NCBI RefSeq assembly: GCF_020745735.1
Contig: NC_083435.1
Span: 26,721,231 to 26,785,230 of the forward strand
Direction of reading: 5' to 3'
Source: Hemiscyllium ocellatum
Lineage: Eukaryota
Length of the DNA stretch: 64,000 nt
A program made the position numbers and the translations under genes. How positions within the stretch are numbered: position 1 is the first letter of the stretch; the number at the start of each line of letters is the position of its first letter. Shown here one piece after another: positions 1 to 64,000 of the stretch. The notes beneath the pieces were generated by a model. It was not told the origin of the DNA. It did not search any database and was given only the letters and a program-made list of their open reading frames with translations.

Positions 1-295
1 ACCCCAATAATACTGAGAATATAAACCCCACAAACTTATCCTCACAGACAGATGTTACCCCAATAATACTGAGAATATCAACCCCACAGACTGACCCTCA
101 CAGACAGATGTTACCCCAATAATACTGAGAATATAAACCCCACAGACTGATCCTCACAGACAGATGTTACCCCAATAATATTGAAAATATGAATTCCAGC
201 ATCTAATCCTTACAGACAGCTGTTACCCTAATAATGCTGAGGTTATAAATCCCCTAGACAGAGCCTCACTGACAGCTGTTACCCTAATAACATTG
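1..295. repeat. 56-bp minisatellite, about 5 copies, running off the window start
   Basis: Unit ACCCCAATAATACTGAGAATATAAACCCCACAAACTTATCCTCACAGACAGATGTT restarts at about 1, 57, 113, 169, 225 and 281 and degenerates rightwards. Confidence 0.95.
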
Positions 296-1379
296 TGTGG
301 TCAAGAAGCTGTTCCAGTTAATTCAAATAAATAGCCAGTTTGTTACTCTTGGAGATTACATGTTTTAGCTTTAATTGTGATAGAAATAATATTTTAAGGA
401 TATCCTTCAAATGTCAGTTATGTCACCTTAATGAGTGAGATTGACTCATACACATTTACAGCCATTTGGTCCAATTTGTCTGCACCAGTCAACAAAGAAT
501 TGACTATATTGATTCCATTTTCTTGGATGCTACTGCAAGTGAAGATTTAAACACCGCTTCAATCTTTGCATTTTTAATGCACTGATCCTTTTAGGCAGAG
601 TGTTTGAGGCTCCTTCTGCTCTTTGAGTAACTCTTTGCAACTCTCTTCCTAGTCTTCTCCCTCTTATTTTAAAACTCTACTCCCAGTTGACCCCTTTGCT
701 GTTGAAAACTGTCCTTTCCAATCGACCCTTTCTATGCTTCTCATAATCTTATATCAGATCCCCTTTTAATCTTTGTTGCCCTTCAGTCGTTAAGTCCTGT
801 CATTTGTTTTTGCTCAGCTCATTGAAATGATTCAATTTGTTGTTGGATACTTCAGTAAAAAAAAATTTTGTCACCAATTTCTCTTCCTAAATGTTCGGTG
901 ATTGGACTGTTAGTGCTGTGGCTTCTGTTTGAGAGCTCTCTGTAGGTGAATAATGGGGTGTGGGGTTGCAGGGGAGAGTAAGGCAACACAAGATGGCATA
1001 CTGGGACATTAGTCCTCAGTCAGTAGGTAATGTGGTGAGAAGGGCCGTTGCCAGACTGAATACTGGGGCTTTAACCCTTTAACATGCTACTGTTAGAATG
1101 TCAAGAGGTACAAATTATCTGACTTGATATTTTAACTTTTAATGAATCCATGATTTTAAATTATTTAGATTCATACAAGAATTACCCATCAGGCAAGAGG
1201 CTAAACTGTAGTTGGTAAATTGAAAAGATTTATTGAACAATTAAAGGCAGAAGGAGTTAATATGATAGACACACTTCTAAGTTACAGAAAGAAAGGGAAG
1301 AAACTTGACAACTAAACAGACGTTGATGACTTTAGCTAAATAAGGCTGAAGTGAAGTATGAAATAAGTCAACAAAATGT

Positions 1380-1790
1380 CTTTTTGAAAACTTAATTATA
1401 TACCATTAACTCATTTTATCATCAGCCTAACTGTTGAATACTTATTGACTAACTTAACTGTTCATTTGACTAGTTTATGACATATAACAGTTTCCCATGT
1501 TTGTGAACACTTTCTAATTATACATCAGAACTTTTCCATATCTCACCATTGTAGATAATTTTAGTAAAGTTTTTTTTATCAGCTCAATTTAATGAGATTA
1601 AGGCCAGTTACAAAGGTTTTCACTCAGCATTACCTATTTCTTTTCTTGGGAATCACCATTTTTCAGAGTAAAAGCTCGCAACGTACATTTAAAATGTATT
1701 ATTACACACTACAGAGTGGTATAGGTTATATGTACAGTCTTTTATAATGCCTACTGATTAATTGATCATTCTTCAATTGTCTCACTGTCG
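1380..1790. mobile_element. Unclassified interspersed repeat fragment; inverted homologue at about 33990-34450
   Basis: The reverse complement aligns by eye with 33990-34450 (e.g. AAAATGGTGATT, TAGTTAGGCTGAT). Confidence 0.55.
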
Positions 1791-2774
1791 AGGCTCACCA
1801 ATCAAATGGCTGGATTCAAACTTCTCAGCAGAACTGTTTATTTTGTTATTGTAGTCTAATGTTCTTGTCCACTAGGAGATGGACCAACTGGATTTGATAA
1901 TGACTACCAAAATTATAGGATGCCTGAAAAAAAAGCATTTTAGTCAACACTTCATTCCCAACATTGTGATGAGTAATTATGGTTCTTCAGTCATGAGTGA
2001 ATAAATCAGCTGCTTTCTGAAGGTTTGGGAAATTCACAACACACATCAACCTCACACTACTCTCAATCAAATTGAAAAGCTAAGGAATGAAAATCAAAGA
2101 AATCAAGCAATCCTATATAATCCTCAAATAACAATATATATCTACTGAAAGCATGAAATGTGCTAGTCTAATGTCATCGCATACAACTGCTCTTCCGATG
2201 GCAAAAACAAAACATGCTGAAGACAGAAATAATAACAAATGTGAAGGTCAAAATCATGATAAAATGGCAGAAAGCCAAGTATCATTTTAACAAGACTGTC
2301 AACTCATTTCCAGAGCAGGGCTTTGGAGAGCCAATCAGGGTAAATACCTTCAATATTCTCAACAAGAGTCAACTTGGGACCTGTAGAGAGCAATCATTAC
2401 CTTCAGTTAGCCACTAGACCCAAAGCATTATCTCTGATTTTTCTTCACAGATGCTGAAAGACCTGCTGAGCTTTCCCAATAAATTCTGTTTAAGTTTCTG
2501 ATTTCTACTATTTGTCATTTTTTTATAACATTGATTGTATCCTGTTGAAGTTAATAGGCAGGTACACCATTGCGACCAACTCACATACAACTGGAGCATC
2601 CTGTTCTTCACTACATATTGCTAAAGAAAATGTGAACACACCATTCACACAGGCCACAGAGAAACCATTGGCCCTGGAGGTCTACATAACTGGCAAAATG
2701 GAAATGGAACAAAAATCGGGTCCTGCAGAAACAATAACTGACTTGGGAATGACATTCCCTGGAGAAGCAGCATC

Positions 2775-3200
2775 ACCCAGAGGAAGGGATTCTGGATCAG
2801 TGGTGCTGGAAGAGCACAGCAGTTCAGGCAGCATCCAACAAGCAGCGAAATCGACGTTTCGGGCCAAAGCCCTTCATCAGGAATAAAGGAACAACAGTGT
2901 ACACACACACATTTAAGAAAAATGTCTGCTGACACACCCAAAATGCACTTACTACTTGTGTGAAAAATACATATGTGCAATACCCACCAGTATGGTCATT
3001 GATGTGATTCCATCCCAGTCAGTCATATTTATTGTGCTATTTGGGCATTGCTATGTTCTTCACTGGGAGTATTCCTGATGAAGGGCTTTTGCCCGAAACG
3101 TTAATTTTACTGCTCCTTGGATGGTGCCCGAACTGTGCGTTTCCAGCACCACTCTAATCTAGACTCTGGTTTCCAGCATCTGCCGTCATTGTTTTTACCT
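2775..3200. mobile_element. Penelope-like element remnant: inverted pseudo-LTR pair around a spacer of about 190 bp
   Basis: Arm 2805-2884 is the reverse complement of arm 3071-3150; both carry CTGATGAAGGGCTTTNGCCCGAAACG. Confidence 0.8.
2849..2884 (-). ncRNA. Minimal hammerhead ribozyme motif (Penelope type)
   Basis: Minus strand reads ATTC-CTGATGA-A-GGGC-TTTG-GCCC-GAAA-CG-TC-GATT: intact core, stem II, palindromic ACGU stem III and GUC cleavage triplet. Confidence 0.7.
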
Positions 3201-3419
3201 ATGTTCTTCACTGGCAGGAAGTTTCACAAAGTGTACCAGTGCAGAAGTTTTCCACATATGCAATGTGAACATTTTGGTATCAGGCGACACATCCACAATT
3301 GAAAGACCAGCACAATTTAAAGACTGTGTGTGCAATTCATGTACAGAAACTGACAAAAATAACAAGCTTCTATGACTAATCCAATTCAGTTTCTAGTCAA
3401 TGGTTAATGCCCAGACTGT

Positions 3420-4830
3420 TGATAGTGAAGGATGGTAATACTATTGAATATCAAGATGAGATAGTTAACTGCTCTGTTGTGTGAGGTTTTAAGGTGGTCA
3501 CTGGCACTACACAAATTTGCAGGTAACCAGGTCTTGCTACACTTGGACACAGACTGCTTGAGTATCTGTGGACTTGCAAATAGTGTTGAAGATTGTGTAA
3601 TATTCAGAACACATCACCACTTCTAACCTAATGATGGATGGAAAGTTATTGATGAAGCAGCTGGAGATGGTTGGGCTGGAAGATGACAAACCTTTACAAT
3701 GATGTCCTGGGACTGAGAAGACTGGCCTCCAATACCCACAATCATCTTCCACTCTGCTAAATATGACTCCAAATGTGGTGAGATTTCCCCCAATTCCCAT
3801 TGACTCCAGTCTTGCTTTGGCCTCTTAATATCAGATGCTGCTGTGAGCTCAAAGGCTTCTATATCATCTGATATGTGGAATTCAGCTCTTTTGAACATGT
3901 TTGGACTAAGGTTGTGATAAGATGAGAGCTGAGTGGTCCTATGAAACTCAAACTGAATGCCATTGGCCAAGTTACTGCTGAGCTTGAAAACTCAGTCAAC
4001 AGCCCCTTTTATCACCTTGAGGATGACTGAAACTAGACTGCTGTGATGGGAATTGTTTGTGGAGTTTGTCCTGTGTTTTGTGTGCACGGTATATCTGGGT
4101 AATCTTCCACATTGCTGGGTAGATATCAGTGTTATGTACTAGAAGAACTTGGAAAGGACGTGGCTATTTTGGAGCACAAGTTGTGAGTATTATTACGGGA
4201 ATGTTGTCAAGATCCATGGCCGTTTCTTGATGGCACAAGGACGGAATCAAATTGATTTCAGATTGGTATCTGAGATACTGAGGGCCATAGTTGGATGCCA
4301 CTCACAGTTGCCACAGGATGTGGTGGAGGCTGGTACAATTGCAACATTTAAGAGGCATTTGAATTGGTATATGAATAGGAAGGGTTTGGAGGGATATGGG
4401 CCGTTGTTGGCAGGTGGGACTAGATTGGGTTGGGATATCTGGTTGGCATGTACTGGTTGGACTGAAGGGTCTGTTTCCATGCTGTGCATCTCTATGACTC
4501 TATAACTCTTCTGGCTGAAAATGGGTATAAATTATTCAGCATTATTGTACTAGACATCCCTGTCATTGAACATGGAAACATTTGTGGAGCCTTATAGTTC
4601 TGTTAGTTGTTTAATTGTCGACTAACATTCAAGCTTGGGTGATGAAGAATTGTGGAGCTTTGACTGATCCATTGTTTTGGGATTGCTTGATTCTTTCAAT
4701 CATGAGTTACTTCCGCTGTGTGAAATAGAATTAGTCCTGTGCTGTTGCTGCACTAGTTTGGCACTTCATTTTTAGATCAGTCTGATGATACTCCTGGCAT
4801 GTCCTTTGGTGTTCTTCATTATACCAGTGT
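3420..4830 (-). mobile_element. Degenerate LINE RT fragments (CR1/L2 superclade, second family), with a CR1 3' end nested at about 4140-4505 (+)
   Basis: ORF 3537-3800 contains LINE-like CFINNFPSIIRLEVVM; 4330-4505 shows the CR1 3' tail (TFKRHL, GYGP..AG, CTATGACTCTA). Confidence 0.65.
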
Positions 4831-5199
4831 TAGTAACCTAAATAATGTTACCAGTGGACAAGTCAAGTCTCAGAATAAAATGGATCTTTTGTGTTTTATA
4901 TGCTGTTTGTTTATGTGAATTTGAATTTAAAAAATAAAGGTACAAGACATGTCAACAATTATAATACAACAGAGAATTATGGATGCCAACATAGGAAGCC
5001 CCAAATCTCATTTTAAGCAAAAACAGTACATCAAACCCTTTTCATTTTTAGAAAAAAAGGGACTAAAGTGACCTAGTTAAATTAATGCAGTTTTTTTATG
5101 TGGTGATTGTCACTCAGACCTATTTAAAATATGCATATAGATTTTCTTTAGCAAGAGAACAGGAGTTTATTAGACAATAAAAATTAAAACAAAATCAAT

Positions 5200-5530
5200 C
5201 CACCTAAACAAAGAAGACAATTGGAAAGATATCAAAACATACAACAAAACAAAGTTTCAACCTGTTTCCTAACACCATCCATTGCAGAGAGTCAGGTCCA
5301 CAGAAGATTACACTCCTATCTCAAATCCTGTCAGTTTCATTCTTGTGGACTGTGGGGACCATTCATTGAGTCCTTTCCAAACTGTTGTCATGAACATCTT
5401 ACAAATGTGAAAGCTTAAACTATCTCAATTCTAACAACTTAGAGATTTCTAACAAGACTCTCTTGGCTTGGAAGTTTCAGAAACCAAACCCTTCTGCTGA
5501 GATGGCTTACTCCCTGATCTGCCCTGAGGG
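5200..5530 (-). pseudogene. Probable 3' UTR remnant of class I-like pseudogene C
   Basis: Loose by-eye similarity to the region downstream of the gene B stop (about 50190-50570) and the gene A stop (about 20930-21010). Confidence 0.4.
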
Positions 5531-7190
5531 CTTCCATGAGCAAGATGATCCTAGCTTTTAAACGTAACATTGGTATCTTCTGAATCAAATTGAAAAACAG
5601 AGGGAGCAGCCTTGCATGTTTACTTCACCTGTCATAAACTCAACTGTATAAACCTTTTCGTTTTGACACCATAGGGGTCTATAGTCACCTGACATATGAT
5701 ACTGCTCAATTTAATCACTGTTTCAGAAAGACTCTGTCTTTGTATTTTTGTAATAGAAACACCGCACAGAGATTACCAAAACCTATAGTCCTCTATTTTG
5801 AAATCCATGCTCCAAAACTGTATTTATACAAATTATATATGTTTTATCAAATCATGGTTGATCCCTAGGTTGAAAGCAAAAGTAAAGTATGATGTGATAA
5901 ATCATGAGGTTACAGATGGTACAGAATGTAGTTTTCAATATAATTCTGCAGCTGCTGATGACACACTGTGCCTCATAAGTGCCCAGCTTTTCCAGATCTG
6001 TTTGAAATCTAACTCATTCAGTAAAGTGGTTGTGCCACACAACAGTGGTGGGGATCCTCAATGTGAAATTGGGACTTTGCCTCCACTTGGATTATGTAAT
6101 CTTAATTCATACCAATACTGTCACAGACAGATAAACTTGCTACAGGTAGATCAGTGAGGACAACTTGAAGTACTTCCCTCTTCGCTTGTGTCAACATGGA
6201 GGAGTATTTATTCATTAGCTGAGTGGATGGGGGACTGTATGTGCTAATCAGCAGTAGGATTCATTGTCCACGTTTGACCTGATGATGTGAGCCTTCATAG
6301 TATCCTGATGACTCTTCAGTCTTCAATACTGAATGAAGTACAAACCTAGCCTATACAATCTGTTTTCATAATGTAGCCCTAGTAGTAGGGTGGTGAATCT
6401 GCACAGCACCCTCACCAAAGGCAATTTCCTTTTCCTCAAGTGCAGTTCCTCGAACTGAACACATTCACTCAACTGAGGTCTAACCAGTAACTGGACATAA
6501 CTTTCAATCTCATGTATTCCAGACTTTAAGATAAAGGTCAATATTCTATCAGCCTTTGGTTGGTTTTTGGCATTATCTCCATTTATCTGCCTTTACGAAA
6601 GAACCTTTGACCTCCATGTTGGTGAGAAATCTAATTCAGCTTTGAATATTGTTATATCCATGGAAAATGAAGGATATTACAAGGTGTTAAAAAAGGTGAT
6701 CCTTTTTTAAAACAAAAGGCTTTGAATTTTAAAATGAATGCCACAGAGTACAAGCTTACAGAGTTTGTGGAAGCTTTACACAGCAGATTGCAGAGGGACT
6801 TGGGGGAGACAGCTTCTTTCCCATTATTGTGGACATACTGAAAAAAAATTAAAAAGGAAACCAGATCCCAGTCTCTGGACCTGACTCAGTAACAAAACAG
6901 ACATCTCTGAACATGTTATGTTAAGAGGTTTGATAAAATTATCCGTCAGCTAAGACACGTTCAATGGATTTGACCAGAGAGGTGAAAAAAGAAAAGATGA
7001 TTTTAAAATAAAAGCAAATATTACTAAAGATGGCAGGGCAGGTTCAGGAAGCGGTGAAAGAAAGCCTCCTGGGCTTTAATAGACTGGTATGCAGTGTAAA
7101 GAAGTCTCCTTGAGTGCTCTGTTGAAATTCTGTTGGAATTTTGTAATACATATTTAGGGATTCATGTCCTGGTGTTTCTCACTCTTTCAG

Positions 7191-7230
7191 ATACTCACTG
7201 TCTTCGGTATTTTCATACTGCTACAAATCT
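7191..7230 (+). pseudogene. MHC class I-like pseudogene C: 5' fragment of alpha1 exon (inverted block)
   Basis: TTTAGGGATTCATGTCCTG..CTCTTTCAG matches the gene A intron-1 acceptor; it is followed by (D)THCLRYFHTAT, then a deletion into intron-2-like sequence. Confidence 0.85.
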
Positions 7231-7627
7231 GCTTGACAGCGATAACTCTAAATGACAGCTTGAGTTTCTGTTTGACAGGGATGACTGGCTCAGAATTACA
7301 ATTTTTAAAAAAAATACTTGTAGGATGTGGGTGTCATTGGCTGGGCCAATTAGTGCTGACAGGTGAACCAGAATTGAAACATTAACTCTGCTGAGTTCCT
7401 CCAGCAATTTTAGTTGTTGTTTCATATGTCCAGCTTCCGCAATTTCCTATCACTTGCTGCCATTGAGAAGGTGGTGGTGAGCTGCCTTCCTGAACCACTG
7501 CAGTCCATGTGCTGTAGTGAGACCCCTAATGTGTTCCTAATTGACAGCGATATCTGATGGACAGCTTGCGTTTCTAGTGGACATGGATGACTGGCTGTGA
7601 TTGGCAGTTTGTGTTTCTGATGGGCAG

Positions 7628-7896
7628 GAATTCACATATTGCAGATGGTGAGTGGTGGTGAATTCAGGGACAATGATGAGTGGATTTTATCAATTTGGAT
7701 GGAATAGATAAGATTTTATCAGCTTCAGTAAAGATCACATGCTATGGATGACCCCATTACTTTGGTCAGAAAGCATCAAAAACAGATGGGACCAACATGT
7801 GGTGACCAAGCATTGGTGAAGCATGACTGGGAGGAGCGGTATATTGAATGGCTGAGGAAATACTTGAAGTATTAACAGATAAAGAACTGAGAGTTG
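7628..7896 (+). pseudogene. MHC class I-like pseudogene C: alpha2 exon with stops and frameshifts (inverted block)
   Basis: Acceptor TTTCTGATGGGCAG and donor GTGAGT; reads GIHILQMVSG..SGFYQFGWNR*DFISFSKDHMLWMTPLLWSESIKNRWDQHVV..IEWLRKYLKY*. It is 269 bp versus 273 bp in A and B, and both Cys codons are lost. Confidence 0.93.
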
Positions 7897-8270
7897 GTGA
7901 GTGAGGGTAGAGCAAGTATTGATGAATGAGGGGATCTTAGGGAAGAATCCGAGGGTTGGAGAGTACGGGTGGAGGTTGGACAGTCGGGGGTGAGAGAGTT
8001 GTCAAAGGGAATGACCTGGACTCTGTATCAAGGTTCCCTTCTGTGTTGATGTTCCTACTCTGACCTCTCTTTCTTTCTCCCTGAGTCTTTGGCTACACTG
8101 GGATTGCTGTCCATCACAAAGCTCATCCTGTTAAAACCAACATAATTCAACATCCCTTATAAAAGACACTAACACTTTCCACTTTTCACTAACACTTTCT
8201 TCCTTTGAGTCCAATAATCCTCAACTCAACCTGGAATTAGAGATTTTGATCATGACAAGAGCCCCCAATT

Positions 8271-8921
8271 TGTTATAGACCAGACAATACCCCCTCAAAA
8301 TATATTAAGAAGATAGTCTAGACCCTAATTTTGTCTTATTTTAAAGGTAAATGTAAGGTGTTGTGTCATGGATACAATTCGATTAGTCAAACTACTTTAA
8401 GTGAAGCACAATTTATTCAAGCAGTTAAAATACAACAAAAGAAAGTTAAATTATTCAAATTTTGTATTGGAAAGCTTCACAGAATAATAGATTACTTTAT
8501 GACTAAACAGGAACTGTTCCAATATAGTAACATTCCATCAACACACCCTTGGCAAAAGGCAAATATAGGAAACAGATTGTCTTATATGCAACTGCAGCAG
8601 CCCGGGAGGAAAAACAAATTGAGGTAACCCTGAGAGAGTGTGTAGCAGGGAGAAATATGCTGCAGCAACCAACCCTGCTGAGACCCCAACAACATCTGCT
8701 ACTGAAAAGCTAAGAAACTTAAAAATCCTGGTTCTGCAAGAGCTTGACCATATCCATTCAGGCTGCTTCTATTGTTCCAACTTAGAAATAAGCCAAGATC
8801 TCACAAGTTGTGTACTTTATTGGTTTTCCTGACAGACAGCCCATCAGCTCTGTCTTAAAACCTCTCTTTTGAAAAAAACAAACAGGACAAAACCACCTCT
8901 TAAAGACATAGTCTTGTCACA
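8271..8921. mobile_element. Solo-LTR-like insertion in pseudogene C intron 1
   Basis: Starts TGTTA and ends TCACA; absent from the homologous gene A intron (about 26300-26330); no clear target-site duplication. Confidence 0.5.
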
Positions 8922-9610
8922 GTGGGAAGGTAGCAAGATGTAATGGCAGTTCCTCACAATGTGTATAAAGAGGAACAATTTGCTTTTCACCTGAATTCCA
9001 GATCCTTCAGAAGCAGAGGTTCTAATTTTCAGGTGGATCTAGTGATTAACCTGAACAGTCTATTATTTTCATGGCTGGTGATAACAGAAGATCAGAGTAT
9101 GTAATTAATAGTCTCTGAAAATCCAAAGGAATTTCAATTTATATGATACTGGTCATCAACAGGATAATGGGATGGTCAGTAATAAACTATTAATGGTCAT
9201 GGACGAGTTTCCATCTACATGGTCAGATCCATTAAATATACCTTTTCTGGTCAATAGTTTTAGCACCTCTGTTGGCAGAATAGGTCCGGAGATGTCTGTT
9301 TTGTTAATGATACTGACTCAGGCTCAGAGACTGTTTTCTAAGCTCTCCTTGTTTGAACGGTTTTTCAGTATCTCCACACAATGACAGATGAGGAACTGTC
9401 TCTGTCAGATCCACTGTGAAGAGTTTCCTCAACCTTGGGCACCATTTTAACATGCAACAAGTCATCTCTTTAAACAACAGGGATGTACCATTTTTCACAC
9501 TTTGAAATATGCTTCATGTTCTCATGGACATGAAAACATTTAAAGCTGAGTGATTCAGATTTTTGATCTGCATGGGAATCAATAGTTCTGGAGTACAGGC
9601 AGATGAATGG
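8922..9610 (-). pseudogene. Intron-1 remnant of pseudogene C in original orientation
   Basis: Same-strand homology to gene A intron 1 at about 26330-27260 (e.g. AATGGCAGTT.CTCACAAT, TCCACACAATGA.AGATGAG.AACTGTCTC). Confidence 0.8.
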
Positions 9611-10361
9611 AGACAAGACTAAATCTATCAAACGCACTAACTGAAAGGGGGTACCAACCTTGATGGGCTGAAGGATGTACTTCTGCTTTAATTTTTTACA
9701 TTCTTACAATGCAAAGAAGGAGTTGCGGAGTGTAATGGAAACCTTTAAAGGATGGTGGACAATGCAATAAATTGATGTAAAGGTCTTTTTCTTGAGAACT
9801 GGAATACATCGTCCTGAAAGTTATGTCCAGTTTATACAAAACTGCTCCTTAGGAAAGTGAAATTGGCCTTGGTGAGGCTACAATGGACACTCACCAGCCT
9901 GTTACTGGACTACATTATGAAAACAGGTTGTACAATCTAGATTTGTAATAACTTCATTATTGAAGACTGAAGAGTCATCAGGAAACCAGGAAGTCTCACA
10001 GCATCAAGTCAAATATGGGCAAGGAACTCTCCTGCAGACGACAAGACTACCACACAACTCTTCTCCAAACCATCAATTGATGAATCAATACCTCTCAATG
10101 TTGAGTGCTACTTTGAGGATGGACTTAGGATGACAAGAGCACAGAATGTAGCCTGGGTAGGCAATTTTAAAGACCATCACCAAGAATAGCTTAGTAACAC
10201 CATCACTGACTAAATCATATAGGACATAGTTGCTGTTCTGGGTCTCTAGGAGGTGGTAAGGGAACCAAAGAAAGGGAAAAAACTATTTCACTTTGTCCTC
10301 GCTGATCTACCTGTTGCACATTCTGTGACAGAATTGGTAAAAGTTATTATATGATTTTTAA

Positions 10362-10658
10362 TGGCGGCACAGTGGCTCAGTGGTTAGCACTGCTGCCTTA
10401 CAGCGCCAGAGACCCGGGTTTGATTCCGATTGTGTGGAGTTTGCACATTCTCTCAATGTCTGTGTGGGTTTCCTCTGGGTGCTCCAGTTTCCTCCCACAA
10501 TCCAAAGTTGTACAGGTCATGTGAATTGGCCAGGCTAAATTGCCCATAGTGTTTGGTGCATTAGTCAGAGGGAAATGGGTCTGGTGGCTTACTCTTCGAA
10601 GGGTTGGTGTGGATGTGTTGGGCTGAAGGACCTGTTTCCATACTGTAGGGAATCTAAT
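10362..10658 (+). mobile_element. HE1-type tRNA-derived SINE
   Basis: GGCGGCACAGTGGCTCAGTGGTTAGCACTGCTGCC head, central GTGTGGAGTTTGCACATTCTC domain, CR1-like tail ending GGGAATCTAA. Confidence 0.92.
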
Positions 10659-11169
10659 TCATTCACAGAATGAGGGTGTTGCTGGCTAGGTCAGCATTTA
10701 ATGCTCATTCCTAATTGTTAGTTAAATTGTATGTTGGCCATTCCTCCAGGTAAGAGTCAACCACATTGCTGTGCATCAGGAGTCGCATGCAGGTCACACA
10801 AGATAAGTATGACAGTTTCCTTCCCTAAAGGACATTAGTGAACCAAATGTGTTTTCCCAACAATTGACAATGGAATGATTCATGGTCCTCATTAGATTTT
10901 TAATTCTGGATTTTTTAAAAATCTAATTCAAATTCCACCATTTGCCATAGCAGGTTTTGAATTCAGGTGGCCAGAACATTCACATGTTTGGATTAACAGT
11001 TGAACGATAATATCACTAAGCTGTTACCTCCCTTTCTTGAAGTCTTATCTTCCCATTAAGAATACCCACCACTGTTGTGTGGCACTCCCATTTTATTGAA
11101 AAGGTTAGATTTCAAACAGGTGGAGAAAAATGAAATAGCCACTACTGAGGCTCTCTTTGCCATCAGTGG

Positions 11170-12190
11170 TAGAATGGTGTTCCAGAGAGGGTCTTGGGTC
11201 CACTGTTGTTTGTCATTTTTATAGATATATATGATTTGGATGAGAATAAAGGAAATATGGTTAGTAAGTTTGCGGATGTTACCAAAGTTGGTGTTATAAT
11301 GGACAGTGAAGGTTATCTAAGAATACAATGGTATCCAAATCAGTTGGGCCAATGAGTGGCAGATGGAGTTTAAATCAATACAATATGAGGTTTTGCTTTT
11401 TGATGCGACAAACAAGGGCAGGATTTACCCATGGTTAATGATAATACCCTGCAGAATGCTGTAATACAGAGAGAAAAAGGGGTTTAGGTACATAGTTCCT
11501 TGAAAATGGTGTCACAGGTAGACAAAGTGGTGAAAAGGGAGTTTAGCATGCATACTTCATTGGTCAAAGCATTGAGTGTAGGAGTTGAGACCTCATGTTA
11601 TAGCTGCACAGGACAATGATGAGGCTTCTTTTGGATTTCCGTGCACAGTTCTGGTTGCCTTGCTCGAGGAAGGCAATTATTAAATTGAAGAGGGTGTAGA
11701 AAAGATTTACAAGATTGTTACGAGGACTGGAGGGTTTGAGTTATGAGGAGCAGCAGGATAGAGTCAGAGATGCACAGCAATATGCTGGAATGTTTTTGGT
11801 TGGAGCCTAGGAGGCTGAGAAGTAACCTTATAAAGGTTTATAAAATCATGAGGGGCATAGATAAAGTGAATAGCAAAAGGTCTTTTCCCTCAGGTAGGGG
11901 AGTTTAAAATTCGAGGACATAATTTTACAGTGAGAAGGGAAAAATTTAAAAGGGATCTAAGGGGCACTATTTCACACAGGGAGTAGTTTGCATGTGGAAT
12001 GAACTGTCAGAAGAAGTAGTAAAAGCAGGTACAGTTACAACATTTAAGACACATTTGGCAGGTACACTGATTAGAGGAATATGGTTTATAGAGATATGGG
12101 CCAAACATAAGCAAATGGGATTAGTTTAGTTTGAGAAACCTGGTTGGCATTTGAGTTGAACCGAACTGTCTGTTTCCATACTGAATCTCC
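11170..12190 (+). mobile_element. CR1 LINE 3' fragment (RT C-terminus and 3' UTR); equivalent position to the CR1 in gene A intron 1
   Basis: FADxTK-like RT motif and CR1 tail; left flank 11040-11170 matches 27890-28030. Confidence 0.85.
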
Positions 12191-13008
12191 TATATTTAAT
12201 TACCTTTTTTTAAAAAAAAAGATTTTATGTAATAAAGATCTGTTCTGATCAATAAAATCTGCAGTCTCAAGTAAATAGGTAACAATTACAACACTTAAAA
12301 TGCATCTGGATGGGTATATGTATAGGAAGGGTTTAGAGGGATATGTACCATGTGGTGGCAAATGGGACCAGATTAGGTTAGGATATCTAGTTAGCATGGA
12401 CGAGTTGAACTGAAGTGTTTGTTTCCGTGCTGTACATCTCATAACTCTTATGCAGGAACTGTGGAGCATAATTTGGGAACAGAAATGTGGAGGTTGTTTT
12501 GGGAGCACTTGCTGGATAGGCTTGTCTCGCTGAGACAACGGATGGATGGTGGAGAAAAGGAACCTTGAATGACAAAATGCGGAACATCTAGTCAACAGGA
12601 AGAAGGAAGCTTACTTAAGGTTGAGGTAGCAAGGATCAGACAAAGCCCTACAGGGTTACAAGGTAGCCAGGAAGAACCTGAAGAATGGACTTAGAGCTAG
12701 AAGGGAGCATGAAAACACTTGGCGGGTAGGTTTAAGGAAAACCCCAAGGTGTTCCACACATATGAGGAACAACAGGCTAGGGCCAATCATGAAAAGCGGA
12801 GGGAACCTATGCCTGGAGTCAGAGGAGATAGGGGAAGTCCTTAACGAATACTTTGCTTCAGTATTCCTTATGAGAGAGACCTTGTCGTTTGAGAGGACAG
12901 TGTGAAGCAGGCTGATATGCTCAAACAGGTTGATGTTCAGGAGGAAGATGTGCTGGAAATTTGGAAACACATGAGTTTAGTTAAGTGCCCTGGACCAGAT
13001 GAGAGATA

Positions 13009-13437
13009 GGAGAAAGTGAGGACTGCAGATGCTGGAAAAATGTGGTGCTGGAAAAACACAACAGGCCAGGCAGCATTCGAGGAGCAGGAGAATCGACATT
13101 TCGGGCATAAGCCCTTTTTCAGGAACCTCTTCCCACACCTCCGCCCTTGAACTCCACCCCTCCAATCGCCACGAGGACAGAACCCCACTGGTCCTCACCT
13201 TCCATCCCACCAACCTCCAGATACATCGTATCATCCTCCATCATTTCTGCCACCTCCAGACAGACCCCACCACCAGGGATATATTTCCCTCTCCACCCCT
13301 ATCAGCATTCAGGAAAGACCACTCTCTCCGCGACTCCCTCGTTACTTCCTGAAAAAGGGCTTATGCCCGAAACATCGATTCTCCTGCTCCTCGGATGTTG
13401 CCTGGCCTGCTGTGTTTTTCCAGCACATTTTTCAATG
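13009..13437. mobile_element. Penelope-like element: inverted pseudo-LTRs flanking an ORF fragment, 13-bp TSD
   Basis: ORF fragment DRTPLVLTFHPTNLQIHRIIL..FPSPPLSAFRKDHSLRDSLV is typical of the Penelope RT/GIY-YIG linker. TSD CAGATG(A/G)GAGATA at 12996-13008 and 13438-13450. Confidence 0.9.
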
Positions 13438-14006
13438 CAGATGGGAGATACCCAAGGTTACTATGGGAAACAATTGCTGTGCCTTTGGCGATGATCATTG
13501 CGTCCCCACTGTTCATTGGAGTAGTACCAGATGATTGGAGGATGGGAAAGTAAATAGGCATAACCCTGGGAATTACAACCCAGTCAGTCTTATGCTGATG
13601 GTGGGCAAACTATTGGAGAATATTGAGAGGCAGGATTTATGACGATTTGAAAAGCATAGTTTGATTAGAGATAGTCAGCATAGCGTTGTGAGAGGCAGGC
13701 CATGTCTCACAAGCCTTATTGAATTCTTTGAGGATGTGACAAAACACAATGATGAAGGTGGAGCAATAGATGGATTTTAGCAAGACTCTTGATAAGGTTC
13801 CTCATGGTAGGCTCATTCAGAAAGCAAGGAGGCATGGGAAATCTGGCTGTCTGGATACAGAATTGGCAGGCCCGCGGAAGATAGAAGGTTGTAGTAGATG
13901 CAAAGTATTCAGCCTGGAGCTCAGTGACCAGTGGTGTTCTGCAGGGATCTGTTCTAGGACCTCTGTTCCTTGCGACTTTTTATAAATAACTTAGGTGAGG
14001 AAGTTA

Positions 14007-14341
14007 GGGGTGGCACGGTAGCTCAGTGGTTAGCACTACTGCCTCACAGTGCCAGTGATCCGGGTTCAATTCCAGCCTTGGGCGACTGTCTGTCTGTGTG
14101 GAGTTTACACGTTCTCCTGGTGTCTGTGGGGGTTTCCTCCGGGTGCTCCGGTTTCCTCCCACAATCCAAAGATGTGCAGATCAGATGAATTGGCCATACT
14201 AAATTACCCATAGTGTTAGGTGAATTAGTCAGGGGTAAATGTGGTGAATGGGTCTGGGTGAGTTACTCTTCGGAGGGTTGGTGTGGACTTGTTGGGCTAA
14301 GAGGTCTGCATCTGTACTGTAGGGAATCTAATCTAATCTAA
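14007..14341 (+). mobile_element. HE1-type SINE nested in CR1
   Basis: Full head, central domain and (ATCTA)n tail. Confidence 0.93.
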
Positions 14342-14759
14342 GCAGAAGGTTGGTTTAGTAAGTTTGCCAATAACTGGAAGGTTGATGGAGTTGTGGTAAG
14401 TGTGGAGAGCTGCTGTAGGTTGCAACAGGACATTGACAGGACGCAGAGCTGGGCTGAGAACTGGCAGATGGAGTTCAATTTGAAAAGTGTGACGTGATTC
14501 ATTTTGAAGGTGGAATTTTAATGCAGGTTAGAGTTCAAGACAGGATTCTTGGCAATGTTGGGGTCCACATCCATAGATCCCTCAAAGTTGCCATCCAATT
14601 TGCTAGCGAAAATAGGTGAACTGTCTTCTGGAAAACATCTGTCTGCATTGTCGGGACTCTATCATTCTATGAAACATAATTTCTGAAACATTTCCTGTGT
14701 TAGTTGCAAACTGTTTTCAATTTACCATGTTCAGTTATGAAAGGAACCAGACTGTGGAA

Positions 14760-14915
14760 ATGGTTGCATGGGACTTTGAGGTATTACTATCAGCAATCCT
14801 GGCACTACCGGAATGAATTCCTAGTACAAGATGACATATTGTTCAAAGGAAATAGAAGCATTATCCCCAAGGAGTTGAGGAGAAATTCTGAAGCACATTA
14901 ATGCAAGCCATTATG
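14760..14915 (+). mobile_element. Gypsy-type pol fragment (region before the integrase Zn-binding domain)
   Basis: WHYRNEFLVQDDILFKGNRSIIPKELR resembles the Gypsy YWxxRDELxVxDGILFKGxRxIIP motif. Confidence 0.7.
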
Positions 14916-15199
14916 ATATTACTCTATATCTGAGCAGAATTGAAAGTCCAAAGGGAAAGATGAGAGAGCGAAGACAGATAAGAAAAGTGAGTTGGTTATG
15001 AAATTGAAAAGACAGGAAATGAGACCTAGTATTAGAAGTGTAAGAGAAAGATAAAAAGGAGACATATAAGTTGAAAATGTACAGTTGAAGCAGGGATCTG
15101 TTATACTGATGCAGGCCCTGGTGAGAAGAATTCAACATAAATGTGACTTTGATGACAAGACTTGCACCTCTCACCTGACCGCTGGACTTCAGCTCTTTT

Positions 15200-15385
15200 T
15201 GTCTATGTCACTGGCAGAGTACTCAGAGGATGCTCTGATGTTCTGACAGATGTTCTCCCAGACATCTTCAACATCTCCCTGAGCTGCATCATAGTTCCAA
15301 CACACTTTCAGGGCGATACCATTGTCCCTGTGCTGAAGACACCTTCAGCTTCCTGTCTCAACAACTCCCACCTTGTTGCGCTTTA
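15200..15385 (+). mobile_element. Rex1/Babar-type LINE RT fragment
   Basis: GRVLRGCSDVLTDVLPDIFNISLS..VPTHFQGDTIVPVLK..ASCLN matches the Rex1 RT N-terminal pattern. Confidence 0.7.
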
Positions 15386-15394
15386 CACCCACCA

Positions 15395-16600
15395 CCAGGA
15401 GACATTTTCAGATGTATCTTTCAGATAAGGGAAGATGGCTATATAGTGGTGATGTCACTGGGTTTTTAGTCACAACCTAATGATCTGGGGACATAGAATC
15501 ACAACCCTCATGACAGATAGAGAAGTTCAAATTCAACAAAAATCTGGAACTAAAAGCCAGTTTAATAGGGTCATTCTCAATTGTTGAAGAAAAACAACTC
15601 ATTATTGTCCTTTCAAGGGATGAAACCTACAACCTTTCCTGGTCTGGGTGTACATGTAACTCCAGACCCACAGCAGTGGGCCCAAAGGACAATTATTGCC
15701 AGCCTAATTCACAATGTCTGCATTACTTTATTTTTTTTAAAAATGGTGTGGAAAAATGCTCCTAAACTCTGCCAAATATTTGGCAACAGCTGAAACCACA
15801 AAATACACAGCAAAGGTTCTCCTAACATACTCACAGAATTGTTGAAGACGTTTTTGCTTCAAAACTTGTCATGTCCCTAATCAAACTGTACGAGTACAGC
15901 TATCTCAGCCATAAACAGCACTGCAGGAATGCCTCAGGGTACTGTCCCAGGTCCAAACATGTAACCTGCTTCATCAATAACCTTCCCTCCATCATAAAGT
16001 CAGACGAAGGGATGTTCATCGATGATTGCACATTTTTCAGTACCATTTGTGTCACCTCAGACACTGAAACAGTCCATGTATTTACATAGCAAGACACGGG
16101 TACAACAGAAAGCCTGTGTTGGCAGGTGGGAAGTTAGATTTGTGCAAAACAAGTACCAGGCCATGGCAACCTTCAACAAGACAGAATCACAAGGTCTTCC
16201 ATTCGTGTCTCCATTTCGAAATTCAAAGGCAATACTATCACTGAATCTCCCACCATCAATACTGAAATGAATTCCACTGCCCAGAAATGTGTCATTGCAG
16301 GGCTTTACAACTAAGTCAGAGGGTAGGGATTCTGTGGCGAGTACCTCATCTCCTGGCTTGTTCACCATCAACGTGTTGTACGATGGAATCTTGCCACTGC
16401 TCACAATGTTGTGTGTGCTTAATTGACTCTTGGTCACTAGAATCAGAATTTGCTGCCTCCTTTCTTCTTTTCAATTGGGATTCACCAATCTACTTTGTCA
16501 TAGTGGTGACCATGAACCATCTCACCCAATATCTTATCATTACATCATATTGGGTGAAGATTAATTTATTATTCTACATGAACCTTTTCTGAGAATCAAA
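15395..16600 (+). mobile_element. Old LINE remnant in the upstream flank shared by the class I duplication units
   Basis: Paralogous to 31390-32640, 35600-36840 and 61190-62560 (e.g. TAGTGGTGATGTCAC, GAAGACxTTTGCTTCAAAAC). Confidence 0.7.
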
Positions 16601-16629
16601 CATCTTCGACTTCATAATGCACAGGAATG

Positions 16630-18480
16630 TACTATCGTGCACTCCATTATCTGGAATACAGGTGCAGGTCTGATAAGACTTTGCCACAGAACGAGTGGAG
16701 GTCTCTTGGATGTGACAGTCTTAAAAGTGGTGACAAGGGAGGAGATATCGGAGATCCTGGCAAATCCTCTCTGGCTACAGGTGAGATGCTAAGGGCTGCT
16801 AATGTTGACTCATGATTAAAAGAGGGAGGAGGGATTGACCAGGAATTGACAGGTGAGTCAGCCCAACCTCAGTGGTAGAGGAACTATTAGAGGGAATATA
16901 ATGGCACGTGGAGAGAAATGGATTAATCAATGTTAATCAGCATGGGTTTATTAACGGGAAGGTTGTGTTTGACAAATTTGATCAAATTGTTTCAGGAGGA
17001 ACTAGGATTATGGATATGGGTAATGCATTTGATGTGATCTGTACGGATTTTCGAAAAGCCTTTGATCACTTTTTCATGCGACCGATGACAAAAGAAAAGA
17101 GCCCACGGGTTCCAAGGCAAAAAAAAAAGAGCTGGAAGGTAATATGCAGGCAGTGATGGTAGAGGGCTGTTTCTGTGACTAGAAGCCTGTTTACTGTGGG
17201 CTTCTTTAGGGCCCAGTGCTACAGTAATAATTTGAACTTTAATGTAAGGAGTATGATCATGAAGTTTGTAGGTGACACAAGCATTGTCAATAGTGAGTAT
17301 GATAGTCATAAACTGTAGAGGATAATAATAGTCTGGTCAGCTGGTAAGACCATAAGACATAGGAGTGGAGGTAAGGCCATTTGGCCCATCGAGTCCACTC
17401 TGCCATTCAATCATGGCTGATGGGCATTTCAACTCCACTTACCCATATTCTCCCCGGAGCCCTTATTTCCTTGTGACATCAAGAATTTATCAATCTCTGG
17501 CTTGAAGACATTTAGCGTTCCAGCCTCCACTGCACTCCACGGCAATGAATTCCACAGGCCCACCACACTCTGGCTGAAGAAATGTCTCTGCACTTCTGTT
17601 CTGAGTTTACCTCCTCTAATTCTAAGGCTGTGTCTACGGGTCCTAGTCTCCTCGCCTAATGGAAACAATTTCCTAGCGTCCACCCTTTCCAAGCCATGTA
17701 TTATCTTGTAAGTTTCTATTAGATCTCCCCTTAATCTTCTAAACTCCAATTAATACAATCCCAGGATCCTCAGCCGTTCCTCGTATATTAGACCTACCAT
17801 TCCAGGGATCATCCCTGTGAATCTCCGCTGGACACGCTCCAGTGCCAGTATGTCCTTCCTGAGGTGTGGGGACCAAAACTGGACACACCAGTCCAAATGG
17901 GGCCTAACCAGAGGCTTCATAAAGTCTCAGTAGCACAACAGTGCTTTTATATTCCAACCCTCGAGATAAATGACAACATTGCATTTGCTTTCTTAAATCA
18001 CGGACTCAACCTGCATGTTTACCTTTAGAGAATCCTCGACTAGCACTCCCAGATCCCTTTGTACTTTGGCTTTATGAATTTTCTCACCGCTTAAAAAGTA
18101 GTCCATGCTTGTATTCTTTTTTCCAAAGTGCAAGACCTCACATTTGCTCACATTGAATTCCATCAGCCATTTCCTGGACCACTCTCCCAAATTGTCTAGA
18201 TCCTTCTACAGCTTCCCCACTTCCTCAGTACTACCTGCCAGTCCACGTAACTTCGTATCATCGGCAAACTTTGGGAGAATGCCCCCAGTCCCTTCATCCT
18301 TCTAAACTTAGAAAAAAGTGTGAGCTAATGCATTTGGAAGGTTAACAAAGCTAGCTATTTCAGTAGCAAGGGAGGTCTAGGATTTCAACCCAGCATCAGT
18401 TTCGTCCACAAATATTGAAAACGTCACAAGCCTCAAAAGAGAGATCATTAACAAAGATCAGGAAACACAAGGGTATTAAT
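16630..18480 (+). mobile_element. Old CR1 fragment split by a younger antisense CR1
   Basis: RT motifs (DFRKAFD) at 16900-17340 resume at about 18305. Confidence 0.7.
17348..18300 (-). mobile_element. Younger CR1 LINE 3' end, same subfamily as 44950-49085
   Basis: Minus-strand ORFs WLMEFNVSKCEVLHFGKKN and EFRRLRGDLIETYKI; tail nearly matches 48660-49085. Confidence 0.92.
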
Positions 18481-18929
18481 GTCAAATCTTGGGGAACTCC
18501 TCTACCGACTTTCCTCCAGCTCAAAAATATCTATTGAATATTACTCTTTGCCCTAATGTTCAGACCACTTTGTTTCCACATTGATACTGCCTGACTGACT
18601 CATCTCTCTCACTTTTCTTTGCGAAGGAAGCATTCCTGTTAATTTCTCAGAACTACTTTCACAATAACTCTGTTTAGTTACAAAGTACAAGTCATTTCCC
18701 CAATTTTTTAATCTTACATTAAACACACAGCAGAATTATCTGATCATTTTGACTTGCTTAAGCACTTCCTCTCTACAGATCACCTTTTCTTAAAATAATG
18801 CTTCTTCTTTTGATGGAGTGCTGTTTATTGACAGCCTAGAAATTAAGAAAGAAGTTTAATTAAAGCAAAATATTCAGGAGCTGTGGTGAGTACTTTTTAT
18901 ACCTTGTAAAAACTGTAACAAACACTACA

Positions 18930-19360
18930 TTGGACAATAGGCAGAAAATTAGCCTCAGGATACATGAACATTTGTAAGCCACAAAAAGACATGACCCACT
19001 CTCACTAGTATCTTTACATACGGATGAGGAAGGACACCACTTCAACTGGGACAACACATTTATCCTAGGACAAGCCAAACAGAGACATGCATGAGAATTT
19101 CTAGAAGCATGGCATTCCAACTGGAAGTCTATCAGCAAACACATAGACTTGGACCCCATTTACCACTCCTTCAGAAAATGAACAGGAATTGACATCAACC
19201 ACCCAAGGAAACCGAAACATATAAATAGAAAGCGTGCTAGTTCACTGAAGGTGTTACCTAGTATGGTGACAAAACGTCTGAAAATGAACCTTCCAGGTCA
19301 GCGAGAAAACTTACATCCAGAACCTCAACCTGAGCTACAAATCTTCTCAAAACCCGCTAT
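18930..19360 (+). mobile_element. Penelope element 3' end (GIY-YIG endonuclease C-terminus and pseudo-LTR with decayed hammerhead)
   Basis: Reads RIHEHL.ATKRHDPLSLVSLHTDEEGHHFNWDNTFILGQAKQRHA.EFLEAWHS; at 19241-19282 TTCA-CTGAAGG..AAAACGTC-TGAA is a mutated core. Confidence 0.85.
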
Positions 19361-19379
19361 TCATATAGATTTGTATCAT

Positions 19380-19890
19380 TTATAGTCACAGGTGAAGTGC
19401 TGGAAGACTGGAAGTTGGCTAACATGGTGCCACTATTTAAGAAAGGTGGTGAGGAAAAGGCAGAGAACAATAGACCAGTGAGCCTTACATTGGTGGGCAA
19501 GTTGTTGGAGGCAACCCTGAGGAACAGGATTTACATGCAATTGGAATAGCATGGACTGATTAGGGGTAGTCAGCATGGCTTTGTGCAAGGGAAATAATTT
19601 CTCACAAACTTGACTGTGTTTTTTGAAGGAGTAATGAAAATGATTGAGAGAAGTGTGGTGGACGAGATCTATATGGACTTCAGCAAGGCATTCGCCAAGG
19701 TTCCTCCTGGTAGACTAGTTATTAAGGTTAGATCTCAAAATACAGGGAGACCTAGCCATTTGTATACAGAACTGGCTTGAAGGTAGAAGACAGCATGGTG
19801 GTGATGGAGGGTTGCTTTTGAGACTGGAGGTCTGTGACCAGTGGTGTGCTACAAGACTTGGTGCTGGGTCCACTGCTTTTTGTCATCTAT
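19380..19890 (+). mobile_element. CR1 LINE RT fragment
   Basis: EDWKLANMVPLFKKGG, QHGFVQG and DFSKAF motifs. Confidence 0.85.
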
Positions 19891-21166
19891 ATGAACAGCA
19901 GGTTTCGAGAAGATTTGTAGCTCAGGCTGAGACTGTTACAGTTCAGGAATGGAGTGAGTCAAACAGTCAGGTCATGCAGGGACAAAGCAGAGAACAAGGT
20001 AGGATGATAAATTAAACTTTATTTATTTCAATGCAAGAGGCCAAACAGGAAAGGTGGCTTGGGAACCAGGTAGTCTTCAGGACTCAAAAAGGAGTTCAAA
20101 CATTTTAGAACCTGAGCACTTTCTATGTCCTTTTCCTACTCACATAATCCAGCCTGTCACAGCATGGTCTGCTTTCAGCACAGCTAACCCATTTTCACCT
20201 ACTTATATTCCCCACAACCAGCAATTTTTCTTTCTCTCTTGCATGTGATCATTCATTTCTTGGTCAATCTAATGGTCATTCTCTCTCTGCATCTCCATCC
20301 ATCACTCCTATCCCTGTATGCAGCACATACAACATCTTTTCCAAGCTACTTGCATCCACAAACTTTCACTCCTTCCACCACCAGATGTACAGTAGCAGTG
20401 TACGATCTATGCAAGATGACCTGCAGAGGTTTGCCAACCATTCTTTGACAATACCTTTCCAACATATGACCACTTCCATCTGGAAGGACAAGGGCAGCAT
20501 ATACATGGGAACACCATCATCTGCAAGTTTCCCTCCAAGCCACTCATCACCCCAACTTGGAAATATTTTACCGTTCCTTCAGTGATGCTGGAACAGAGTT
20601 CTGGAAGTCTTTTTCTAAGGACATTGTGGGTTTACCTATAGCAGATGGATTGCAACAATTCAAGAAGGTAAATTGCTGCCACCTTCAAGGGTAACTAGGA
20701 CAGCAAGAAATGCTGGCCCAGCAGCAATGACCACATCATGAGTGAATTTTAAAAAACCTTCAGTTCCCAAGAAGGGTCACTGGACCCAAAACGTTAACTC
20801 TGCTCTCTCTCCACATTTGCTACCTGACCTGTGGAGTTTTACCAGCAATGTCTGCTTCCTTTTGATTCCAGATTTCCAGCATCTGCAGTTTTTTAAAATT
20901 TTATCTTATCCACAATGAGTAGTTTCCAGATTTTTCTTTCTGCCAAACCCCACCTCTAATACATCTTAAAGCTCAGGCCCATACTGTAGCAACTATTTCC
21001 AGAAGGTAAGTCTTAAAGGTCAGTGTTGAACTGTATGAGTGGTCTTTTTTTGACAGCAGGGAGACAGTCACGGAGCTCAAAGTTCTCCCTTCGGATTGCA
21101 GTTAACACCAGCTCCAATATCCCAGATACAACATTCTTCTCACTTTTGACCAACACTAGTAGTATC

Positions 21167-21207
21167 TTAGGTATTGGCAGAACCGTCTGAGGGTGTCCTA
21201 TCATCAG
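21167..21207 (-). CDS. MHC class I-like gene A, last cytoplasmic exon (T-DDRTPSDGSANT*)
   Basis: Acceptor CTCTTTCCATTACAG, phase 1, stop TAA at 21169-21167; downstream UTR homologous to gene B. Confidence 0.85.
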
Positions 21208-21544
21208 CTGTAATGGAAAGAGAGGCATTAAAAACTGTTCATTATCCGAGACACTGACAGAACACAAGACAAACAGAAGGTGTGTGTGATGGGGAAACAG
21301 ACAGAGGGGAAAAAGAAATATGTGATAAATATTCACAGACAGAAGTGGATAGATATACCCAGACCAGAGATACAATGGAAGCAGGTACAGAGACCAAGAC
21401 AGACAGAAAAGAAAGAAAGAAAGATGTAGAGAGACATTGTATAACACACAGACATAGAAACAAGCCATTATGTGCATCTAACACAAAAAGAAGAGTTAGT
21501 CTCACAATAATAGAGATCCAGAAATGTCCAAAATATCAGCTTAC

Positions 21545-21577
21545 TGTTTGTGGGATCGTAGCTATTCTTCACTTCCT
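21545..21577 (-). CDS. Gene A cytoplasmic exon 1 (E-EVKNSYDPTN), 33 bp, Tyr motif
   Basis: Acceptor TTGTTTTTGCAG, donor GTAAGC, phase 1/1; resembles the conserved Tyr-bearing class I tail exon. Confidence 0.88.
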
Positions 21578-22150
21578 CTGCAAAAACAAGGAATGTTTAG
21601 TGATTAACAAAAAAAGAATTGAGTCACAGAACAGAGAAAGGTGGAAACGCCAAAAGAAAGTGAGCGAAAGACATGAAGTCTCTTGAGACCCCTATTCCCA
21701 ATGAGACACCTACCCAAGGCTCTCACCCTGACCAGTACCCAAGACCCACGCTCCTATCCAGGCTCAGTCCTTCATTATTAAATTTGCCCTGAGCCACTAA
21801 TATCCAACACCAAACTGAGAGCCATCCGCAATTTGAAGTGATTTTACACTCACATGTACCCTGAGAACCTACATGTACTCCTACCTACCCGAAGGAACAG
21901 GGTTCCATCTCCTACCTTGCTTCACAAACTGAGGCCTTCTCCCCACAGCCAGAGCTCCTGTAAACCTTGAGACCAACCTCCAAACACAGAGGTTCTTCCC
22001 CCATCTGGAGCGCACATGCATGCGCATACACACACACACACACGCGTGCACACACCCTGGGCCCTGAACTCTACTGTGGGAAACCCCTCTTCAGGCTCTC
22101 CATCCCCTGAATTCCCAGTGAGGAGCTGCCACTTTTTCATAAACTCCTAC

Positions 22151-22255
22151 CTTTCTTCTTGTAGATGAAGACAGCCGCAACAGCAAGAGCAACGATCCCA
22201 ACGACCCCAAGTAGAATCCAGACAGTCATGGGAACCTGGGAGCGAGATGTCGGGA
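22151..22255 (-). CDS. Gene A transmembrane exon (V-PTSRSQVPMTVWILLGVVGIVALAVAAVFIYKKK)
   Basis: 105 bp, AG/GT flanks, hydrophobic stretch followed by KKK. Confidence 0.95.
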
Positions 22256-22785
22256 CTGACAGAGAGAGAGAGAGACAGACAGACAGAGGTATTTATTCTC
22301 CATTAGGAGGTTACTCCCAGTATTCCTCAACTAAATCTCTCTGTTTCCCTCTATTTCCTTCTACTTTCCTTTTTCACTTCCTGTGGATGCAAGTTCCACA
22401 TTCCCACCACTCTTTACCCGAAGAAGCTTCTTCTCAATTTGCTACTACCTACTGTTACAGTCTGTTAGGTCACTCTTCAGTCTCCATTATTCAAGAGAGA
22501 AGATATCCAGCATGTCAATCCTTTCCTGATATGTATACTCTCACATACATATCATCATTGACAATCTTCTCTGCATCCTCTCCTACGTCTCAATATCTTT
22601 TCTATATGGTGATCACAACTATCTGCAGTACTCCATATGTGGTCTCAATCACACTTCAAGATTAATTTAGCATCACCTACCAACTAGATCCCTCTCTAGA
22701 TAATTATGTTGCATGCTTTTGATTTGTGACCTTGCTAACCAGTTACAAAATGTTTTTCCACAGGTGTATATTTTTGTTCAAGATC

Positions 22786-23093
22786 GTGGGCGGCACGGTG
22801 GCACAGTGGTTAGCACTGCTGCCTCACTGCGCCCGAGACCCGGGTTCAATTCCTGACTCAGGCGACTGACTGTGTGGAGTTTGCACGTTCTCCCCGTGTC
22901 TGCGTGGGTTTCCTCCGGGTGCTCCGGTTTCCTCCCACAGTCCAAAGATGTGTGGGTCAGGTGAATTAGCCATGCTAAATTGCCCGTAGTGTTAGGTAAT
23001 GGGGTAAATGTAGGGGTATGGGTGGGTCGCGCTTCGGCGGGTCGATGTGGACTTGTTGGGCCGTAGGGCCTGTCTCCAATCTAAATCTAAATC
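22786..23093 (+). mobile_element. HE1-type SINE in gene A intron 4, absent in gene B
   Basis: Full consensus; the flanks join uninterrupted in gene B at about 53475-53495. Confidence 0.95.
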
Positions 23094-24018
23094 TCTGTTC
23101 CTCCAGTTCATTTGCCAATAACTTGTTAATTTTAACATTTAGTAATTTTTCTTGTAACTTGTTACATATCTCACGAGTTTGGTCTATCCCCCAATGTGGT
23201 GTCATCTGCAAATTCAGGAATTGTATTTTGATCAGCAGAATCACTGACTGATTAGATTATTCCAGTGTAACATTCAGCAGTCCGGTCAAGTGTGCATGTG
23301 CCTCCTCTGAGATTTTGGTTCTGCTGTCTCCTATTCCATTTATAAAAGAAGATTTTAAATTCTATTGGAAAGAGACAGTAAATGATGCTGAATCATTAAT
23401 TTCAGAATCATTTCAGAAATCCAGTGAAGACGCAGGGGGCAATCTGGGATTTCATGATTCCAAAGTCCAGGTCATTCTTGGAAATTGTGATCAGCAATGT
23501 TTCTAGCACTTGTCCTTGTGGAATATTAATTCCTGCATCTTGAAGCTCTAACAATCCATTTCCAGATCTGTTTCTTGTCTTGAAACCGCCCAACAATCAA
23601 TTTCACGACATTTCCACTCTTGCCACATTCTCTGAATTGAATTTATTCTTTTGTTATGGAAGTATTTAATATGTTTTTTAAAAACCTGCATAAATTACAT
23701 ACATAATATTACTGCTACGAGCCTGATACCACATGAAAAACTTCAGTGAAGTTGGTCAAACATAATATTTCCTCTCAGTCTATGCTGACTTTTTTTGATT
23801 TCATTTAAATCAAAAATAGAAGGTCCTATCATTCTGTTATATCCCAGAATATAACAGCAGGTTAACAGCACCTGAGTAACAGAAAACTGCCTCAATTACT
23901 GTTTTCTAAAAAGAAATGATGTGAGCCCCTGTCCTGATGAGGCAGGTCGGCACTGATTCCCCCTCCTGTAATCCTGGTTTATGTTTGGCTCCTCTCTGAC
24001 AGTGAGAAATAGTCTTAC

Positions 24019-24282
24019 CATAAATTACCACCAGCGTCTCCTCCAGCCCACTGTGCTCCACCTGACAGGAATACTCGGCCTGATCCTCTGGATTAAACCC
24101 CACCCATTTCCGGATCTGATAAGTCCTGTTGTGATTGGGTAAGATCCCTGTGGACAGGGTCTCATCGATCAACACTTCGTCCCTCCACAGAGTCACCTCG
24201 ATGGCTTGTGGGTAAAACCCAGTGACGAGACAGGACAGCCAGTTAGAATCACCCAGACTGGTAAAGGACACGTCAGGGGGAA
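24019..24282 (-). CDS. Gene A alpha3 (C1-Ig) exon
   Basis: 264 bp; LSCLVTGFYPQAIEVTLWRD..PNHNRTYQIRKW..EYSCQVEHSGL; both Cys present; canonical splice sites. Confidence 0.97.
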
Positions 24283-24399
24283 CTAAGGGAGACAGAAACA
24301 GGCATCAGTGCAGGAATGTCAAGATACACTGCCAGGGTACCATACCCTTCAAAGACTCTCTCTCCCTCCTCACTACCTACTGGCTCCCCCCATGCTCAC

Positions 24400-24672
24400 C
24401 GACTTTCAGTTGTCGCTGTCCATACTCCAAGTATCTCTTCAGCCAATCAATACATTCCACATCGAGGTAATGCTTCCACCGCTGATTGTCCACCACATCC
24501 TGGTCCCACCTGTTCTTGATACTTTCTCCCCAGGAGACTGGGGTCACCCACACCATATGATTTTTATCCAAGCTGAGGATGTCTTGTCCATCCCATCCAT
24601 ATTGGTTGAATCCACTTGTCATCCCATCAGCACTCAGGTCACAGCCGGTCATCATTTGATACGTATGGATCC
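24400..24672 (-). CDS. Gene A alpha2 exon
   Basis: 273 bp; GIHTYQMMTGCDL..FNQYGWDGQD..KNRWDQ..YLDVECIDWLKRYLEYG; canonical splice sites. Confidence 0.97.
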
Positions 24673-24851
24673 CTGTCAATCAGAAACACAAGCTGCCAAT
24701 CAAATTGAATTGAATTAGCTTCTTGTCACATGCATTCGAATGAATGCAGTGAAAAGTTTGCAATGTCGCCACTTTTGGCACTATGTTAGGTACAAAATAC
24801 CTATAGACACTTAATATTTAGGTACAAAATTGAAACAATAATAAATATCCA

Positions 24852-25165
24852 GGTAGGCGGCACGGCGGATAGCACTGCTGCCTCACAGCACTAGAGGTTC
24901 AATTCCGCCTCAGGCAACTGTCTGTGTGGAGTTTGCACGTTCTCACTGTGTCTCTGTGGGGTTCCTCCGCGTGCTCTGGTTTCCTCCCACATTCCAAAAT
25001 TGTGCAGATTAGGTGAATTGGCCTTGCTAAATTGCCAGTAGTGTTAGGTGAAGGGGTAAATGTAAGGGAAAGAGTCTGTGTGGGTTACTTTTCGGAGGGT
25101 CGGTGTGGACTTGTTGGACCGAAAGGCCTGTTTCCACACTAAGTAATCGAAAAAAAACAAATCTA
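24852..25165 (+). mobile_element. HE1-type SINE in gene A intron 2
   Basis: Consensus head, central domain and tail; accounts for part of the 971-bp versus 212-bp intron difference from gene B. Confidence 0.92.
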
Positions 25166-25643
25166 AGATTATAAACGCTATTTACAATCCTTTCACCCCA
25201 GTCTTTGCCAACACCGAGCCCACAGGCTGCTTAGGGCAAAGTCTCCAAACAGCACCAAGCTTCAAAACTCAAGGCCTCACTGCCAGTCTGCAAGGTCCTC
25301 TCCTCCTCACACTGGCCTCCCGTCCGGGAGTTGTCTCCTTTATTCCCCTCTGAGCAAGTCTTTAAAAAAAAAGTGTTTAAAAAAAAAGTGAAGAAAAGAA
25401 AAAAGACAGAACAGAGGAAATCTGTCTGAAGCATCCTACTCAGCCATTTTTCTGTAGAAAATCAGAGACAGTCATCCCTGTCAATCAGAAATAAAAGCTG
25501 CCAGATACCATGTCAGTAGGAGATGCCAACTACAGAGAATCAGGCTCTGATTAGAGATTCTGATCCACTCTTGGTTTCTTTCTATTCTCATCGACTCCTG
25601 ATCACACAGGAAGATGTCAAGCTTTTGGAGAGGGAGGACTCAC

Positions 25644-25904
25644 CATCTGTTTGGTTGTTCCGTGACTTCAAGCTCAGAACAGCGTTTTTGAAATTCCTTT
25701 CCTGCTCCCGAGCAAGAGATAGTTTCCGTTTCCAGGCCTCAGGCCCCTCGCTCACCACCATCCACTGTTCCCGGGGGATCAAATTCTTCTGATCACTGTC
25801 ATATGTAACAAACTGGACTCCATCCACATAACCAACAATCACAAACTGCGGGAAAGCAGGATCTGGAGTCATAGCAGTGAAGAAGTACCGGAGAGAGTGA
25901 GTGT
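25644..25904 (-). CDS. Gene A alpha1 exon
   Basis: 261 bp; DTHSLRYFFTAMTP..FVIVGYVDGVQFVTYDSD..EGPEAWKRK..RNNQTD; canonical splice sites. Confidence 0.97.
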
Positions 25905-26593
25905 CTGAAATGAAGAGAGAGAGAGCGAGAGCAAGATATCAGGACATGAATCCCTAAACACCAATCACAAAAGCTCCAACTAAACATGGAGGGAAACTTC
26001 TATGTACTCTGCACCTGTGTTTATTAAGCCCAAGTTCCCACTGGTGACATTAACCACCTTCTGAACTTGTCCCCCAGTCCCAAATCTTCCAATGACTTTT
26101 ACAATTCCTGGTCTGTTCCTGCACAGGATTTAAAAATTAATGGTTTATTTTGTTTTTCTTCCTTCTTCCTGCTAAAATGTATAACTCTGCACTTCTCTGT
26201 ACTCACATTCATCAGTCACTTAATGGCCATTTCCACTAACATTGTATGTGTGTTCTATCAGTTCACCTGAAGGTCAGAGACCAAGCAACTTAAGTCAGGA
26301 ATTCTAAGAGTTCCTTCCAGGTTAGTGAGCAGGCAGCAGGACGAAAATGGCAGTTTCTCACAATTTTGTAAGTAGAGGAACAGTTTGTTTTTCAAATTAA
26401 TTCCAGATTCTTCAGAAGAAAAAAGGTTGAGGCTCTAACTTTCAGGCAGTTCTAGTTGTTAACCCAGACAGTCTGTTATTTTCTTGGCCGGTGGGAACAG
26501 ACTGATTCAGAAGTTCAGAATGTGATATTAAAGGTCTCCAAAAATCAAAGATGCATCTCTGTCAAATGAAACTGGCCAACAACAGGACAAAGG

Positions 26594-26797
26594 GTTGAGA
26601 GCATGGTGCTGGAAAAGCACAGCCGGTCAGGGAACATCTAAGGGAGCAGGAGAATCGATGTTTTGGGCATAAACACTTCATCAGGAATGAGGGGCTTATG
26701 TCCGAAACATCGATTCTCCTGCTCCTCGGATGCTGCCTGACTGGCTGTGCTTTTCCAACACCACTCTCAAATCTGATCTCCAGCACTCACTTTCTCC
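26594..26797. mobile_element. Short Penelope-derived fold-back element, 17-bp TSD
   Basis: Inverted arms; TSD CAACAACAGGACAAAGG (26577-26593) / CATCAACAGAACAAAGG (26798-26814). Confidence 0.8.
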
Positions 26798-27443
26798 CAT
26801 CAACAGAACAAAGGATAGTCCAAAACAAACTGTTCACAATCACAAAGGAGGTTATACATCCTCAGTCAAATCCATGGAACAAGTCTTTGCTGATTGATAG
26901 TTTTAGCACCTTTGTCATCACAACACATTCCAATGTGTGTCTGTTTTGTTGCTGAGTCAGATTCAGAGACCAGGGTCTGAGCTCTTCTTGTTTCGAGGTT
27001 GTTTTCCATATTTCCACACAATGATAGATGAGAAACTGTCTCCCTCAATTCCCTCTGCAATCCACTGTGAAGATTGGCCATCTTATAAGTCATGCAATCT
27101 GTGACAAATACTTTAACATGGAGCGAAGTCATCTTTTTGAACAGAAAGGGGTGTACCATGTTTGCACTTGGTAATGTTCCAGGGACATGATAACATTTCA
27201 AGCTGAGTTTTTGATCTGCATGAACATCAAAATTTATGGATAACAGGCAGATGATGTCAGATATTAGAGGTAGAGAAGGCTATGACTATGGAGAATGCAC
27301 CCAATAATATAGATTAATAACTTAAAGCTTAGATGTGAATTGTCAATCAAGTCAGGTTAATTCTCATAGGCCAATGACCTATGCCTTGACCAAAGAAATG
27401 TATGAGCAAATTATATATTAAAAAAGATTTATCTATTAAAAAT

Positions 27444-27747
27444 GTGGGCGGCACAGTGGTTAGCACTGCTGCCTCACAGCGCCAGAGACCCGGGTTCAAT
27501 TCCCGCCTCAGGCGACTGATGTGTGGAGTTTGCACGTTCTCCCCGTGTCTGCGTGGGTTTCCTCCGGGTGCTCTGGCTTCCTTCCACAGTCACAAAGATG
27601 TGCGGGTCAGATGAACTGGCCATGCTAAATTGCCCATAGTGTTAGATAAGGGGTAAATGTAGGGGTATGGGTGGGTTACGCTTCGGTGGGTCGGTGTGGA
27701 CTTGTTGGGCAAGGGTCTGTTTCCACACTAAGTAATCTAATCTAATC
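27444..27747 (+). mobile_element. HE1-type SINE in gene A intron 1
   Basis: Near-consensus copy with AATCT tail. Confidence 0.95.
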
Positions 27748-28029
27748 AAATTCGGTTGAATTGAAATTTTTGTTTTTTTTTAAACAAACAGTACTTCAAT
27801 TCTGTACCATGAAGCAGTGACATTTATTTCTTATATATACACATATTCTTATTTGGAGTTGGAGAGTGAAACAAAACCTTTAAAACCTTGAGTTTCTATC
27901 TTCACATTAAGAACACCCACCACTCTGTTGTGATACAACTACTTTGTTTGAAATCTAAACCATTCAGCAAAAAAGGAAAACAAAATATCCAATGAGGCAC
28001 TGCAATGCCTTCAGAAGCAGAACAGTGAT

Positions 28030-28910
28030 CCTCAGGAATTGGGGATGAGAACATAGGCAGCATGGTTACTCAGTTTGCAGATGACACCAAAATCGATGGT
28101 TTAATGAACAGTGAAGACGGTTATCTAACAGTACAATGGGACTTTGATCACCTGGGCCAGTGGGCTGAAGTTTAGCAGATGGAGTTTAAGTCAGATAGAT
28201 GTCAGGCAAGACATTTTGGTAAGGCAAACAAGGGCAGGATTTACACCATTAATAGTGAGCCCTGGGAGTGTTCTTGAGTAGAGTGACCTAGGAATGCAGT
28301 TACATAGTTCATTGAAAGTAGCATCACAGATAGACAGGGTAGTGAAGAAGACACTGTCTAAGTATTGAGTATGGGAATTGGGCATCATGTTATGGCGATA
28401 CAGGATTTTGGTTAGGCCACTTTTGGCACACTGTATGCAGTTCTGGTTGCCCTACTAGAGGAAGGATATAAACTAAATTGGAGAGAGTGTGCAAAAAAGA
28501 TTTACAAAGGATGTTGCTGGGACTAGAGGTCTAAGGAAAGGCTGGAACTCTTGTCTGGAACAGAGTTTTATAAAATCATGATGCAAAGAGCAAATGTCTT
28601 TTCCCTCTGGTAGGGGAATTCAAAACTTGAGGATAAATTTTAAGCTGAGACAAGAAAGATTTGAAAGGGACCTGAGGGGCTACTTTTTCCACAGAAGGTG
28701 ATTCACATGTGGAATGAACTGCCAGATAAAGCAGGAGAATCAGGTATAGTTACAACATTTAAAAGACATTTGGACAGGGACATGAATAGAAAAGGTTCGA
28801 AGGATATGGGCCAAATGCAAGCAAATGGCACTATTTTAGTTTGGAAAACCTGATTGGCATTTTTGAGTTGGACTGAAGTGTCGGTTTCCATGTTGTATGA
28901 CTCCAAGTAC
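28030..28910 (+). mobile_element. CR1 LINE 3' fragment in gene A intron 1
   Basis: FADDTK motif and CR1 tail. Confidence 0.85.
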
Positions 28911-28984
28911 TTAAAACTATAAGCTGAAACATCTATAAACCTCATGGCTTATCATATCAACCACTTTACCAATCTAAGGGTCAA

Positions 28985-29107
28985 GGAGAAAGTGAGGACT
29001 GCAGATGCTGGAGATCAGAGCTGAAAATGTGTTGCTGGAAAAGCGCAGCAGGTCAGGCAGTATCCAAGGACCAGGGGAGTCAGAAGGGCTCATGCCCAAA
29101 ACGTCGA
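28985..29107 (-). mobile_element. Short Penelope-derived element, perfect 15-bp TSD
   Basis: GGAGAAAGTGAGGACTGCAGATGCTGG terminus; TSD CAATCTAAGGGTCAA at 28970-28984 and 29108-29122. Confidence 0.88.
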
Positions 29108-29279
29108 CAATCTAAGGGTCAACCCTGGTATGATGAAAGGTACAGTTTGTATATATTGTATTCATAACAGTTTTGGTGTTCAGATTTCAAAATAGAGGTA
29201 CATGAGTGTTGTTAACTTGAGGGCTTTGGAAATGAAAGGTCAGCAAGTCTTCTGGAATAGTGATTTAATCCATTGTCAT

Positions 29280-29700
29280 AGACCAGGTTGATGTTAGGAA
29301 AGATAAAGAAGCTTTGGAAAGGGTGCAAAGAAGGTTTACCAGGATGCTGCCTGGACTGGAGGGCCTGTTTTATGAAGAGAGGATGACAAAGCTCAGACTT
29401 TTCTCTCTTGGAGAGAAGGAGGAAGAGAGGTGACCTGATCAAGGTATACAAGATAATGAGAGGAATGGATAGAGTCAATAGCCAGAGACTTTTCCCCTGG
29501 GCAGGATTCACTGGCATGAGGGGTCATAGTTTTAAGACATTAGGAGAAAGGTATAGAGGGGACATCAGAGGAAGGTTCTTTACGCGGAAAGTTGTGAATA
29601 CATGGAATGCTAGAGCCATAAGGGACATTTAATCGACTGCTGGAGTTGCACATGGATAGCAGGGAATTGAGGGGTGCATAGGTTAAGTTATTTTTATTTT
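29280..29700 (+). mobile_element. CR1 LINE 3' fragment
   Basis: LERRRKRGDLIKVYKIMRGMDRV ORF2 C-terminus. Confidence 0.85.
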
Positions 29701-30665
29701 ACATTAGCAGTCTGGTTGTTTTCATAAGTGAAGATGACAAGAATAATCCAGTTTGCGATTAACACAGGAGACATTCCAGAAATCACTTTCTGCACATTTG
29801 ATAGAATCAGAGTCGCTACACTGTAGGAAGAGTCCATTTGGCCCATGAAATCTGCACTGACCCTCCAAATAGCAATCCACCCAGACCCATCCATCCATCA
29901 CGATATTCCCACAATCCCACATTTTCTATGCCTATCCATTTAGCCTGCACATCTCTGGACACTTAAGGGCCAATCAACGTAACCTGCAGACCTACCAGAG
30001 TAAGTGGGAGGCCATTACAATTACTACACAAAAAGAAACATTTCAGCAAGTACATTGTTAGGAAAGATTTAGAGAGATCTGGGCCAACCATAGGCAAGTG
30101 GGATGAGCTCAGTTCAGGACACCTGGTCGGCACGGTCGAGTGGGCCGAAGGGTCTGTGCCCGGGATGCTGCCTGACCTGCTGTACTTTTCCAGCACCACA
30201 CGTTTTGACTCTGATCTGCAGTCCTCACTTTCCTTTTGTAACCTATAAACTTGGTAAATAGGGTGAAGAATGGGGTATTGTTGAAATATTCTACGACAAT
30301 CAGCTTTGGAAATATTCTGTTGAGTCCTGATTTATTAGATACGCTCGCAAACTTGAATAACAGTTTCCTTTATCACAAACGAATCACCATTCATAGAGGC
30401 CTATAGCACACGAACAGATCCCGTGGCCTATCCAGTATAAATCGGACAATTCGATGAGTTTTGGTACCAGTTAGGCTGAATGGAGATTTTTAAAACATGA
30501 GATCATGATATAAAGAGAAGCTTTCTAGAAGGCATTTTGTTAACCAATTTTCGGGGGAAGGAGAAATTTCACGTTTCGGTTCAGCTTCATCTGCGGAAGT
30601 TGTCAAGGTCTGTACCCAGCTTGGCACCACCACCACCACCACCCCCACCATATCCCATTGCTTAC

Positions 30666-30714
30666 CGGCACAAAGCTTTCCACACAGAAGACCCAGCACT
30701 AACAGTCCAATCAT
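30666..30714 (-). CDS. Gene A leader (signal peptide) exon MIGLLVLGLLCGKLCA
   Basis: 49 bp, phase-1 donor GTAAGC; joins alpha1 as ..LCA-DTHSLRY; homologous to the other two leader exons. Confidence 0.92.
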
Positions 30715-30809
30715 TGCGATTTCAGTTGCAGTTCAGGAGGAGAAATTGGTGAGGAATCATACTCTAGCGGACTTTCTTGGCCTGTGAAACAGTGTCCGAG
30801 ACTGATATT

Positions 30810-30899
30810 AAACCCTGTATCTGCGCGCTCAGCCGCTTTCATACTGATTGGGTCAATAATATTTTGGGACCAATCAGAATGAAAATACTCAGTGAGTCA
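30810..30899 (-). promoter_or_regulatory. Gene A proximal promoter: TATA-like element, inverted CCAAT pair, AP-1/CRE-like site
   Basis: CTGATTGG 30844-30851, CCAATCAG 30870-30877, TGAGTCA 30893-30899; TTTAATAT on the minus strand near 30805-30812. Confidence 0.75.
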
Positions 30900-30924
30900 T
30901 CCGGTGGAACAGACGCCCACTGGA

Positions 30925-31130
30925 CGTTGAAAGTTAAAAAATCACACAATGCCAGGTTATAGTCCAAAAGGTTTAATTGGAAGCTTTCGGAGCGTCGCTC
31001 TACCATCTGAGGAAGGAGTGGCACTCCGAAAGCTACTGTGCTTCCAATTAAACCTGTTGGACTATAACCTGGTGTTGTGTGATTTTTAATTTTGTACACC
31101 CCAATCCAACACCGGCATTTCCAAATCATG
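30925..31130. mobile_element. Penelope-derived fold-back element inserted in the gene A promoter
   Basis: About 50-bp inverted arms (30934-30983 and 31042-31089); hammerhead-like core CTGAGGA-A-GGAG..CTCC-GAAA-GC-TA at 31007-31035 with a weak stem I. Confidence 0.8.
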
Positions 31131-31734
31131 ACTGATGTTGAAAAGCTCCTCCCAGAATCGGACCCTTGCCAATCTGACAAACAGTCCCACTCTCACTCCC
31201 AGTTGCTCCGAGAATGAGCTGAGTTACATGTTGCTTTCTTCAGAACCATTCTGGAAAGGAGGAGGCAATTCAAACTGTTATATCATCAAATTAGACCCAT
31301 GACTGATCTTAACTCCAGTTTCATTTCCTTCAATCGCCAAAAAAAATCACCATCTTACACCCCAAAGCTCCAATTATGCCAATATTCACGAACTATTAGG
31401 AGCAGACATTTTTAAGTGTATCCTTCTATAAGAGATGGTGACTTAGTGGTGATGTCACAGAGTTCCTCATGGCAGGCGAATGATGCGGGACAAAATAGAA
31501 GTTGCTGGAAAAGCCCAACAGGTCTGGCAGCATTTGGGCAGAGAAATCAGAGTTAACGTTTCAGTTCACAGATGCTGCCAGACCTGCTGAGCTTTTCCAG
31601 GAACTTCTGTTTTGTTTCAGATTTACAGCATCTACAATTCTTTCAGTTTTTAATGATCTGGAGACATGGGTTTGCACTTCCTAATGACAGCAAAGTTTGA
31701 ATTCAAAATAAATCTGGAATTAAAATCCAGTTTA

Positions 31735-32040
31735 AATTAGATTACTTACAGAGTGGAAACAGGCCCTTCGGCCCAACAAGTCCACACTGACCCTCCGAAG
31801 AGCAACCTACCCAGACCCATTCCCCTACATTTACCCCTTTGCCTAACACTATGGGCAATTTAGCATGGCCAATTCACCTAACCTGCACATCCTTGGACTG
31901 TGGGAGGAAACCAGAGCACCTGGAGGAAACCCACGCAGACACAGGGAGAATGTACAAACTCCACACAGACAGTTGTCCGAGGCTGGAATTGAACCTGGGT
32001 CTCTGGCACTGTGAGGCAGCAGTGCTAACCACTGTGCCAC
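31735..32040 (-). mobile_element. HE1-type SINE
   Basis: Reverse complement of consensus. Confidence 0.93.
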
Positions 32041-32654
32041 TGTACTGCCCCTTAGTAGGGGTTTAGTAGGGTCATTCTCAGTTATTATGATACAAAAACA
32101 ACTAAACCACCAATGACTTTTAAGGGATGAATGTTCCTAACTTTTCTGGCCTGAGCCGACATATAAATCCAGACGCACAGAAATTGCTGGACATCAGTTG
32201 CTGACCCAGCTCAAAATGACCACATGACTTAAATAGATGAAAAGATTTTGTGTCCAAGGAAGCTTCCAAACCCCTGCCACATGTGATATTAGGAAACAGA
32301 TGAAGCTACAGATTACACAGCAAAGGCTGTGGATTCTGACAATATCCTGGCACTAATGTTGAAGACTTTTGCTTCAAAACTCGTCATGTCTGTCATCAAA
32401 CTGTATGAGTACAGCTATCTCAGCCACTAACACCACTGCAGGAGTTCCTCAGACAACTGTCCTCAACACAAACATCTTTAAAATGCTTCATCAATGACCT
32501 TCTCTCCAACTTAATGTCAGAAGTAGGGACATTTTTAGTACCAATTGTTACACCTCAGACACTGAAACAGTCCATGTATTTGTACATCAAGAAACAGGTA
32601 CGACATGAAAGTTTGGGCTGGCACGTGGGAAGTTAAACTCATGTGAAGCAAGTT

Positions 32655-33755
32655 TCTCTCAGTCTGAACTGTATCTTATATTGACACTGTCCCTCTAAGT
32701 GAGGGAGCTTTGTCCTGTACTGACACTGTCCCTCTCAGTCTATGCACTGTGTCTTGTACAATACTGTCTCTGTCAGTCTGTGAGCTGTATCATGTACTGA
32801 CACGCTCCCTCTCAAGTCTGTGAGCTGTGTCCTGTACCACAGAATTTCCCATGGGATCCCTGCAGTGTGGAAACAGGCCCTTCAGCCCAGCAAGTCCACA
32901 CTAACACTCTGAAGAGTATCCCACCCAAACCCGTTCTACATTACTCTACAATTACCCCTGATGAATGCACCTGACTTACACATCCCTGAACACTGTGGGC
33001 AATTCACCTAACCTGCACATGTTTGGATTGTGAGAGGAAACCAATGCAAACACAGGGAATAGAATGCGCAAACTCTACACAGATAGTTACCCAAGGCTGA
33101 AATTGAACCCAGGTCCCTGGCACTGTGAGGCAGCAGTGCTAACCACTGAGCCACCATGCTGCCCCTCTGTCTCTCTCAGTCTGTGAGCTGTGTCCTGTAC
33201 TGACACTGCCTATCACAGTCTGTGAGCTGCAACTTGTCTCCCTCTCTCAGTCTATAAACTGTCTATTGTACTGCCACTATCCTTCACAGTCTGTGTGCTG
33301 TCCCTACACTGACACTGTCCCTTTCAGTCTGAGCTGTGTCCTTTACTGATACTATTCCTCTTGAGTCTGTGAGCTGTGTCCAGTATTGATCCTGTCCCTT
33401 TCAGTCTGTGAGTTGTGTCCTTTACCAATACTGTCTCTCTCAGTCTTTGAGCTGTATCCCTGTACTGACAACGTCCCTCTCAGTCTGTGAGCTGTGTCCT
33501 GTATTATCACTCTCCCTTTCAGTCTGTGAGCTGTATCATGTACTGAGACAGTCTCTTTCAATCTGTGAGCTGTGTCCTGTGCTGACATTGTCCCTCTCAG
33601 TCTGTGACCTGTGTCCTGAATTCTCACTGTCCCTCTCAGTCTGTGAGCTGTGTCGTGTTGCTATACTGTCTGTTTCAGTCTGTGAGCTGCGTCCTGTACT
33701 GACACTCTCCCTCTCAGTGTCCTTTACTGACACTGTCTCTTTCAGACTATAAACT
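32655..33755. repeat. 39-bp minisatellite (CTGTCCCTCTCAGTCTGTGAGCTGTGTCCTGTACTGACA), interrupted by a SINE
   Basis: About 5 copies at 32655-32840 and about 15 at 33166-33755. Confidence 0.93.
32855..33165 (-). mobile_element. HE1-type SINE inside the minisatellite
   Basis: Reverse complement of consensus. Confidence 0.9.
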
Positions 33756-34903
33756 GCATCCTTGAAGGCAATGACTGTTTTCTCTGTACAATATGTCATG
33801 TTAGCTATGAATTCATTTCTATGATCCCAATATTGCTAGTAATTCTAAAACACTAATAGTTTAAGTATTATTTTATGATTTCTACAGTTTTGTTGTTATA
33901 GTAAGTTAACATGGTAAGAAGAAGCCAGGATGAGACTAACACAGGAGACTTTTTAAATCAGTTTCTACAAGATTGGAAACCAGCCAGGAATGATTTTGAG
34001 CCTCAACTGTGAGGTAATTAGAGAATAAGGAATTAATTAATAGATATTGGTGAAGACTGAATGCATAACCTACAACAGCATGTCTGTGATGTTTAATAAG
34101 ATTATAACATTTTAAGTGTATATTGTTACATTTTGCTGCATAAAATGGTGATTTTTCAAACACAGAGATAAGCAATGTTGAGAAAATGAAACCTTCATAA
34201 CTGACCTTTTGGTTATTTTAACCAGTTTGTTCAGAAATGTACAACATTAGTCCAGGCAATATTAGATAATAATCAGATAGAGAAACATTCTGATATGTTC
34301 TGAGTCATTACTGTAGGAGAAAGTGTTCACAAGTTTGGGAAAATTTAGAAATCAATCATAAATAAACTGACAACTAAGTTAATCAATGAGTGTTTGATAG
34401 TTAGGCTGATTAGAGATAACTTAAAAAAAAAAGTTAAATATATGAAGTTGAACTTTAGAGAAGACACTTTCTTAACCCATTACATAGCCTTGGGGAAATA
34501 AGAGAATTTCACAATTCACTTCAGCCCCAACAACTGAAGTCATCAATGTCTGCCTCATTCTAAAACTAGTGACTTTTCTCTTTTTACTTCTACTTAAAAA
34601 TTAATCTTCAATCATTTTGACTTCTGTACCTTTTACTGTTAGTCAATCTTTAAATTTATCAATGAAGATGTTTGCTCTTGCCTTATGTTTTGTTTCAAAT
34701 TAACATACATGTTTTATTTTTGTGGGTTCAGTGAAGGTTAAAATATGAAGTCAGATAAACTGTACCATATAAACCATTACAATAGTAACATGACATGTGT
34801 AAAAGTCCCATTACCTAGCCTGTCATTACCCTTCACTCCTCATTACCCATTGACTCAGTTTGGATACCCTAGTACCAACCTGGCACTGTCCCACCCCCAT
34901 CAC

Positions 34904-34952
34904 CTGCAGAGAGCTCTTCCCACAGAAATCCCAGCACTATCGGGCCAATCAT
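34904..34952 (-). other. Orphan MHC class I leader exon MIGPIVLGFLWEELSA with a decayed promoter
   Basis: 49 bp, ATG intact, donor GTGATG. Upstream homology to the A and B promoters, with the Y-box mutated to CTGATTGA at 35080-35087. No alpha1 exon before the gene A leader. Confidence 0.85.
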
Positions 34953-35599
34953 TTGACTTCAGTTGACAGCCTGTGGGGAGAAATTGGTGGGAAATTATTT
35001 CCCACCAGATTGTCTCAGTCTGTGAGCTGTGTCCTGGACTGATATAAACTATGTTTCAGTTCACTCAGTTACTTTCATACTGATTGATCCCAAAATATCA
35101 TTGACAAAACAAAAAGACTTTAAGAGTCATCAGTATCCAAAAAAATACACTCAAAAAACATACCCAAATATTTTGAATGACTGTCTCACAGCATCAGGAA
35201 TCCGGACTTGATTCCACCCTTGGGCAAGTCTCTGTGGAGTTTGCACATTCTCCCCAAGTTTGCATGGGTTTACTCCGGGTACACCCATTTCCTCTAACTG
35301 TCCGAAGATGTGCAGGTTAGGTAAATAGAGTATGGGGGTGTGTCTGGATGGGATGGTCTTCGGAATGGATGGGCAGAATGCATGTAGGGATTGTATGATT
35401 TCACATTCTAGGGATTCCATGATTTTATTCTATGATTCCAGGAATCAGTCTATCGAAGCTGCTACTCATCCAATGAGATCATTGCTGATCTTTAACTCCT
35501 GTTTCATATTCTTCAAAAATAAAAGATCAATCTTAGACTCCCCGCTCAAACTGTCCTAACAATCACAGACCTTGAGAGGAAACATTATTCGGTGAACAT

Positions 35600-36840
35600 G
35601 TCATGTAAAGGAAAATAGTGACATAGTGGTGATGTCACTGTGCTTGACATCTCAGGGTAATGATTTGGGGACATGGGTTCACATTCCCTTGTGGCAGATA
35701 GTGAAGTGTGAATTCAGTAAAATACTGGAATTAAAAGTTGGTCTATTGCTGATGATATCAATATGGTTAGTTTCAATCTCACTCACTGATGAAACCTTCT
35801 AGTCTTTCCTGGTCTGGGTCTACATATGACTTCAGGTGCACAGTAACTGTCTGATGGACAATAGATGTTGACCAAGCCAATGATATCCAGTCTCCATCAA
35901 TAAAATGGAATATTTTGAGTGGAAATGTGCTTCCTGCCAAGCATGATTTCAGGATCCATTGAGGCAAAGGAATGCCCAGGAAAGGAATAAGGGGGAAAGT
36001 GAGGAGCTGATGCTTCCTGATGAAGAATTTATGCTTGGAACGTCAACTCTTCTGCACCTTGGATGCTACCTGATGGGCTGTGTTTTCCAGCACCACACTT
36101 TTTGACAGCAGAAAAATGAGCCCTGACAACATCCTGGTAGTAATGCTGAAGTCTTGGGCTCCAGACATTGTTGTGTTCCTCATCAAGCTGATCAGTACGG
36201 CTATTCCAACCACAGTACTGAACTGCTGAAGTTCCTCAGAGTAGTGTTGTAATGTCCCAGCATTTTCAGCTGCTTAATCAAGGGCATTCCCCTCATCATA
36301 AAGTCCAAACTAGGGGTACTTGTTGATGGATCTTCAGACCTCAGACATTCACATATTCCATGCATTTAGACAGCTAGAGATGGTACTGCAAGAAGCTCTG
36401 GGCTGGCAGGTGGGAAGTTACATTCATGTCGAACATGTACCAGACAAAGCCCATCTTCAACAAGGCAGAATCTCAACATATTTCATTCACCTCACCATCT
36501 TACATTCACAGGAATTGCTATTTCTGAATATTTCACTGCCAGTATTAAGGGAGGACCAGAAACTAAACAAAACCAGCCACTGTGGCTTTAAGAGTAGTTC
36601 AGAGGGTGGGAATTCTGCAGTGAGTAACTCACCTCCTGGCTCACCAAGGTCTGTCCATCATCAACAAGATGTTGTATGATGGAACGTTGTCACTGCTCAC
36701 CATGTTCTATGAGGACAATGGACTCTTGGTCAGTAGAATCTGGATTTGCTGCCTCAATTCTCCTTTTCAGTCAGGATCTACAAGGCCTCGTCTGTTGACT
36801 GTGGTGACTATGAATCATCTCACTGACCTCCTGGCAGCTG
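35600..36840 (+). mobile_element. Old LINE remnant in the upstream flank of the orphan unit
   Basis: Paralogous to 15395-16600 and 31430-32640. Confidence 0.65.
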
Positions 36841-38379
36841 GGGAAGAAGTCAAGTGGCAAGCTGAACTCCACAGTAACAGGATTTGAGTACAGGAGCAGG
36901 GATTGTTGCAATTGTGTGGGGCCTTGGTGAGACTACACCTGCAGTATTGTGTGCAGTGAAGGTCTCCTGATCTGCAGAAGGATGTTCTAGCTCTGGCGGG
37001 TGTTGTGTAAATTACCACAAGCTACATGTAATGCTGCTACTTATTGAGAAATCTCACAATACTGAAACAATTATTTAAATTTTATTGACTATAGCTACCA
37101 AAATAAGACACCGCAACTAAGCAAGTTACATCTCACAACACAAGTTTACTGTTACCTAATTAATAGTGGAATTTAGCTACAATTCCAATCAACGGTTTCT
37201 ATCTCTCAATGTGTCCAGGGTTCAATCCTAGTGCATGTTATTCTCCAGAATTCTGCTGCCAAGGAATTCTGGAAATGAATTCTTATATAACTTTCCATCC
37301 ATCAATTTTGTGGTGTGACATTTGTGATGATCCTTTGATTCTTTCATTCCCAGTATTGCATGTCTGCAGACTGCCTTCTTTTCAGAAGTTGCTTCCCTGT
37401 TCCTTTGCTACATTTGGCATTGACTGTGTGTCACCCTGCCTACCTATAATAGGCCCACACAGAACATAGGAAAGTAAACTTGACCAAACTATACCAAAAC
37501 ACTCAGAATGCCATAGCAGGGATCAAGCAGGCTGTCAAGTGAAACCAGACAGCACTCGCAGACAAGGGAGTAGACTTCCTAAAACCCACTAACAATACGA
37601 GATCAACCACAGCTGTCCCAAAGCTCCGAGGTATCAAATCTACACAAAAGAAAGGTCAGACAGCGAGGCACCAAAGGACCCTGCTCCCAGGACAGGAACA
37701 ATGGAAGCACCTTACTTACCTAGAAGACTGGAATCTCCTGACCCATTAATACTGTCAGGATGTTGTAGTGTATTGAGAATCAGGGCATTCATCTGATAAC
37801 TGTTTTCCAATTAGCATCATTGTAACTAGATCGCTCCATTCTCAGATGCATTTTATCTTTCCCCATTTCTAATTAACCTTTTGGTACAAGATTATTCTAA
37901 AATCTGGTTTTTTCCTCAGCTGGAGAAGAGAACCCTTGATCTAACCGCACAAACTGTCAGCTCTGTGTCAGCCTATTCTGTGTCAGTCAATTTCTCTTCT
38001 AGCCATGTGGCTTGTAATAAACAGCTTGTCAATTTCACCCCATCTGGTTTGTGTGGTCTCTGCTTTATTGGGCTAAATTCTCCAACACTGTGTTTGAAGA
38101 CACAGCTTTCCCAAAGTTAACTCCTTAAGTTCTTCTGCAGGGCAGTAAGTTGTCCTTGTGGCATAAGGCAGCCATTTATCAAGCAGTTGTTAAAACAGTT
38201 TTGTTCATATATCTTTGACTCCTTTACCCAGTCATGGCTAATTTTGCTGTCAATTCCCACATAACTATTGATCCTTGTCCCTTAATACTTTATTGTGGAC
38301 GGAATTGTTGCTGCCTCTTTCAATCTATGCACAGTTATTAAATGTCTGAACTTTAAACTATGACAAGGGAGAACAACAA

Positions 38380-38730
38380 AAGTTCATTAGACTGATGCAG
38401 GAAAGATAGTTCCAAAGACTGAGGTGTCCAAAATCTCACGTTCTAAGGATACAGGATAGGTCTTTTACAACTGGGAGGAGGAGACGTTTCTTCATTCAGA
38501 GAGTGGTGAGCCTGTGGAGTTCTCTGCCACTAAAAGAGGTGGAAGTCAAAGCATTGAATGTTTTCAACAAGAAGCTAAATATTTTTCTTAAGGCTGGAGT
38601 AATCAAAGCGTAAGGAGCGAAAGCAGGAACAACAGAGTTGGATGACAAGCCATGATCACACTGGTTAGTAGAGTAGGCTTGAAGGGTTAGATGACAATTC
38701 CCGCTCCTGTTTTCTATGTTTCCATGGCTT
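38380..38730 (+). mobile_element. CR1 LINE 3' end fragment
   Basis: FSQRVVSLWSSLP..VEVKALNVF pattern and tail. Confidence 0.75.
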
Positions 38731-38865
38731 CTAATGACATCACCACATTGAGTCAAGCTGAATGCACTTCTCAGCAATAACACTTTTAGATCTAAACACT
38801 TTATATGTTGTAGTGCACAAGTCAGAAGTGTGATGAAATACTCCCCATTATCTGGATTGAATTTC

Positions 38866-41800
38866 ATAGAGCATAGAACATAGAAATGTACAGCACAGAA
38901 CAGACCAATCAGCCCACGATGTTGTGCCAAGAATTATTCCTAATCTAAAATAAAAATAACCGAACCTACGCACCCCTCAATTTACTGCTGTCCATGTGCA
39001 TGTCCAGCAGTCGCTTAAATGTCCCTAATGACTCTTCTCCCACTGGCAACGTATTCCATGCATTCACAGCTCTCTGCATAAAGAGCCTACCTCTGACATC
39101 TTCTCTATACCATCCTCCTAATATCTTAAAACTATAAACCCTCGTGCCAGTCAATCCTGCCCTGGGGAAAAGTCGCTGGCTATTGATTTTATCCATTCCT
39201 CTCATTACCTTGTATACCTTGATCAGTCACTTCTCTTCCTCCTTCTCTCAGAGAGAAAAGTCTGAGCTTAGTCAACCTCCCTCCGTAAGACAAGCCCTCC
39301 AGTCCGGCAGCATCCTGGTAAACCTTCTTTGCACCCTCACCAAAGCCTCTGTATCTTTCCTATAATAGGGTGACCAGAACTGGACAGAGTATGCCAAGTG
39401 TGGTCTCACTGGGTCTTGTAGAACTGCAGCAAACCCTCGCGGCTCTTAAACCTGATCACCCTGTTAATGAAAGCCAAAACACCATATGCTTTCTGAACAA
39501 CTCTATCCACTTGGGTGGTAACTTTGAAGGATCTATGTACTTGCACATCCAGATCCCTCTGTTCCTCCACACTGCCAACAATCCTGTCTTTAATCTTATA
39601 TTCAGCATTCAAGTGCAACCTTCCAAAATGCATCACTTTTCATTTATCCAGGTTGAACTCCATCTGCCATTTCTCAGCCCAGCTCTGCATCTTGTCTATG
39701 TCGTACTGCAGTCTGCAATAGCTCTCGATACGATCAACGGCACCTCCAATCTTTGTATCATTGGAAAATTTACTAACCTACCCATCAATCTCCTCATCCA
39801 AGTCTTTTATAAAAACTACAAAGAGCAGAGGCCCAAGAACAGAGCCATGCAAGATACCACTCACCACTGACCTCCAGGCTGAATAGTTTCCATCTACAAC
39901 CAATCTCTGCCCTCTGTCAGCCAGCCAATTTTGAATTCAGACAGCCAAATCCTGTATCCCATTCCTCATGACTTTATGAATGAGCCTACCATGGGGAACC
40001 TTTTCAAATGCCTTGCTGAAATCCATATACACCACATCCACTGCTCAACCTTCATCGACCTTTCTCGTCATCTCATCAAAGAATTCAATAAGGTTTGTGA
40101 GGCATGACCTGCCCCTCACTAAGCCATGCTGACTGCCTTTAATCACACCATGCATTTCCAAATAGTCATAAATCCTATCCCTCAGAATTCTTTCCAGAAC
40201 CTTGCTGATCACAGATGTAAGACTGACGGGTCTGTAATTGCCAGGGATTTCCCTGTTCCTCTGCTTGAATAGAGGAACAACATTCACCTCCCTCTAATCC
40301 TCTGGTATGACTCCCATGGAAAGTGAGGAAATAAAGTGGCATAGCAACCTCCTTTCTTGCTTCCTGGAGCAACCTAAGTCTGGTCTATCATTCTTAACGT
40401 TGACCAAAATTTCCAGCACATCAACTTCATCAATCTTGATCTGTTCAAACCTGTTTCCCAGCTCATCAAAGTTCTCATTCACAACAAGGTCCCTTTCCTT
40501 AGTGAAACCAAAGCAAAAAACTCACTCAGGACTTCATCTATCTGCTCAGACCCTACGCATAAGTTCCCTACACTATCCCTGGCCAGCCCTTCCTTCTCCA
40601 TGATCAAACTCTTATTCCTCATGTATGAGTAAAATGCCTTTGGGCTCTTCCTAATCCTTTCTGCCAAGCCTTTTTCGTGCACCTTCTTGGCTCTCCTCAA
40701 TCCATTTCTGAGCTTTCTCATAAGCCTGTAATCCTCTAAAGCTGTGCTCGATCCTTGCTTCCTCCACTTTATGTAAGCTGCCTTCTTCCGCTTCTGTTCT
40801 CGTCATCCAAGGCTCCTTAACCTTACCCTTTCTTGCCTGCCCCAGAAAATAAATTTGTGCATCACTATCAACAACCACTCCTTAACCAGTCTCCACATGT
40901 CTGTTGTACCATTTCTGTGGAACAATTGCACCCAATCTGTACTTTCCAACTCCTGTCTGGTAGCGTCATAATTTCCTTTTCCCCAGTTAAATATATTCCC
41001 TTGGTAACTGCTCCTTTCCCTCTCCAAGGCTGTGGTAAATGTGAGGCAGTTGTGGTCACTGTCACCAAAGTGTTCTCCCCCCACGAGATCTGACACCTGT
41101 CCTGGCTCATTGCTGAGCACCAAATCCAAAATGGCCTCTCCCCTCGTCGGCCCTGTCTACATACTGAGTATGGAAACCCACCTGAACATACCTGACAAAA
41201 ACGGCTCCATCCAAACCATCTGCACTAAGGAGGTTCCAGTCGATATTGGGAAAGTTGAAGTCACCCATAGCAACAACCCTGCCACCTCTGCATTGTTCTA
41301 AACTCTGCTGGCCTATGTGTTCTCCCTACTGCTATTAGGGAGTCTGTAGAAAACCTCCAATGAGTTGGCTGCACCCTTGCTGTTCCTAACTTCCACCTAT
41401 ACTGACTCAGTAGACAAACCTTCCTCAATAACCTGCATTTCTGTAGCTGTGATGCACCCTCTGATTAGCAATGCTGCACCCCTCCTCTTTTTCTACCTTC
41501 CCTGTTCTTTTTAAACGTTCTAAACCCTGGAACAGCTAGCAACCATTTCTACCCCTGTGAAATCCACATCTCCATTATGGCCACACCATCATAGTCCCAA
41601 GTACTGATCCATGCTCTAAGTTCACCACTCTTATTTCTGACACTCCTTGTGTTAAAGCAGACACACTTTAACCGATCCCTTTGTTTTATCGTGTGAAAAA
41701 CCTTCCTGATAGATTCACTCCATCATGTCACTGTCCTATCTACAACTATCCCCCCCTCAGATATGTAGCTCTGGTTCCCAAAGTAGTTTAAACCGTCCCA

Positions 41801-42300
41801 ACCACTCAAACAAATCTCCCACCCAGGAAATTTGTGCCCTTCCAGTTCAGGTGCAACCTGTCCTTCTTGAACAGGTCCCACCTTCCCCTGAAGGCAAAGG
41901 TCTAAATACCTTAACATGTGGCTGCTTTGCACCAAACTCGCAGCCACATGTTAAGCTGAACTCGCTGACTGTTCCTCACCTCACTCTCTCTTGGCACCTG
42001 TAGCAAACCTGAGATCACTACTTTATTCATCCTGCTCTTCAGCTTCCAACCTAGCTCTCTGTAGTCGCTTTTCAGATCTTCAAACCCTTTCCTGGCTATA
42101 TCATTGGTGCCAATACACTGTACCACGATTTCTGGCTGCTCACCCTCCCTCTTCAGAATCCTGTAAACCCAATCGGCAGCATCCCGGATCCTGGCACCAG
42201 AGAAGCAACATACCTTCCGGGGATCCTGTTCCTAACTGGGACTGCCGTTTCACAGTATAGCAATGCATTGTACTGCTGACTGATGATTTCCCCGTGCTCC
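38866..42300 (-). mobile_element. Long decayed CR1 LINE (SGNH-esterase ORF1 and ORF2)
   Basis: ORF1 IGTNDI..ELGWKLKSR..VVISGLL; ORF2 LDLVLSNEPGQV, VPLFKQ..PGNYRPVSLTS, QHGLVRGRSCLTNLIEFF; tail repeat at about 38866-38890; many stops. Confidence 0.93.
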
Positions 42301-43959
42301 TGTGGTGAAAATGGAGGATTCCCATTTTCTATTGTCAAATGGAGAATTTGCAGCTTCTTTGTCTATGGTTGGGTTATGCGGTCTACTACAGCTTAATAAA
42401 CGTTTTGCATTCTCTTTACCATCCTTACTGATTAAAACTGCTGCCTGTGATTTTAAGACTGAGGGTCAGGTTTCCCTTGAGGAATTATGGCAATGCATCT
42501 TGTATATGATACAGTTTCCACTGGGTACCAGTGGTGAAAGGAGTGAACGTTGAAGATTGTGAATTGGGTGCTAGTTAAGTGGACTGCTTACTCCTGGATG
42601 GTGTCAACATTCTTGAGTGATGAATATTATAGAAACTGCATTCACCCAAGCAAGTATTCCATCTCACTTGTACCTTGAAAACAGTGGACAAGCCTAAGGG
42701 AGACAAAAGGTGAGTTTTGTTTCCATAGAATTCCTAGCCTCTCACCTATTCTTGTAGCTATGGAATTTATATGGCTGGTTCAGATCAGCTTCTGGTCAAT
42801 GGTTACTCCCAGGATATTCAAAATGGTGATATTCACACTGTATGACTTATACACAGACAAATATAACAAAGTTCATATATATAAATTTATATTCTATGCA
42901 ACAAGTCCTCTTCAATTATAAATTTAAATATAACATTACTTCTTTATTAAAAGAAAACGAAAGAACCGTAGATGCTGGAAATAAGAAGCAGAAACAGAAA
43001 TTGCTAGACAAGCTAGCAGATCTGGAAGTATCTGTGGATGGGATCAGAATTAATGTTTTGGGTCCAGGAAAGGTCACTTGTCCCAAAATGTTAACTTTGA
43101 TTTCTCTCCACAGATAATGATTTTATTAACTAGTTAGATTTTATTTTGGTAATTATAGGACCATTCCTGTTCAATTTTCCATCTGAAGTGAAAAGAGCTC
43201 CTTTTATAAAAGTTGTAATTGTTCAATGCAATAATTGAGAACCGGGAAATCACTGATCCACGGTCATGCTGGTCAAATATTTCCCTCGTTTAGAGGCTGG
43301 CATTTTATGAGGTGACATGATATGATTGTGAAAGATTTTCTATCTTCTTGTGCTTTTCAGAATGGTTTTAAAAATGCACAGTGAGTATTTTCATTTGGAG
43401 CTCTTTCTCAGATTACTGTGAAGTGGTTTTGCTTCAACTCAGCTTTGTGAGTTCTTTCTAACTTTATTTTTTGACAAACAAAATGATACTTTCAGGTTGT
43501 AGGTAAATAACTCCAATCATTTCATTTTTCTGCATTACAGGGAAATGACTCCAATCAATTTGCACTTATGCAATATGGAGATGTGTCTTTGTCCTGTTTC
43601 ATTCCACAATCCTGTGATTCCTGGTGTCATTTGGTTGATGTAAGTTTGGTAATAAATATTCATTCGTATTGATCCACCTTGTGGTTCATTCAAATGTCAC
43701 AACATCAGTCCATTTTACATTATTTCAGTCTGTCTCACCATTATCATCTTCATTGCCTTCATGTGAATCCCCCTGTAGAATGTGATATGGCATTTTATAA
43801 ATATTTTTTCTGTTATTTTAGAATTTTTTTTGTCATGCTGTTTTTCAAACAGCTGTGCATGTCTGGAATCCATTCTTTAGTGCTGTTCTGCAGATTAATT
43901 ACTGCACATTTGACATTAACACACTCACACAATACTCCAATATCACACACACTCACTTT

Positions 43960-44066
43960 AAAATAATGGGTCTGAGTGGGTTACTCTTCAGAGGGTCGGT
44001 TTGGACTTGTTGGGCAGAAGGGCCTGTTTCCACACTATAGGGAATCTAATCTAATCTAATCTAATC
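43960..44066 (+). mobile_element. 3' fragment of HE1 SINE/CR1 tail with (TCTAA)n
   Basis: GGTCGGTTTGGACTTGTTGGG..GGGAATCTAATCTAATCTAATCTAATCT. Confidence 0.8.
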
Positions 44067-44089
44067 TCATCAAAAGTTCAATGTGGGTT

Positions 44090-44790
44090 AATGTTTGAAG
44101 ATTTTCATTTATCCTCCATTGTGAGATGCTGATGTCTCAAATGTTGTCTCGACAATCACATTGAGTTTGCTTCAATATTCATAAACAAGGACATAAATAT
44201 CTACAAAACAAACCTAATCAACTTGCTAGCCTCACTTGTAGTTGTCTTTCACCAGAACAGACACCAATGTCAACTTGATATTTTGCATCAAACTACATCA
44301 GAATGGAATAATTCTAATTCCCATCTGACTGTGCTTTTCCCTGAAACTCTATCTTTTTCTGTTAATCACTTCCTCATACTCAGAGCCATTTCTTGACTTC
44401 AAATTGCTGAAGACTAACATCTGTAATGCTGGGATTTGCAGATTTAAGCCAGGATGGTTCATCCACTCGGTACGCTGGCTAAAGGTAATTGCTTGCAAGT
44501 GCTGGTTTGCTTTAATATACTGAGTTTCTGCATCATTGAGGTTAGGAATATTTGTGGAGCCTCCTCTTCCAATTAGTTGTACAAGTGGCCACCAGCATCC
44601 ACGACTGGACGTCACAGGATTGTATACATAGGTTTCTGATCATGTCCCACTCTAAAATGGCAGGATTTCTGTCATCCCTACTGCTCCAAGTGAACAGATT
44701 GACTCACCTCTCCATGGATAGTTTCAGAGTGTTTCTGGGAGTTTCAAGTATATATTTTGACATTAGCTGAATCCCAAGACACTACACGTA
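44090..44790 (-). mobile_element. Degenerate LINE fragments (second family)
   Basis: GRGGSTNIPNLND motif; similar to 58700-58900 in reverse. Confidence 0.6.
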
Positions 44791-44949
44791 TCTCCCACCT
44801 TCCGTCCTCCTCTAACCAAAACAAAGGACTCTTGTGTGTTGCTAAGGTAAGGTATTTCAAGTGATATTTCTTGTGTATCGTGTGATTGAGTAAAAGTTTA
44901 CTATTAGTTGGATAATTGAATAAGATGATACAGAAGTATAGAAATTATT

Positions 44950-47900
44950 TAATTCATAAATTTGTATAAACTAATTAAATAAGTAGAGGTGACTGGACAG
45001 GTGATGTGCTGTAGCTGTATGATGTGGGAGCTGGCTGATCCAATTGTAAACAGCAGTGACCACATCTGCAGCAAGCATTGGTTGCTGAAATAAACTCCGG
45101 ATAAGAATTGATGATCTGGAATCTGATCTTCAAACTGCAGCACATTCGGAAAGGGGAATAGTTACCTGGACACTTTGTTTCAGGAGGCAGTCGCACCAAA
45201 CAAATTCAGTTAGTGATCAGGAACAACAGAGTGTGACTGTAAGTGAGGCAGGTAGGGGGATCCCGAGTTCAGGAGTGGACAAACCTCAGCCCTTAACCTT
45301 GTCCAACAGATATGAGATTTTTGCTCCCTGTATGGATGAGGAAAAGGGCTGTGGATAGGATGTGCCAGCTAACCATGGCACCATGGTGCCGAAGGCCATC
45401 TAAGAGGGGGGAGCAAAAAGCCAATAGTTGTTATGGGGGATAGTATCCTTTGCGAGCCAGATCGTGTGTCCTGCATGGTGTGTTGCCTGCCCGGTGCCAG
45501 GGTGCAGGACATCTCCGACCAGGTCGAAACGATATTGGAGTGGGAGGGAGAGGATCTAGTTGTTGTGGTCTACATTGGCACAAACAACGTAGGCAAGGCT
45601 TGGAAGGAGGGCCAGTTTGGGAGGTATCAAGCATTAGGAAGGAAATTGAAGAACAGGTCCTTGAGAGTCACAGTCTCTGGATTACTGCCCGAACTGTCTG
45701 CTAATTGGCAGAGGGATAAGAAAATTAGGGAAGTGAACATGTGACTAATAGACTGGTGTGGGAAAGAGAGATTTCATTTCATGGGACATTGGCATCAGTT
45801 TTGGAACCGGGGAGACTTGTACCAATGGGACAGTCTCCACCTGAACCGATCTGGAATCAGTGTTCTGGTGAAAACGATAAATTTGGTGGTCACTAGGACT
45901 TCAAACTTGCGAGTTGGGGAAAAAGGGAAAAGGAAAGCAACAGGGAGTATGGAGTCAAGTAGAAAGATAAGCAGCAGGTTAGCATGTGTGCGGGCTTTAA
46001 ATTCGAGGCAGACTAGGAATGGTGCAAAAAGGAAGGATAATTTAGGATATACTACTAGAGGTGATGGAAATCATGAGGATAAGACAATTAGCATTAAGGT
46101 GCTTTACCTGAATGCTCATAGTATTCGTAACAAAGTAGATGAATTAACAGCACAAATCATCGTGAATGATTATGAGGTGGTAGGCATCACAGAGATGTGG
46201 TTGCAGGGGGTTCAGCATTGGCAGTCTGTGGGTGGAGGAACCACAAAGGCAAAAAAAAAATGGGAGTTATGCAAGTCCTCCCAGCAGTGGTCAGGACCAG
46301 GAGCACAAGATGTACCAGGAAATAGATAGGGCATGTCAGAAAGGCAAGGTCGTGGTGATCATGGTATGCAAATTGACTGGCTGAATAATGTTGCCGGTAG
46401 ATCCAAAAGAAGGGAATTCGTGGAATGCTTACAGGACGGATTTTTGGAACATTTTGTGATGGAGCCCATAAGGGAGCAGGCTATTCTGGACTTAGTGTTA
46501 TGTAATGAGTTAGACTTTATAAAAGATCTTAAAGTAAGGGAACACTGAGGAGGCAGTGATCATGATATGGTAGTGTTCACTCTGCAGTTTGAAAGAGAGC
46601 AGGCAAACTCGGATGTAATGGTGTTACAATTAAATAAACGTAATTACAAGGGCATGAGAGAGGAACTGATGAAAATTGACTGGAAGCAGAGCCTAGTGGG
46701 GAAGACAGTAGAGCAACAGTGGCAGGAGTTTCTGGGTGTAATTGAGGATACAGTACAGAGGTTCATCCCAAAGAAATGAAAGATTATCTATTGTGGGGGT
46801 GGGGGTGAAATCAGACAGCCATGGAAGTCAGGAAATGTATCATTGAAAAAGAGAGAGCCTATAAAGTTACTAAGAGCATTGGGAAATCGGAAGATTAGGA
46901 AGACTACAAAAACAAACAGAGGATAACAAAGCGAGAAATAAGGAAGAAGATGATCAAATATGAAGGTAAGCTAGCCAGTAATATTAGAAATGATAGTAGA
47001 AGTTTCTTTCAATACATAAAAAACAAATGAAAGGCAAAAGTAGAAATTGGGCTGCTCCAAATTGATGCAGGAAGGCTTGTGATGGGCGATAATGGAAGAT
47101 AAAACTTAATAAATACTTTGTACCAGTCTTCACAGTGGAAGACATGAGTAATATCCCAACAATTAAGGAGAGTCAAGGGGCAGAGTTGAGTATGGTAGCC
47201 AATACAAAAGAGAAAGTGCTAGAAAATCTAAAAGTTCTAAAAATTGATCAAGTTCCTGGCCCTGATGGGCTACATCCAAGAGTTCTGAGGGAGTGGCTGA
47301 AGAAATAGTGGAGGCATTGGTTGTAATCTTTCAAAAATCACTGGAGTCAGAAAAAGTCCCAAATGATTGGAAAATTGCTGTTGTAACTCCCTTGTTCAAA
47401 AAAGGATCAAGACAAAAGATGGAAAATTATAGGCTGATTAGCCTAACCTTGTTTGTAGGTAAAATTCTACATTCCATCATTAAGGATGCGATTACTAAAT
47501 TCTTGCAAGTGCAGGGTCAGATTAGAATAAGTCAGCATGAATTTAGTAAGGGGAGGTCATGTCTGACAAACCTGTTAAAATTCTTTGAAGAGGTAACAAG
47601 TAGGTTAGACCAGGGAAATGCGATGGATGTTATCTACCAAGACTTCCAAAAGGCCTTTGATAAGGTGCCTCACGGGAGGCTGCTGAGTAAGGTGAGGGCC
47701 CATGGTGTTCAGGGTGAGCTAATGGCATAGATTGAGGATTGGCTGTCTGACAGAAGGCAGAGAGTTGGGATAAAAGGTTCTTTTTTGGAATGGCAGCCGG
47801 TGACAAGCGTTGCCCCACAGGGTTCAGTGTTGGTGCCGCAGCTGTTCACTTTATATATTAATGACCTGGATGAAGGGACTGGGGGCATGCTGGCGAAGTT

Positions 47901-49085
47901 CGCTGATGATATGAAGTTAGGCGGAAGTGAGGTAGTTCTGAGGAGGTGGGGAGGCTGCAGAAAGATTTTGACAGTTTAGGAGAGTGGTCCAAGAAATGGC
48001 TGATTAAATTCAATGTGAGCAAATTTAGAAAAAAGAATACAGGGACTATTTTCTAAATGGTGAGAAAATTCCGAAAGCCAAGGTACAAAGGTATCTGGGA
48101 GTGCTAGTCCAAGATTCTGTAAAGGGGTGGCACGGTGGCTCAGTGGTTAGCACCGCTGCCTCATAGCACCAGGGTCCCAGGTTTGATTCCAGCCGCGGGC
48201 TGTGTGGAGTTTGCACATTCTCCCCATGTCTGCATGAGTTTCCTCTCACAGTCTAAAGACATGCAGGTCAGGTGAATTGGTCATGCCAATTTGCCCATAG
48301 TGTTCGGTGCATGAGTCAGAGGGAAATGGGTCTGGGTGGCTTACTCTTCAGAGGGTCGGTGTGGACTGGTTGGGCTGAAGGGCCTGTTTCCATACTGTAG
48401 GGAATCTAATGTAAAGGTTGAGTCTGTGGTGAAGAAAGCAAATTTAATGTTCTCATTTATCTCAAGAGAGTTGAAATGTAAAAGCAGCAATGTGCTACTG
48501 AGACTTTGTAAAGCTCTGGTTAGGCCCCATTTAGAATACTGCGCCCAGTTTTGGGCCCCACACCTCAGGAAGAACATCCTGGCACTGGAGCATGTCCATC
48601 AGAGATTTACACAGACGATCCCTGAAATGGTAGGCCTAACATATGATGAACAGCTGAGGATCCTGGGATTGTATTCATGAGAGTTTTGAAGGTTGAGGGG
48701 AGATCTAATAGAAACTGACAAGATAATGCATTGCTTAGAAAGGGTGGATGGTGGAAATTTGTTTCTGTCAGGCAGGGATGCTAGGACTCGTTGGCATAGT
48801 CTTAGAATTAGAGGGGGTAAATTTAAAATGGAAATGAGGAGACATTTCTTCAGCCAGAGAGTGGTGGGCCTGTGGAATTCATTTCCACGGAGTTCAGTGG
48901 AGGCCGAGATGTTAAATGTCTTCAAGGCAGAGGTTGATAATTATTTGTGAGATCAGGAATTTAAGGGATGTGGGGAGAGTGCGGGTTAGTGGCGTTGAAC
49001 TGTCCATCGGCCATGATTGAATGGCAAAGTGGACTCGATGAGCTGAATGGTCTTATTTCCACTCCTATGTCTTATAGTCTTGAGA
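44950..49085 (+). mobile_element. Near-full-length decayed CR1 LINE (ORF1 esterase, ORF2 endonuclease-RT with internal deletion)
   Basis: MGDSIL..CLPGARVQD..IGTNN; KVLYLNAHSIRNKVDEL..GITEMWL; DWKIAVVTPLFKKG..DFQKAFDKVPH; PQGSVL..FADD; tail repeat. Confidence 0.95.
48126..48409 (+). mobile_element. HE1-type SINE nested in CR1, 8-bp TSD
   Basis: TSD TGTAAAGG at 48118-48125 and 48410-48417. Confidence 0.93.
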
Positions 49086-49689
49086 TAGATTGGAAATACT
49101 TAAGGAGGTGGAACTGGAGAGGCTCATGAAGGTCACTTTTCATTAACTCTCTGCAATCCAGGTCCTAATCTGGAATGAGGGGCTGGAATGCTACAGGATA
49201 TCATCTTCCAGTTAAGGCTTTTTCGTTTGAATAGAGATGCAAATCTTAAATTTATCTTATCAATAATCATCTATATGTTGACTTGACAAAAGGTTTTCCT
49301 AACATCGAAGTGCTCAATATCTACCATATTTCCTCATCAACTTATCTCTTCACTCTTTGGCAAGCAGTGTTATCCCTTTTGAAATCCATGCTAGCTGCTG
49401 ATTTATTCATATTACATCATCTTAACCCTTTCATCTTTAAGAGACTCAATATGTTCCTCACAATATGATTAGCCTTGAACTAAGGACTGAAGACAAAGAC
49501 AGGAAATAAGAAAATAAATTAATTTGTTGTTGAATTTACAAGGAAGACAAAGTTACTGGAACAATTGTTTTTTATTTGTAAAGAAACAAACAAATATCCA
49601 TCTACAGTAAAACATTATTCCACAAGTTTCATCTGTTCAAATCCTAGACAATCCCTTCATTGGAATTTTGAATACAAATTAATTTAACT

Positions 49690-50060
49690 GTATATAGTGG
49701 AGTCGCAGGTAGAAAGGATAGTGAAAAAGACATTTAGTTTGCTATCCTTTATTGGTCAGATCATTGACTATAGGAATTGGGAGGTTATACTGCAAATGTA
49801 CAGGGCATTGGTTAGGCCACTTTTGGAAAATTGTGTACAATTACGGTCTTCCTCCTATAGGAAGAATGGTGTGAAGTGGTGGAGGCTGGTACTATTACAA
49901 CATTTAAAATTACAGCATCTGGATATGTACATGAATAGGAAGGGTTTAGAGGGATATGGGCCAATTGCTGGCAAATGGGACTAGATTAGGTTAGGATATC
50001 TGGTCAACATGGACGAGTTAGTTCAAAGGGTCTGTTTCCATACTGTACAACTGTGGCTCT
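49690..50060 (+). mobile_element. CR1 3' fragment
   Basis: YRALVRPLLENCVQ motif and CR1 tail. Confidence 0.8.
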
Positions 50061-50593
50061 CAATCGGTCCGATTTTAATTACACAGATTAGTCCGAGACT
50101 CCCAACTAGTGGAAAAGTTTCTATCCACTTACTACATCCATTTCTCTTAATATATTGCAATTCCCCACCAAATCAGTCCTTAAACGTTTACATTTCACAG
50201 AAGACAGTTTATTTAATCTCTCCTCATAATTTGACTCTCAAAGTCCAGGTTTCATTCAAGTCTGTCTACACTGCATTCTCTCCAAGATGGTAAATCCACT
50301 CACAATCTGGTCTTCTGAACTGCTCTAAGTTCTCTGTCAGAATCAGACTCCACTCACTACACAGCATTTCACAAAAACCCAGTAAATCAGAAACCCAGGA
50401 GAACAATGCTAAAATCCAATATGAGTGAGAACTCTTGGAATATCAACTCCCTTGAGGACAAGAGGCCACAGCCAGGGTGAGATGTTTCTGGATGTTTCTA
50501 TAGCTCAAATCTCAAGGCTTGAAGTTATCTCAAGATTCAGACCTGTACAGAGATAGCCATCCCCTGACGGTATGGAAGTTAATTTGGCAGTTA

Positions 50594-50975
50594 TGTAGCT
50601 AACTTAGTATTGTAATGCATGCACAGGTTCATATTACAGAACTCCAATAACAGATAATGGTATTGCACTGTGATAAGCTAGTTAAATCGCTGATAGACGA
50701 ACTATTACAGAAGAGGATGATGATGTAATATGATTGGTTCACTACATTGCACTTAACCTATGAGGCAGAAGATGATTAGGTTACGAAGAGAAAGCAAGCC
50801 ACTTTGATTGGGTATGTTAATATTATCATAAGCGAGGGGACCTAAGATTGTATAAACTGTAGAGAAACGAAGGTCTCGTGGGCAGGCAGGGAAGACATTT
50901 TCTTTGATGTTGCAAGATTAAAGTTTAATTTTGTGAAGGATTTTCTGCATCTCCTTGTAACTTTTTTTTTATACA
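50594..50975 (+). mobile_element. Solo-LTR-like element in the putative 3' UTR of gene B (antisense)
   Basis: TG..CA termini, TATAAA at about 50850, ATTAAA at about 50918; absent in gene A; no clean TSD. Confidence 0.5.
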
Positions 50976-51153
50976 GAATATTGAATGATTCTTCCACAAT
51001 AAAGGCCAGTCCAAAAACTTGGTGTTGAACAGTGTGAGCTGATATCCAATGAACTCACACAGAGTCCACCCTTCAGATTTGTACAGTTAACATCAGTTCC
51101 AGTCTTCCAGCTTGAATGAGGTGTTCCCAGTAATGGTCAATAGTATTCATAAA

Positions 51154-51197
51154 TCAGATTCGAGCAAATGTGGCTGTGGACTTTTTTCCATCAGAAG
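51154..51197 (-). CDS. MHC class I-like gene B, last cytoplasmic exon (A-SDGKKSTATFARI*)
   Basis: Acceptor CTCTTTCCATGAACAG homologous to gene A, phase 1, stop TGA at 51156-51154. Confidence 0.8.
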
Positions 51198-51460
51198 CTG
51201 TTCATGGAAAGAGAAGCATTTAAAATCTGTTGGGGGGGGGGGGGGGGTGGTGGGTGAGGAGAGGAGTGAGTGAGTGAGTGAGTGAGAGAGAGAGATGTAA
51301 ACATTAGAGACAACAGATAGACAGAAGAGCAAGGAGAAATTCATTGAGAGCATCAAAGACAGGGAGAGACATAAAAGAGGACAGAAACAAACTATTGTAT
51401 GTATCCGACCCAGAAAGAAGACTCAGAGTCACAGTACTATAGAGATCCAGAGATGTCTGA

Positions 51461-51480
51461 GTCATTCTTCATTCCCCGTA
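51461..51480 (-). pseudogene. Remnant of cytoplasmic exon 1 of gene B (about 30 bp deleted, acceptor AG lost)
   Basis: Flanks align to gene A 21500-21600; only ATTCTTCATTCCCC survives of the exon. Confidence 0.8.
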
Positions 51481-51853
51481 AAACAAGGAATGTTTTCAGC
51501 AATTGACAAGAAACTGAGTCAGAGTTGAGGTGGGAACAACAAAAGAAAGGGAGAGATTGACATGAACCCACTTGAGGCCCACACTTCTGTCAATGACCCG
51601 TGATCCTGACTCCCACACATTTCATGACCCCTACTCCCATACAGACTATGCCCATCATTCTCAAGTTGCACTGAGCTGTTGATGCCCAACGCTGAACTGA
51701 GATCCAGCCACTGTCTGAACCGTCTGACTTTTCACTCAAAACATCAGAACCTGAACCCGGAGACCCTCCACCTTACCCTGAGGAATAGGCACCACCTCAG
51801 ACCCTCCTGCACAAACTGAGGCCGTCTTCCACAGCCTGAGCCATTGCTAACGG

Positions 51854-52517
51854 TGAGAAACGAAAGTCACTCGCTTCAATAATTCCAGTCCGAGACAAGA
51901 TCTGAAGCAATCAGTATGTTTATTATACGTTTGCAAACGTGGTGCCTAAAATAGACACTCCGAGTTTAGCAAGTACATATTTTATATAGGATTCACCACT
52001 CCAAACCCGGTGCCCATTACTATTGTTTATCTCCTACCTTATCCGGCTTTGTGCATAACAAAGTACTAGTTTTACTTGGCCATTTCACCATATCCTGCTG
52101 TGGTCCATTGTTAGGTATATCCTCCTTCACTGCCATCTATTTCCCCTACTTGTGACATTTCCTCCCATTCCTCAACCGTATTGAACCTTATGACCTTTTA
52201 ATTGGAGCTTGTTTTTTTGTTTTTGCAGAAGTGGGAAACAGGTGCTTATAACTACTGTTTGTACAAGCATATCTGGCTTAACCTACATCCTCACAGTACC
52301 TTATCTAATTGTCTGTAACATCTACCACTGTTAGCAGGCACTTTTCATTCTTGTATGCACATCTTAGCTGATACAAAAACAATTATATATTTCCTTCACA
52401 GTTTTCATTCTTATTGACTCAGCTCTTGGTTGAAACAATTTTACACTGGTGTGAGTTCATTTACCTTGCATAATAATTATGACTGCAGAAGTAACACTAC
52501 TTTACCTTTATCCCACA
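51854..52517 (-). mobile_element. Solo LTR (664 bp) in gene B intron 5, sense to the gene
   Basis: TG..CA termini; minus-strand TATATAAAA at 51989-51981 and AATAAA at 51924-51919; CTAAC duplicated at 51847-51851 and 52518-52522 with a 2-bp offset; absent in gene A. Confidence 0.8.
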
Positions 52518-52675
52518 CTAACCCTGAGATCGACTCCCAAAGATGAAGGTTACTCCCTCACCCGCAGAACATCCACACACCCTGGGCCCTGAACCCCACC
52601 ATGGGAACCGCTCCTCAGATTCTCCAATTCCCTGAACCGCTAGTGAGGAGATACCATTTTCTCACAAACTCTTAC

Positions 52676-52780
52676 CTTTCTTCTTGTGAAAGATGATACC
52701 CACAACAGAGAGAGAGATGATCCCGAGGACTCCAAATACAATCCCGACAGTAGCAAGAACCTGGAAGTGAGACTTTGGGA
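52676..52780 (-). CDS. Gene B transmembrane exon (V-PKSHFQVLATVGIVFGVLGIISLSVVGIIFHKKK)
   Basis: 105 bp, canonical splice sites, homologous to gene A. Confidence 0.94.
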
Positions 52781-53647
52781 CTGTCAGAGAGATTGAGAGA
52801 GAGAGAGAACGAGAGAGTTAGACAGAGAGTGAGCCTGATAGCGAGAGAGTAAGAGAGAGAGAGAGCACAGTTGAAAGCAGACTGCATTAGTGTTTATTCT
52901 CCATGTAAAACTCCTCCCAGCCTTTCTCATCAAAAAATCTCTCATTGTCGCCATCTATTTCCTGTGACTGTCCTCTAAATGCACATCTACCATGGCCTGT
53001 GGCTGTGAGTTACACATTTATCACTCTTCACCCAAATAGGTTTCTTTGAAATTTAATATTCGATTCTCCAGTGACTGTTTTATACTGATAGCTTCTAGTT
53101 ATGATCTTCCATACTAGACAAATCATCCTGCTTCTTTTCAGTCTTTCAAAACATTGCAAATTTACCTGGGTCTCTAGAAGTATACTCCTCAGGCTCCGTT
53201 GCTGAAGAGAGAAGAGACTCAGCCTGATGATGCTTTCCTGGTACATACTCATTTTTGATATTGTCATCGTAAATCCTCTTTGCATCCTTTCCAGTGCCTC
53301 AATAAGCACTATAGCACATTATGACCTTAACTGTGGTCTCATCACATTTCAAGAGATTCAGTGTCACCTACAAAATCTTTAATTCTCTCCCTAACAGAGA
53401 AGTTAACCGTTTGTTTTGATCACTGGCCTTGCTAAACTGTGCAAAAGCATTTAGTAAACAGTGTGTTTGCACTTCAAGATCCTTTTGTTCCTCCAGTTTA
53501 TTTGCAAGGAACTAGTTCATTCTAATATTTATTCATATTTTCTGGTAATTTTGTTGCAGTTATTCTGAGCTTTGTCCAGCTCCCAATTTGGTGTGATCTG
53601 CACATTTAGGAATTGTGTTTTACTCACCAGAATCACTGACTGATTAG

Positions 53648-53831
53648 GAGAATCGACGTTTCGGGCATAAGCCCTTCTTCAGGAATGATGTCTGTGCCAG
53701 ATTCCTGAAGAAGGGCTTATGCCCGAAACGTCGATTCTCCTGCTCCTTGGATGCTGCCTGACCTGCTGAGCTTTTCCAGCAACATGTTTTTCAGCTCTGA
53801 TCGCCAGCATCTGCAGTCCTCACTTTCTCCT
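53648..53831. mobile_element. Penelope-derived fold-back element in gene B intron 4, 14-bp TSD
   Basis: Perfect 39-bp arms 53648-53686 and 53701-53739; TSD CA(C/T)TGACTGATTAG at 53634-53647 and 53832-53845; empty site present in gene A at about 23242-23255. Confidence 0.93.
53701..53739 (+). ncRNA. Minimal hammerhead ribozyme motif; mirror copy on the minus strand at 53648-53686
   Basis: ATTC-CTGAAGA-A-GGGC-TTAT-GCCC-GAAA-CG-TC-GATT. Confidence 0.7.
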
Positions 53832-54559
53832 CATTGACTGATTAGATTATTTCACTATGCAGACTTGACCAGACTGTTTAGTGTATGTGCCTCCTCTGAG
53901 ATTTTTCAATCTCCTGTCTCCTCTACCCAACGGCTGTCTTAGAATATCTGAAACTTCCTGTCTTGACTTCTTGAGACTGCCTGGTGTTGCTGTTTACAAT
54001 AAAAAAAAAGGAAATTTAATTCTAAACTCCATTTCCAAAGAAAAAATATTCAAGTTGATTGTCATTCTACTGACTTTTCCCAGTGAGTTATTAGTGTTCT
54101 TTCAGAGAGCCAGTGAAGACACAGGGGGCTAAAGAACCTCCTGTGCACCATAACCATCATGGGATTTCATGATTCAAAAGTCCACATCATTCTTGTAAAT
54201 TGTGACTGGCAGTGTGTCTATCACGAGTCCTTCTAGAATATTAATTCCTGCATTTTGACATCCAGCTATCCTTTATTCCCTATTCTGCTTCTTAACTTGA
54301 AGCCACCTAACAAATCAATTTTACTATATTTCCCCTCTCTCTAAACTTCATAATTCCTTCATGACCTGGATACATTAAAATTAAGATATATTAATAATGG
54401 CTGATGGAAAAAACTCAAAGGAGGCACAGACATCAAACTGTCTGGTTAAGTGTGCTGCAGTGGAGTAGTCTAATCAGTCAGCGATTTTGGCGAACAGAGC
54501 ACAATTCCTGAATATATTACATTCTATTAAAGATAAATTATATCAAAATTAGGGTGATC

Positions 54560-55085
54560 AGATTTAGGATTAGGTAAAGAAGTTCTTCTTCAATTCAAAG
54601 GGTCATGAATCTATGGAATTCCCTGCCCAGTGAAGTAGTTCAGGCTTCCTCAGTAAAAACTTTTAAAGCTAAAATAGACAATTTTTTGAACAGCAAAGGA
54701 ATGAAGGGTTACTTTGAGAGGTGGGTAAGTGGAGCTGGGGCCACAGAAAAACCAGCAATGATCATATCGAATGGCGCAGCAGAGCCAGATGGCCTACTCC
54801 TGCTCTTAGTTCTTATGTTCTATATCTACAATACTGCCACAGTGAACTCTGGTACTTCATAATGAACTCAACAAAGTGGAGAGTGTGGTGCTGGAAAGAC
54901 ACAGCAGGTCAGGCAGCATCCTAGGATCAGGAGAATCGAAGTTGCGGGCATAAGCCCTTCATTAGGAATGAGGCTTGTGTGCCAGGGCCGGGGCAGGGGC
55001 ATGGGGGAGGCTTGGCTAAGAGATAAATGCGAGAAGGTGGTGAGGTTGGGGGGCGGATGGTAGTGGAGAATCACCCCCTCCTTCA
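54560..55085. mobile_element. CR1 3' end (+) followed by a decayed Penelope pseudo-LTR fragment
   Basis: MNLWNSLPSEVV..FKAKID; GTGGTGCTGGAAAG..GGGCATAAGCCCTTCAT. Confidence 0.75.
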
Positions 55086-55699
55086 ACGAAGTTGGTCAAC
55101 CAAGATAATCCCTCTCAAAATCTATGCTGAATGTTCCTTATTGCGCATTGAAATCAGAAACAGAAAAACATTTTGAAACAACATTAAATAGACCGGGCAA
55201 TCAATCCATGATACACTGGACATAGCCATATAGTAATATGTTAGGATACGTGAGGTCCTGTTGGACATGAATATCCTAGGATTCAATGCACTGTCTCTAA
55301 CAAACTATCTTAGGATATTTTTCTTTATTTTTTATAATTCATTCATGCGGTGTGGTCATTACTGACTGGGTCAGCATTTATTGCTCATGCCCAGTTGCCA
55401 CTGAGAAGGTGGTGGTGCTCTACCTTCTGGAACTACTGCAGGTAGACCTATAACTTTCTCGCAAAGGGAGTTTTTTTGACCCAGCGACACTGAATGAATG
55501 ACGATATATTTGCAAGGCAGGACGGTGAACAGCTTGGAAGAGAACTTACAGGGAATTCCTTCTCTCTGATAGGTGGAAGTGGTTACAGGTTTGGAAGGGT
55601 CTGTCCAAGGAGCTTTGATGAATGTGGTGAAGAGAGGATACAACAGGTTCTATCACACCATAATTATTTTGGCCCATCACATCTACACTTTATCTTTGA

Positions 55700-55972
55700 A
55701 GCGCATCCTATCCTCACCTATCCTAACCCCATAGTGCCACAACCCCATATTAACCATGGCTAATCCAACTAGCTTGCATATTTGTGGACACGAGATGGCA
55801 ATTTAGCATGGTCAATCCTTCTAACTTGCACATCATTGGACTGTGGGAGGAAAGTGGAGCACCATGCAGAAACGCATGCAGACATGGGTTTCTGAGCTCC
55901 ACAAACAGTCACCCAAGGGCAGAATCGAACATGGGTTCTTGGCACCGTGAGTCAGTGGTGCTAACCACTTTG
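55700..55972 (-). mobile_element. Older HE1-like SINE
   Basis: Degenerate reverse complement of consensus. Confidence 0.75.
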
Positions 55973-56389
55973 TGACTGTCACTCAAAAGTGACATACAAT
56001 GTACCATATACTCTAATACGGTAATATTCCTAGATATGCCAGGTGCTGGAATGGCATTTGTTTCAGGATACATTGGGTGTCATGATACTGTATATCCCCA
56101 GATACAGTGAGTGACTGCAGCACATCAGATCCTATCATTCTGTTATATCCCAGCATATATACAATGCTTTTGAACTCTAATATACCAAGGTACACTGATA
56201 CATGTTGTACTGTACTTCCCAGGAACGATTGCCTTGATTACTGTTTCCTATAAATGATGTGAGCTTCTTTCTATATATTGTTACTGTTTCTAACCTGGGC
56301 TGTTCTGGTAAAAAAGCTCAGCACTCACCTTCCCTCCTAAGATCCTGGTCTGAGTCTGATTTCTCTCTGACAGTGAGAAATAGTCTTAC

Positions 56390-56653
56390 CATAAATCACC
56401 ACCAGCGTCTCTTCCAGCCCGCTGTGCTCCACCTGACAAGAATACTCGGCGTGATCTTCTGGATCAAACTCCACCCACTTCCGGATCTGGTAGGTCCCGT
56501 TGTGATTAGGTAAGATCCCAGTGGACAGGGTCTCATCGATCAACATTCCATCCCTCCGCAGAGTCACCTCAATGGCTTGTGGGTAAAACCCAGTGACGAG
56601 ACAGGACAGCCGGTTGGAATCACTCAGACGGATAAAGGACACGATGGGAGCAA
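56390..56653 (-). CDS. Gene B alpha3 (C1-Ig) exon
   Basis: 264 bp; LSCLVTGFYPQAIEVTLRRD..PNHNGTYQ..EYSCQVEHSGL; about 85% aa identity to gene A by hand count. Confidence 0.97.
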
Positions 56654-56783
56654 CTGCGGGAAAAGGGAAGACGAATCAGTGCAGGAACCACAATGTACAA
56701 AGTCCCAGGCACCACACCTTCCACCAATTCTCACTCCCTTCTCACACACCAACCCCCACTGCATAGGCTTCCCCCACACTCAC

Positions 56784-57056
56784 CCATTGTCAGTTCTCTC
56801 TGTCCATACTCTAGGTATTTCCTCAGCCATTCAATACACTCCACTTCCAGGTAATGCTTCCATCGCTGATTGTCCACTACATCTTGATCCCAACTGTTTT
56901 TGATGCTTTCTGCCCAGGGGACCGGAGTCACCCACACCATAAGATCCTTATCAAAGCTGATATAATCTCGTCCATCCCATCCATATTGGTTGAACCCACT
57001 CACAGTTTCATCATTCCTCAGGTCACAGCCAGTCATCATCTGGTGTGTGTGGACTC
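56784..57056 (-). CDS. Gene B alpha2 exon
   Basis: 273 bp; GVHTHQMMTGCDL..FNQYGWDGRDY..KNSWDQ..YLEVECIEWLRKYLEYG. Confidence 0.97.
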
Positions 57057-57268
57057 CTGCCAATCAGAAACACAAGCTGTAAGTCAGAAACGGTCATCCT
57101 TGTCAATCAGAAGCATACGTTGCCATAAAGTGTCAGTGGGAGGTCCCACCAACCAGAGCTAATCAGGGCTGGTGACAGATCCTGATCCACTCCTGGTTTC
57201 TCCAGATTTCCACTGACATTTCCTGATCACACAAGATGATGTTGAGCTGGTGGAGAGGGAAAACTCAC

Positions 57269-57529
57269 CGTCTGTTTGGTTGGTCTTTACTTTTAAGTTA
57301 TGAATAACATGTTTGAAGGCCAGCTCCTGCTCCCGAGCAAGGAATAGCTTCCGCTTCCAGGCCTCAGGTCCCTCGCTCTCCACCATCCACTGTTCCCGGG
57401 GGATCAACTTCTTCTGATCGCTGTCGTACTTAACAAACTGGATGCCATCAACATAACCAACAATCAAAAACTCTGGGAAACTGTTTACCGGAGTCAAGCC
57501 AGTGATAACATACCGGAGAGAGTGAATGT
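57269..57529 (-). CDS. Gene B alpha1 exon
   Basis: 261 bp; DIHSLRYVITGLTP..GYVDGIQFVKYDSD..EGPEAWKRK..KTNQTD. Confidence 0.97.
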
Positions 57530-57959
57530 CTGAAAGAGAGACAGAGAGAGAAAAAAAAACATCAGAACATGAATCGCTAAACACCAATTACAAAACTCCA
57601 ATTGAACACTTAGGTTGACTTCTTCTAACACTCAACATCTGTGTTTGTAAAGCCCAGGATCCCATCTGCCACTTTAAGCACTCTCTGAATTTGTCCTCAC
57701 TCCCCAACCTGCAATGATGTTTACAGTCCCAATGTCTACTCCTGCATGGGGTTTAAACCCCATTTCACCCCGCCCCCCCCTCACTCTTTCTGCCAAAATA
57801 TATACCTTTGCATGTTTCCAAACTCCATCAACTCCGTACTGGCCTTTTCTACCAACATTTCTGTGTATGCTCTTTCAGCTCACCTGAAGGTCAGAGGCCA
57901 AGCCACGAGAGTCATGAATTTGAAAAGTTCCTTCCATGTTGAACAGAAGGCAACAAGAT

Positions 57960-58190
57960 AGAACATAGAAGTATACAGTACAGGAACAGGCCCTTCGGCC
58001 CACAATGTTGGACCAAACCCAATGCCAAATTAAACTAATTTCTTCTACCTGCCATTGGTTGATGTTCTTGCATATTTACATGGTTACCTAAAAGTCTCTT
58101 AAATGCCCCTATTATATCTGCTTCCACCACCACCCATGGTAGTGCATTCCAGACACCTACCATTCTCTGTGTTTAAAAAAAACTGCCCCT
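57960..58190 (-). mobile_element. CR1 3' end fragment
   Basis: GAACATAGAA tail and ACAGGCCCTTCGGCCCAC. Confidence 0.8.
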
Positions 58191-58699
58191 CAGTTTTTAC
58201 AATGGATAGTGTTGGGAAACAAGTTAAAAATATTTGTTTACTGTGTGTTTAGAGATCTATTTGTCTTCTATCTTGAGATATTGTTTCGTAGTTAAGTGTT
58301 GTTAAAGAAGAGTCATAGCCTCTGTGAATTCGTCTCAGTGATAATCATTGCATTAACTGCATAAGACCAGGAGACAATGAGCTACCATGCCAAATTTCAT
58401 TCTGAGATTTGACGTGTCAGTAGTACATTAATTTAGGATCACGATAACGGTTTCATGAGTGAGGTAGAGAGAGAGCGTGTGCGCAGGAGAGGAGAGCATC
58501 AATCAAACCCACAACAAATGGATCAGATTGAAGCTCTGTAACCTGGTTTCATCCAGTTGTGGCAGTTGACAATTAAACAGCAATCAAGAGGATGAGGCTG
58601 CATTAATACCTCCATGGTCATTGTTGGAAACAGCCAGCACAAAGACAAATCTTGAGCGTGTGCAATTTCTTTCAGCCGGAACGGTCAAGCAAATGATCT

Positions 58700-59460
58700 G
58701 TCACAGCCTGTTGCTATGGTCCCCAACATTACAGATTCGAATCTTCAGCCAATTCCATCCAATCCACGTGATATAAACAAATGGCTGAAGACACTGGATG
58801 CTCCAAAGGCTATGGACTCTGACAACATTCCAGCATTTGTACTAAAGACTTGTGCTCCTGAATTAACTGCATCCTTATCAATTTGCCCTCATACAACAAC
58901 AACAACACTTGCACCTACCCAGTAATGTGAAAAATTGCTCAGATAAGTTCTGTGCACAAAAATGTCAGTTTGTATTTTGCCAGTACCACTTAGCTCCTCA
59001 TCTCATTACAGCTTTAGTTCAAATATAGGGACAAAATTCTGGAGGTGAAGTGAAACTGATGGCTGTTGATGTCAAGGCTACATTTAACTGAGTGTGGCAT
59101 CAAGGAGCCCAGGTAATATTAGAGACAATTGGACTCAGGGAAAATCTCTTCACTGGTTGGGGTCATACCTCATTCAAAAAGAAGGTGGCAGTAGTTACTG
59201 GAGGTTAATCGCCTCAGTTCCAGGACATTACTGCAGTGGTTCCTCATTTTCCAGACCGAGCCATCTTCAGTTGCTTCAACAAAAGGCCAGTTGTGAGGAT
59301 GTTGTCTGATGATTGTACAAGGGTCAAGCCCATTCACAACTCCCCAGATACTGAGGTCTTGCTGCATTTGTACATAGACTGCATATGTAACATTCAGGTT
59401 TGGGCAGATAAGTGGCAAATAACATTTAGACTGCATATTCACCAGCATCTATAACCTTGT
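58700..59460 (+). mobile_element. LINE RT fragment (second family)
   Basis: KWLKTLDAPKAMDSDNIPAFVLKTCAPEL; DVKATFN.VWHQG; WADKWQITF. Confidence 0.8.
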
Positions 59461-60667
59461 GAAATATTGTATTATAGGTTATCTTTATTAAGTCACTCAC
59501 CAACTTGCAATATTCATTAATACCAGGTTTTTGTTCATTCATTATGCTTTATTCACCCATTATTTACTATAACACGATTTCATTCATTCATAAACCCATA
59601 GTTCTGCAGTATATTTTAACAAGATCAACCAAATTAAAACAACCCTTTCTAATTAGAACAGCCCTTTCAAGTATTTCTGTTTCTTTACACTTTCAATTCT
59701 TATCAGCATTTGCTGCAAGTAGTGTTTAGACTTATTTAACTCCGAATAAACATCAAAGACTACTACTCAGAACAATATCATCCTTGCCCTACCTGAAACT
59801 ATGTAAAGATTATAAAACTGTCTCTCAGACCTGAACAGATTGCAGAACACTAAACATTTTCCCCAATTAGTATGTACTTGTTGAATACCTTTCATCAGAG
59901 CCACCATATCTTAACTGAGAGAAAACATTGTGCTTCCATGAAATTACATGAATAAACAAAACTCAGTAAGTATAGTAAACAAATCTCACAACCCAGCCGC
60001 AGTAATCAGTTTAATATCTATTCTTTTACTAAATGCACGTACAATTTCTAACTTATTTAGAGCATATAGGCCTTGTATTTGTTCTTAACATTTACTAACT
60101 TAAAAGACAAAAAGACTAACACTTAATTATTCAAGCAGACCAGACAGACACACTTGATCTTATTAGGAGTGAGAGCCAGCATTTAGCACATGTTTTAGCT
60201 CATCTTCTGCCTCCCGGGATAGAAGCCACTCAAACCTTTGTCTACTATAGATAAAACAATCTATAGCATAAGAAAAATGATGTAATGGAAGTTTGAGGAG
60301 ACATTTTCAAACATATTATTCCAGCGCTAGCAAAACAAAAGGCAAGCTAACATTTCGAGATGACTTTCTCTCCATGGGTACTGCCCGACCTCCTGTGATC
60401 TCCAGCATTTGTTGTTTTCAACACAGATTCCAGCTCCTTCAAAGTCTCTTTAGAATGCAAGTTCACAATTGTTCTCTTTTTAAAATCAAAAACATGTTAA
60501 AAGATGAAGTCAGATACCAAGTAAACCATTCCAACAGTAACAGGTTCCAGGGTTAAGGCTCAGTACCTAGCCTAGCAGTGCCCCCCACCCCCATTACACA
60601 TTGCCTGACTAATGCCCCAGTATCCAACCCGCCCGGTACCGCCTCCCTCATACCCCGCACTACTCAC

Positions 60668-60716
60668 CTGCAGAGAGCTCTCCCCACAGAAGTCCCAGCA
60701 CTATTAATCCAATCAT
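60668..60716 (-). CDS. Gene B leader exon MIGLIVLGLLWGELSA
   Basis: 49 bp, phase-1 donor GTGAGT; joins alpha1 as ..LSA-DIHSLRY. Confidence 0.92.
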
Positions 60717-60842
60717 CGTGACTTCAGTTGACAGTCTGGGAGGAAAAATGAATGAGAAACCATTTTCCAGTGGACTGTCTCAGTTTGTTCGTTGTGTCCT
60801 GGACTTCTGTGTTTTGTTCCTGTTCACCCAGCTACGTTCACA

Positions 60843-60987
60843 CTGATTGGAAGCAAATATCATTCACCCAATCAGAATAAAAAGACTCCGAAAGTCATCA
60901 GGCTCCGGTAGGATTGGCTTCACACAGGTTTAAAAAAACCCTTCCAAGTTTCGGAAGCTTGCCAATCAGATAAACACTTTCACTTTC
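60843..60987 (-). promoter_or_regulatory. Gene B promoter: inverted CCAAT pair, third CCAAT, and ISRE/IRF site
   Basis: CTGATTGG 60843-60850, CCAATCAG 60868-60875, CCAATCAG at 60962; ACTTTCACTTTC 60976-60987 (= GAAAGTGAAAGT). Confidence 0.8.
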
Positions 60988-61189
60988 AACTCATTTCCTG
61001 TAAATCGAACTGAACTCCAAGTCATATAATTGAAAAGCCTAAGGCAAAAGAGGAGACCATTCAACCCTCCAGAAGTTGCTACATCATTCATCGAGACAAT
61101 GCTGATCTTAACTCCAGTTTCATCTCCTTCAAAAGCCAAAATTAATAAATCGGTCTTCGACTCCAAAATTTCAATTGGTCAAGATTCAC

Positions 61190-64000: not shown

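What the first reader, a model, noticed from the sequence alone, without database searches (positions are those of the whole stretch)
25723..25737. Remodelled, basic A-pocket: Y59A plus E63K (GPEAWKRK) in gene A, shared with gene B
Seen: both genes read EGPEAWKRKL (gene B 57348-57362) where classical class I has GPEYWxRE. Y7, Y159, W167 and Y171 are retained. At the other end T143 is I in both, K146 is R (A) or S (B), and position 84 is R (A) or K (B). Both also carry a Trp in the alpha2 helix (NQRWKHY). Known: Y59 and E63 help bind the peptide N-terminal amine, and T143/K146 bind the C-terminal carboxylate. Inference: a cavity lined by K61/R62/K63 would repel a free amine and could suit an anionic, phosphorylated, N-blocked or non-peptide ligand, i.e. 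a possible unconventional antigen-presentation system in sharks.
Basis: partly seen in the sequence, partly recalled or inferred. Interest (0 to 1): 0.78.

Follow-up and report, generated by a model that had tools for sequence, protein, structure and literature searches.

The report
Shark UBA-type nonclassical class I genes
The odd "GPEAWKRKL" groove motif is real, but it marks a whole, already described family of shark and ray nonclassical MHC class I genes (the UBA type), so these are two ordinary members of that family whose ligand is still unknown.

Summary
Window 25723-25737 (minus strand) encodes A-W-K-R-K, and both genes read EGPEAWKRKL where classical shark class I (UAA, PDB 6LUP) reads EGPEYWERET. 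All the other residue calls hold as well.

Both genes are intact. They match two RefSeq proteins of the epaulette shark exactly and have orthologues in Chiloscyllium.

In a maximum-likelihood tree they fall in a clade supported at 100/99. It contains sharks, rays and two 1997 shark cDNAs, and fits the published multicopy UBA class Ib lineage. An earlier agent of this scan reached the same reading for the array about 127 kb upstream.

The motif is a trait of the whole lineage:
- No member has Tyr59.
- Lys63 occurs in 31 of 34 members, Leu66 in 30, Ile143 in 27 and Glu/Asp163 in 32.

Arg62 is also the classical residue. Lys61 varies and faces another side of the helix. A conserved acid at 163 lies opposite Lys63.

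The groove is under purifying selection. B-pocket residues that are polymorphic in UAA are fixed here, while the C-terminal clamps are relaxed.

Most likely these are oligomorphic class Ib molecules that bind ligands, probably peptides, with non-canonical N-terminal anchoring. No ligand evidence exists.

The parts
30666..30714 (-). Gene A leader exon (MIGLLVLGLLCGKLCA plus 1 base, phase 1)
   Evidence: Exact match to residues 1-16 of P0267. GT donor seen.
25644..25904 (-). Gene A alpha1 exon
   Evidence: AG acceptor and GTGAGT donor. Translation. Best solved match is 6LUP, E 1e-21.
25723..25737 (-). The finding: codons A59 W60 K61 R62 K63 (HLA numbering) of gene A
24400..24672 (-). Gene A alpha2 exon (I143, R146, W147, W156, Y159, E163, W167, Y171)
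24019..24282 (-). Gene A alpha3 (C1-set) exon
22151..22255 (-). Gene A connecting peptide and transmembrane exon
21545..21577 (-). Gene A cytoplasmic exon with Tyr (EEVKNSYDPTN)
21167..21207 (-). Gene A last coding exon (approximate ends)
   Evidence: Exact match to residues 330-341 of P0267.
60668..60716 (-). Gene B leader exon
57269..57529 (-). Gene B alpha1 exon
57348..57362 (-). Same AWKRK codons in gene B
56784..57056 (-). Gene B alpha2 exon (I143, S146)
56390..56653 (-). Gene B alpha3 exon
52676..52780 (-). Gene B transmembrane exon
51154..51199 (-). Gene B last coding exon (short tail without Tyr; approximate ends)
   Evidence: Exact match to residues 318-331 of P0272.

Best explanation
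Genes A and B are two tandem, intact paralogues of the elasmobranch UBA-type nonclassical (class Ib) MHC class I lineage in the epaulette shark, Hemiscyllium ocellatum.

GPEAWKRKL is the local form of a signature shared by the whole lineage:
- Tyr59 is lost (replaced by Ala, Ser or Phe).
- Glu/Gln63 is replaced by an almost invariant Lys.
- Leu45, Leu66, mostly Ala67 and Thr99, and Glu163 are fixed or dominant.
- Thr143 is replaced by Ile.
- Positions 146, 147 and 84 vary between paralogues.

Shown here: the identity of the genes, their clade, the conservation pattern and purifying selection.

Inferred: these are cell-surface, beta2m-associated class Ib molecules. All members share one enlarged, mainly hydrophobic N-terminal (A/B) pocket, rimmed by Lys63 and Glu163. 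The C-terminal half of the groove differs between paralogues. They would therefore bind a restricted ligand set through a common N-terminal or P2 moiety, without the classical Tyr59/Glu63 network. My odds on the ligand are about 45% peptides, about 25% non-peptide ligands and about 15% no ligand.
For: Identity:
- The ectodomains match RefSeq proteins P0267 and P0272 of H. ocellatum at 100%. Chiloscyllium punctatum orthologues are 95.5% and 93.6% identical.
- Pfam MHC_I and C1-set match both proteins.
- The AlphaFold model has mean pLDDT 90.9, and its best structural match is 6LUP.

Lineage:
- The clade has support 100/99 and contains O19480 (Heterodontus) and O19479 (Ginglymostoma), other sharks and rays. 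It is sister to a group of classical UAA sequences.
- The literature describes UBA as multicopy, derived from UAA, first reported in 1997 and lying in a cluster of its own (PMC12562908, PMC10751288).

Signature in the 34 clade members aligned:
- Y59 in 0, K63 in 31, L66 in 30, L45 in 31.
- I143 in 27, E/D163 in 32, W167 in 34.

Inverted conservation:
- Positions 45, 63 and 66 carry 0.4-0.7 bits of entropy in the clade, against 1.8-2.6 in UAA.
- Positions 143, 146, 147 and 84 vary in the clade but are nearly fixed in UAA.

Selection:
- dN/dS is 0.28 for the A orthologues, with 0 nonsynonymous and 3 synonymous changes at groove codons.
- dN/dS is 0.34 for the B orthologues.
- dN/dS is 0.24 for A against B, and 0.14 at groove codons.

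Transcription: runs of only 150-253 million letters hold 42-53% of the words of the exon-rich stretch, against 28-30% of the intron-rich stretch.
Against: - No ligand, expression pattern or polymorphism was measured.
- The name UBA is tied to this clade through reviews and the 1997 accessions, not through the original papers. Bartl 1997 and Almeida 2020/2021 are not held in the library.
- The groove is more hydrophobic than in UAA (0.52 against 0.39 of the 35 tabulated groove positions).
- MR1 is the second-best structural match, and MR1 also has Ile at the T143 site. A non-peptide ligand is therefore not excluded.
- Model coordinates are not returned, so no distance or electrostatic map was computed.
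Confidence: 0.6

Rival explanations
1. The molecules present non-peptide ligands (lipid, lipopeptide or small metabolite), in the manner of MR1, CD1 or chicken YF1. The fixed pocket holds a common head-group.
For: - The groove is more hydrophobic than in UAA (0.52 against 0.39).
- Y59 and Y99 are replaced by small residues, which should enlarge the A/B pocket.
- MR1 entries rank directly after 6LUP in Foldseek.
- The alpha2 domain aligns without gaps to human MR1, which also has Ile at the T143 site and lacks K146.
- An invariant groove Lys recalls the ligand-capturing Lys of MR1 (from memory).
Against: - Y7, Y159, Y171, W167 and R84, which hold peptide main chain, are kept in 74-100% of members.
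- The residue at the site of MR1 Lys43 (HLA 45) is Leu.
- The alpha1 exon finds no MR1 among its 60 best solved matches.
- The groove is far from the almost wholly apolar grooves of lipid binders.
Confidence: 0.22
2. A positively charged A pocket (K61, R62, K63) repels a free amine and selects anionic, phosphorylated or N-blocked ligands.
For: - Y59 is lost and E63 is replaced by Lys at a groove-facing position.
- Lys63 is almost invariant over the shark-ray lineage.
- The N-terminal pocket is the conserved part of the groove.
Against: - R62 is the classical residue too.
- K61 is variable and lies on another helix face.
- Conserved E/D163 (32 of 34) can neutralise Lys63, and net charge over the tabulated groove positions is +2 against +1 in UAA.
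- Heptranchias P0208 carries K63 together with Y59, T143 and K146.
- No binding data exist.
Confidence: 0.12
3. The molecules carry no specific ligand. They act as surface ligands for NK-type or other receptors, or as regulators.
For: - Many class Ib molecules work this way (established knowledge).
- The C-terminal clamps are relaxed and differ between paralogues.
Against: - Groove codons are at least as constrained as the rest of the domain: dN/dS is 0 to 0.28 at groove codons against about 0.5 outside them.
- The model shows a regular open class I platform with confident helices.
Confidence: 0.12
4. They are decaying duplicates with no function.
For: - The surrounding array holds broken copies. 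A UBA-like alpha2 relic with stop codons lies at 7625-7878.
- Earlier agents found decaying copies upstream.
Against: - All exons are open, with canonical splice sites.
- Orthologues are kept in Chiloscyllium with dN/dS of 0.28-0.34.
- Small, transcript-like runs hold the exon words.
Confidence: 0.03

Closest known systems
Elasmobranch UBA nonclassical class I lineage (Bartl et al. 1997 cDNAs O19480 and O19479; Verissimo et al. 2023, PMC10751288; review PMC12562908)
   Same: - Same clade, with support 100/99.
- Multicopy and tandem.
- Close to classical UAA.
- Same groove signature: no Y59, K63, L66, I143, E163.
   Different: Nothing essential. A and B are the orectolobiform versions, with Lys also at 61 and Leu at 64. 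Their function is as unknown as that of the whole lineage.
Classical shark class I, Gici-UAA*01 (PDB 6LUP)
   Same: - Same fold and domain lengths; alpha1 aligns without gaps at 53% identity.
- Y7, R62, R84, W147, Y159, W167, Y171 and the N86 glycan site are kept.
   Different: - Y59A, E63K, T64L, Y99T, T143I and K146R/S.
- B-pocket residues are fixed instead of polymorphic.
- Groove codons are under purifying selection.
Mammalian MR1
   Same: - Second-best structural match.
- The alpha2 domain has the same length.
- Ile at the T143 site and no K146.
- Tyr59 is absent (His in MR1, from memory).
   Different: - No Lys at the MR1 K43 site (Leu here).
- No aromatic cradle.
- Alpha1 is not especially MR1-like.
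- The RefSeq name "MR1-like" is an automatic best-hit label, not orthology.
Mouse H2-M3 (N-formyl peptide presenter; from memory)
   Same: A class Ib molecule in which a remodelled, conserved A pocket dictates a special N-terminal chemistry.
   Different: H2-M3 changes W167 and Y171 and keeps other residues. Here W167 and Y171 are kept, and 59 and 63 are changed. This is an analogy only.

Membership tests
MHC class I heavy chain | An MHC_I alpha1-alpha2 platform plus a C1-set alpha3 domain, a leader and a transmembrane segment | tested here: met
   Pfam MHC_I matches at E 3e-46 and 6e-50, and C1-set at 8e-15 and 2e-15. The model has pLDDT 90.9. Exon structure.
Elasmobranch UBA class Ib lineage | Groups in a tree with the 1997 nonclassical shark cDNAs, apart from classical UAA | tested here: met
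   A 30-row clade with support 100/99 contains O19480 and O19479 and is separate from 6LUP and Triakis UAA. The 35-row version has SH-aLRT 99.
Elasmobranch UBA class Ib lineage | Multicopy tandem cluster | tested here: met
   The window holds two genes and an alpha2 relic. The same species has further paralogues P0166, P0168 and P0194. An earlier agent describes the array upstream.
Elasmobranch UBA class Ib lineage | Cluster flanked by c4 and rxrb, away from the class Ia region and from the UDA/UEA cluster | not tested
   The flanks lie outside the window. Earlier notes place UEA-type genes about 10 Mb away, which fits but was not checked here.
Elasmobranch UBA class Ib lineage | The published name UBA applies to exactly this clade | not testable with these tools
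   Bartl 1997 and Almeida 2020/2021 are not held. The link rests on PMC12562908 citing Bartl 1997 for UBA and on the two 1997 accessions.
Classical class Ia (UAA) | Invariant residues that bind the peptide termini: Y7, Y59, R/Y84, T143, K146, W147, Y159, Y171 | tested here: not met
   Gene A has A59, I143 and R146. Gene B has A59, K84, I143 and S146.
Classical class Ia (UAA) | Excess of amino-acid change at groove codons | tested here: not met
   Groove dN/dS is 0, 0.28 and 0.14 in the three comparisons. Polymorphism within the species was not tested.
MR1 | Groove Lys43 that forms a Schiff base with the ligand, and an aromatic cradle | tested here: not met
   The residue at the HLA-45 site is Leu in 31 of 34 clade members. 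The mapping of MR1 K43 to that site is from memory.

The most novel reading that the evidence does not exclude
All UBA members share one fixed N-terminal pocket, which I infer to be enlarged: no Tyr59, mostly Thr99, Leu45, Leu66, usually Ala67, Lys63 and Glu163. This pocket would be a dedicated receptor for one chemical head-group, such as an N-formylated or N-acylated peptide end or a small anionic or carbonyl metabolite. The variable C-terminal half of the groove would spread specificity over the paralogues. On this reading UBA is a specialised presentation system old enough to be shared by sharks and rays, analogous to H2-M3 or MR1, with Lys63 as the key ligand-contacting residue.
Probability: 0.15. 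Interest if true: 0.8.

Novelty: new member of a known kind. Interest (0 to 1): 0.3.

Why it matters
The function of the large UBA family of sharks and rays is unknown. The useful result here is not the two genes but the pattern across the family. The residues that give classical class I its allele-specific B pocket are frozen (K63, L45, L66, E163). The residues that are universally fixed in classical molecules to clamp the peptide ends are lost (Y59, T143) or free to vary (146, 147, 84). This gives a concrete, testable handle for finding the ligand: Lys63/Glu163 mutants, and peptides with a free N-terminus against blocked ones. It also corrects the idea of a strongly basic pocket. If the ligand proved to be a special chemical class, it would show that dedicated nonclassical presentation arose very early in jawed vertebrates.

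Tried and rejected
- Literature: the original UBA, UDA and UEA papers (PMC7002201, PMC8454915, PMC7039333, and by DOI and PubMed id) are not held. The supplements of PMC10751288 hold no UBA text. I could not check whether K63 or the inverted conservation pattern has already been described.
- Leader exons: a script search by ATG and hydrophobicity failed. tblastn with a relative found them 3-5 kb upstream.
- Electrostatics and distances such as Lys63 to Glu163: the structure tool returns no coordinates, so this was not done.
- MR1 orthology: rejected. The resemblance is confined to alpha2 length and a few residues, at the same level as duck and fish classical class I.
- Pseudogene reading: rejected.

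Full report
**Observation**

The finding lies on the minus strand. Window 25723-25737 reads GCC TGG AAA CGG AAA, which is A-W-K-R-K. The second site, 57348-57362, encodes the same residues. Both genes read EGPEAWKRKL.

The alpha1 exon of gene A aligns without a gap to the nurse shark classical class I chain 6LUP (E 1e-21). That chain has EGPEYWERET at the same place. In HLA numbering the changes are Y59A, E61K, E63K and T64L.

- Y7, Y159, W167 and Y171 are kept in both genes.
- Position 143 is Ile in both.
- Position 146 is Arg in A and Ser in B.
- Position 84 is Arg in A and Lys in B.
- Both have Trp at the 156-equivalent position.

**Gene models**

Both genes are complete, with canonical AG and GT sites and the usual phase-1 exon joins. 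Each has a leader exon 3-5 kb upstream, the alpha1, alpha2 and alpha3 exons, a transmembrane exon and cytoplasmic exons.

Every exon matches a database protein exactly:
- Gene A is P0267 (XP_060706467.1, 341 aa).
- Gene B is P0272 (XP_060706564.1, 331 aa).

Both are from Hemiscyllium ocellatum, so the window comes from the epaulette shark and the genes are already RefSeq models.

Pfam finds MHC_I and C1-set in both proteins. An AlphaFold model of the gene A ectodomain is confident (mean pLDDT 90.9) and shows a regular class I platform. Its long alpha1 helix spans residues 55-82, which is 57-84 in HLA numbering. Its best structural match is 6LUP.

**Family**

Relatives were found with the alpha1 exon and then with the best full-length representative. 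The ectodomains of A and B are 77% identical to each other. They are 95.5% and 93.6% identical to neighbouring Chiloscyllium punctatum genes, about 70% to many shark proteins, and only about 55% to classical UAA.

A quick tree of 64 rows placed A and B in a well-supported clade. A careful tree of 52 rows did the same, with ultrafast bootstrap 100 and SH-aLRT 99. For speed the careful tree left out P0151, P0158, P0172, P0173, P0187, P0195, P0199, P0202, P0214, P0224, P0239 and P0264.

The clade holds galeomorph sharks, a sawshark, rays, and the two 1997 cDNAs O19480 (Heterodontus) and O19479 (Ginglymostoma). It is sister to a group of classical UAA sequences.

This fits the published description of the UBA lineage. 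That lineage is an expanded class Ib family derived from UAA, first reported by Bartl et al. 1997 (PMC12562908). It forms a multicopy cluster of its own in the elasmobranch MHC (PMC10751288).

An earlier agent of this scan reached the same reading for the array about 127 kb upstream. I could not read the original papers, so the name rests on these secondary sources.

**The motif is a lineage trait**

Counts in the 34 clade members of my alignment:

| Position (HLA) | Residue | Members |
|---|---|---|
| 59 | Tyr | 0 (A 18, S 9, F 4) |
| 63 | Lys | 31 |
| 66 | Leu | 30 |
| 45 | Leu | 31 |
| 99 | Thr | 23 |
| 143 | Ile | 27 |
| 163 | Glu/Asp | 32 |
| 156 | Trp | 27 |
| 167 | Trp | 34 |
| 7 | Tyr | 28 |
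| 159 | Tyr | 25 |
| 171 | Tyr | 27 |
| 84 | Arg | 25 |

Arg62 is also the majority residue of classical UAA, which reads E-R-E. Lys61 is confined mostly to orectolobiforms, the sawshark and sawfish. Other members have Glu, Ala or Gln there.

Entropy shows an inverted logic:
- Positions 45, 63 and 66 are polymorphic specificity residues in UAA (1.8-2.6 bits) but nearly fixed in the clade (0.4-0.7 bits).
- Positions 59, 143, 146, 147 and 84 are fixed or nearly fixed in UAA but vary in the clade.

The N-terminal (A/B pocket) half of the groove is therefore the conserved half. The C-terminal half differs between paralogues.

**Selection and expression**

I took the orthologous exons from two Chiloscyllium loci and computed Nei-Gojobori dN/dS:
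- Gene A orthologues: 0.28, with 0 nonsynonymous and 3 synonymous changes at 40 groove codons.
- Gene B orthologues: 0.34, and 0.28 at groove codons.
- A against B: 0.24, and 0.14 at groove codons, with dS 0.53.

The ten motif codons differ between A and B at only three synonymous sites. The groove is thus conserved, not diversifying, which fits an oligomorphic class Ib molecule and argues against decay.

However, two runs of only 150-253 million letters from the same species hold 42-53% of the sampled words of the exon-rich stretch 24019-24672. They hold only 28-30% of the intron-rich stretch 23900-25950. Runs that small could not cover a shark-sized genome as DNA. I therefore infer that they are transcript libraries and that gene A is expressed.

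**What this means for the groove**

In classical class I, Y7, Y59 and D/E/Q63 hold a water and the main chain of the first peptide residue. R/Y84, T143 and K146 hold the C-terminus (PMC8236899).

In A and B the first network cannot form as usual.

The picture of a cavity lined by K61, R62 and K63 does not stand, for these reasons:
- Three consecutive helix residues face different sides.
- R62 is classical, and K61 is not conserved.
- A conserved acid at 163 lies on the opposite helix.
- The summed charge over the 35 tabulated groove positions is +2, against +1 in UAA.
- The Heptranchias protein P0208 carries K63, K64 and L66 together with Y59, T143 and K146. Lys63 is therefore compatible with the full classical clamp set.

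Replacing Tyr59 and Tyr99 by small residues, together with Leu45, Leu66 and Ala67, should instead give a larger and more hydrophobic A/B pocket. The hydrophobic fraction of the groove is 0.52, against 0.39 in UAA.

**Comparison with MR1**

RefSeq calls some of these proteins "MR1-like", and MR1 structures rank just after 6LUP in Foldseek. The alpha2 exon aligns without gaps to human MR1, which also has Ile at the T143 site and lacks K146. Duck and fish classical molecules score as well, however. The alpha1 exon does not find MR1 among its 60 best matches. The site of MR1's ligand-capturing Lys is Leu here; that mapping is from memory. This is a resemblance, not membership.

**Verdict**

- The genes are ordinary, intact members of the known UBA-type class Ib lineage.
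- The most likely mechanism is presentation of a restricted ligand set, probably peptides, anchored through a lineage-fixed N-terminal pocket in a non-canonical way. Non-peptide ligands remain a real alternative. Nothing here measures a ligand.

Noticed in passing
window 7625-7878 (+): A UBA-like alpha2 exon relic on the opposite strand, with in-frame stop codons. It is a dead fragment of a third class I copy.
   Followed up: partly
window 51154-51199 and 21545-21577 (-): Gene B has a short cytoplasmic tail (ASDGKKSTATFARI) and lacks the Tyr-bearing exon that gene A has (EEVKNSYDPTN). Its Chiloscyllium orthologue P0274 has the same short type of tail, so the difference is old.
   Followed up: partly
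window 45745-47975 (+) and 40000-41200 (-): Retroelement open reading frames lie between the two genes. One fragment at 47266-47727 matches Pfam RVT_1 (E 9e-11).
   Followed up: partly
window 33167-33718: A minisatellite of about 14 copies of a 39-base unit (71% matches) lies in the intergenic space.
   Followed up: no
P0208 (Heptranchias perlo protein, not in the window): This class I protein has an alpha3 domain 100% identical and an alpha2 domain 81% identical to a UAA-like paralogue (P0203). Its alpha1 helix, however, carries UBA-like K63, K64 and L66 next to Y59. It may be a mosaic or a convergent form.
   Followed up: partly
P0271 (Chiloscyllium plagiosum RefSeq model): A 671-residue "low quality" model fuses a B-like and an A-like class I protein in that order. 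The tandem B-A arrangement is therefore shared by bamboo sharks, and that model is a gene-prediction artefact.
   Followed up: no
   Followed up: no
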